Source: Chlorokybus atmophyticus (taxonomy: Eukaryota > Plantae > Mesostigma and Chlorokybus algae). From it: a stretch of 64,000 bases of DNA. The stretch lies in contig RHPI01003156.1 of the NCBI GenBank assembly GCA_009103225.1, forward strand, positions 1,225,750-1,289,749. Reading direction: 5' to 3'. The notes under the pieces were generated by a model. The model was given only the letters and a program-made list of their open reading frames with translations. It was not told the origin of the DNA and did not search any database. A program made the translations under genes and the position numbers. Shown here one piece after another: positions 1-64,000 of the stretch; within the stretch, counting starts at the first letter, position 1; each line of letters starts with the position of its first letter.

Positions 1-186
1 CTCCGCCAGGGTGGGTGTATTCACTGGCTTGGCATGCTGATCATCATTGTGGCCACTTGCCACTCAGACAACCCTGTGCATCACCCTGCTGGTGCACTAA
101 TACGCCACTACATTCAGGGCAAGCGTGTGAAGGCCAAGACACCCGTAGCGCGTAGGAGGAAGAGGAGCCACAACAACTACGGAGAC

Positions 187-868
187 ATGGATGAAGAAAT
201 CCAGCGCGCAGTCGCCAGCATCAAGCAGGGCTGCATGAATGTCAGTGATGCAGTTAAGGATCTGGGCATACCAGACACAACCATGCGGAGGTTTGTGGCT
301 CAGAAATATTCCCTCCCCCAGTACAAGTAAGTACATCACCTGCGAATGCTGCTATGCACTGTTAGCAAAGTGAGCACACATAGTCACTGATGCATGTGCA
401 TGTACATCAGGTTTGCTGGTGCACCCACCATGTTTACTGAGAGTGAGGAGGAAGACTTAGCAGAGTTTGTAAGAGCATGCAACAGATGGGGTCGAGGCAT
501 GACATGGACAGAAATTTGCATATAAGCGGGTAAAAGACTTGATGGTGATGACAGAGCAAAGCTGCTGAAGGGAGGAGTACCTGGCAAGCGGCGGTTTGAG
601 GGCTTCAAGAGAAGGAAAAGCCTTGTCACCAGAAAGGCAGAACCCCTCGATAAGTCCCGAAGGGTATTCCTTAACAAGCATGTCGTGTATCATTACTTTG
701 AGATGCTGGCAGACACGGTGAAGAAGCTTGGAGTGGGGCCAGAGAGGATTACATCCGCTGATGAAGTTGGTATTAAGCCTGACACCAGCATGCAGAACCA
801 AAAAATCATTTGCGAAAGGTACAAGTTGTTAGGAAGCACGCACACACATGCACTCCGTTTCTATTGTG

Positions 869-900
<32 letters not shown>

Positions 901-2105
901 GCATGCACAGACATTCACAACTCCACCACACACATGCATACACATGTTCATGCACACGACTTACAATTTACCGACCTGTGCGCAGTGGGGCCAAGTGGGC
1001 GCAGGCTGCCACCACTGGCAGCCGAGAATATATCACCCTGATGTGCGCCGTCACTGGAGGTGGCCTCGATGTCCCTCCTCTCGTCATCATTAAGGGGCAA
1101 CGTTTGACAGTGGATGTCAAGGACTTTGATGTACCTGGAGCCAGATTTGCAGCCCAGGAGAATGCTTGGATGACCACCGACATTTTCGAAATCGGGATCA
1201 GAAAGCTGGCGGAGTGGATGCCAGGTGGAGTGAGCCCCACGAAGCCTTCACTGTTAGTGGTGGACGGGCATGTGAGTAGATACAATGCATGATCCGCTAC
1301 GCTCAAGACAAGGGCTTGCACATCCTCATCCTTCCACCCCACACCACGCATAGCCTTCAAGTACTAGATGTATCCTGCTTCCACCCTTTCAAGGAAGCCT
1401 ACAGGAAGAAGTATAAATTGCGCCAGGAGACCAGGTACAAGCATGAACTCAGTCGCAAGGAGTTTTTGAGGCTGCTTGTGAAGCCTTATTACGCTAGGTT
1501 ATCTCCTGCCAACATCATCGCTGGGTTCCGCGCATGTGGGTTATAGCCACTCAACATGCATGCACTCGACAAGTACGTCACAAATGCCCCCCCACCCCCT
1601 CCTGGCCTGTCATGCCTGCTGGACGCAATTGAGAAGGGCGATGAGGATGTGGACAACGACAACAACAACAACAACAGCAATGCGGACAACAGCAACAACA
1701 ACTACACTGCAGAGGAAGGCGCCACAAACTCTGAAGCAACAGCAAAACGCAAGAGAGGTTTCAAAACCTCGCAGCTGCTCGCCAGCGACGAGATCGTTGA
1801 AGCGCTTGAAACACAGGATGCAAAAAAGGCAGATAAGGAGAGAGCAGTTCAAGCACGCAAGGCAGCAGCCAAGACTCGCAAAGAAGAGGCAACAAAAGCA
1901 CAAGCAGCAAAGGCAGAGCGTGTGCAAACCAAGAAGAAAACAAGCTGCCTTGAGAAGATTGCTATTTGAGACAGAGAAGGCAGCAAAGAAGCAGGCCAAG
2001 CTGGACGTTGAGAGAGAAAGACAACAGCAACAGCAAAAGGCGCAACAAAAAGCACAGCAAGCAGAGAGGCAAGGGAGAGAACAGCAAAAGAGGCAACAGA
2101 CCTGA
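187..2105 (+). mobile_element. Decayed pogo/Fot1-type DDE_1 transposase (HTH_psq + CENP-B-type HTH + DDE) with spliceosomal introns; pseudogene
   Basis: HTH-like EEIQRAVASIKQGCMNVSDAVKDLGIPDTTMRRFV; catalytic motifs ITSADEVG, LLVVDGHVSR and PPHTTHSLQVLDVSCFHPFK. GT-AG introns at 327-410 and 819-985 restore the frame. Disabled by TAA at 523-525, a frameshift near 1289 and TAG at 1544-1546. Confidence 0.88.
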
Positions 2106-3227
2106 TCATGCGGTATGAGTGGGATCTAATGCAATGCAACAACCAGCTTGGAGACCCCCTGTGGGATTACGCTGAGGAGTTCTCCTAGCGCCACCTTGGC
2201 CTTGATCCAGCCCCCAACGCAGCAGCGAAGGAGGCAGGCCTCCGCTGGAGACAGAAGCGGAAGCGCCAGCAAACCAACACCCACACACCACCCTAGACTA
2301 TTAGCCTAAGCTGCTAGGCATAGGACACTAGGACCATTCTTGTACATACACATGCACGCATGATTGTGTGACCTGCGCTTGCTGTCGCCTATGCCCGCAT
2401 GCATGCTGCCGCTCACGAGCACAACACCAGCAACAACCTTGCAACTCCCGCCACTTTTGCGGCAAAACTTGGCGGTTGCGCAAAGGCTGCAGCTCAATGG
2501 CCTGCACACAACCCCTATCACAGCCTGCCTCTCAGCCTGCACTTGCTGGCCACAGCCACTTCACAATGGCTGCGGCCAGCAAGCTGATGGGACTCAAGAA
2601 AGGCTTACTGCGCCTGTCAGCCTTTCCCGAGTCCCCAAATTAGGGCAAACTCACTTCAGGGGTCAGACCCCTTTGGTAGCCTACTTTGGCGCCACATAGC
2701 TGACGCAAATACTGCGCCAAAAAATATAAAAGAATAACCACTTCGTAGCCTATAAACGCAGCTACACATCATATATACACATCACCGCCAACAAATGAGC
2801 CAATCAGGAGCTACAAGCTTGAAACCTCAATTCATCCCCAAATTAGGGGACTTGACCCTACCTCTTGTTTTGCGACAACACTACAATTTTATTGCGCATT
2901 GTTGAAAATTTGATAGACCCACAAGTGCCGTTTTGCCGCCGCCACCGCCTCTCCAGACATTATAAGACAATAATTCGGTTGCGAGACGTCGTTGCTATCA
3001 GCCGCCATCAGTGACCAGAGTTACCACGGTTACGGTTACGGGCTCAATTACGGTTACGGTTACGGAAAAGGCGGCCACACGCGCTACGTGCATCACATTC
3101 ATAGTATACGTCACACCATGTGACGCCAAATGCACTTAACGGAAAAAGACGAACGATTTCCGCCATTGCGATATATTACAATTAACCGCGGTGCCTGAAT
3201 ATCATACGATCTCACGTAGGTGACACT

Positions 3228-3615
3228 CACAAAGCCGCCTTATTTGTGCATTAAACACGCACGTTAACATACATGCGGCGTCTCAGTACACGGCGGCGTT
3301 ACATCACGATGTACATCACGTCACGCGGCGCGGCAAACTACATCTAATTACATGGCGGCATCACATTATAACTTTAATATACACACATGTTAAGGTAAAG
3401 ATTAAGCTACAATTTGAGACAATCAGTATCCACCGTTGCTATAGATCACAGTGGACCACGGTGCCTGCGCACCGTACGATCAAAAGTAGGCAGCACAGAA
3501 GACGCCTTATTAGTGCACTATACACACACGTTAAGATAGACGCGCCGTTTTAGGTACACGGCGGCGTCACATCACGGCGCGCATCACGTCACGCGGCGCG
3601 GAAAACCTAGATTTT
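3228..3615. repeat. Imperfect ~120 bp direct repeat pair (about 3228-3347 and 3494-3615)
   Basis: Both copies share GCCTTATT.GTGCA, CACGTTAA, GTACACGGCGGCGT.ACATCACG and CATCACGTCACGCGGCGCGG in the same order. Confidence 0.85.
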
Positions 3616-3738
3616 AAACTGGAGGTGAGCATAAAAATAGTACCATTTGCACAAGATTACAAATAGTCCACTGCATTTATCTACCTCTGTGCTGGATGAA
3701 CCCATCATGCAACTCCCTCACCAATTTGCGGTCACTTA

Positions 3739-7074
<3,336 letters not shown>

Positions 7075-7138
7075 TACATCATACGTGAGTGCTGTCATCA
7101 GTGGCAAGGTAATGATGCTGTCTGTGGTTCTCTCATTA

Positions 7139-7660
7139 CTAGAACAGCAAGAGTTCAAGTACAGCTACAGACTTTGCTTCCTGCCTACCACCACACACAC
7201 CTGCCCACACGAGCACACGTGCATGTGTGACCCGGCAGCAGCCGCCAGTGCAGCGTCCGCCTCGGATGTCGATGCTGACGTCTGGACGGGTCCCCAGCCT
7301 GGCACGGCGGCCACCACCGCCGCTCCTCGCTCCAGGACGGTGAGGCCTTGCGCCCGCTGTAGCGCGCAGGCCACCCGCTGCCCATAAAGTGCCCATAAGG
7401 TGGCCTGGCAGGCGGCGCAGCGGCAAGTCGCGTGCAGCTATTGCATGGCGAGCGCAGGTGTCGATGACGTCGTGGAATGCCCTGCCGAGGGTACCGTGGG
7501 TCTCAGCTGCCAGGGGATGGAAAGTGTCGGTGGCCGGGTGATCGTGGTATTCTCGCCGCTTCGCCTGCTCCGCCTGCTCCGCCGCACGTGCTGCTCCGCC
7601 CTGTTGCTCACCGCTCGCAGTGATGGTAACATCCAGCAACATCCGTGTATCTCAACCCGG
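7139..7660 (-). mobile_element. 3' fragment of a non-LTR retrotransposon with restriction-like endonuclease (RLE; CRE/HERO-like)
   Basis: LLDVTIT...AARAAEQAEQAKRREY...FHPLAAETHGTLG, then in a shifted frame QRVACALQRAQGLTVL. This is the typical RLE C-terminal pattern. Confidence 0.75.
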
Positions 7661-7699
7661 TAGTTCTGCGCAGAGTTGAGACGATTGCTGAGCCCTAGG

Positions 7700-8300
7700 C
7701 GTACAGGAGGATCTGGCGGCCAGTGCTTGGTTTCTATGTCATCTGTCAGGTCCCAAACTGCCAGCTGCCTTGCCATCAAACAAGTGGTGACACATGCAGC
7801 TACTGGTGGCCTGTACTTTGTGCCAGTGGTCAGTAGCTGTGACAACGTTGCTGATTGAATCAATGCAATATCGCAGCCCACAACATGCTCAAGTTGTCGA
7901 TGCGCATGACATGCCAGATGCGGTGCATAGCAATTGCACTGTGCGTCCAAGAAAGCAATTTGCGCCGTTAGCGTCACGCGGTTTGGCACAGCTGACCTGT
8001 TGCAGACTTGAACAAGGGTATTCTGATACTTCCAGTGCACAGTGAGTTCTACAAAGGATGCCCGCGGGTGTTCTGGCAGAATTGGTGTTGCAGCGGCTAT
8101 GCACCCTGGCAGATTAAGCAGGTCAGCAACTTCACTTGGGAATACACAATGTATCATCAACTTGTTTGTGGTGGAAGTGCGGCGTGTAGTAGGCAGGTGC
8201 AGCGCCGCCTTCTTCAACTGTTTCTGTAGCGCCCGTACTTTTGGTGCCTGCAGACCTAACTGCGGGGTGTTTGTTCTACAGCAAGATAAGCAGGCAAAAC
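7700..8300 (-). mobile_element. Penelope-like element (Naiad/Chlamys type), pre-RT region fragment
   Basis: FPSEVADLLNLPG...VHWKYQNTL...QCNC...EHVVGCDIALIQSATLSQLLTTGTKYRPP parallels the remembered Naiad/Chlamys consensus ...DAINLP...C.C...GHVITGDL.I.....L..LL.KGPKYREP. Confidence 0.65.
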
Positions 8301-8637
8301 AAATTACGTTCACTGTATGCAGCCAACATACTGGCACCGAATTTACCACATTGCATGCAACTCTGCAGGTAACGTGACCGGCGTATGTAGTCATGATAAG
8401 CATAGTGATGTGGCAAGCGGGCTTGAACAGGCATGGCAACATATGCGACAGGCTCTGTGGCGTATTGCAAGACTTGTATATTTGAGAACAGGACGAGCTT
8501 GCACAATATCAACATGCATAATTTATACATCATGGGGAAGAAAAGTGCCCCAGTACTATACACGCCCACTAGGTGAAGGCAGCGCACTATCCACCTCCCA
8601 ACACAATCTATAAGAGAGCGCACTTACACGTAAACAA

Positions 8638-11375
8638 CTATCGCGACTGGACCAGCACATCAACGGGACCCTTGGGCTTCAGCACAAAGCTGGCTTGAAC
8701 CTCAAGAGGTGTGTCTGATATCAACTTGAACGTGTAGCGTTGGTACAACCGAACAAGAGTCAACTTCGCCTCTTGCATGGCAAACTTCCAGCCTGCCAAC
8801 ACCACGAGGTCATCTAGGTACCTGATTACTGACCATAATAGTGTGCGAGGTGTTGTTTTTGCAGAACAGAGTAGTACAAAGATGTACAGCACACTTACCA
8901 ATGCACATGCGCGCGCCAACACCAAAGGGTATCCAAGTGTAAGGGGAGACTTCTTTGCCAGGCAGGAACCTTTCTGGTATAAAGGCGTCTGGATTTGGGA
9001 AATACTGCGGATTGCGCTGAACAGCATATATTGGGACGAAGACGCTCGTGCCTTTTGGTATATGGTACTTCCCGATAGTTGTGTCTGTCTCTGCCCAACG
9101 CATGACCAACAGGCCCGGCGGGTACAGGCGCAGGGTCTCCTTGATCACACAGTCCACATACGGGTACTTGGACTCAATGTCTTCATATGTCACAGCGCTG
9201 TTGCGGCCGGCTGCATCAATCTCAGCAAGCAGCTTGGCCTCCACTTCAGGATGCCGAGACAGCAAGTCAACAGCAAACGCAAGCGTGTCTGCGATGCGCA
9301 GCTAAGAATCAATGGCTGCCAAACCAACTTGATGAACAATAAGGATTTAGTGTTGGCCACTCACTTGCGGTTGTCTCGAAACCAGCTTGAAGGAACTCAT
9401 ACGCTTGCGCCTGGCACATGTAGTCAGAATAGTGTCACATGAGAACTGCAAGTCTTTGTTGCAACCATGACATTCCGTTTTTGCAGTGGTATGGACAAAA
9501 AGAATGCGTTACCCGAAGTTCCTTCTCGCTGAACGGTCGATCTGCTGCTTTGTTGTGGCCGCGAAGGAGCAGGGATAGGAAATCAAACTTAGACCCTGTA
9601 AGGATGCAATGCATCATCAATAATGAGGATGCAATGCATCGTCAGTACTGATGATGCACTTTACGCTAGGATGTACCACGGGGAAGTTACTACTTGAACA
9701 GCCAAGCAATCAAGTCAAATCAACAATCACAACCAGAGAGCTTTTCGTTGCATGTGTAGCAAGCCTTTCAAGTTATCCAACACAGCTGCCCCAATTGCGT
9801 ACCTCTATCTGTGTCGGTCGCTCGCTGGCGTACCACCTCACCTGACTTGCTCAAAACAAACAAGCGAGCAAGGTTGGCAGCGTGTGCAGTTGTCCAAGGT
9901 AGCATGCGGTTGACCAGCATCAACATGCCACCTGCGCATCACACATATGGTCATGCCCAACAGCATTTGTGAACCCTCATGTTGACTAACTGCATGCCAG
10001 CTGCATTCGCTTACCAATGGGCCGGCACACGACAAGTGCCAACAATGCAAGGTTGGCGCCGCGCGCCACTGAACTGGAGTCTATGATCTTGGCTGTTGCC
10101 TCTGCCAGCGGCCGTGCAGATGCATCCTTTGCAAAGTCTATGCCAAATGCGCTGGTGCCAATCACCTGCAAGCATGCGAACACCGTTTGGTTCTTGGCAT
10201 GTCAACGGCTGCCTGCCACAAATAAGAATGCATTGTGCAGTATTGAGCTGCTCGTAACCTGCAAAGCGAGCTGCTTGAAGTGATCGCTTATGCGCACAGG
10301 CTTGTCGGAATTGGCATGTGCCAATGCTTCAACGACTGCATCGGCTGCACTGTTCATCAGCGAGCTGAACTGCTTCAGCCGTTCGGTGTGAAACATTGGC
10401 ACCACCGCGCTTCGTGCGCTCTCCCAGTATTTCCCACTGCAACCAATGTCTTGTTAAAGTGACTGCAATTCGCTTCGATGCGCGCATGTGTGCTTGTATG
10501 CATATATGTGTGGGCGCGTGTGTGTGTGCATGTGTGCGTGCGTGCGTGCGTGTGCAAGTGTATGCGCAGCTGCTTACCGGCTCATGAGCATACCCATCGA
10601 CGTCTCTGGTGGTTCCCAGTAAGGCATGGGACCCACACGGTCTCTGAAGGTCTTTGAGTCCAGGCCAACAGTCTTGATGAACTCTGGCGATGTGACAATG
10701 GCAACAACTTGCGTGCCAAAGGCGTACTTGTAGATCGCACCATAGTCTGCAGTCCACTTCCTGCTTACGACTGTTGGTCATTTGGCAAACAGCTCAACAC
10801 GTCATGCAAAAGGCCAGTGCGTTGACAGAGAAGCTGCTAGTCAAGACATGTATGCACGAACACTGCACAACTGCATGCACACCAACGCGCGCATGTATTC
10901 TGCAACTACAGCACGTCTGTAACCGTACGCAACTACCTTCTGAGCAGTTATAGGGTCCAAACCTGTGCATTTCATGTGGTTTGTAGCGAATGTATTCGGG
11001 CAGGTTGCCGAGTAGCCAGTGCGGCGTGGGTCCAGGCAGGCCGGGCAGCTTGAATCGGGGCAGAAAGCCGTACACGACCACTGTTGCAATGACAGCAGAG
11101 AGACAAGCGGTGACCCATGCGGCCGGCGTCAAAGCCACGGGAACAGAAAGCCATGTGAAGAGCAGCGCGAGCGCCGGTGCCAGCGGCGCGTATGTGAGCA
11201 GCAGCTGGCCAGGCAGGGTTGTGTTAGGGAAGGTTGGCCAATTGAAAATACATGTATGTACTTGATTGCATGCAAAGCACATGCTTGCCAAGAACATCTG
11301 GGGCACAATAGCCGGCGCTCTACTTGTATCAATGCGATTGGACAACATAACCAACAAGGAAGGAGGACAAACCAC
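8638..11375 (-). CDS. Cytochrome P450, CYP711 (MAX1/CYP743-744-like) clan; at least 9 exons, start codon uncertain
   Basis: Exons 8638-8792, 8899-9288, 9365-9410, 9513-9595, 9803-9931, 10015-10165, 10259-10436, 10578-10760 and 10963-upstream. Motifs: LPGPTPHWLLGNL, I-helix AGFETTANTLAF, KETLRLYPP, PERF, heme FGVGARMCIG, then WKFAMQEAKLTLVRLYQRYTF. Confidence 0.9.
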
Positions 11376-12415
11376 ATAGCCACCTGTCTGTGCATGTAGC
11401 TATCAAGTTTGACAACATGTCCTGTCTGGCTGTGCCTCGAGCCAACTGTGCCCCAAGCCATCATGTAGCTGGACGCCGGCTGCATGCATGCAACATGTGG
11501 TATAGAGATTGCCTTGCCTAGTGTCTAGCATGCATGATTTCTATACTGCATATGAAGTTGGGTAGTGAGGACTGCGAGATGCATGCACAATCACACAAGC
11601 ACTTTAAGACATGCATGTGAGACTTTATGGTATGGAGCCACATCACCAGGTGTGCAACTAGTCTGCAGAAGAATTTAACACGTGAAGGAAACGCAACTGC
11701 TAGCATACACGTCAGCGCACTCAACAGCAAGAGTGCTGCAGAAGGAACTAAGCGACTGAGCTCTTGTTGCTGTTGCAGCTGTACAAAGCTAAGCTAACAA
11801 ACTCAGCAGGAAGCATCCTACGTTAGCCTAGCGTTGCAAGCGTTGAGCCTGCGTCATTACTACATGAAAGCTGCTTAGGCGGGATGTAAACTGCGCAAGC
11901 TCAGCAAGCAAAGTCCCAACAACCGCGAAGATGGCTCTGCGCCAACGGCGACAACTCCAAGGCCCACAGCACTCACCTCACTGGTCTTCCTCATCGTCAT
12001 ACAGTCAATTGGCTGCACCGGCTCTTGATTGCGACTGTTGTGCTTACAGCCACAACCAGCTCAACGTCCCACCTATGCCGCCGCCAATTTTGCCGCCGCC
12101 ACCGCCACCGCCACCGCCGTCTACGCTGCAGCAGTGCCTATAGGCAACGTGTCGCTTGCGCGCTTCGAAAAGCGCAGGCCGTAGCTGTCCTGGACAAGGC
12201 AGCGGCCATGACGGACACGACACGAAGAGCGGACGCGATGTGGGCGACCACGACGTCAGAGACCTTCATGACGACATAGTCATACAGTAGAATAATAATC
12301 GCTTGTGTTAGCTGGTTGGTTGGTTATTCTGTATTGACCTCGCACACTGCCGTTGTGGCCTTTTGCAATATAGTCCCTGTTGAGTGTTGTGCTGCTTCTC
12401 GGCGGCGGAGGCGGC

Positions 12416-15400
12416 ATGTGCGGCATAGCTCTGGTGCTGGAGGCTGTGGAGCATGTTGCGCAGGGTGCTGGTCTTGCCAAAGCAGGAAGTCTTCATAATA
12501 CTACTTGGCGGCACTTTGTCACATGGCCGGCGTTGCAAGCAGCCTCTCCGTCTCCTCCTCCTCCACCGCCTCCCTCTGCCGCCCCTGAGCCCAGCGCATC
12601 GCTGGACCACTCCCGGCCAGCTGCCGTCTCCAGCAACAGCAGTGTAAGTATGCACTCACAGCATTGCTAGCTAAACAGTGAGCACACAGCAGGTTGAGAC
12701 GCCTAACGCTTGCTTGACTGTAATGCATGCAGGTTTATTGCCCTTCTGTTGAGGAGCTCAGCAATGAGCTTGCTCGCCGCGGGCCGGATGCACAGGACAA
12801 AACCAGCGTGATTGTTGGTGGCGCGAAGCTGACATTCATAGGCAAGTGCATTCTCACGTGGACACAATTGTTTTGTGTACAGTTGAATGCTGTGTGCAAG
12901 TTGATAGCAGCAGGACTTCTGTTGGCCAAGTATGTGTGTATGCTAGCACTGCAATGCAGCCAAGCGCAAAGCTGCATAGCGCTTCCCCGTGCAGTGCGCT
13001 TCGCTGCTGATCCAACCTGAGGACTTTGTGCGTGTGTATTGTGTGCATTATCAGGTGCGGAGCTGCAGTTGCGTGGTCTGCAGCAAGTGTCGCAGCCGTT
13101 GCGGGATGCGGATGGTAATATCCTCTTATTCAACGGTGAGCTTGACTCACCTTTCAACTCATCTGCCATGGTCACAGTATTCTGCTCAGTGTGTTGATCA
13201 GTAGTATGCACACCATGCGCAGGTGAAGTGTTTGGTGGCTTGCCGGTGGCACCTGAAGAGAACGATGCAGATGTGCTGCTGCATGCGTTAGCAAATTGCG
13301 ATGCCAACAATAACATCCCAGTGCCCTCGGTGCTGTCTCAACTGCGGGGACCGTGGGCGGTTATCTACTGGCAGGTGTGTGCGCGGGTGTGGGGTGTGGG
13401 CTACGGGGGGGGAAGAGGGAGGGGGGAGCATGTGTTGCTTTCGTTGACATGCATGATGATGTGGTTGTCCATGTAAGCACCTGCTCATAAATGTGTTAAT
13501 TTTGCGAAGAATTCAACTCGAACACTTTGGTTCGGAAGGGACGCGATTGGCAGGCGCAGTCTGCTGGTGCACATGCCTACTGACAGCGACAGCCGCTTCA
13601 TAATGACATCGACAGCTGCTCGTTTCAACAGCTCCATTAGCGCGCACGTGTTTGAGTATTGGCACGACGTCCCAACAGGTCTGCACAGCATAGATGTCTC
13701 GGTCACCCCGAGAACGGTCCGCGAGCACCCTTGGGAAGACAGCTTGCTGCAAACCATCCGAATGCAAGTGAGGACTGCGCCCATTGAACCGAGCAATGCC
13801 TCACCGGAAGAACTTTACGCTGCAACCGCAAGCTTTCTGAAGATGCTGAGCGAAGCTGTATGCAGTCGAGTCACCAATATACGAGGTACAACCTTTGTCA
13901 CAACACATGGTCATGGCATTCGTGTACCTATATCCTACAATACTCTGACCGCATATTCTGTGGCAGGCAGGCAATCTTTGAACTGACCGCCATCTGCGCA
14001 GGCGTTGGTGATTCATCCTGCCTGTCGCATGGCGATGCATCCGTGGCTGTTCTGTTCTCGGGCGGAGTCGATTCGATGCTTTTGGCTGCGCTTGCACACG
14101 AGCATATACCCATCACAGGTGAGCTGCGCACATAAGAAACAAAGAACTGGCAAATTTTTCTGTTTGAGCCTAAGGTTGCTTGTGTGTAGAGCCCATTGAT
14201 CTCAGCAATGTTTGCTTCTTTGGTGGCAAGTCACCCGATCGCCAAACCGCACGCGCCGGTTTAGTTGAGCTACAACGGATTGCACCGCAGCGCAAGTGCG
14301 TAGGTTACTCCAACATAGGCACATGTTGCACCATCTTGTTGGCAGCTGTGCAAGAGCTCTTGTCTTGATAGATGGCGTCTGATTGAAGTGGATATGGACA
14401 TAGACAAAGACGTTGAACCCTGCAAGGACAAGCTTATGGCGCTGATATGCCCTTCAAGAACGTTTATGGTGAGGTGTGCTGACTCGGAATGTTGCAGAGA
14501 GCCAGCTTGCATGACAAGTCCTGATTGCTCTTGGTTGGTTGGTTTGCTGTCGTGCAGGATTTCAACATTGCTGCTGCTCTTTGGCATGCAGCCTCCTTGA
14601 AGGGCGTTACCACGCTTGAGGATGGGTCAAGGTAGATGCTGGTTCTGTTATGCTGCGCAACATGAGCAGAAAGGCTAGCCATGTGTGTGAGTCCGCCACC
14701 GCTAGCCAAGCTTACTCTGTGGTGCTTTATGTAGGACGCCATTCACCTCAAAGGCTCGTGTTGTCCTGCTCGGCAATGGGGCTGACGAGCAGTGCGCTGG
14801 GTATGGCCGCCACCAAACCAAGCTCAGAGAGACTGGGTGTGTCAACTATACTGCCTTTCTCATGTGTTGATGAGTGGTCGTTGTCTGCATATGCTTATGT
14901 TCAAGTGACTCAGGTTGTTGACCCATTTTCGTTGTTGAGCGACAGTTAAATCCTTTGCGCTGCTTCCGACATATACACGCTTACATACACTCCTTTCCCA
15001 GCATACTTCGCGTGTAGCATGCTTGCAGGTTCTTTGCACATGCGACATCTTGGCGTGATTGTGCTGGTCTGATGTTCATGCAGTATGTACTCGCCAGGTG
15101 GCAGGGCTTGCAAGAAGAGCTTGCAGTGGACGTGCAAAGGCTTTGGCGGCGAAACCTTGGGCGGGATGATCGATGCGTGGCGGATCATGGGCGGGAAGCC
15201 AGGTTTCCGTTCCTGGATGAGAGTGTCATGCAGTTCCTCTTATCCCTGCCCCTCACAACCGTAGCTGACCCTCGACTGCCTTCAGGTTGTACAATGATCG
15301 GCTGCCTTTGGCACTGAGGGATTGTGCATGCGCACCTGGAATTGAGTCGACGCGATCTCATGTGCACTGTTGGCTCATGTGCGCAGGAGTTGGCGACAAG

Positions 15401-15716
15401 CGCATCATACGAAGTGCTACAAAGCTCCTGGGTCTGCACAATGCTTCGTGCTTGCCTAAAAGGGCAATACAGGTCAGTGATCGGTTTGACAAAGACTTTT
15501 CCAGTTGCATCCTCTTTGATGTGCGTGCTCTACGCTTTGCTGGTTGCTTCTTGCAAACTAAGTGTTGTCCACTGTCTAACTGCTCGTGCACAGTTTGGCA
15601 CTCGTATTGCACAGGCGTCCAATTTGCGCAATTATAGCAGCAATCGCGCTGCAAATGCTGCCAATATTGGTGGAGTAACTCTACCGGGCCTTGAAGGGCT
15701 GCGAACAACAGCATGA
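12416..15716 (+). CDS. ASNSD1: Asparagine synthetase domain-containing protein 1 (Ntn amidotransferase-like + AS domain), multi-exon
   Basis: N-terminal MCGI, then LFNGEVFGG, LRGPWAVIYW, FGRDAIGRRSLL, VAVLFSGGVDS, IDLSNVCF, GNGADEQCAGYGRH, RNLGRDDR, REARFPFLDE and KRAIQFGTRIA, spread over GT-AG exons. Confidence 0.93.
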
Positions 15717-16300
15717 TGGGCTGGTCTTGATTGACTTTGCATGTGTTGGTACAGATACTACCATGTTGAACTAAACATACCATCATCATCCAGCTAAGTA
15801 CCATGGTTAGTGTATTGAAGAGCCATGTAGCTGAAGTCCCATCCATGCTTGTGCATGTCATTCGCCATGCGCTTTTGCTCAGATGAATGTGGTCGTCGCG
15901 ATTCCACCACATAACAGCAACTTTGGTAACATGGTCGAGTGGTTTGACACACAGCAAATTATGGGTTATGTGCTAAATTCATTCCAATATGCAAAACACC
16001 TTACAAGGACTTCGTGGTTCTTCAACCTCCAACTACCATAATAGGTGCGACACAAGCATATCTTGCAATCACAGAATCAAGACATAGCAAGACAACATGT
16101 GTACTTGGGAAGCCCATAAAGGCTGGGTGCTTTTGGACACCAGCTCATCGGAGCAAAGGAGGGCAAGCGAGGGCCAAGCAGCAGATGACGGCAAAGGAGA
16201 GGTGGTAGCATGACGTGATGACGACAACCATTGCACAGAGACCAATTAGGCCTTATACATTATTAAGGCTCAACCGGGGCAAATCTATATCTGCCCCCAC

Positions 16301-17161
16301 TGCAACGCGGGGCTTGGCCGACTAGGCCATGGCAGCAAAAGTCGCTACCATGAGAGGTTGTGTATTGCTTATTAATGCTTCGTAAGCCCTTCTTAGCCTA
16401 TTCCACATTAACCGGCATTACATTCAACCCGGCTATAACCGCGATTTTACCTGCACATCTTGGTCCTTCATGACCGGCAGGGCTTGCTCGCATTCGGTCA
16501 TGACCAGCCATTACCGGTCATGCCGCGTAGTTTTCCGTGGCGACTGCCACGTTGCCGCGCGCAGGAGTGACACTGCGCGCCGAATTAGTCGATTTAACCT
16601 CACAGTTAAATTCGTAACCATTCTCACTAACTGCCTTGGATCGGTTCCGACGGTCCCGAAAATCTACCCACTCGCGCGCAATTCTTTGCGCCCGGTGGGA
16701 CTCGATCCCACGACCTTTGGAACTTAAGCTCCAATGCCAATGTAACGCCACCCTAGGCTTGAGCACTTAGCTCTCACTTAGGAAGGTTATGCACTCTACC
16801 TAGTGCACGCACTCACACACAAGTGCAAGCACTCTCACCGTGCACTCACACATGCAAGTGTAAGCATGCCATGTGAACACACCTACACACACAAGTGTTA
16901 CACAAGGACAAGCACCACACCTTCAGGTTGAAAAAGCTTGGCACCCCCTTGAATAGCCTCTCACCCGAACACCCCACTAGGATGACCCACACGAGCGCGC
17001 ACACCAAGGCAATGCCACTAACCTAAGCTCCGATACCAATGTAACGCGGGGCTTGGCCGACTAGGCCATGGTAGCAAAAGTTGCTACCATGAGAGGTTGT
17101 GTATTGCTTATTAATGCTTCATAAGCCCTTCTTAGCCTATTCCACATTAACCGGCATTACA
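16301..17161 (-). mobile_element. Non-coding TRIM-like LTR retroelement, 861 bp, full length
   Basis: 122-bp LTRs at 16301-16422 and 17040-17161 (TG...CA, 4 transitions apart). 5-bp TSD CCCAC at 16296-16300 and 17162-17166. Minus-strand PBS TGGTATCGGAGC (17027-17038) matches initiator tRNA-Met with one G-U pair. Confidence 0.92.
16687..16734 (-). other. tRNA-like 3' half (anticodon-like arm, variable region, T-arm, acceptor strand) inside the TRIM
   Basis: Minus strand reads TTGGA-GCTTAAGT-TCCAA AGGTC GTGGG-ATCGAGT-CCCAC CGGGCGC A. The T-arm is a perfect 5 bp with a 7-nt loop and a B-box-like GGATCGAGTCC. No contiguous 5' half. Confidence 0.7.
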
Positions 17162-17539
17162 CCCACCGCCGCGCAGTACAATAATTTGTATTGTTGATGC
17201 TCAACCTGCATTTATGCTAGTACAAGACCGAAGCAAGCAGCAGGCAGCGGACATTTACGTGATTGACAATGATATATTCCATATATATTGATGAAAGTAA
17301 GCTCACAACTAGGAACTACGTGCTATAGCTAAGTGCGTGCAAATGAGGTGGGGGAGGAGGCGGGCGGGCAAGCAATTTAGAGGCAAAGGTTGTGGTATGC
17401 AACCAAGCTGTACAAACATAACATTCTTTATGCTCATTGACATGCAAGCGATCGCTGTCAGTGCTGCCACCGTGCATGTCAGCTATCATACTCAACCGGT
17501 CACAACAAACACAAACCGTATAAGCAGGGGCTGGGGTGA

Positions 17540-18100
17540 GGGCCGTGGTTGTAATGCAAGCATGTAGGAGAGCACATAATTGCAAGTAGCAAGCTGTCCT
17601 GCCATCCAAGGCCAAGGGTCACACCAATGATTGTCTCAACATGGCGCAGGAGAAGCTCCAATGAAGGGATGACATATGCAAATGAATACCCCTGCCCCAT
17701 GGGTTGAACCGCGCCCAAGATTGGGACGCACTCCGACTCTGAGTGTTATGCAGTGTTGTGTACTTGGCAGTAGGCGTGGACACGGGCCCGATTGCGTGCA
17801 TATTACTGTTTGTGTAGTATGAGTTCAGAATTGTATGAAAGGCTATGCAATTGCAAAGCCCTTCAACTGTCAAACGCGATGTACATGCTATGTCAACCTG
17901 TGACACATGCAACAAGCAGCGCGCAAGGGCGCAAGGGGCGGGTGCTGTGCTATGCAATGCTTGTGGGAATGATAGCTTACCGGCCGCCGCCATATGCTTG
18001 TGATAACCTTCCATGCACATAGAGGCACGCCTGATAGAGGTAACGCTGGCATGGAGGGTGACAATTGTCGTGATCCCTGCCTCCGCATGCTGTTACGTTC
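17540..18100 (-). mobile_element. Possible highly decayed Penelope-like RT C-terminal relic
   Basis: Broken-frame motifs LYVHG...YGGGR*AIIP, STPTAKYTTLHNTQ and GQGYSFAYVIPSL loosely follow the order in Chlamys/Naiad RT C-termini. No clear YxDD. Confidence 0.3.
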
Positions 18101-18231
18101 ACGCCGCTACTGCGCAGATGGTGACCGCCCTTCCTTTTGCCCCGTCCTGCTCTGTTCTGCCCCGTCCTATCCGCTGTGCAGTTGCTTAGCAATTGTGTAA
18201 GTTGCGTTATTCTCGCGCTGCTCTGCCCCCC

Positions 18232-18491
18232 NNNNNNNNNNNNNNNNNNNNNNNNNNNNNNNNNNNNNNNNNNNNNNNNNNNNNNNNNNNNNNNNNNNNN
18301 NNNNNNNNNNNNNNNNNNNNNNNNNNNNNNNNNNNNNNNNNNNNNNNNNNNNNNNNNNNNNNNNNNNNNNNNNNNNNNNNNNNNNNNNNNNNNNNNNNNN
18401 NNNNNNNNNNNNNNNNNNNNNNNNNNNNNNNNNNNNNNNNNNNNNNNNNNNNNNNNNNNNNNNNNNNNNNNNNNNNNNNNNNNNNNNNNNN
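18232..18491. other. Assembly gap (N run); further gaps at 39772-39814 and 45785-45891
   Basis: N runs bordered by C- or G-rich runs. Confidence 0.99.
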
Positions 18492-21400
18492 NCCCCCCCC
18501 CCCCCGCATGAATTGCTTGCTGTGTTCTTGTTGCGCTGGTGTGTTGGTGTGCTGATGAGTGCGACTCCTTGCTTAGTTGTTCAGCATGGAATTACATTGC
18601 AATGCTTTATGCGTTGTGCAAGCTATAGTTGTGCTAAGGCTGCATCAAATTCCCATGATGCATAAATGGTACACAACCGATACGATCGGTAAGAGTTGAA
18701 ATTGTGGGTTTGCAACTATTCCGTCAACTCATGACATGAATCACATAAAAGCTGCGCGAGGCACGCTTAAAGAAGATGTGCTATATACAAGCTGATGACA
18801 ATTACAAGCAGCACGCATGCAACAAACCAGCAAACACAAAGCTACAGCAGTTAATTAAGTACTACGTCGCTGGTTGATGGCATGAGTACGGATAGTGCAT
18901 TTGCACGCACAGTATGCACAACATACTTCTACTAGTTTGTCTTTATATTATAAAGCACTACATCTTTTGTATAAACGTTATTTGTGAACTCGCGGCATGT
19001 ATTGTTACAGACATAATGCTGCGTGGGTCCATCTGACATCGTTTTTTTACCTGGACATATATAAACATAAGGGAGATGTTGCTTGCGCTCACGCATGACA
19101 TGGCTTTAATACCCCAAGTTTCAGGTAGCAACATGACTTTTCTGTTGAGGGTGTTCATGCATGCATGAAGGCTGACACCAGACACCAGACAAAATGCACC
19201 GAGAGATCGCACAGATTGCGCACAGCTGGGCAGTCTGACATGATTAATGACTCACTTACCCAGTGATTCACTAGGGGGTGAGGCCAGCTTTTTAGGTCAG
19301 TCGCGGTTGGCGTTTTGTGTGACATGATGCATGGATAGGATCATATCCCGTCCGTTCAGCGATCCAAACCGGATCGCAGATCTGCTGCTCTAGGTCCGAC
19401 ACCCTCCCAATAGCCCACATGCGCTGACAACCGCTTGATTGACGACTTCGATGGCGTTGCACACACTGCAACAACCGTGTGTTCGTTGAACCTTGAGGCG
19501 TCGTGGTGTGATGACGACCCATCAATGCAACCAAATTTTACACGGACCGTCAGTGACCAGTGGAAGCAGGTGCACTGTCAGCAGTGCATTGTCATAACAT
19601 TCAATTAGTGCATATCCGCGTTTAGTACATTCAATTGGTTGTCACCGACGTCTTCAGGGGCAACACATGTGCGTTAAGAGCATGTGCAGTTACCGATAAA
19701 CGCCTTTAGTCAATGCCTAACCTTTAGTGCGTCTATGCACTTATCAAGGTAGATCATCGCAGGAATAAGAAAACCTACAATTCAAGCATGCATTATGGTT
19801 ACGGTAACATGCGTAAGTTGGTAGCTCAAGTATAGAGTTACTCAAAGATAGGTAGTTATGCCAAGCATAACCACATCTCTTCATGCAATCGAAGCGGGTG
19901 CGTAACTTATGCACTTAATGAGTATGAATGTATGCGATATGTGCATCCACACCCCCGTTCCGATGGTATGCACTTATCGAGGTTAGAGTGTACGGCGCTT
20001 CACAGCCTGTGCTTACGTGACCGGTTCGACGTCCCGCGCCTGAATGCGACCGTTTGATACAGCCAAAATCAAGTTTATAGCATAATGACATGATGAGGTC
20101 ATAGGCCGACTCGTGCGCTACGGCTATGACCGATGCCGCGTAAACTTTGCCAACATCAATCGGTATCACATGGCAATGCTTCGCCCGCAAAACCGATACT
20201 GCCCATCAGGCTAAAGCGGAGCGCTATTAGGCCTAGCGGTACACTAGCTTCTTGCCAGTTCGTTGCAACCTGGTCAATGAGCCAGTGTCATCGTTGAGTT
20301 ATGCAACGCAGTCATGCAAATAACATCATGCAATGCCGGACTGGTGCTGGAGTCGTTGGCACTTGCTTTGTCCGAAAGCGTTTATGCACATTCTACGCGT
20401 TACGGTCCGTGAATGACGCACGCGCGTACGCACCGTAACTTATGGCGCCCCTCAACTGTGGTGCATGCTGCAATCCAGCACGTCCGTGTCACAAGTCACG
20501 TCCTGTGCGCGCTGTGCAGTCTTCCCGTTACAAGAACCATGTGTAGCATTAAGCTTTTCATCCCACAAACCCGGGGGGGATCCGTGATGCTGACAGAACA
20601 TTTTTGTCACGCTAAAGGAAATGCACATGGCAAATGCATTCGCTTTATCGTCAGCATCTAATAAACTTTATTGCTTCGAGCACAATCGACAGTCAAACAC
20701 ACAGTTAAAAATAATACCGGTGGGATGCCAATTCAGTTTTTGGTGTGCAAGTGCAATTACATTGCGAATGCATACTGGTACCTTTTTATATAAAAAGGTA
20801 AAGATAGTAGTATTATTTAAATAATGCATATCCATGATATTTAATAGTCAACCTGAATGCGTTCAAGCTTGTAGCAAACTTGTGTACGTTGTTTGTAAAA
20901 ACATGTTGATTGTGTTTGCTGCCGCAATGACAAAAAGCATCATTGCTAATGACATCACATTTGACTATTATTATACTTTACAACTTTACTTAATGCTACA
21001 GACATGCATACAATTGGATGGATGGATGATAACTATGTGCTCTCATGCAGCCTAAATTGCATAGCATGTAGCTATGTTACTTTTATTTAAACCAACAATT
21101 ATTGCAAAGACTGCAAACTTACAATGTTAATGTGAAATGTCTTGTTATGCTTCAAGACATGTTAGTGCCAATTGATTATAACATGGTACATGTTAAGTCT
21201 ATACATACATACATGTTTGTCATTCTGTACACTCAGGACTAGGTATACCTTACAGCTTAATGAAATCAACCCAATTTTATGGGCACACTGAGAACAACGG
21301 TAACTGGGTGACTGCATGACATGACATGCAATTCTCTTAGTGGCAGGCAGCTCTGTACGCTGTGCGCGGTTCGGTACGCAGATCGGTACGAATGCGTCCA

Positions 21401-22222
21401 CGCGTAAAAGGCATGTTGCAGCCTGCCCGCGGCCGTCGTGTCATGTTTCGCTGTCGGGCAGATCGCCACGGCACGACCCGCCCTTACTGATTTTCGAGTT
21501 GTCTACCCCGCAAGAAACCAACAACGATCCGGATGATGGAGTCTGAGGAATCCAGCATCGTATGAGGCAAAATTGGCAAGAGTCCGCCAAAACTTGTCCC
21601 GGCTGCCCGCATTGTTCACCCGCAAAACCATCTTTTCGCCTCGGGCCGGATCTGCGCGTCAGTGATCCCTAATGATTGCCAGACACGTAAATTCCCCCTG
21701 CCTATTCTTTGGGTTTTATTCGAATCGTCATAAAGTACACGGGCGGAGGTCCCATCCAAAGAGGGCAGAGGCCCAATTCGTGTCGCGTTTTTACCGTTGT
21801 CATGAATGACAGAGGACAATTGAAACGCGTCAAATGCATGGGTGTGCGACACACTCGGTGCAAGTGTAATGTATTGGGTGCGCGTGGCAAACTAACGCAC
21901 GTTTTGGTCCAGCCTGGATGCCGCCCGACCAGCTGCCTGGCTCGGTCGCAGCGGCGCTGAGCTAACGTTAGGCTTCCTCCTCCTCAGCCCGCACATTGCA
22001 CACTGCACTGAGCTTTTGTGGCGCCACACAGGTAAGCACAGTGCAGTAGCTGTGCAACGTGGTGGTCGAGGTGGGCGGCGGCGGCGGCGGCGGCGGTGGG
22101 AGAGGCGGTATCAAGGCACAGACAGAGTTGCTGCTGAGATTTAGAGGCTAGGGCCTGCTGACTGTCTGGCACTGCGTTGAGGCCTCGGCGCTGCGGCGGC
22201 GGAGGAGGAGTGCGGCGCGGCC

Positions 22223-25200
22223 ATGGCCGCCGCCACCCCGGCCCGTAGCAAGGAGGATGTGGTCGCTGACATGCAGCGACCGTACGTGATGTATTTGAGG
22301 GTAAGCTGCGTTGCTTGCTGTGGTGAGCACAGTTTCCTCTTGCTGGCGAGTGTCTGCACGACGCACGCCAACACAACGTGCCGTGCTGTGCGTGGCCCAT
22401 TGTTTCAAGCTGCACTGTCCGTGCAAAGCCCAAGCGGTGTGTTGTCGCTGAACTGCTGAGGTGACAGATCTTGGCATGCACTCAGTCGTTAGACCGGCGC
22501 TCTGCCATCGTTGAGAGCGCTGCTCGATACTGACGTGCATGAAGGCCGTACAACTGAATGCCAGTGTTTGCGCATGCTTTCCGCTGGTCTCTTGCTGTGA
22601 CGGTTCTGGTCGATCTGCAGCAATGTGTGTTATCTGTCGGTCACATCTGGACACTGGCCTTGCAACAGTGTTGTGTTGCGTCGTTCCAAGCTGGTCGCAG
22701 GTGTGTGTGCTGTCCAGTTAGCACCCTCAGCACTGCAATGTGACTTCTGCTCAGTTCAACGGTCGCCCAGGGCACGCATACGACACAGCGGCCAATGCGT
22801 CACAGTGTGTGCGTCTGTTGTTGTTCAGCTGCGTGCCTAACGGATGCTCATGTTTGGCAGCTTGCCTTCGTAACTACTGCACTCGCCTGATGTGAGAGTG
22901 CCTTGTTGCAGGAAACCAAAGATGGAATGTTCTCGTCCAAAAGCGCTGCCGTGTTTGTCTGGTTAGACGTGAATGGCTGCACATTCCTATCTGCACCAGA
23001 GAAGGTACTTCGTGTGTACCTGAGCATACTACCAATGCTTTGATGACCTTGTGGCTGTGAAGGCTGCTTCACTCTCTTGTAGATTATATATCGTCTTACT
23101 GAAGTACTGCTAAGGCTTAGCACATTGTTTGCATGAGCAGAAAGTTTTGGCTACGCACCCGCTTAGCTCCATTGCCTCGGTTAGTGTTGACAACTTCACA
23201 GTCAAGATCAAGATGCCAGATGAGAGTGAAAAGAAAAATAAAGTGAAGGAGCGCAAGTTTGTCGCAACACCTGGCAAGGTGAGACTGCACAGCGTCACAC
23301 TGCCTTTATAAGTTGTTTGCATGCTAATGCTTGCAGTCTTGTTGCAGGCTAAGCTGTTGGAGAAACGCATTGCAGCCCTGAAAAAGTTGATGGAAACGGA
23401 CCCGACCACTGCAACCAATTTGGCAACCTCAGTGAGTGGTGTCAAGCTGCAGTGTTGCAGCAGTAGAGCACAGCTTTGCATGGGCTGGCTGAGGTGTATT
23501 GGAGCACATCCGGTTGACCTATGAAGTGAAAACATTGCACACATCAGTAGCTGTCCTGAGCCTTACACTGATTGTGTGCATTGCAGGCCTACAACTTGGA
23601 GGAGGGCGCCACCATTCCTGATCAGTTCTTAGCTGCCGTTGATCAACAACCAGGCAGCAGCGCGTACATCCCGCACCATGTCTTGCACAACAAACCACCA
23701 CCTACAGCAATCAAGCAGTCTGCCTCGGACAACACACTCAACAATGCTCGGAAAGGCAAGAGGATTGGTGTTGAGATAGATGAGGAGCCATATGCAAGCC
23801 CGCAACCGTCAATCCGCAACTCAGGCAAGCGCTGGACTGTACATCATCACTCGCACGTGCAACCAGGTTCTGCTGGACTCATGACTGAAATGCGTCTCAC
23901 TGTACAGGCTCAGCACACTCGCTGGCTTCTCCTGGAGGTTTGACTTCAGAGGGCAGTTCCCGATATGAGAAAGGAGACTCACTTCGGGCGATGAAGCTGT
24001 TAATTGAGGTAAGTTGTCCAAGTTGGATTGTCGTGACATGACCTTCTTGGGGTTGCAACCTACACACTGACAAACTGACATGTACGCATGGCTAACTTTG
24101 TGTGGCATTGTGTCAACAGAGGCAAAACATCAAAATGACCAAGGAGGGTGACTCAGGTACATCTCTTTTGTCATGGCCGTACATGGCGCATGGCTTCCCT
24201 GGCAGTCAAGTTGTTGTTGCAGCTTAAATGGACAGTAGGCGCTGACAGTGGCTGGTTCAATTTGCAGGTGACGCATCCATCAGGAAAAAGGGTTTAGACA
24301 ACAAGATTCCCTTTGACGCATACCATTGCAAGGTGCGACAAGTAACTTGTCAGCATGTCTGATTTGGTATGTACGATGACTACTTCCAGTGTCTAAGCAA
24401 CACCACTTCCCGTGCGCAGTATCTGGATGAAACAAATCCCGAATATGTTCCAAGGATAGGTGTTATGTTCATTGTTGACAACAGTGGAGTACACATTATC
24501 AAGGATGGTGGCAGTCAGGTGGGGTTGTGAAAGGCTCTTTCACCTCGCAGCAGTATTTGTCTTGCAGCCCTGGTTGCTTGATCAACATGGACATGCAGCT
24601 CATGCCTGTGCATGACAGTTGCACGCAATCTGGAGGAAGTCCATTCACTTCCGCTTTGACGTCATTGCACGGGTAGAGGCAGTCGTTCACGAAGATGAGT
24701 TCAAGCTCCTCATCAAGAAGGGTCCAACCACTGTGTATGCGTACCGCTTTGAGACATCATTGGTACGTCCTATACAAGTTGATGCACACTTTACCCAGCG
24801 CAATTGCAGGGCTCAGCAACTGGAGAAACTGACAGTGTTGTCATTGCAGCCTGAGTTGTTAGTGGATGCGATCAGACCCTTCCTTAGTCAATTTGACCAG
24901 TATGCCAAGGAATCCATGAAAAAACCGCCGCCACTGTTCGATGATAAAGACGACAGGATGATGCGCAGTCCTCCTCTTACAGGGGTATGTTATGCAACAT
25001 GCATCTGTAAAGCACAGCAAATCATGCCAATACTGCAATGCACTGTTTGACTGGGGAAGTTTTGACGATGCTAAGAACTGTGTTAACCAGGTTGAGCAAG
25101 ACATCAAGCACTCGGGCCGAGTGCGGCATTTGACGCACATGCTCGGCGTTACTCTAAGACTAGCAAAAGCCACTCACACCGAAGAGGAGCTGAGCGCTGA

Positions 25201-25255
25201 AGTGATGGATTTCATGGAGGCTCTTAACACCTTCTTGCTAGAAGGCAAGAGGTAA
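22223..25255 (+). CDS. Uncharacterised multi-exon protein with two predicted FERM-C/PTB (PH-like) domains
   Basis: Spliceable open exons run from MAAATPARSKEDVVADMQRPYVMYLR to ...MEALNTFLLEGKR*. Domain 1: VWLDVNGCTFLS...LATHPLSSIASVSVDNFTVKIKM. Domain 2: GVMFIVDNSGVHIIKD...YAYRFETSLPELLVDAI. One GC-AG intron (23825-23907). Confidence 0.75.
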
Positions 25256-26133
25256 CCCCTTGGCAGCCTGTTCTTCTGCCTACTGTAGAGTTACATTAGC
25301 GTTGTCCAGAATGTCACTAGAGTGTACCTTCTGTTGTTAGATTGCGTAATGGCACTTGAAGCACCATGCAAACAGCATGGCATTGCTGCACTGCCTATGT
25401 GTGGTTGTGCGACAAGCACATGAGCAGTAGTAGTTCCCCTTTGCATCCTTTGTACTCAACTGAAGTGTGTACCTGAGTGAATGTTGGTTGCAAAGCTGTG
25501 AAACAGCAGGCACGTTAAGAAATAAGCTTGTAATTGTATTGTATTTTAACAAGCTGGTACACATGCTATCTGTAGCATCAAACAACACTGCGACATAGCA
25601 ATGCAACAAGGCAGAGTCTCTCTCTCTCTCTCTCTCTCTCTCGCATGTGTGACGGTCACAAGGTCCCATTGTTAAAGCCACAATATGTGTAACACTAACT
25701 CAACACAAGTTCAAGCCAACCACACTGCCAATGCGCGGCAAGTATCTATGCATATTAACGCATATCAGCGACGTAAGTATAACGCCAAGAGGAATGTCAC
25801 ATCTAATAAAATTGTCATTGGAGCAGGTCGTGGTGGTGGTGGCCAGCCCAGAGCTGCACACGCGGCTGTCGTTGCTCTCTCCAACGGAGATGCGTCATGA
25901 GCCCGCTGTTATGCACAAGCAATCCGCTGCCTGTACACGGACACGAAACGGTACATATGTGTTGTATGCAAACCCCTGTGCTGGACCACATGGTGCGCAG
26001 TCGGTGATCATATCACGAGAAGGAGCTCCTTGGGTGCCAAACTATTGTTACCACATGCAGCGCTCCTCCTTCCGATTGAGCGCTGATGGTGTCCAATAGT
26101 ATGCGTTGTTGTCGTGGCTTGGCTTTGAAGCCA

Positions 26134-26590
26134 TTAGGTCCAATTAACATCCATGCAACTCCCCCACCACGATCGACATGAAATCAGAGCGCGCCCTGCT
26201 GACCGAGTTTCCCGCCTCCCGCATGACATGATACACCTCGTCACGCAGGGCGTCGTGCGTGGCGTCGCGCTGAGGATCAGAAGAGCAACACAACAAGTGT
26301 ATGCCCCATCCAAGCCCGTACAACAAGCACAATGCCGTACACGTGTCAGCATAGGGTGAGGTAGGCCAGCAACAAACGCATTGTCCTACAAAAGGCAGGA
26401 CTAGACAGGCGCAATGCAGGATACAACGGCAACGCCAGCAGCCATGCACCTGCACCCAACCCTGATGTCGACTGAAAGCGTACGACGTCGTGTGCTGCTG
26501 CCCAAGTCGTGTTCTGCACTACGTCGGGAAGCAAGGTCAGGGCTGAACGGATGAGAGGCTGGTGGACTGAGTGATTGAGTGTCAGCATCT
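26134..26590 (-). mobile_element. Decayed RLE-type non-LTR retrotransposon fragment (post-RT region + CCHC finger)
   Basis: RFQSTSGLGAGAWLLALPLYPALRLSSPAFCRTMRLLL, followed by HLLCC...RDATHDALRDEVYHVMREAG. Confidence 0.78.
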
Positions 26591-28134
26591 ATACATCTGG
26601 ACCTTCCTACGTCGCTGATGTGTCATTTCAAGGCAAAGAAATCCCTATTTCAAGGAAATACTTAAAATCTGAGCCCCAACCCAGGCCATCCTTATAATCC
26701 AAACCCATGATTGAAATAAATTTGTTGCTGTCACGCCCACACGTGCTGCACGTGTTCAACACAATGGATGAATGGCACATGCGGCCACATCGCATCATTG
26801 TAATGCTCACATCGTTGTACATGGCAAAGTTGCATGCATCGTTTTGTGCGTACTTTAAGCAGTACACAATGCTGCACTTTATAAGCTGTCATTAAGTTGT
26901 TCACCAGGCAACCTTCTTAGCCGCAGCAAATTTGCCTGCGCTTTATCGTATTCATTGATTACATTCAAGCACACCGTATATGGATATATACTGCATTTTT
27001 GTTAAGGCTGAAAGCTTAAAATAGCAATGTAGTGGTAATAAAACCACAAGTTGTGCATATAAAAGAAGCATTGCTATTGCAAGGTTTGAATCAGCCGTGC
27101 TGACAACAGGTGTGATTCCATCATATGGGCCATATGATATGTGCACAATCATGATGTGACTTACTCGCCATGTTAGTCAGCTGACATGCACATTGGGTTC
27201 ATCATGACAAGCGCACAAGCAGCAAAGTTGCAACGGGTTGATCGGAAACCCTTCACAGCTGACACACATGCAGGGTGCGTGTATCACCATACATGCTCCC
27301 GCACCCGCAACATCAGCAACAGTTCGTGTGCATCGCCATAGTCACTCTGCCCGTAGTGGGCAGTAAGATGGTGCCCTCCGTTGTCATCAAAGTCCGCACA
27401 TATGTGTACATATACTGCTTATACTTGATAAATTCCATCTCTCGCACACCCCCACCCACCCATACGCGCGCATCGTAACGCAGCTGCGTGCCGCTCTTGA
27501 CTGCCCACACTTAATAGCTGATGACGTGTGGCGCTTGCGGCGCCAGTGAGTGCCAATGCGGGTGATGGTAGCGGCACAAGAGGTTTGTGGTTGTTGGCGG
27601 TGTGGGGTGGGGCCAGCTCCTGCCTGCCCTGGCTATCAACCTTGCATTGCTTTGTCACTGCTGCTGCACTCAACCTAAACTGTGTAGAATATATGCAATG
27701 GTGTGCATGTCCGTGTGCTCCAAGACGCATGTCCCACTCGCAATTCTTTGTGCCATGCTTGCGCAAGCTGTTGCAGTTGCGTGTGCATAACCATGCATCA
27801 TGTGTTAGCGAGCATATGTGCTTGCATACTTTAAACATGTGACGTATTCTGCTGCTCGGCGTACACATACATTCCATTTGTACGCGCAACTTACGCTCAC
27901 ATCCTCGCCCATCACTGGCTTCTGCGACTGGCTCAATCACACAACTTCTAATGCAAGCACACCGCACGGAAGTGGCACATCAACTGTCATCATCAGTAGT
28001 TGTTGTAATAATGTCAACAAGTGCTAACCTACTATTCAGGACCCATCATCATGGGTATGTCGCATCAGCAGCCATGCGATGCATAACACGTTCCATATGA
28101 CCAACGCGGCAACGCAAACCGCCTTCCAAGTACG

Positions 28135-28482
28135 TCATGGCAACCGAGAAGTCTTGCGCTTACTCCACAACCAGCTGACCATTGATATAGCCAGGAACGC
28201 CCCGTACACTCCCGCGACAGCGAAGCAGTTAGACGCCGCCTCGGCGCTGCGATGCTCCTTCTCCTCCTCACTGTCCGCCCACTCACCCACATACGGGTAA
28301 TTAGTCTTGATCAAATAGCCCAGCGAGGCCATGAAGACGACGCCAAACGCCGACGTGAGCGCGCAGCATATCGAGCCTGCAACATTGTTGTGGGAAAGTT
28401 GGGTTGCAATGCATCTGTTGTATGTATATGTGCACGTTGTACTAGCGTACGCTTGGTCTCACTTACATAGAGGGCCGCACAT
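28135..28482 (-). CDS. 85-aa two-TM protein, RNASEK / V-ATPase V0 subunit f-like
   Basis: Exon 1 at 28467-28482 (ATGTGCGGCCCTCTAT|gtaagt) and exon 2 at 28135-28376 give MCGPLCSICCALTSAFGVVFMASLGYLIKTNYPY...AASNCFAVAGVYGAFLAISMVSWLWSKRKTSRLP. This matches the RNASEK pattern CGP..C...SAWGV..L..LG / NCF.AA.LY. Confidence 0.8.
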
Positions 28483-29402
28483 TGGTGCTGGCTTAGTTGT
28501 GTAATAAGCACCAGGTTGCCGTGCAATTAACAGCAGACTACAGCAGCTGCCTCAAGCGGCTCTCACACTGAAGGCACACAGCAAGATGGTTAGCCAGACT
28601 CTAAGGAGAACCACTGTGATAACCGCAGGAGAAAGAGTTCCTATGACTGCTGTGCTTGCAACAGCCAAAGCGACACATGCAGCACTGCATAAAGGCTCGC
28701 ATGCGTGCAACGAACACAATTCTGCTAGAGAGCAGCGCTATCAGCATGATCTTAGGTAACCACAGGAGTCATTCCAAATGGCATGAGGAAAGAAACACGG
28801 CGAACTGAGCTTAACGGCTGACGTTCCCCCGCAAACTAACAGCAGCTGACACATATGTGAGTAAAGAAGGAGGTAGAAGTGACACCTAGCAGCTAGCAGC
28901 TTGCACCTTTGGCCAGTCGGACAAGTCAGCCAGCATTCAGTCAGGCCAGCAAAGTGCTGTATGGTGCAGACAACCTACAATTTTTAGATGTAGAACGAAA
29001 ACCACCTACTGCCAATTGCACAGCAGCACACAACTACCTTGAAACGGCAGCAGCAACCTTTCCGCAAGCTCGCATTTCACGCGGACCGCAGCTTCGTCCG
29101 CTTCAGGGGGGCAACCAGAAGCATAGCAGCGCCCGCTTCCTTAACCGAGAGCCCCGTTGCTCCGCCGCCCCTCGACAACGCCGACGACGCCGACGACAAC
29201 ACCGCTACCAACAACCTCAGCGACACCGGCAACAAACCCTAGGAGGTATGACAACGGCAAACGGCTGGCCCAGTGATGAGATTTAACTGCAGTTGAGTAC
29301 ACTAGAGCACAGAGCGTAGCAGCATGGACGAGCTGTAACGGGACGGAGGTATGCAACTCGAACGGTCGCCGTTATAGACACAACCAGAAGCACAGGCCGG
29401 AC

Positions 29403-32232
29403 ATGGTGGCGGCGGCGGCCGCGGATGGAGGATTTCCTTACCGAGAAGCTGCTATAGGTAGGGTTCTGTCGTCCTATCGTTCTGCGTTTCTATTCAGGCT
29501 TTTGGCGGCTCGCTTGCTGCAGAATGCAATCAGGAGTTCGCACTGTCCGCCGTGGTGTAGTTGCATGCATGCATGTCGTGTGCAGTGCAGCTGGCAGCTG
29601 TCTTTCACCGCATATACAAAGTCTTCGGCATTCAGCGTTGCAGCAAATTGAAGTTAAGATGTAATTTTCACTCCCTGTTCCAGAACCAAGCAGTGCGTGA
29701 ATAAGGTTGCATGCCAGTTTATTCAACCTTAACCTGACCATCTCAACCTGCAAGACAAGAACTTCGACAGCTGGACACGTGCTATTCAGTCAGCTTATCC
29801 AGCGCCAATAATTTGAGCTGAATGCAAGTGGGACGAACAGCTTGGGTCCAGATGTGAAGACATGTTTTCAAAACTCACCATGCAAACTACCTTCCTCCAC
29901 ACTGTGTAACTGTTGATGGTTGTTCACGGGCCAGGCTTCATCGTATTGGTGTACTTGTTGGAGTCCTACTTGGAACTCCGCCAGCACCGCAAGCTGCGGG
30001 ACGGCCGCACCCTCCCGCCACAGCTGCGAGGCATTGTGTCCGAGGAGAAGTTTGCCAAGTCTCGCGCTTACGGCCTTGACAAGAGGTGAATTGACTTGGC
30101 ATCTGCACACGCTGCGCACTCGGACACTCGCCCGCATATGCACAGACATTCGCAGAAGGGCACGGACGCATGGGTTTAGTGTGCTGTGTGTTGATGAATA
30201 CTGCCACCTGGTTCTAACCGCGCATGCATCACAACATGGTATGCTGCAGTACAGTTGGGTGCATGCAGCGGGTTTACCAACACCGTCGCATGTTCTACTA
30301 TCAACTCGTACGAGATTCGGTTGGCACTGCAATCTACAATTAAAGCCGCCATACCCGAGTCTGTTGTTCAGGTTTCATTGACTCATTCCAATTCTTCCAT
30401 TCGCAGTCGCCTCAGCATTGCGCACGAGGCCTACTCGCTCGTCGAGAACATCGTGCTGATTTACTACCTCCCACATCTTTGGAACCTCTCAGCAAGCGTG
30501 CTCGCGCGGTTTGGATATACTGGTTACCATGAGGTTCTTCAGTCTGTGGTGTTCCTCGGCATCACGCAAGTTCTGGAAACGGTGAGGTGACAGCAACGCT
30601 TGCATGGAAGCAAGCCAACATCGTGTGTTTTATCGTGACACTCATGCGTGTGCTGGTGTCACAGATCAGCGAGTTGCCATGGAGCGTGTACTCTACGTTT
30701 GTGGTGGAGCAACGGCACGGATTCAACAAGCAGACGGTGCGCCTATTCGTTATGGATATCATCAAGTCCCTGCTGCTGATGGCGATACTCATGCCGCCCA
30801 TCGCGGCCACCGCGATAACCATTGTCAACCGCACGGGCCCATACTTTGTGCTGTACCTGTGGCTCTTCGTGCTCGCGCTCACGCTTGTGGCAATGACCAT
30901 CTACCCAGTTTTGATCGCGCCGCTGTTTAACAAGTTTACACCACTGCAGGTATGCTGTGAGTTGGCTTCATACACACTGCATGGATACATGCATTGGCGC
31001 ATACAAGGGTTGCATATGTACATACACAGGGCACAATACTGTGCAATTGCGTGCAGTCTTTGTACAGTTGTACAGTTGTAATCACTGTCTCATGTAGTGA
31101 GTGTATTCGTGTGTGGTTATCAGGAAGGCAGTCTGAGGTTGAAGATAGAGGCGCTGGCGGCCTCGCTGAAGTTTCCACTGCGGAAGCTGTTTGTGGTGGA
31201 CGGGTCTACCCGCTCGTCGCACAGCAACGCTTACATGTATGGCTTCTTCAATAACAAGCGCATCGTGTTATACGACACGCTCATTGTGCAGGCAAGTCAT
31301 AGCTTCAGAGCCGCATTGCATTGCAGCAAGAGCGACAGCAAATTATAACCATGTTGCTCGCTTGCTGAACAACATAACTCGTGGGTTCTCCTGGGCAGGC
31401 TGAACATGAAGAGGACATTGTCGCTGTCATAGCGCACGAGTTGGGTCACTGGAAGCTGAGGCACACAGTGTATCTGTTCCTCTCAAGCCAGGTACAAGGT
31501 TACACATACAACTCGGTCTTCATGCCATGGCAAGCTGGTCATTGTGGAGAGCTCTGACACACCAAGTCAGCATCCTTATAGTTGCGTGCCTCCTTCAGGT
31601 GTTGGTGCTCACCCAGTTTGGAGGGTTCGCCGCCGTTCGTGGTTGGACCGCCCTGTTTAGAAGTTTCGGGTTTGTCGGTGACCGCCGGCCCGTCATCATC
31701 GGGTTCCAGCTGTATTCGCTCATCATTGGGCCGCTCCTCAAGCTGGTCACATTCGCAACGGTGAGATTGCATCTGCTTTTGCGTTGCACAGACTTGGTCG
31801 CGCAAGACTTCTGTACTAAATACAAAGAACATCTGCATGTGTATGCACACTGGCACACATGCGTGCAATTATGCACGCGCACACACGCGAGTATGCTCGC
31901 ACCAACATACCCACATGCCTGTGCCTGTGGGTGCGCGTCAAGATGGATGGTGAACTTGATAGACTATGAACTTGCGTACCGCGAAGAATGGTTGAGACAC
32001 GTGTGGGCGTGTTGTGCAGAATGCCGTGAGCAGAGCGTTTGAGTATCAGGCGGATGCTTTCGCAAAGGGTTTGGGGTATAGCGAGCAGCTTCAACGCGGG
32101 TTGATAAAGCTGCAAGAAGAGAACTTGTCCACCATGAACGTGGACGAGTGGTACTCTACTTACCACCACTCCCATCCGACGCTGGTGCAGCGGCTGGCGG
32201 CATTGCAAAGCGCTGAGAAAAAAGTGCAGTAA
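29403..32232 (+). CDS. STE24: CAAX prenyl protease 1 (STE24/FACE-1/ZMPSTE24, peptidase M48), 8 exons
   Basis: Exons 29403-29457, 29935-30085, 30407-30581, 30665-30949, 31124-31291, 31399-31491, 31599-31760 and 32020-32232. Motifs [29 protein letters not shown], zinc site [18 protein letters not shown] and [11 protein letters not shown]. Confidence 0.96.
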
Positions 32233-33412
32233 CCAGTTGTAGCAGTAGTGTTCGTACACAGAGTTGTGTTCGAATGGACTAGTGAGTGTTTGCGTTGATT
32301 GTCGGCTGCTGTTTGCACAGACTGGATTCCTGGTTCAGATGGTGGTTGTGTAAGCAAACCATTGATACAGCAATTACTGGTTACTGTACACTCTCAGATG
32401 GCATGTCCAGCAGTCCATGCGCAGAGGTGGAATGCCATCAATGCCTGTATTCATGGCTTGTTGCTGACGGGAGAAGAGACAGAGCTATGAGAAAATGAAC
32501 ATAAATCACATGTCCAAGTTGCTGTTTTCTTAATATCGAACTGTGCCATGATATGTGTGTTTCATGGCTTACTAGCTTGTTAGCTACACAGATTGTTGCC
32601 CACAGATCTGTGTAGCTCAAAGTTACCATCGTTCATTTGTTGAGGAGCAAAAGGTATCACAAAGAGTGACCAGTGTTGTAAATATGCGTATATCTCAACT
32701 ACATGCAAAAACAGCATCTGAACGTGCAAGCAGAGGTTTTGATGTCCATCTTTACCGCTAACACCCTTTGCCACCAGGTGCAATGCGACAAACTTACCAC
32801 ACGAAAGCAATTAGCAACTGCTCATGTATACAAGGGCGAGGGGAAGAGTGGGTGTTTAGTCAATGTCAGCAGAAATTCGTTATCATAGATAGTTGCTCAG
32901 AACATTGGCGCAATGCACATGGCAAACACATGGTATTATCCGTGAGTCCCAGTTGGCAAGTTATTGCAACACCACGAGCAATATATGTATATATTGTGCC
33001 TTACGCCGACGTGCTGAATATCAAGTTTGTGGAGGTATAAGTGCAGCTAAAAACAATTACATGCAACATTATATTCGCAAATGCTTAGGCAGAGACTGTA
33101 GCAAATCCGATGTTGACATGCATGCATGCTGCTATACACAGTCAAGACAGTCAACACACTACTGCATGTGACAAGGCAAGGTTAATATCAACCAGCCTCT
33201 TGTACAACTACGTACACACCAAGACCGATTTGGCGGGTTAAACTCAGAAGTACTTTTTAGCCATTGCCAAATCCTATCTGCTCTGCCTATGTACACAAGG
33301 AAAGGGTAAGAAATGTGATACTGCCAGCTACAAACCTCTTTTGGCTAACACCATCTGTACAGTATACACATACGCCACTTGCCAGCAGCCAACTACGGTA
33401 GTGGCGGCTGGT

Positions 33413-36400
33413 TTAATATCCGCTCTTGGTGGGGGCATACTCATCAAAATGAGTGCCCGGTGGGTCGAGGATGCCGGGTCCAACATTCACTACGCGCTCA
33501 CTGCCGGGAACAACATGCGCAGCTGTGGGCTGGCCAAAGTGCCACAGCGATGAAGATGGGACAGTGGCAGCCATAGGTGACGTTGTGGGAGAGGTGGAAG
33601 GAGCCACAGCCAGATGGGCATGACGCGTGTCAAGCTTGTTGTACAGTGTCTGCGACAAGAGGACAGGAGTGTAAGAAGGGTTACACACAAACGTGTGCAC
33701 TTTTCGAAAACATGGCATAAACGAGTAAGCCACATACCGTTGGGTCGTGTATGATGACTCCAGCGTTCTTGCCCAAGGTGCGGATGTACATGAGAGCGGC
33801 ATTTCGCTCAGCAGCTGAGTGGAATTTCAGCACTGCCGCCAAGGTTGCGTTCATGCGAATGAACAGGGAGTGGGTCGCATCCAGCGAGGAGGAACGCATA
33901 CCACAGAGCTGCGCAGGCAGTCACAGTCACAGTCAGCAAACCTATGCGTGTGCATGTACACATGTTGGGGACAGGCACTAAGAAACCATCCAGACACGCA
34001 CCAGCATGGCGTTGCTGTAGGGGTCCTGCATGACTGTCATGCCTGCCTTGGAAACTCTAACGCCTTCGGGCAGCACTTCAAGCACATGCTCCACCAACAC
34101 ATCTTGCTCAGGGACGAGATTCACCTCGAGCAAATTGACAGGGAAGCTTGAGCCGCTCAAATTGGTCGCCAGCCGCGCAACATCTGCCTCTGTTGTCGCG
34201 CTGAACTTCACAGGCTCTTGTGCAGATATCACAAACCTGCAGGCACATGCCAGTTTCAGACGAGCTCAATGCCAGCAAATGCCAAGAGGTCACCGAACAG
34301 GTCAGAAGGCTTACGTTGGGCCATCAGGCGTGGCAACATCAGCGCGAAGAATGGAACCAACATCGTTCGGCTCAGGCGCGTAGGAGGGCCCATCGGCGCC
34401 ATCCAGGATGTGAACAGTCCCATCACCCATCACGCGGCTCCACTGCGTGCGCCAACCTGGTGTGGGCGCTCCTGACTTGACTGTCACCAAGCAGCCGAGT
34501 TCTAGCCCGTTTGCCTCAGTCACCTCAAACACAAGGGTCTGAGCCTGCAGCAGTAGCCAAGAAGTGTGTTACTAGCAGGTTGCAACAGTAGCAGTTAGCA
34601 GTGCTGTTACTACAAGACCACCGCTTACAGGTGTCATGTGTGTTGTTGGCAGTGTCTCGGGTACCAGGCTTGCAGCTTCTTCGGGAACGGTTGGCTTTGC
34701 AGCCTCATATGACGGCAAGCCTGCTCCAGCTGTGAGCGCAGCACCATCTGGTCCCGCCACCAAGCCAGTCTCTGCCAGTCCTGAACAGTTGTGCAACAAC
34801 GCGTTTAGACTCTCATGCAGGAAACGCTTGAACCACAGTTGACTTACTCTCCTTTAGGCAGACACAAATGCGCAACAATCCACATGGCTACCTTGAGGAA
34901 TGACACCATGAGTATCGGACACGCTCTCTGGCAGGATTTCACTGGTGCGGGCGACCACAGGTGATGTGCTTGAGGTGATGGGTGTTGCACTTGTGGCATA
35001 GGGACTGACATAGGTACCAGTCTGCTCAGTGGTGGTGAAGTGTTCACCAGTTGCTGCATAGGGATCGCTGGTGACGCTTGTGGGCTGGTCACTGGCCAAC
35101 TCGTGGCCAGCAACAGCTCCAAGGGAACCGCCACCGAGCGCCGCAGCACCATACTTGGCACCATCACGATCGGTTGACTCATACTGGGTATCCTGTTCGG
35201 TGGTGTGATGACCCGAGAGCATGTCCTTCACCTTAGTGAACATTCCGGGCTTCTCGGTGCTTGTGGTTGAGTCGTATGCAGCGGGCTGAGCCGTGCCGGT
35301 CTGGGTGTGATGCTGACCTGGCAGCATCTCCTTCACTTTCTCAAGCATTCCAGGCTTCTCTGAGGTGGCAGTGGGTCCTGCAATGTAACCGGAGTTGTCG
35401 GTGTCAGTCAGTGCATGGCCGGCATAGGCACCAAGAGCCCCGGCACCCAATGCTGCGGCACCGAGCTTGGCCTTGGAATGCTCCTCCTGGCGCGGGTCAG
35501 TGGCAACCTCGTAGGGCTCATGGCCTGCAGAAGCGGAGATGGGTGCACCACCACCGATGTAGCCTTCCCTGTTCGGGTCTTGCTCGCGAAACTTGGACAA
35601 GTCGACTTCAGTTGCACCATAACCACCAACAGCACCGGGTTCAAGAGCAGACCCGACAGCTGGCTGCACACCTCCCATGCCGCTGCGCTCTTCCTGGACA
35701 AGGTTTTTGTCATGTGCGGGGATTGAGGCATCATAGCCGCTGGATGGCATGCCACTGCTTGGGACCTCGTTATCCTGGCCTGTAAGAGCATCGTAGGGCG
35801 CAGGGAACAGCTTGGACAGTGGATTGGAGGTTTGACGGTCATTGACGGTAGTGTCATATGAGGCAGCAGCAGGAGTCGTGTCGTGGCCAATGATGCCAGT
35901 GTCTCTGGGTACCACCTTGCCACCCTCAAGAACGTTGTAAGCAGCAGCGGGAGCATCAGACATGTGGCTTGCTCCAGTGTACGCTACTGGAGCTGCGGCT
36001 GATGTTGGTTGCTGGGTGGTTGTGTACATGGGTGGCGTGTCTGACTCAATAACAACTGGGTGCACTCGCACCTGTTGTGTGCAACAGCACAAGTCAGTAA
36101 AGCAAAATGCATAAGCTGCCAAGCAATGGCACAGATGGACTTGGGCTTACTTGTATCTTGTCGTCGCCGGTGGTCACAGTGTGGTCTCTTACATGCAGCA
36201 TCTGTGGAATTGCAGCCACCACTGGCAGGTTGATGTCCCTTTGTGCAAGTCCTGCGTCATTAACAACCCCATCTCCAAGGGTAGGTTGGTAGCCCTCGGT
36301 GTAGCCGGTGCCACGGTCAAATTGAGAAACTGGCTCAATTGGGGTGGCAACAACACCGCCTCCAAGGGTAGGCTGGTAGCCTTCGGTGTAGCCAGTGCCG

Positions 36401-37529
36401 CGGTCGAATTGAGGGACTGGCTCAGTTGGGGTGAAGCTGATGTCGCTGACATTGGTGACATCAGTTGGGTATCCAGATTCGCGGCCGACTTGGGCGCTGG
36501 TATAGTCCGGTGTTGCACCACTGGCAGGCTGCCCTGCAATGGAACTGTAGTCGCGTGCAGCAGTTGCAGCGTCAGTGCCCATGGGAATGGTTCCCGACGT
36601 GCTCAAGTCCACATTCTTGCTGCTTGCGTCAGCAGTAGGCACCTCACTGCCAGCTGTTGTGCCATAGCCGCGAGCAACAGAACTTTCATCGTCGGTGCTG
36701 GTTGACTTCTGTCCGAGGGGATTGCCTTCGGGGATTGGGGCGGTCAGGTACTCCTTGGCCTGCTGCAGAAGACCCGGCTTGGCTTCAGTTGTTGATGTTG
36801 GCGACGTGCCAGCAATATATTCCTTGGCTTGCTGAAGCAGGCCTGGCTTGGCAGCATCCTGCATGCCAGAGGTGTCGCTGCTGAGTTCGCTTGTTGTCTG
36901 GTCAGAAGGCGTCGTGCCAGTGACATACTCCTTGGCTTGTTGGAGCAGGCTTGGCTTGGTAGCCTCCGGATGTAAACTGCTGGTGTTGTCACCAGACACA
37001 CCTGACCCTGCAGACAAGGATGCTGATTGAGCAGTTGGAGGTGCTTGGCATTGTGTGCAAAACGGAGTAGAAATGCCAACAGCCGGCTGTGGCACCAACA
37101 CAGACATACCTTGTTCTGTTGTCGGGTGCTCCCCTGCAACGTAAGCCTTGGCAGAAGCTGCCACTTGCTGTATCTGCTCAAGGGCAGCAAAAGCAACATT
37201 CTTGGCAGCTTCCACTGGGGAGACGCCACCGGCAACGCCTCCTGCAGCCGTCTTGACATGACCAGCCTCAGCTTGAGTGGGCTGCGGGATGTAGTCGCTG
37301 CCGGCTGGGGCGTCATACCGAGCAGGTGCCTCAGTGACAACTGTGAAGCCCCAACCAGACAATGATGTTAGTGCAAGTTGACCCTCAAATCACTCACTGC
37401 GAGCAGCTTTGCAACTAAGCAGTGTGTGCGCATGTTACTCCAAATGCCAACTAGCTGCATTTCAAGGCTGCACTAACCTTCCTCAGGTCCTCCAAATCCC
37501 TCTCGCGTCCTCCATGTCGTATCCTCCAT
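33413..37529 (-). CDS. ~1148-aa protein: long LEA/dehydrin-like low-complexity region with K-segment-like repeats fused to a SCAB-type Ig-PH module; 8 exons
   Basis: Exons 37478-37529, 36151-37340, 34892-36071, 34629-34780, 34315-34544, 34002-34236, 33738-33908 and 33413-33649; all are GT-AG and phase-consistent. SCAB-like QWSRV...GADGPSYAPEPNDVGSILRAD and LCGMR...VLKFHSAAERNAALMYIR. K-like EKPGMLEKVKEMLPG. Confidence 0.85.
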
Positions 37530-38359
37530 GCTGCTCAGCTGGACTACTAGATCAAACCACTGCACAGATTACGCACAGATCACGTACAGAACGCTTCCTC
37601 CCAAATATGCTGTCGCGTTTCCGCTCTCTCTGCTATCTGCAAAGCCGAGCAGCAAGCTGTGAGATGACACGACATGCGCTAACTATCAACATACCAGATG
37701 GACCATGCAACAAGTACAGCCACAGCGTAAGACAACTAACAGGCGCAAGACTGTGCTGTGCGCACACCCATACACACGCACGTACCATCATACATGCATG
37801 CACAAGCCAGCCCAATACCAGTTCTGTCATAACAACAGACACCAGGACACCCGCCCATACCACACACCAACCAGGTTAACCAGGCCACACTCACCTTGCA
37901 ACAATCGCCGCGTCCAACTATTGCCTCAACTTACGCTTTGCAGCGGAGCGCAATGCCACTGCTTATGTACACAACCCTCAACTTTCAGGAAATCCTACTA
38001 GATTGTATGGACCTCGAGAGCCTCGACTTGAAGCGTCGGTTCAGCGTGGGTTCCCCAACAAAGTTTGCTTGGAAAACCGCACAAACCCTGTCGCGGACCT
38101 CGAAACCGAGTTCGTGGGATCAGCACGGAAACTCAACGTCGTGATTCTGTCAGCTTGCGGATTGAGTCAGGACCGGAGGCCGGTTCGAGAATGTCTATAA
38201 CCGGTAGTGACCTGCACAGAAGGGTGGACTGATTGTTGAGGACCGGCCCAAGAATCAATGCCAATCGGACTTTCAGCGTGTTCGACGCGTCGATCTGCGG
38301 ACGTGGCAGACGAGCCTAGCCAGGCGAGTTCCGCGCCGAAATTCGAGAGCGAAACCGTT

Positions 38360-38398
38360 CATGGGCCATGGATCATGGGCCATGATTCATGGGCCATG
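38360..38398. promoter_or_regulatory. Three tandem palindromic CATGGGCCATG units (14-bp period) containing site II-like TGGGCC
   Basis: Copies at 38360-38370, 38374-38384 and 38388-38398, upstream of the dehydrin-SCAB gene. The repeat is seen directly; function is inferred. Confidence 0.45.
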
Positions 38399-41300
38399 CT
38401 TGATGAGTCTTAAATTGTTCAAGAATTCTGTTCAAGTTGATCATGATCCTTAAGGGCCATGATCGCCGGCGGGATGGCTTACAGAAGCAAATCACTGATT
38501 CTGGTGACACTGACATGCTGACTTACTGTGTTCCATCTCGCGTCTTTTGTGAGTCAGAATGACACACTATGTGTCACATAGCTTGATAAGCCTCACATGT
38601 CATTGATCAAGCACTTAAGGTAAAGCACATATGAGGGGAAAAGGGGATAAACTCTTAAGCAAGGTTTATGCTGCAGGTTAACATCTTATATTGATTGTGA
38701 TTGATATAAAGGTAAATTTTTTGACTGCTTCAAATCTGTGATTAAGTGATTGCTTTTAACATCTGTGATTTTGTTTCCCCATTAAAACAACAGCATTTCA
38801 CGAACTTGCTTAGTTTGTCATGCGATAAGTGGAAACATATAAAGGTCATTGTTAACATGCGTATGTGGCCAACTAGTATCAGTGATGCAATTTACAACGA
38901 TCATTGCGAATAGCATTTGCATGCATAAAAGCCTTGCTGTAATCCGTACATTCACCTAATATGACAGTGTTGATTGGGATAAGGGTAACAATGTTGTGTT
39001 TTAAATATGTACGATGCGCACACCTTCAATGTGTTGAATTTGATGGCATGGTCAAGTTGTGTGTCACATGCACAAATAGCTATGTAAATACCTTATCATG
39101 CGAATATGTATTGACAATTTGCCACAAATTGGAATTTGACATTGTACAGATCGTATATGCAATGTATTACGTCTGTGGGATGACCAATAGCAAGGATGCA
39201 AGCCACTTGTGTGCGGCACAGGCAATGTTATAATGTTACAATCCCAATGCCAGCACGAGCCCTGCTGCGTCGGTCGCAGCGTACGGCGTCATTAAAGCCA
39301 ACGAGATAAAGCGGGCAAGGTATCTACTTGCCACATTGATGACCAAGCTGTCTACCAGTGGCTCACACCATGTCAACATGTCAGCAATGTCACCCCTTCA
39401 AAAAGCAAAGGACATGTATTGGATAAAAAGTGTGCTACTTGTCACTTAGCAGCAACCATGCAATGCACACTATATCATGCTCACAACATCACATTGTACA
39501 TAAGTTCGCACTCTAACATAAGTGCGTGTGGGCGTGCATGTGTGAATCCTTGAAGGGTTCAACAGCGGCTATTTGCATATGTCACATACAATATTTACAT
39601 AAGTAAATGTGCATGTGTGCATGTGATACTTTGTGTGCCGCTGCAGTGATGTCTTCTTTTTTTGCGCATGGTTGCATTATAATAGTTCGCACAACATCAC
39701 ATACCGGTATGCCATTTGTTTTGAGGCTAATTATAATGGTTGCCACCTTCCCCCCGCGGCGGCGCCGGGGGNNNNNNNNNNNNNNNNNNNNNNNNNNNNN
39801 NNNNNNNNNNNNNNGGGGGGGGGGGGGGGCTCATATGGTCTCCTGCGTGCGCACATAAGCATTTATAGAAGCACAACAACATCTGAACTTGATTACAATA
39901 GACATATAAGAATTGGAGTACTAGTGTACTAGTGGGAGGACTCCTCCCACTCGGAATACTGGTGTACTAGTGTCACCTGCTCCCATGCGTAATAACGTAC
40001 AACCGTATTACGACTACTACGGACTATGTAGACCGAGCTGCGTGTGGCGAAGCGCATGTGGCAATACGGACAAAGGACTCCCATATCTTACTGCTAACGT
40101 CGACACAGGTGTCGCCAATGTAACCTGCATCATATCCAGCAACACGCACACCCGCCGCCGCCGCCGCCGCCGCCACCGCCACCGCCACCACTACCCTTGC
40201 ATGCCAGAGGCGGGAAACTTGGCCGCCATTCACTGGCTCCGTTGTACCATTATTATGGTACGATCGAGCCATTGCACGTCCAGGGTGAGTCTCTGCATAT
40301 ATATCCTGATTGAACCGTTTCAATGGTACGAAGATGCCTTTGCCAAAAGGTACCATTGAAATAGTACCTTTGTACAGTGGCAATGGCAGTTCGTACCATT
40401 GACAAGCGCTGTGCCTGCGCATGAAAACACCATTGATAGCTCCGCCAAGCTATGCCCTTACAGGGGCGTGATGCCGAGGGTATGTGGCGTTTGTTGGATC
40501 GTTGGCGGCGCTGCCAGGGGCGTAGTGGGCATTGTGGTTCAGGTCCGGGATGAATTCCATGTTCGCACAGGGCGGGCAGGATGCCGGAGGGGTGTCCTCG
40601 GTGTCAAACCCCACCATGCCTACCAAGGGCACAGCCAATGACAACAGTGACTCGGGCGATATCTTACAGGGCTCCCCCTCCGAGTGGGCAAAGGCACACC
40701 AAAATACTGCGTCTAAGAAAATCCGACCCACCAGCAGCTGCGACCACGGCGACATGATTGAAGGGACCAAACAAGAATTGCATAACCAAGGTGGGTTACA
40801 ATGCATTGTCAATGCCACATGCTAGGGTTCTTTTATCTTGCACATGCACAGCTCCAAGTATCTTGCACTTGACATACACTGCCCATACCACATGCACACC
40901 CTCATGCACAACCTCCAGTGTCATGCACATGAACAGCATGACCAATCTCGCAAATGCACAGCCTATTTCTACTTGCGGGAGCTCACAAGTCGCAAAAGAG
41001 AAGCTGCGGAGTACCACGAATGGGTAATCCATGACCTAGTTTAATGTTTCCAGCGGTAATTAAGCAGTATGCTTGCAGATTGCCATGTTGGTCAGAGTGA
41101 ACCGAGAGCAGCGCGGCAGGCTGACTGTCTGCCTGGCGGAGTGCAACAAAGCGGAAGACGAGGTAAGCATGTATGCTGATGGGCTAGTCCTCTGGCAGCA
41201 CGCCACTCTTACAGCATTACCAAATGCAAGTGGTCACTCTCAAAGCGACCATCAAGCGCATGCGCGTGCACGGCGAGGCGCTGACATTCAAGCTGAAGAA

Positions 41301-43672
41301 CGAAGTAGCCGCTGTACTGTCAGCGAGCGAGGCAGCGGATAAAGATGACTCCGGCGTTGAAGCAAAAGACTTGTCGGAGGAGGAACAGGAGGAGGGGGTT
41401 TGAGGAGGAGTTTTGAGGTAGGCACCACGGGTTGACAAGCTGCGCATGAGTCCGATAGCTAGACTTAATGTTATAGGGTAGTTTCATGCGCAAGTCGGCT
41501 GCTCAGTTGCAAGTGGACATACTCTCACCACTGCCGGTACATCGTATATATTGTGGGCTTATAAGTGCAAGACCAAACAATCAGTCCAGGGTCTGTACAA
41601 GCTGCATGGCATGTTAGTGTTGGCTTACGACAAGAATTGCCAACTTTTGTCAAACGGCAAGGGTCACATATTAACAGCAGTGTAACGGCAAAGAAACTGC
41701 CGTTTATTGCTGTCAGCTGTCTGTAACTACCGGCTAACCGCCGTCTGTGCACATCAACTAAAGGGTAACTGGTTGACAACTCTCGGCCGGTTAATGCCAC
41801 TGACAACCACTTCTGGCCCGCGGCCGTCTGCGTCAGTCCACTCAAGCCAACGGTAAACCCAACAGTCCAAAAGTAACATTTCAGGCAGCGACAAGCAGGC
41901 TCAGGCAGGCTCAGGCACCAGTCAGTCCCTTAGTCCTTAGTCAGTCACCGTGTGAAATTTGCGACGACGTGTACCATCTCGCCTCAAACCACATCATCCT
42001 CCGTCGTCATCGTTGTGAGCAAGACCGCGTGTAAGCGTCCCTAGTCGGGTATCACCGTCACCGCTACCCTTCCGCGCTAGAGTATCTCCCACGCATGCGT
42101 TGCACAAGTGATTTTTAAACGCAACAATGAAAAGGCCGCTCAATTTGCGCAAGGGCAATGCTCGACTATGCGCAGTCTTGCGCCAAGCTTAATATGCCGT
42201 GTGATGGCCTCACCTTGCTCCCCAATAACCAAGCTGTGGCACAACACCTAACCACTGATCGCTTATGCAATAAAGATTGTGCCCACAGTTGTCCTACTTA
42301 CAATAGTATATGGACACAAATAGAATTGCAATATACACATGCACCACGGCTCCTTCTTGACTTTGACAAGTGAGCGTGTGCACTACATGCAGTGCGAGGT
42401 ATGACATACGTGTGCGCAATCATTATGTACAGATGTATGGGGATATTAGGCAAGTGCGGGTGCGGAATTATGTGCATGCCATGCACATAATCCCACGGTG
42501 TGCGCGTGCTCGTGCTTGCGTGCATGCATACACGTCTCTGTAAACCGTAGCAACAAAACCTTTGCGACCAAGGCGTCGGACAGACTACGTTACACAATTC
42601 CTATGGAACCACACAAGTACAATGTTGGTACGCATTAGGCCTACATCTGTTTGGCTAGAGCTATAAAATCAGTAATGGGGCACCTCCGGTGGACCTGCGC
42701 ACCAACCAAGTGATGGCCGTAACCTGAGTAATTCCTTTACTTACTCTCTTTGTCCATCCCCGTGACAATGTAAAAGGGAGCAGGAAACAACTTTTTCGCT
42801 CAGGGGGTTGTGAAAGCAAGAACTGTGGCTATCACTAAAATTGTTTGTTTTTATTTGTAAGGTACTTTTCGGAAGAATATCAAGTGCCACTGTTATTGGC
42901 TAGCACAATCGTGTCTTTCGGCAGAACGTCGACTGGAGCAGGGTAAGCGGTGTTCAGGATTTTGGAAGAGAGGCCATGACCAGTAGGGTTTTGCCGCCGT
43001 GAACGGAGGTGAATGTGTCAATGACTCTTCTAGCTTACTGCATTGTGTTTGTGCTTTTGTGCGTGCTTGTGTTTCATTGTCACGTGCACGCGGCTGCATG
43101 TCAAAGCGGCACTGACATGGATTTGTTGGGTCCAATCTATGTTACGTTGTGTCGCCCATGTTGTTGGACCTGCTGTTACACAAAACACCAACTCACTAAC
43201 AACAAAGTAGGGATGAGACATGCGCGTCATTACACTGCCTGCGGCAGCATGCGGTAGCCACAGCTTGTTTGTAAAGACTCGCCTTGTGCACAAAAAACTT
43301 GCACAACTTGTGTACAGCGTGCTTCCTCAGTGCAAAACTTTCAGGTTCAACCTGATAAGTTATTGCTGTCTGTAAAGCAAGCAGTAAGCTATAACACAAC
43401 ACAACATGCTACAACCGTTGCTTGCCTAACAACATACAACAAAACCGTGCACAATGCAACTACCAAGCCACGCAGACAGTGCACTTAACAATTGCGCCTG
43501 CAACCGACGCAACTCTATCCACCATAAACACGCATGCATGCGTAAAGCTACTTGGCTTTAAGCACACGTCCATCACACTAGACCAGACGCAAACATCATA
43601 CCAAGACGGGGCCCCACCAGCCGGGGCACATCAGACGATCTATACTCACCTTACAATGCGCCGCTCACGACC

Positions 43673-43834
43673 ATCGTACTACCTGGCACTTGTGTCAGGT
43701 AGTACGATACCTTACAGTGGCTCAATACGCTTACAAGCGTATTGAGCCATTGTAAGGTAACATCGTGCTTGTAGCATGATATGGGGAAACTGTACCAGTG
43801 TTGATGGGCATCAACCTCAATGATGCCATCAACA
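43673..43834. other. Cluster of three near-perfect hairpins
   Basis: 17-bp stem with 2-nt loop (43673-43708), directly abutting a 24-bp stem with 2-nt loop (43709-43758), then a 14-bp stem with 7-nt loop (43799-43834). Confidence 0.85.
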
Positions 43835-46168
43835 TCATCTAGTCGACGTAGCAAATGATGGTTCCGCGCTGGGAAATGAGAGCGAAAACAGTTTGTGGCG
43901 GCATATTACTGATCAATGGCTCAGCCTGTTTTGATGCCTTCTCACGTTGTTTCCATCAAGCAGGCTTAGCTGTGGACACGCATGGAGGCATGCATGGACA
44001 CAGCCGAGCATGCCATCGACCCTCAGGTCGGGAAGGCACCAGACACAGTGTTCACTTAAGCAATGCATAGCAATAGCTCAATCATACGATTTGAGTCACA
44101 GCAAACTCGCTGTTCAGCTTAGTAGCTGCGAGGCTAACACGAGCGAGTCAAGTCAAATTACCAGATTCTTTTCTTTCTCTATTAGAACGAAGACTTGATG
44201 TAGTACTGCTTCGACTTACATATTGTTCAACATTATCGGAGGCAAGGCAATTAATTAGTCATAGAAAGATTCGCACTCCTTCCTTTAACATGGATATATT
44301 AAACATGGACATGTTTAAGCGAAACATTCGTCAAGAAAATGCATATGGAAGATAAATGTAAGGTATCTTGATATCGGTTCATATTGATCAATCGTATATA
44401 TGATTTTTGTCTACACATTATGATGCGAGAATGGTGTCACCGGGATTCCCCAAACATCGCTTGTATGTTTGCTATGTATAGGAGATCAGTCAGTAGTTAT
44501 GAATATATTTGTTACATGATGTATGCATGCACATGATAAAAGTGAGGATAGCTTGTATTTTACAATCAATTTTGGTATATGCTAGGCACAAGTTACACAA
44601 TGTTAAAATGGTGACCATGCAGCATATGCGCTCGCATCAATGCACGAGAATTTTAAGCTTGCTATAATGCTTATATTGTGTATTGAACAGATGTGCAAGT
44701 TTTACATAAAATCTTATTTATGCCTCTAGACGTGCATGCGTGAATACGTTTTAATTGACATAACGTAATGATTTGAATGTGGTCATGTAGTACTTTATGC
44801 AACATGGTATGGTTGGGTCGCTGCATGCTAGCTGTCTGCTGCGTCACGCCCTTCCGCCTCACTTACACTCGCTTGGATACAGCACGTCGTCTTAGCTTGT
44901 CCATGCTGCAATAGAATTGTTGATAAATGGTGCTTGTACAATTGTTGTGTACATGCAGCGTTGCATGTGGGGTACAGTTAAGCCCGAACAAATGTTTGCA
45001 CAATCAGGTATGATCAAGGGCATCATTAAAAAGATATTGACAACCGTACTTTAATTGCTTGCTATAGCTTGTTCATTGCTTACCAGCATTGCACAAGAAA
45101 GTTTTCTGCTCAAGCATGTCGCAACTCAACCATGCACATACCGTAATTGTGTGAATCTAACCCCCTCGATTACAACACCCCCCCACTTGACATAATAGGG
45201 GGGGGGGGGGGGGTACGAAGGCTAGGGCACNGATTTAGGCACGACCGACCGAGTAAAGAACAAGCAAATTGCCACCAATAAGGTTCTTGCAAAATAAAAC
45301 AATAGATATAGATGCGTAACAGCATATGAAATGAACAAAATCACGACAAATATCTTGGTTTAGATCTACAAAACACACACAATCATGCATGTACTTTTGT
45401 GCATGATCACAAGCATCGACCAACACGAAGCATTGCACCATTAATGGGATGTAATGTGTTAAATAACATGCATATGAAAGGGTGTATGGGACAATATTGT
45501 GACGCTGAATTACGCATTGCAACGTGACCATGCGCAATATTGCACGACTGCGAAAAGTTCGTTTCCTATGTGCGCCATGTATACAGAACAAAAAAAAAAA
45601 CGTTCGTTTTGCCATAATTTCCTTTTTCAACCTTCAACATGAGAACGAACTAAAAAACTTTCTTTGTTCCCAAATATAATTGTTGTGCCCCAGCCCTGAT
45701 TTTACCCCCGTTTAACAGGAAAAATGCAGCCCAAGTACAACACCCTCCATTGCCCCGTGTGTGTGTGTGTGGGGGGGGGGGGGCNNNNNNNNNNNNNNNN
45801 NNNNNNNNNNNNNNNNNNNNNNNNNNNNNNNNNNNNNNNNNNNNNNNNNNNNNNNNNNNNNNNNNNNNNNNNNNNNNNNNNNNNNNNNNNNGGGGCGCTT
45901 TGTTTGTGAAGGGGGGTTGTATCGCACAAATGAAGTAGCCATACAATACCAGAGTCTGGTAATGTCATGGCTTAGCAGTGCGCAGCCAGGACACTCAGTG
46001 TTTTGCTAAGTTAGCATAGCCCTGAAATGTAACATTTGCAACACAACTTATGTTGCCTGCAGCAGGACATATGCCTACATCCTGGCCAGGCCGTATGCTT
46101 GTTTCAAAGAAGGCGTTGCTGAGCAGGCTGCTGCCGTCACAGTGTTCAGTCTTGGCAATGTCCCAGCA

Positions 46169-48619
46169 ATGCCCAGCAATGGCGCTCTCACTGCCGCTGG
46201 CGGCGCAGGCGGCGGGCCGTCCAGGCCTTTGGAGCGCAAGCTTTCGGGAGGTGGGCTGCCGAGGACTCCCAGGACTCCAAGGACACTTCGGACACCAAGG
46301 ACACCCAGGGGGACGCCGACTAGGGGGCCTTTCTCGCCGTCGCAGAGGGCAGGAGGGTTGAGGGACTTCTCCTCTGCCTCCTCATCCCGCTCGCTTGCGC
46401 CATGGTCCCTGCTAGCCCTTGCCCTGCTGCTCGCTCTCCTCACCGCCGCCGCCGCCGCCCGCAAGTATGCTCTTCCGGGGCTCACCCTTGCCCGTGTCAG
46501 GGAGCTGCGGCTGCACCCGCAGGCGGACAGCGCCGCCGCCGCCGCAAGCTTCAACCGTGCAAGCAGCTTGAGGGCATTGCAGGCGGAGGCAAGCAGCAGC
46601 AGCAACAGTAATGACAATGCAAGCAAGAGCGCTGCTGACGAAAGCAAGGTCAGGCAGAGGTTGCATACACACTGGGCACACACTGCATGCTGTAGTCTAC
46701 AACTGTCACTTCAGCAGGTTGTAATCAGTTCTGGTCAAGCACTTATCTGAACACCACTGGTCCGGTATTGCGTGGTCACAAGGGTGGTCACAGTTGGTTC
46801 TGGTGATAATGGTGGCGAGCTAGCAAAGCTGCGTACTGCGTTGAAGTGTGTTGCTCTTGACACGCTTAAACGTTCAGCCGTTGTGATGAAGGCAGCTGTG
46901 ACAATGTATATCTCTAAATCTGATCAAATTGAGACTTGTCGTTGCTGCCAGCATGTTGCAGCTTGTGTTGTTGAGCTGTGCAGCAGACAATGTTCACAAA
47001 GCCTCAGGTCATGTGCTAGCATTTGCTTTGCAAAATTGCCCACATCTTGTCCATGCTCTGTCACATGCATGTGTAACATATGCGTGCATGTAGCATACGA
47101 GCTGCAGTGCATCACATGCAACTCTGCAAGCAAGTCGACAGCTTGCATAAATAACCCAGCAAATGAGACAGCAATATGGCTTGCAGTTGCCGCTGTCCTC
47201 ACCTTCCGCGCCAACTGGCGACAGCCTTGCAGCACAATTGCGACAGCAGCAGCAGGGCCAGAGGCTGACGTTCCAGCTCATTGTGCTGACATGCGACCGA
47301 CCCGCCAGCCTGGGCCGTCTGCTCAGCTCGCTCGCCTCCGCCCACTACGACGGGGACATCGTGCACCTTAAAATCATGGTGGACTACTGCAAGGTGGGGT
47401 GTTTGTTGCACATCAATGTGTCAAGTATGTCATTGTTGGCAGAATGTAAGCCTAGGCTTCAGCAAGGAAACCCGCACACAAGCACACATACGCACAAGCA
47501 CACGCAGACAAATACACGTGCACACGCTAACAGAACAGGGAGGCAGGAGAGCAGTGCCTTCTGCTGGCGCGAGCGCTAGCCTGGCCTCATGGCCACAAGA
47601 GCGTACATGCCCGACTCGCCAATGGTGGGCTTCGCACTGCCTGGCTGGACGCCTGGCTGCCGGGCAAGGGTGAAGATGGTCGGGCGGCTGCTATTATTCT
47701 TGAAGACGACATGGATGTCAGGTGGGGTAGCCAAGATGCATCAACATAGTTTTCGACGAGTCTCCAGAAGTTGTGTCTGCGGCAGGAGTTTAAATAACAC
47801 AAAGCTGTTGTTGGCAGTGATCTGTACTACAAGTTTGCAAAGAAGGTGCTTGGCGAGTACTACCTGCACCAGTTCGACCCAAAGATGGTCGGGTTCTGCC
47901 TGATGCCCTCGTTCGTTCCGAACATGAAGCCTCACAGGTGCGAACATAGTTCACTGGACCTGTATCATGCAGCAGGTGCAGCTGTGCGTGTCAAGGGTTA
48001 TTATACGGGTCGTCATGAACTGCTGTGCTTGTACGTGTATCTTGCAGGGCATTCACCATGCTTACTAACTCGCTCTCGCATGCACAGGTTTTTCAGGTCG
48101 AACAGCACTTGCAGCTGGGCACCTGTTATGCTGCCGGAGGCATGGCGGGAGTTTGTACTGTGGGTTGATGAGCGTCTTGACGACCCAAACTACAAGCCTC
48201 TGCTTCCTGAGGATGCAAAACTCACCTTCACCTCACCACAGGAGGTGTCACATGATGTTGTTGGCTGCTACTTATAACCAATGTTGGTCAAGTGTTGATT
48301 GCTTCGCTGCTGGCTGCCTCGCACACTGACTTCATTCTGACTTGGTTTGTACTGGTGAACTTGCATTCAGGTGAATTTATGGGTGCGCAATGATCGCGAT
48401 GTTTGGTCGCCACTCTTTTACGCATATATTCTCTCCCACAACCGCTACACTGTTAATTATGGCCACAAAGGGGCATTCGCCGTCAACCACTTGGAGAAGG
48501 GCTCCAACTACGGTTTCAAACGCAACCCTGACATGCCGTTGGGCGACCCGATAGAGATGCAGTTCATGATGGGTATTGCTGAGTCGCTGCCAGCTTTGCA
48601 ATCACTTGACTGGTGCTGA
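46169..48619 (+). CDS. Type II membrane GT-A fold glycosyltransferase of an uncharacterised plant/algal family (At5g12260-like); 3' end uncertain
   Basis: Exons 46169-46648, 47187-47393, 47534-47721, 47818-47937, 48088-48244 and 48371-~48619. TM segment LLALALLLALL, then LIVLTCDRPASLGRLLSSL, WPHGHK...NGGLRTAWLDAW, DxD-like LEDDMDVS.LYYKF and PEAWREFVLW. Confidence 0.82.
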
Positions 48620-51079
48620 TCCTGAGGTGTTGGTGGCGAAGGCAATTAACTGCGTTGCAGTAGGTCAGTCTTATCCCGAGTTGGTGATGGACCATCCAGT
48701 CAACGTTACCTGTACATACAAGTACATAGCAATCATTGCGCATGTATAATAGGTCTGAGAGTAACAACTGTGTTGCAATCCATGACAGGTTAGTTACAAT
48801 AAGAACGTGATATGGGGGGATATCAATACACGGGCAATACAATTGCATTCGCTCATAGTGTCCCGGTTTTGCCTTGAGTCTTTGTATTGCAATGAGAGGG
48901 TTACGCCGTTATCAACAAGTGAGGCCGCTACAATTGATGCCAACAATGCACAAAATCTAAATTATGCATGCTAGCATGCATAATTGAGATGTTGTGCTAT
49001 GCTTTGGCATTGTTGTATAGGCTTGTTGGTTGGCTAGCACTATGGCTTTAACACTAGGACCTTGTGCACGTGCATGTGTGGAAAAGTCCTTCCGAAAGCA
49101 CCTTAAACATGTATAAGTGTCACTGCATATGACTTGTGAGTAAGCTTATTCGTATTGCTCAAAAGGAACATAAAGTACCAAATATAACATTGTAAGTCAT
49201 AAACTGTATTGCCACTTATTAACAATCAACAAAACACATTCATACATTGCATTACAAAGCTTCAGCGCCAGCCTGTTGTCGACAATGGTACACAGATTGT
49301 CGACAACATTTCCATGATGCATGGGATTGTCACGTGCTACTCAATTGCGCAAGGTCCCGTTCAATAATTATAAAACTTATCAGCTTTGCGCTGAGATATT
49401 ATGGAAAAAATGGTGTATTAAGCGTGCTTCCTTAAGGACAAGCGTATAACAAGTTTATATATACCTTGCATTTGATGCAATGAGAAACTCATTATAGGCA
49501 TTTCTTGAAAAAGTTATTTCAACATCATTAAGATATGGTACTTATGAAAATGTTTATGCATTATAAAACATGTTGCTTAATACTCCGTAAGAATATGAGT
49601 TCTTAACTAGCTTTATAATAGTTTGAACAAGAATACAATCGCAGTCTAAGGAATGATCTACACGTAAAGCGTGCTTGCGCATATATGTAAGGTTGCATAT
49701 TATCATACCTTATAAATTTTCATGAATCAGATAACATATATATAGTTACAATTACAATACATAAACTCTATCTTATGTAATGTAGCTGGACTTGAGATAG
49801 TGAACAAACGTTGTAATGTTATTTTGCATGCAATGTTGAATAGCAAATAGCGAAGAGAAAAAGTATATGATGAAATTGAATAAATGCCAGATACTGTAGA
49901 TTTTACTCTTACCGTGTTATATCGACCACCTGTAACAATCATTAACCGGTTGCCCAACTTCACCATACCTTATTTAAAGCTTATGTGTCCCTTTTATTAC
50001 ATGTTATTGTACCTTTTGAATCTCATCCGTCCATGACACAAGCCTGTGCTTGTGCACCTACGTGTGCATGCGTATTCATTGTTTAATATACGCCAGTATA
50101 TATATACCACGTAAAATTTAGCATCAACATTGGCCATGTTTATTTCACTATCATAAGTTTAAATCAATTTATATGAATGCGGCGAAACAGCAAGCAATCA
50201 TACAATTAGGATGTGTGCCACGAATGCCGAGCATCATGACGTGTGTGAACTTATACAGTTAATTTGATTTCATATGCCCGCGACCTTACTAAAATAAAAC
50301 GGCCTGACTTTTAATGCCTCGATACCATAATCAATGCATGTTTACAAAAACATGTATTCCACGATTAATTTGCGCATACGTTATCGTAGCTTTTTAATAG
50401 TAAATGCAAGATGCAATATTACAAGCGAGCATAATTCAAAAAAAAATAGAAATTTGTTCACGTTGCTGTCACATGATCAGATCATTATTGTTTACTTCTG
50501 TCTCAAGACATGTGAACCCAGTTGGTTGATGCCTGGTAGATCTCAAAGTATTTAATACATAGATGGTTGTGTTCATGAGCAGCTGGTTCATGAGCACATG
50601 GCAGCCCTCACATGCACAAAAGAAAGGGCATCGCTTCCTGCGCGGCGTGACCGTCACGCCACGCAGGAAGCGACGGACCAAGTCTGTCAGCATAAACCTC
50701 AAAAGGCGCATTTTTCGCGGCAGCTGTGGCCACAGTCTGTACGCTGCGGCGGCAATCTGGTACGCAAGATTAACTACTGCTTCGGAACCAACCGTCCCAG
50801 AGCCGTCCAGCCGCTCGCTTCACGTAGTTTGCTTGATCCAAACCGCAATTCCTCTAAACCACTTTCTCAATTTGTCCATCATTGCTGAAGTCAGCATTCG
50901 CGCTTGTCTATGGAACCGAAAGCACTGCGTTCAACGCAGCATTTGGCTCTTTGTTTTTTGCCATGTGGTCTTGCATGCCTTTTGCTTTAATGGTAATCCC
51001 TGTTGGTGTGCCCACAACTCGCCCGCTTCCTCACTGACCTGATTTGTTGTTTGGCTGACCCCGACTGTACCTCCCATAT

Positions 51080-51091
51080 GGCCACGTGGCC
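51080..51091. promoter_or_regulatory. Extended G-box palindrome GGCCACGTGGCC about 1 kb upstream of the phytochrome ATG
   Basis: A perfect 12-bp palindrome with a CACGTG core. Single occurrence; function untested. Confidence 0.35.
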
Positions 51092-52056
51092 TGCTCTGCT
51101 CTGCAACTCATCAATCATTGTCTATATGGCAAGACGCTTTTGGTCGCAAGCAGACATTCAAAGGTCCCCTAGTGAACAAAGGCTCCCAACTGAAGCCCTT
51201 TTTGCACACTGCATGTACAGGGCAGGCCCTACCCGGTAGGGTACAGCATTGGCTGCACGGGACACTTTATCAATGCAGTAAGGCGTGGCGATGATTGTTG
51301 CTGACAGAAGCTGAAAAGCGCTCAGCGCTGGTCTTCCCTTTTTGGCGTTCGATCGATCGAGCGCTCCGCGGCCTAAGCCTGTCAGCAGCTGCAGCGCGCC
51401 AGACGGCCGGTTCGCAACGGGCGTCGCATCGTCCCTACGCTGACAGACCGCGACATCCGCGGTCAGCGGCGACTTTTGGCGTGAAGGATTCATTCAATGT
51501 AACGGCGGATGTAGCTGGAGTTCGCAAGCCGTTACGAACCGCGAAGGCATAGCGGCAGAATCTCACTGACGCACAGTGCCAGTTTGTGACAGGCGGAGGG
51601 GGATATTAATGCACCATCTCGCGATAACTCGTTTGTTGTACCCGTCGGCTCTGACCCCTGAGAGCGTCGGCGCAGTGTTCGGAAGATGCAAGCGTCGGCG
51701 TTGTGCTTTGAACAACTCCTTATAAAGGCAGCTGCTTGCTTCATGGCTGACATCCTGAGTGGGTTGAGTGTCGGGCGACAGTGGTGTGGCCTTTGTCAGC
51801 GTTGTAGCTGCCGGCAGCGTAGCCGGCTTGGTTGCTCTTGTCCCTGGTCTTGGCGACCCGCATGCGAAGCGATTGCCTGGTGAGTTGCGCTAGTGGACGG
51901 ACGTGCCTTCTGAGCTGCTTGAGCTGCTTGCTTGCGTGATTGCTTGTGTGTTTGGAGGTTGCAGTCAGTTGGGGTGTATCAACGCAGTGAGGCTTACGCT
52001 GTAGTTGCTTGTGTGGCTGGTTTCAGACGGCTGTGTCATAAACAAGTGAAGTGAAG

Positions 52057-55000
52057 ATGTCGTCCGGCTCCAGCGCCCCGCTGAACAGCCGGCAGGTGCA
52101 GGCGAATGCCGACGCCCAGCTCAATGCCGCCTATGAGGCGGCGGTGGCCGCCCGCGCCGCCTTCGACTACAGCTCCTCTGTGCTGGACGCCTCCAAGGGC
52201 TCCTCCTCAGACTCCATGCAAGTCAGCGATCCCGTGTCATACACCCACCGTATCCAGCGCCCCGGCTCGATCCAGCCTCATGGCGCTACCATCGTCGTCA
52301 AAGAGTCCGATTTCATGGTTAGAAATCTCCGCTTGATACTCGTTTGTTTGTATCCTTGCCAGCGGTTGTGCCTGTTTTGTGTTTCACGCATCCCTGGTGC
52401 TGCCTTCTTTTGCTTATGTATAGCTGCATCCACACTTGCTTGTATTGCTTGACGTGAATGTTGCAAGTACGCATTGCAAGTCACAATTCTTAGTATGGTA
52501 TGCTTGCTGACATAGTATACACATGCGTGCAGTTGTTGTCCATGAGCGCCAACCTGTTCGAGCTGCTGGATGCTCCTGGCAACTCGCCCTCACAGATGGC
52601 AGGCATTGGCATGGATGCCCGCCAGCTGTTCACTGCCAGCTCCGCTACTCACCTGGAGAAGGCCATCCAGTGCAAGGACCTTGGCATCGTCAACCCCATT
52701 GCTGTCTTCTCGGCGGCCTCTGGCAAGCCGCACTTTGCCATCTTGCATCGTGTGGATGTTGGCCTGGTCATCGATCTGGAGCCCGTGCATGCTTCGGCTA
52801 CCAGCCCATCCCAGGCCGGTGCCCTGGCCTCCCACAAGCTGGCCAGCGATGCCATCAGCCGCCTCCAGGCGCTCCCTGGTGGAGATGTCAGAGCACTCTG
52901 CGATTCGGTTGTGGAGGAAGTGCGCTCCTTGACTGGCTACGACAGGGTGATGATTTACAAGTTTCACGATGATGAGCATGGTGAGGTCGTGGCTGAGTCT
53001 GTTCGCTCCGACCTTGAGCCCTTCTTCGGGCTGCACTATCCTGCGACTGATACCCCGCAGGCGGCTCGGGCATTGTTCGTGAAGAACCGTGTGCGCATGA
53101 TCGCCGATTGTGATGTGCCCAACGTGCCCATGTTGCAAGATCAGGGATTGAAGCAGGCCGTCAACCTGTCCAAGTCCACCCTGCGTGGTGTTCTCCAGTG
53201 CCACAAGGATTACATGCACAACATGGGCTCGCGGGCTTCTCTGGTCATGGCTGTTGTGGTCAATGAGAGCACCAAGGCCAGCACCGAGTCTCGCGAGCGC
53301 AAGCTGTGGGGTCTTTGCGTGTGCCATCACGTTACCCCTCGTGTCGTCCTCTACCCGCTGCGCTCTGCCTGCGCCTTCTTGATGCAGGTATGCAACTTGT
53401 AATGCATGCAGATTGCTTTCGACTACTCTCGTGATCAGGTCCTCATGTTGTTCTGCCTGCAGGTGTTTGGCCTTCAGCTCAACGCTGAAATGGACAAGGC
53501 TGCCCAGCAGCAGGAGAAGGAGATGCTGCGCACGCAGACTCTTCTCTGTGACATGCTCCAGCGTGACGCGCCTATCGGCATTGTCACTCAGAGCCCATCC
53601 ATCATGGATCTCCTCAAGTGCGATGGTGCTGGTCTGTGGTATGGTGGTCGGTACTGGCCCGTGGGTGTGGCTCCCAACGAAGATCAGGTTCGCCGCGTCG
53701 TGAGCTGGATGATGGACGCCCACAGCGACAGCACTGGTCTCTCCACCGACTGTCTCGCTGATGCCGGCTGCCCCGTTGCTGGCGAGCTGGAGAAGACTGT
53801 GTGCGGCCTGGCTGCATGCCGCATCACAGACAAAGATTATCTTCTGTGGTTCCGTGGCCCGACTGAGAAGACTGTCAACTGGGCTGGCGCTGCTCACAGC
53901 ACCAACATTGACGACCCTACCAAGATGAACCCACGCAAGTCGTTCGCCACATTCCTGGAGGTGGTTCGAGGCAAGAGTCTGCCTTGGGAAGACCGCGAGC
54001 TGGACGCCATCCACTCTCTCCAGCTCATTCTTCGTGGCTCCTTCCAGGACATTGAGGACGCCGACACCAAGACCATGCTGCACATGCGCCTGCAGCAGCT
54101 GCGGTTGCGCAACATGGGAGAGCTCAGCACGGTGGCCAACGAGATGGTCCGCCTCATGGAGACTGCCGGCACCCCCATCTTCGCAGTCACTGCCTCGGGC
54201 GTGGTCAGCGCATGGAACGCCAAGGTTGCCGAGCTTACAGGCGTGTCCTTCGCCGACGCCATGGGTCGCCACCTTCTCACGGAACTCGTTGCCGAGGAGT
54301 CTCAGGGCGACGTAGAGCGCCTGCTGTCCCGCGCCATGCAGGGCATGGAGGAGGACAATGTGGAGATTGCGCTACGCACTCGTCGCGAGGGTGCCACCAG
54401 CGATCGTGTCATCATGGTGGTCAACACCTGCGCCAGCCGGGACGTCAACGAGCAGATTGTGGGCGTTTGCTGCGTGGGCCAGGACATCACCCAGCACAAG
54501 CAGGTGCTGGACAAGTACACCAGGTGCGAGGGCGATTACAGCATGATCGTCCACAGCCCCAACCCGCTCATCCCGCCCATTTTTGGCACTGACGAATTCG
54601 GCCGCGTCACTGAGTTCAACCCCAACATGTGTACGTTGAGCGGTCTGACCAAGGACATCGCACTCGGCAAGATGCTGGTGGGCGAAGTGTTTGGCATGGA
54701 GGCGGCGTTGCTAAGGCTTCAGGATGAGGAGGTGCGCGTCAACTTTGAGATTGTGCTCAACCGCGCCATTGATGGCCACGAGTCCATCAACCAGCCCTTC
54801 GCCTTCTATGCGCGCGACAGCTCACTGCAACGAGTTCGCCTCAACGTGAGCCCGCGCCGCGACAGCCAGGGCGCCATCACCGGCGTGTTCTGCTTCATGC
54901 AGCATGTGAGCGCCGAGCTCGAGTCTGTCCTCCGCCTGCAGATGGCTGCCCAGGAGGCCTCTGAGGCCCGAGGCAAGGAGCTGGCGTACCTCCGCAAGGA

Positions 55001-55637
55001 GATTGCCAACCCCCTTGACGGCATCCGATGCAGCACGAGCTTCCTCGCGCGCACGGAGCTCTCCGATGATCAGTCCCAGCTCGTGGCCACCATGTCCGCG
55101 TGCGAGAACCAGCTGCGCACTGTTGTGCAGGAGGGTGAGCTTGAGGCCATCGAGAAGGGTGCTCCTCGCCTTGTGGAGACGCAGTTCTCCCTCACCCAGC
55201 TCATCAACACCGTCGTGAGCCAGACCATGCTCCAGGCAGAGAAGCTCAACCTGCGCGTGGCTCAGAACATGGCTCCCAGCATCAAGAACCTTGTCGTGTC
55301 GGGCGATCCCGTACGTCTTGCGCAGGTGCTGTCCATCTTCGCCCAGTACGCCGTGCGGCTCACTCCTCGCGGCTATGTTGAGATTGGTGCGGACATCGGC
55401 GATGAGGCCACTGGTCGCTACGTCTTCAAGGTCACATACACCGGCGAACCCCTTGCCCGCGAGCTCACGCAGGAGCTCTTCGCCCAAGATGATGTTTTCC
55501 ACCAGAATACCGACGCTCTCGGCCTCAGCGTGGCCAGACGCCTAGTCAAGTCCCTCAATGGCACCCTCTCGTACCAGACCGAGCCCAACAAGGGCTTCAG
55601 CTTTAATGTGGAGCAGCCCCTCGTGCTCGTGCATTAG
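52057..55637 (+). CDS. PHY: Plant-type phytochrome (nPAS-GAF-PHY-PAS-PAS-HKRD), 1096 aa, 3 coding exons
   Basis: Exons 52057-52317, 52533-53387 and 53463-55637. Motifs GYDRVMIYKFHDDEHGEV, chromophore Cys in STLRGVLQCH, LWFR, tongue WAG and PRKSF, two PAS repeats, and a His-less LAYLRKEIANPLDGI. No receiver domain. A probable 5'UTR intron ends at 52026. Confidence 0.98.
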
Positions 55638-56891
55638 GCCTGTGCTGTGAAGGCTTCAACACCACAAACCTACAGGGTTTGTCTCTGGCCTTATGACAGA
55701 CAATTGTGTATATCGACTCAGTCGTACTTCATCGTGCCATGCCTTGGATTTGCATGCTAGGCTTACATATAGCTGCCTACTAGTCTTTAGTCCTCTGCTT
55801 TGCCCAAGGCACATGGTGCACTGTATATTTACTCCATTTTTGGTTCTATCACTCTTCTTCTCGGTTGTCCTTTGCAAGTGCTGCCACGTTTGTCTTTGTT
55901 GCATGCTGGTTGGCAACCAGTGGTTGCATCTGTGACCCTGTGCAGTGGCCTTGTTAGCGTGCATGTGTGCGGTTGCATCATGTGCGTTATGTGGTTGCAG
56001 CCGCAGTACTGCGCTGGTGAAAAGGCAATGGTCGTTGGCTTTTCAAAGTCCGGTTTGCAAACACAGGGTTTGACGCACGAGTCTCTTCATACGGCAACTC
56101 ACCCCCTAAAAGTAACAACAGAAAGATCATGGCTGCTTGGCATGTCGTGCAATGGCAGACAGACAACACACAGCACAACTTCTGTTGCCGTGGTGACCTG
56201 TTTCCTATGTTGTCCTGTGCTGCACCTCATTTGCCATATCACCCAACACGTTACAGTTGCGTTGGTTCAGACACGCTTCCTCCACCGCGCACACACATGC
56301 CACCAGCAGAGCTCATGCAACAATAGCGACGAATTATGCATAAACAACCCCAGCCAGGCCCAACGAACAACTGCTGAGTGTACTGCTGAGCGGATGTGTC
56401 ATCACCGCGAGTGCTGTACTGACTTGGTAAGCTGCGGGTGCTCGCGCATGTGCAACACTGCTCTAGATACAGTACGGAGCACTCAACGACAACAACAATT
56501 ACAACAACAGAAATAGTCAACAGCCAGCTTACGTGGCGCTGCCTGTCATTGTGCGTAAGTGAACCCGTCCATGCAGCACAGGTCCTGTGTGCTACCTGCC
56601 TCGCTGCTGCATGCCCATGGTTGTAATGCACGCAGCCTCCCCGTACAGCAGGACCCTGGTGTTTGCCTGCAGCCGCGTTGTGTTTTGTGCGTCAGCAGCA
56701 TTGTTCGCGTCAAGCACTTAGCCCAGCTCACCCCACACAGCTTCAGTCACCGCTCACGTTCAGTGTTGTTGCTGCTTCTTCTTCGTCTGTCCAGTGTGCG
56801 TGCCGCCGTTGCCGTCAGCGGCGGCGAAGGCGGAGGTGGCGGCGAGGTTGGCGGTGGACGCGCAGGTGCAGGTGGAGGCGAGGGTGTCAGC

Positions 56892-59800
56892 ATGGCGGAG
56901 CAGGTAGTGCCCTCCAGGCAGCTGTTCATCAACGGGCGGTGGGCGGCGCCCGTCAAGGGCGGCCGCCTGCCCGTTGTCAACCCAGCCACAGAGCAGGAGA
57001 TCGGTAAACCCTCCCCTCAACAAACAACTCAACGACCTTCTCACCAACCCCCTCAACCTCCTCACCAACCTCCTCATTGTCATGCAGGGACCATCCCAGC
57101 TGGCACGGCGGAGGACGTGGAGTTGGCGGTGGAGGCGGCCTGCGCTGCGTTCGAGCGCGGCGACTGGAGCAGAGTGTCGGGCGCTGAGCGTGCGAAAGTC
57201 CTGCGCAGCATTGCTGCCAAAGTGAGTCCGTCAACTAGTCAACTCTCACAAACAACTTCACCAACGACTTTTCTCACGAGCTTACTTGTTTACCCAGATA
57301 GTCGCTTCACTCAGACACATGCAGTGGGACTCGCGCAATGCATGCTGTGCACACGCCAGCATGCGTTTGAATCATCGTAGTGTGCCTTCATGCCATGAGA
57401 GTTCCCACGAGGCTATCACTTTGTGCTGAAGCTGTCTTGTTTACCAATGCATGCCAACTTCACCTCCAATTGTGATAGTTTAACTCAAATCGGACACCCT
57501 CTCCACCCAGCATCGGTCCGTCTGCATAGGGAAATTGTGTAGGCAGAGTAGCAGAGATTGCACGGGTATGCACAATGCGTTTGCAAGCACACAGTGTGTG
57601 TACACGTCTCTTTACACACGCCAAACACAGTGTGTTCGCACACTACATGCATGCAGTTCCGGCAAGGAATACCCTCTGTGCACCCTTTGCATACTCCTTT
57701 CTCTCATGGTCTTGTGCGGTCAACTTGCTACGTAGGTGACGGAGAGGAAGGCAGAGCTTGCACGCTTGGAGACACTGGACAATGGCAAACCGATTGCAGA
57801 GGCCGAATGGGACATGGTACTCATCGATATGAGACATAATTCATGCCAATTTTCTGCACTTGCTGCTTTTGAACCTGAAGTTTGCGCCACCCTCTCTCCT
57901 TATCCTTCCCATGGTTAGGATGATGTCGCGGGCTGCTTCGAGTACTATGCAGGACTGGCTGAGGCGCTGGACAAGAAGCAGAATCAGCCGTTGGAGGTCA
58001 GTCGCTGTTACCTTGCATAACAGCGTGTGCATGTGTGCACGCTCATGCGTGCGTGCACATGCATCTGCAACTAGCATGCGTGCATGGTTTAGCACTTTTT
58101 GCAGTATGTGCACACATGCGCAGGTGTGCAGTCAAACACGTGCATGTGTGTGGGTGTGCAAACCTTATGTTGTACGCTGTGTGTACGTGCACACATACAC
58201 AAGGAGTACAGCTCATGTGCGTGCACGCGTGAACATACTATATGTTATCAAACTTTTCCTGTGTAGCTCCAGTCAGCACACAAAGATTCATACAGGTCTG
58301 GGTGTGCAACTATTATAATTTGCAAATTGTGCATATACAGGCAGTATACAAACAACCCTTGTGCATGGGCGCGCACATTCTCGCTCGTGCATGTGCATGT
58401 GCGCGTGCAAAGAGGGTGTTCGCACCTGTATCGTTTGTGCACGTACGCTCAGTTCTCACGCACTGCATACGTGTGCAGCTGCGTATAAGCATTGCTGTTG
58501 CTCACGCATGCGCAGCTTCTCACAACCCATTCTGGTGTGTGCTTTAGCTGCCAATGGACACTTTCAAGTGCAAGATTCGCAAGGAGCCTCTCGGCGTGGT
58601 TGCGCTGATCACACCTTGGTGTGTCTTGTTGGCATGTGTTCTTAAACATGTCGCTCTTGCTTTTTGTCATTGTTCGCTATAATAAGCTCTGCCCTTCATT
58701 CCAGGAACTACCCAATGCTGATGGCAACATGGAAAGTGGCACCCGCGCTTGCTGCCGGCTGCTGTGCCATACTCAAACCTTCTGAAGTTGCCTCGCTGTA
58801 TGCCAATGTAGAAGCATTGTCTCACATGTGTGTATACGTCACTGTGCTCATAAACCATTGCACAGGACATCACTTGAGCTTGGAGACATCGCTATTGAAG
58901 CGGGGCTGCCGGCGGGCGTGTTGAATATTGTCACCGGACTCGGCGCAGAAGCTGGCGGGCCTTTGTCGTCTCATCCCAAAGTGGACAAGGTGCAACTCTT
59001 GTACGTACAACAATCACAATTGCATCAAGACAAGTCAGTATCTTGAAAAGAGGCTCAGTTTTTGATTCTCCTTTCAGGTTGCATTTACGGGCAGTCTTGC
59101 AACCGGAAGCCGCATCATGAAGTCCGCTGCTGAAGATGTGAAGGTGTGCGTCAGTCTGCACACAGAGAAGCTGTATTACTAATCTTCTTGTCTGGAGAGA
59201 TTTTGCACATTGCAGAGATCTTTACAAGTTGTAACCGTGTTGTCACATAGAGCCTGACGCTTGAGCTTGGCGGCAAGAGCTCTTGCATCATCTTTGACGA
59301 TGTGGACATCGAGAAAGGTGGGCTTTCTTGAAAAATAGCTCTGTATGGAGTGTTCAACTTGCAGGTGGTAGGATGGTGTTGTTGCTGTTTGCTTTGACTG
59401 CCATGAAGGTATACAGTTGGGTTGTTGATGGTGGTGACTTGCATCTGCAGCTGTGGAGTGGGCGATGTTCGGGTGCTTCTGGACCAATGGCCAGATATGC
59501 AGCGCGACTTCGCGGGTACTCGTGCAGGTATGACTTCACACAGTCACTCACACACTCATCTCCGCTGAAGTTTCATTGCATTCACCCGCACATACATTCA
59601 AACAGGAGTCTATATATGAGAAGTTCAACCAGGAGTTGAAGCGGCAAACGGAGAAAATCAAGATCTCGGACCCCTTCGAAAAGGACTGCAGGATGGGACC
59701 CGTTATCAATGAATTACAAGTAAGCTGTTATAAGTTGTGCAATGTATTGCATACAACATGATTGTGGTGCTGATTTTGCACTCAAGCTAGAGAAAGTGTG

Positions 59801-60839
59801 TATGGCTATATTAAGATGCATGCAGAAACTTGTCTCATAGGTGCTAATAAGCCAGTGTGACTGCAGTACAAGAAGGTGCTAGACTATGTCAGCTCTGCCA
59901 AGGACGAGGGCTGCACATTGCTAACAGGTGGCAAGAAACCCGAGGTACAACTGTCCAGCGTGTGTTGGTCGAAGTATAGTGGTGGTGTACTTCACTCATT
60001 ATTTTTGGATGGCAGCATCTCACGCGAGGATATTATCTTGAGCCGACCGTCTTCACCAATGTTGAACCGCACCATCGCGTCTGGAACGAAGAGATTTTTG
60101 GCCCGGTCATGGCGGTCTGCGCCTTCAGAACAGAGGACGAAGCTGTGAAGACTGCCAACACTTCCGAGTACGCATGGCCGTGTTGTTGTTGTCATTGTTG
60201 TTGTTGTCGTTGTTGTTAGTGTCGTTGGTTCCACAGTTGACGGGTGTGTCATCCCGACCGTTGTTCATATCACCGTTGACCACCTTTATTTTGCACAGCT
60301 TTGGGCTAGCTGGAGCAGTCATGTCGCAGGATGAAGCTCGCTGCCAACGCGTGGCAGAGGTAAATTTGCATAGCAAGGTCGTCGTGTTGGTCACCATCAA
60401 CGCTCGCACGGTTACTAATGGTTACTAAGCAAGCCGCTGGTGTCGTTGTAAGTAGTGAGGGCTTGACTAATGCAAACTCCACCATCATATTACCACTACT
60501 TCTGCCATGCTGAGCTATGTGTAACGCATGCCATTGCTGTTTACTTTACGCAGGCTCTACGGTGCGGCATTGTCTGGATCAATTGCTCGCAGCCATGTTT
60601 CTCTCAGGCGCCTTGGGGAGGAATCAAGAAGAGCGGCTTTGGGCGCGACTTGGGCGAATGGTGAGCGTTTTTTGAATCTTTGAATCTTTTACCAGTTGTT
60701 GTGAGCGGTGAGCTTGTTGCGATCAAATGAGTGTTGTATACATGTAATCAGGGGGCTGGACAACTATCTGAGCGTGAAGCAGATCACCTCCTACGTATCA
60801 AGTGATGCGTGGGGCTGGTACACACAGTCGAAGTTGTAG
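56892..60839 (+). CDS. ALDH10: Aminoaldehyde/betaine-aldehyde dehydrogenase family ALDH10A, 16 exons, C-terminal PTS1 (SKL)
   Basis: [31 protein letters not shown], catalytic [20 protein letters not shown] and [21 protein letters not shown]; ends WGWYTQSKL*. Confidence 0.97.
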
Positions 60840-62929
60840 GTGTCATTGCGTACTAGTGATTGACGTTGTACACATGTATATTGCACATTGTAGATAATTT
60901 GTTCCATATCTCATTGCATGAGATCCAATGCAGTAATGCCGCACAATATTTGTTGATGGCCGTTGTATTGTATTTAGTGGTTAATGCACTTGACCGCATA
61001 GTTGTCACTGTTGCGTAGTCACAAGCATGTCATGTGCCTGCTCGGAGTTATTTCTGACAAAGATATGGCGCCACTACAATGATGTTAACAGTGTGTTATG
61101 CGGCATAACTTATGCCGCATTTGTCACGCCTATAAGGCGAAAGTCATTATCTATTCCTTACTTACGTCAGGAAGAAGGACCAAGTGGAGATTCCGGTTGT
61201 GAAGTTGTGTAGTGCTTGGCAATTGTGCTCAAGGGTCGTGTTCATGTCTCTTCATGAGTCATGAGTATAGTACTACACAAGGCATTGATGATGGCTAGCG
61301 CAGAGCTAGTCAATGCCATGTGAGCCTATATATTGCGAATATTGCGAGTTGCCTCAGGCAGTGGCAGTTAAAAGACTGTGAGCCAAGTTGTTAAACTTTA
61401 GGATTTGTACCATGGTTGTGCCATAGGCGTGACAGTCGCAAGCCAAGTGATGCTTGTGGGCAATCCGCAAGGACACAAGCGTTAAGAGAGCCTGAGTTTT
61501 TAACTCCGAGGTAGGATTGTTGTTCCTATTGAAAATCCGAGGTGCTTTTATACTCCCGAGGCGGAGTTTGTTGGTTCCGATGTAGGGGCAAGGTCAGCGC
61601 ATAGTGACAAGGCCTGGGTGGCCTTGGACATCCTGTGTGCCAGGTTGGGAGAGCAACATGTGGTATAAATGTTAACTTGCATGCCTTGAGTAGGGATCGA
61701 ATCAAGACTAATCAAGACATTGGTATGTTTTTGCCTTACAAGAGGGCCAATTGTGCGTGGGGTGCCTGCTTGTTAGCTGTTGAAGGGGCTCTCCCCCTCA
61801 TCCCTTGTGGGGTGTGCCACACCCGGTGTGGTGTTTTTTTGTGGTGNAACAAAATATGATTTTAAGCTATTCCCACTCTCCATTTATGGGGGGGGGGGGG
61901 GGGGGGGGATTGTGGGTGTGTTGGGCGTGGTGTGCCTGGGGCTGGAGCTGTGTGGAGAGGCTGGTGGTCACCCTCTCCTTCCTTGGTGTGCTGCTGCAAC
62001 TTCCCATGCAGTATGGTGCTGGTGTAACTTCCGCTGTAAGTCCTTAGGGCTTGTGCATAAGTTTGCCAAGCCCCGACTAGCATGTAAGCGGTGGTATCGT
62101 TGCAGAATTGCATGCATATTAATATGTGATTGGAGCAATTGATACATCTTAATACCTTATGCCACTGAGCATAATATTGATTACATAAGAACTGCGCTTG
62201 GCACGCTCAGAGATTGAGCGTGCGAGATGCAAGCACTTTAGCAGCCCAAGGCAAACATCATAACACAGTAGATAATTAGGCGGGGGCCAAGACAGAGATC
62301 TAAGACTGCACCGCATGCATGACACACCCTGGGACAACGAGTATGCTACACCCTCAAGCAGCAACATCAGTAGACAATGAGGAAATGCAACCACTTGCAG
62401 AGCGCACGGACGGAGCAAAGGGAGAGGTGAGGGGCGCGGCCTTGGCAGATTGCAGCATGCATGACTCAACGCTGACGATGCACGGCAGTTGCTTGGCCCT
62501 TGTCCAAAAGCTAGCCGCCGCTAGCTCTCAAGTATGGCCAACCGGTCCTACCAGAGTCACTTGCGTACAACTCATAAATGACCCGCGCAACCATTTTGAG
62601 TAGCCATTCATGACAAAATATACATGGATCACTCCGCCTGAATCTCAATTGCACCCCTGTTATGATATATGCAATGTAGACAACATTATGAGCTATTGCA
62701 CCCTTGTCATAACATATACAAGGCAAATTGCAACACACAGCATACACTGCAACATATACAACAATGCAGCAGCCATGTGACATACACATGCGGGCAGATG
62801 TTGCTGCTCCCCACACTTACTCACCTTTCATTCACATGTGTGTTGTTGATGTGGATGCCCTTGTCCGTGCAGCATCCCAGCGCGAGCACACCAGGCTGAA
62901 CAAGTGCTAATATGTTGTGTCATACACTC

Positions 62930-62956
62930 TTCCTGACTTATTCAATAAGTCAGGAA
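62930..62956. other. Perfect 13-bp palindrome with 1-nt spacer, next to the 3' end of the Penelope-like RT relic
   Basis: TTCCTGACTTATT-C-AATAAGTCAGGAA, with imperfect pairing extending to about 62916-62968. Confidence 0.85.
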
Positions 62957-62989
62957 AATGTATCACAAGTTGTACAACCACCTTCTCAC

Positions 62990-63950
62990 CTTCTCTTTGC
63001 AGTCAGAGCACTCTTAGCGTGCCCCTCGTGTTGCATAGCAGTTCGTGATGCTCAGCAGTGCCATATTAGCCGGGAATGAGCCATGTATGTGCTTAGTTGC
63101 AAGAAACGGTTGCAGTGGGACACAACAACCCCAAACTTAATGTGCAATGCAATGTTGGTTGCTGGGTGCGGACCACGTTGCCTTGTGTGCACTCAAACTG
63201 CAGTTCATGTAGCTTACAGTAAACTCGTGAACAAAATCCCACGTCAGTAGTTTGAAACATAGTCATGTCCAAAACTGCAATGGAAGTACCAATTGCTTAC
63301 TGTGTGAGCGTAAAAGTCTGTTGTGGATAAATGTCTCCACCCAAGGCAACACCCCCCGCATACATGACATTAACCAATTTTGATAAGCCTATCAAGAGGA
63401 CATCATCTACATACCTTCGGACAGATTTACATCAATTTGCATGTAGCTCAGTGTCACCTTGTGCTCTGAAAGCATGGGGAAACGTTGGTTCTTTTTTGCC
63501 CAGTTAGAATTAGTTGGGTACACACCCGCATTGTTGCTCATTGGAACCCGGATCGCTTGTTGGTGCAAGTGATCTCCTGCTATGCCGAAATAAGGGCTAC
63601 ATAATAAGTACTCCCAGAGTGATGTCAGACCACTCAAGTCAACAGCGGAGTCCGTGTTGGTTGCTTAAACATTGGCATTAGCATCTTATATGCACGTGTC
63701 AATTAAACACTAACGACAGAAGTTTTATAAGCTGAGGCAATGAAGCAGGGTTTTCGAGAATCTTTGTGCAGTTTTAGCGACAATAATAGATGTGGTAAAC
63801 GTGGTAAAAGACGGCCAGTTTTGTTTTGCTGCTTGCTGGGTTGCCTTGTACCCCATGAAGAGGCGCAAGTCAATTTGGCTTTGAAGCACCTGTTCCGCAG
63901 ACTCATGCACCAGATTACGAGTGGAAGTTTGTAATTCATCTTACATGAGA
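62990..63950 (-). mobile_element. Decayed Penelope-like (Naiad/Chlamys) reverse transcriptase
   Basis: Motifs appear in order across stops and frameshifts: SIIVAKTAQRFSKTLLHCL; LWEYLL...QQAIRVPMSNNA; RRYVDDVLL (YVDD at 63402-63413); GGDIYPQQ; AVLDM; SRVYCK; TNIALHIKFGVVVSHCNRF. Confidence 0.8.
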
Positions 63951-63971
63951 GACAAGCTTGTCTCTTAAGTA

Positions 63972-64000
63972 CCGTGTTTCCCCATCACAGTCCCCTCCCC
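63972..64000 (+). mobile_element. Probable left TIR of another Tc2/pogo-like element running off the window
   Basis: TA (63970-63971) followed by CCGTGTTT-CCCCATCACAGTCCCC, which aligns to the TIR CCGTATTTACCCCAATACAGTCCCC of the 3739-7074 element. Confidence 0.65.

Follow-up and report, generated by a model that had tools for sequence, protein, structure and literature searches.

We found that a transcribed gene of Chlorokybus atmophyticus encodes a protein with a C-terminal SCAB-type fused Ig-PH module and, in the long region preceding it, two neighbouring units that resemble dehydrin K-segments and match dehydrins at library-wide significance. Segments resembling the dehydrin K-segment are thereby recorded from an alga in which they were held to be missing, so that the origin of the K-segment becomes directly testable in a cultivable organism. 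The odds seem to us about even that the product is an LEA-like peripheral membrane protein, acting through its K-like units and through docking by the Ig-PH module, and that its K-K unit is homologous to the K-segments of land plants. A literature search turned up no paper describing a Dehydrin-like/SCAB Ig-PH architecture, as the initial annotation had supposed when it stated that no description was known.

RESULTS

Architecture of the gene and its product

The gene, which is nuclear, lies on the minus strand of the window, the whole stretch of 64,000 nucleotides that was analysed. Its nine-exon coding sequence runs from an ATG at 37529 to a TAA ending at 33413 (Table 1), with GT..AG introns of 78-137 nt, and specifies a product of 1114 aa (115 kDa). 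The translation of the spliced sequence is 100% identical to a EukProt protein of this species (P0001; jgi/Chlat1/3510/Chrsp23S03698), and the gene, its strand and both its ends are as the initial annotation gave them.

Table 1. Features of the gene, from its upstream to its downstream end (window coordinates)
Feature	Position	Strand	Residues (aa)	Evidence and remarks
5'UTR exon 1	37895..37946	minus		Upstream end is a minimum; X2 letters (50) past 37638 match 37897-37926 onward; donor AAG/GTGAGT at 37895/37894
5'UTR intron	37637..37894	minus		GT at 37894, AG acceptor 37638-37637; spanned by X2
CDS exon 1	37478..37529	minus		Full exon from 37636 (5'UTR); junction 37478/37340 in X1, X2 and X3
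CDS exon 2	37110..37340	minus		Junctions in transcript contigs; translation equals P0001
CDS exon 3	36151..37007	minus		Holds the three N-terminal K-like units and the tandem 25-aa repeat pair
N1 K-like unit, TKPSLLQQAKEYVTG	36916..36960	minus	111-125	Internal alignment relates it to K1 and K2
N2 K-like unit, AKPGLLQQAKEYIAG	36808..36852	minus	147-161	Motif pattern, internal alignment
N3 K-like unit, AKPGLLQQAKEYLTA	36739..36783	minus	170-184	Residues 158-182 vs 609-630: 60% identity
Tandem 25-aa pair, EPV(P/S)QFDRGTGYTEGYQPTLG(G/D)GVV	36262..36423	minus	290-314, 319-343	Internal alignment; Pfam blank
CDS exon 4	34892..36071	minus	381-773	Contains the K cassette; 1180 nt
Gly/Ala-rich segment 1, AKLGAAALGAGALGAYAGHAL	35409..35471	minus	581-601	Hydropathy maximum of the protein, 1.2
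K1, EKPGMLEKVKEMLPG, then QHH	35316..35360	minus	618-632	9/15 identities to canonical K-segment
K2, EKPGMFTKVKDMLSG, then HH	35211..35255	minus	653-667	7/15 identities to canonical K-segment
Gly/Ala-rich segment 2, AKYGAAALGGGSLGAVAGHEL	35097..35159	minus	685-705	50% identical to segment 1
CDS exon 5	34629..34780	minus		Final part of linker; transcript contigs
SCAB-Ig domain	34173..34451	minus	856-922	Crosses intron 34314-34237; Pfam PF16709, 33.0 bits; aligns with 4DIX
SCAB-PH domain	33741..34091	minus	950-1035	Crosses intron 34001-33909; Pfam PF17684, 50.3 bits; aligns with 4DIX
CDS exon 9	33413..33649	minus	1037-1114	With TAA 33413-33415; Pro/Ser/Thr/His-rich C-terminal tail, 78 aa
3'UTR to poly-A site	33163..33412	minus		X2 terminates at 33163, T run on the plus strand

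The region upstream of the Ig-PH module, described initially as about 850 aa of Ala/Thr/Gly/Ser/Pro-rich sequence, has that composition (52% of these residues, low-complexity) but is 824 aa long. These first 824 residues look disordered, and a single-sequence AF2 model of the K cassette (pLDDT 51.3, too poor for a fold search) was nearly all coil, as expected for a disordered region, with its sole helix in K2. The K1-K2 pair is bracketed by the two Gly/Ala-rich, small-residue segments, which are newly recognised here. We rejected these as transmembrane segments, since their highest 19-residue hydropathy (1.2) falls below the usual 1.6; neither a signal peptide nor a transmembrane segment was apparent by eye or hydropathy anywhere in the protein. 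Pfam searches with the Gly/Ala segments, the tandem 25-mers and the first 95 aa gave nothing near cut-off, and the C-terminal tail gave no match.

The K-like units form one repeat family

K1 and K2 occur exactly where the initial annotation had placed two peptides close to the canonical dehydrin K-segment (EKKGIMDKIKEKLPG), each followed by His residues. The nine consensus identities of K1 are as many as several K-segments of the dehydrins matched below possess, and the ending PGQHH is common to both. The Pfam Dehydrin profile matches residues 619-669, which comprise both K units and their linker, with 30.5 bits on exon 4 (E 6e-7) and 28.1 bits on the whole protein (E 3e-6), against a cut-off of 30.6 bits. 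When exon 4 was used as the query in an exhaustive search of 1.84 billion representative proteins, the search returned, besides the Chlorokybus protein, five small dehydrins and nothing else; all five are Pfam dehydrins, with whole-library E values from 8e-5 to 4e-4. The closeness of K1 and K2 to dehydrin K-segments is well beyond chance.

Three N-terminal units (N1-N3) are newly recognised here as kin of K1 and K2. They share KPGLLQQAKEY, while K1 and K2 read EKPGM(L/F)xKVK(E/D)ML(P/S)G and then His. By internal alignment the five units are mutually related, flanks included, and so constitute one diverged repeat family, of which K1 and K2 are the most dehydrin-like members. Their hydrophobic moments (0.38-0.45) are those of an amphipathic segment like the canonical one (0.42). 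A motif pattern that was built in hindsight, with these segments as its basis, found this gene alone in the six frames of the window, and was found in none of 50 shuffles. We also observed a faint match of the shared N-unit stretch to Pfam HSP9_HSP12 (PF04119; E 0.11, 13.4 bits), which is far under cut-off and for which we claim no homology.

Homology or convergence of the K-like units

On the simplest reading, the K-K unit and the K-segments of land-plant dehydrins are homologous. If so, the motif would predate land plants and would once have resided inside a larger, multi-domain protein. We can extend this, tentatively and with the balance leaning against it, to a scenario in which the K-segment, older than land plants, exists in the deepest-branching streptophyte alga as a diverging repeat family within a large Ig-PH-anchored protein of several domains, the small free-standing dehydrins of embryophytes descend from K-repeat regions of this kind, and the Ig-PH module predates its recruitment into the actin-bundling SCAB proteins.

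A 15-residue amphipathic motif can evolve convergently. We considered that the protein might be a lineage-specific scaffold whose repeats are protein-binding linear motifs or simple amphipathic helices, with neither ancestry nor function in common with dehydrins, and whose functional core is the Ig-PH module, acting for example in protein-protein interaction. Several observations are in keeping with this: the Dehydrin score does not reach the curated cut-off, most Lys residues have been lost in three of the five units, the bulk composition is un-dehydrin-like, and distant eukaryotes have short, stand-alone proteins that look like the Ig-PH module, although these are a lead only. Reviews moreover credit land plants with dehydrins and streptophyte algae with none (PMC7289719, Table 1), and a dedicated motif search recovered no dehydrin from seven chlorophyte genomes (PMC5415607). 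Convergence does not readily account, however, for a likeness that reaches past the amphipathic core to the G at position 4, the LPG and the trailing QHH, and that covers two units with their polar linker in the manner of the K-phi-K arrangement of dehydrins; nor does it explain why the exhaustive search matched dehydrins alone, at library-wide E values below 1e-3. We regard convergence as a serious possibility, though less likely than not.

Whichever its ancestry, the protein falls outside the dehydrins as strictly defined: its GRAVY is -0.34, Lys makes up 3% of its residues, and part of it is a folded domain. Dehydrins are highly hydrophilic, rich in Lys and Gly, and wholly disordered, and the hydrophilin-type criterion asks for a GRAVY below -1 with Gly above 6%. 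The five matched dehydrins have GRAVY values of -0.64 to -1.45 and 9-20% Lys, whereas the Chlorokybus protein, which is acidic as a whole (pI 4.7) and contains 10% Gly, has a GRAVY of -0.47 even in its N-terminal region and ends in the Ig-PH fold module.

The C-terminus is a SCAB-type Ig-PH module

Judged by profile and alignment, the C-terminal part is a genuine fused Ig-PH module of the kind seen in SCAB, about 210 aa long. Both domains score above their Pfam cut-offs (27.6 bits for SCAB-Ig and 26.4 bits for SCAB-PH), and the module aligns with the SCAB1 structure 4DIX collinearly from end to end and with few gaps over 208 residues (E 3.6e-15, 59 bits). Thus, the profile searches bore out the initial assignment, as they did the statement that the N-terminal actin-binding domain and coiled coils of SCAB are missing: at E <= 1 Pfam gave no match to SCAB-ABD, with the whole protein or its N-terminal pieces, and none to the coiled-coil dimerisation domain SCAB_CC with the whole protein, the corresponding region being Ala/Thr/Gly/Ser/Pro-rich. 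An AF2 model of the module made without an alignment (pLDDT 39.5) was too poor for a fold search.

Word-index searches for relatives of the Ig-PH module (proteins of 613-1950 aa and, up to E 10, of 195-621 aa) returned the protein alone. These searches were blind here and are silent on the absence of the fusion elsewhere, because SCAB1 scores 59 bits against the module and yet the mid-size search scored no SCAB-type protein. No orthologue outside Chlorokybus was found by the exhaustive search with exon 4 or by the word-index searches, with the blindness just described, and conservation is therefore unusable as an argument.

The presence of the module without an actin-binding part makes its function separable from actin bundling, and suggests that the "plant-specific" SCAB arose when an older Ig-PH module was combined with coiled coils and an actin-binding domain.

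A cytoskeletal role is improbable

The initial annotation had proposed a tether between membrane and cytoskeleton. For its cytoskeletal half we found no support: in SCAB1, actin binding resides in the N-terminal ABD and requires the coiled coils (PMC3426786, PMC10730221), and both are absent here, so that actin binding is not expected. We also considered a cytoskeletal protein of SCAB type, either ancestral or divergent, that would link filaments to membranes through an unrecognised actin- or microtubule-binding region in the disordered N-terminus. The SCAB-type module itself would fit such a role, as would a weak hit between the Ig part and the A9 domain of the microtubule-associated protein AIR9 (E 0.011) and the occurrence of IG_AIR9 in the short stand-alone look-alikes, which come from the Atlas. 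Nevertheless, given the missing ABD and SCAB_CC matches, their requirement in SCAB1, and an N-terminus without resemblance to any Pfam cytoskeletal domain, we give this explanation little credence.

One mRNA encodes both parts

All eight CDS splice junctions lie within one molecule in transcript contig X1 (3649 nt) and likewise in X2 (3763 nt), which carries a poly-A end; the two are assembled short-read contigs from two independent studies. Both use the exon 3 donor of junction 36151/36071, and an in-frame alternative at 36193 is unused in them. Because spliced contigs from two studies each cross all eight CDS introns, the gene yields one mRNA and is not two genes, in agreement, within the limits of assembled short reads, with the initial claim of a single transcript. 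The suspicion raised in advance by the odd architecture, namely that the reader or the annotation wrongly joined an adjoining dehydrin-like gene and Ig-PH gene, has no positive evidence behind it, and we rejected it as highly implausible on the transcript contigs, in which every CDS junction is present, given also a frame that is open throughout and a K cassette internal to its 1180-nt exon.

The contigs place the transcript in ordinary Chlorokybus cultures; contig depth cannot rank expression. ACGT-core promoter motifs showed no excess in the 1 kb upstream (1 against 1.8 expected, in a weak test), which therefore lends no support to ABA-type control.

DISCUSSION

A possible role at membranes

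Association with membranes and a role in stress, which the initial annotation had taken to be desiccation or cold, are inferences. In the LEA-like reading that we prefer, the K-like units would, by analogy with dehydrins, remain disordered while in solution, and might fold into amphipathic helices upon meeting an anionic lipid surface or upon withdrawal of water, as dehydrins suggest. The folded helices would then make many weak, reversible contacts with the membrane. The Ig-PH module may provide one specific docking site, binding either the head group of a lipid or a partner protein, and would in this way bring the disordered region to one membrane in particular. If this model is true, the protein would be an LEA-type disordered protector with its own targeting domain.

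Chlorokybus is a subaerial alga, a habit that we counted in favour of the LEA-like reading. On the other side we counted the Dehydrin score under cut-off, the scope for convergence in so short a motif, the un-dehydrin-like composition, the upstream region with no ACGT-core excess, and what is seen in the PH domain. Membrane binding via that domain is a weak proposal for three reasons: the PH domain of SCAB1 is atypical and binds inositol phosphates weakly; most basic residues are lost, 3 of 7 being kept in the Chlorokybus module across the aligned beta1-beta2 stretch of SCAB1; and PI3P reportedly acts on SCAB1 through its coiled-coil domain and not through its PH domain (PMC10730221).

Comparison with known systems

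The Chlorokybus protein shares with SCAB1 the fused Ig-PH module, which here is acidic; where SCAB1 has its actin-binding domain and coiled coils, the Chlorokybus protein has the disordered-looking region instead, and it has an additional C-terminal tail. With dehydrins (LEA group 2, PF00257; for example the acidic SKn types ERD14 and COR47) it shares two neighbouring K-like units, a polar linker, and His after PG. Unlike them, it is some 5-10 times longer, has a GRAVY of -0.34 where theirs is roughly -1 to -1.5, scores slightly under the Pfam cut-off, carries Pro at position 3 and Met at position 12 of K1 and K2, lacks an S-segment, includes a folded domain, and belongs to a streptophyte alga. 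Finally, yeast Hsp12 is an LEA-like protein that is disordered in solution and forms helices on membranes. What the Chlorokybus protein may have in common with it, besides the faint profile match of its N-terminal units, is this behaviour, a proposed passage from disorder in solution to helix on lipid. Hsp12, unlike the Chlorokybus protein, is a small protein of a single domain.

A single transcript encodes the protein

We found that the region 37529-33413 holds one minus-strand gene, with a nine-exon CDS built from ORFs and splice motifs (see Table) and introns that are GT..AG throughout and 78-137 nt long. The initial annotation had placed the gene and both of its K-like peptides exactly. 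Two public transcript contigs, X1 (3649 nt, from a 2021 study) and X2 (3763 nt, from a 2013 study), each carry 8 of 8 CDS junctions in one molecule, and thus we conclude that there is a single transcript and not two separate genes. Since neither contig retains any intron, both are cDNA-derived (the run label 'RNA?' is a guess). Contig X2 also has a poly-A end at 33163 and an additional 5'UTR intron (37894-37637). Intron 3 has two in-frame donors, 36193 and 36151, and the transcript contigs use 36151. Intron 2 (37008-37109, minus strand) is 102 nt, in frame and stop-free, such that its retention would add 34 residues; it is removed by splicing in the transcript contigs. The spliced translation, 1114 aa, is identical to database protein P0001 (EukProt EP00898, Chlorokybus atmophyticus, jgi/Chlat1/3510/Chrsp23S03698; Streptophyta, class Chlorokybophyceae), and the gene model is therefore already public.

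A third run with the same organism label, X3, yielded fragmentary contigs, some identical to the window. One over the tail exon and 3'UTR (33368-33649) differs at 12 of 282 positions, and a short one over exon 5 (34629-34780) shows two differences and a word depth of 1127, which is very high. The divergent contigs may come from another Chlorokybus strain, a cryptic species or a related transcript.

The convergent plus-strand neighbor encodes a Ste24-type CAAX prenyl protease, its 3' end facing that of the studied gene, with no evident functional link between the two.

Table. Features of the Chrsp23S03698 gene (CDS exons, protein segments) and its neighbor; aa, residues of the 1114-aa protein.
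Feature	Position	Strand	Basis or remark
CDS exon 1	37529-37478	-	ORFs + splice motifs, transcript contigs
CDS exon 2	37340-37110	-	ORFs + splice motifs, transcript contigs
CDS exon 3	37007-36151	-	ORFs + splice motifs, transcript contigs
CDS exon 4	36071-34892	-	ORFs + splice motifs, transcript contigs
CDS exon 5	34780-34629	-	ORFs + splice motifs, transcript contigs
CDS exon 6	34544-34315	-	ORFs + splice motifs, transcript contigs
CDS exon 7	34236-34002	-	ORFs + splice motifs, transcript contigs
CDS exon 8	33908-33738	-	ORFs + splice motifs, transcript contigs
CDS exon 9	33649-33413	-	ORFs + splice motifs, transcript contigs
Three K-like units, exon 3	aa 111-125, 147-161, 170-184	-	(T/A)KP(S/G)LLQQAKEY(V/I/L)
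Tandem pair of 25-mers	aa 290-343	-	internal repeat
K1	aa 618-632, then QHH	-	peptide of the initial annotation
K2	aa 653-667, then HH	-	peptide of the initial annotation
Peptidase_M48_N (neighbor)	30587-31081	+	Pfam E 6e-39
Peptidase_M48 (neighbor)	32014-32232	+	Pfam E 4e-11

The C terminus matches the SCAB Ig-PH module

On the whole protein, both Pfam models exceeded their cut-offs: SCAB-Ig (aa 856-922; 33.0 bits, cut-off 27.6) and SCAB-PH (aa 950-1035; 50.3 bits, cut-off 26.4). Moreover, a collinear alignment pairs aa 828-1035 with residues 13-220 of 4DIX, the SCAB1 Ig-PH crystal structure (E 3.6e-15), and individual exons match the corresponding parts of that chain. As judged by these alignments, the C terminus is a complete fused Ig-PH module, as had been proposed. 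The actin-binding domain (SCAB-ABD) and coiled coil (SCAB_CC), already noted as not visible, gave no Pfam match at E <= 1 on the whole protein.

Word-index searches for Ig-PH relatives returned only P0001 itself and are uninformative, because no protein of SCAB type was among those scored, although SCAB1 gives 59 bits against the Chlorokybus module. In the Atlas, the language-model look-alikes of the module (P0001 aa 825-1040, window 34544-33738) bear IG_AIR9, SCAB-Ig or SCAB-PH signatures; they are hypothetical eukaryotic proteins of short length, from haptophytes, streptophytes and apicomplexans. A SCAB-Ig annotation also occurs on a cyanobacterial cluster that scores lower. As a lead only, the module may be older and wider than 'plant-specific' SCAB, a label perhaps too narrow.

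Five K-like units lie in the disordered region

Ala, Thr, Gly, Ser and Pro together make up 52% of residues 1-824 (pI 4.5, GRAVY -0.47). A Pfam Dehydrin match (profile positions 94-154) spans K1, K2 and their linker, scoring 30.5 bits for the exon (E 6e-7) and 28.1 bits for the full-length protein (E 3e-6), marginally short of the gathering score (30.6). We searched 1.84 billion representative proteins exhaustively with exon 4 (393 aa), using phmmer, and obtained six matches, P0001 itself and five small proteins (library-wide E 8e-5 to 4e-4), and no orthologue of the disordered region. All five non-self matches are Pfam dehydrins (39-81 bits); among them are named dehydrins of Malus and Lithospermum, and one unnamed match adjoins a PPR gene, consistent with plant DNA. 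K1 is identical to the canonical K-segment at 9 of 15 residues, the same as several K-segments of the matched dehydrins, with which it also has the PGQHH ending in common. Thus, the two peptides singled out in the initial annotation do resemble dehydrin K-segments well beyond chance, which for so short a motif may reflect either homology or convergence. AlphaFold, run without an alignment, modeled the cassette around K1 and K2 as coil interrupted by a single short helix, in K2, a prediction that fits disorder and proves little.

The three exon 3 units and K1/K2 form one repeat family, with 60% identity by internal alignment over 25 residues including flanks (YIAG..PT..T.E.KPG; E 3e-5 within the protein), and the hydrophobic moments of the five units are 0.38-0.45, in line with 0.42 for the canonical K-segment. 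Two 21-residue Gly/Ala-rich segments, AK(L/Y)GAAALG.G.LGA.AGH.L, flank the K1-K2 pair; they are 50% mutually identical over 38 residues by internal alignment, and no other stretch of the disordered part is as hydrophobic, yet they stay below transmembrane level. No Pfam family matched the exon 3 units, these segments or the tandem 25-mers, all of which were absent from the initial annotation.

The KPGLLQQAKEY region (aa 95-200, window 36739-36960, minus strand) gave a faint match, far below cut-off, to Pfam HSP9_HSP12 (E 0.11, 13.4 bits), a yeast LEA-like membrane-binding family. The last 15 residues (window 33416-33460, minus strand) end in ...THFDEYAPTKSGY, whose DEY..P core bears a loose resemblance, perhaps by chance, to the dehydrin Y-segment (D[EQ]YGNP).

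Actin binding, lipid binding and a possible role

Actin binding by SCAB1 resides in the ABD, and bundling requires coiled-coil dimerisation (PMC3426786, PMC10730221). Neither part was detected here, so this activity is not transferable to the Chlorokybus protein, and we reject the actin link in the membrane/cytoskeleton tether proposed earlier; the architecture and K-likeness stand. For the PH domain, lipid binding is putative and no more than weakly suggested, because the SCAB1 PH domain is termed atypical and a weak inositol phosphate binder (PMC3426786), the reported site of PI3P action in SCAB1 is the coiled-coil domain (PMC10730221), the Chlorokybus module is acidic (pI 4.9), and only 3 of 7 basic residues of the SCAB1 beta1-beta2 stretch are kept in the 4DIX alignment.

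One mRNA encodes five amphipathic K-like units, set in a disordered region, together with an Ig-PH module, and neither ABD nor coiled coil. We suggest that the product would be a LEA-like peripheral membrane protein, in which the K-like units may fold on anionic lipid or upon drying, like dehydrin K-segments, and the Ig-PH module would supply a specific docking point. A stress role is plausible for Chlorokybus, a subaerial alga. The transcript was detected in ordinary cultures (X1 and X2 contigs), and ACGT cores showed no excess in the upstream kilobase.

Comparison with known dehydrins

Streptophyte algae are tabulated as lacking dehydrins (PMC7289719), seven chlorophyte genomes gave none in a motif search (PMC5415607), and algal dehydrin data are termed fragmentary, comprising only immunoreactive bands of 15-120 kDa (PMC10358736). 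We found no literature mention of Chrsp23S03698; SCAB1 and dehydrin together gave, among the matches listed, flowering-plant stress-transcriptome or actin-factor studies with no fusion report, and the one paper to contain both Chlorokybus and dehydrin has the latter word solely among its references. The earlier impression that the architecture is undescribed thus held: it is a new arrangement of known modules in a gene that is published, yet undescribed. Its value lies mainly in two points: it offers the first well-supported K-segment-like sequence from a streptophyte alga, and it shows an Ig-PH module separated from actin bundling.

The best non-self match, P0002 (locus L001 377-637), is an 86-aa metagenomic dehydrin on a 1-kb contig, with K-segments QKPGLMDKIKQMIPGG; both in these and in the Chlorokybus units, position 3 is occupied, unusually, by Pro and position 12 by Met. 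Lys makes up 3% of the Chlorokybus protein versus 9-20% of the five dehydrin matches, its GRAVY is -0.34 versus -0.64 to -1.45, and, unlike dehydrins, it is 115 kDa and carries a folded domain. Given these differences and a score just below the Pfam cut-off, we file the protein as dehydrin-like rather than as a member of the family.
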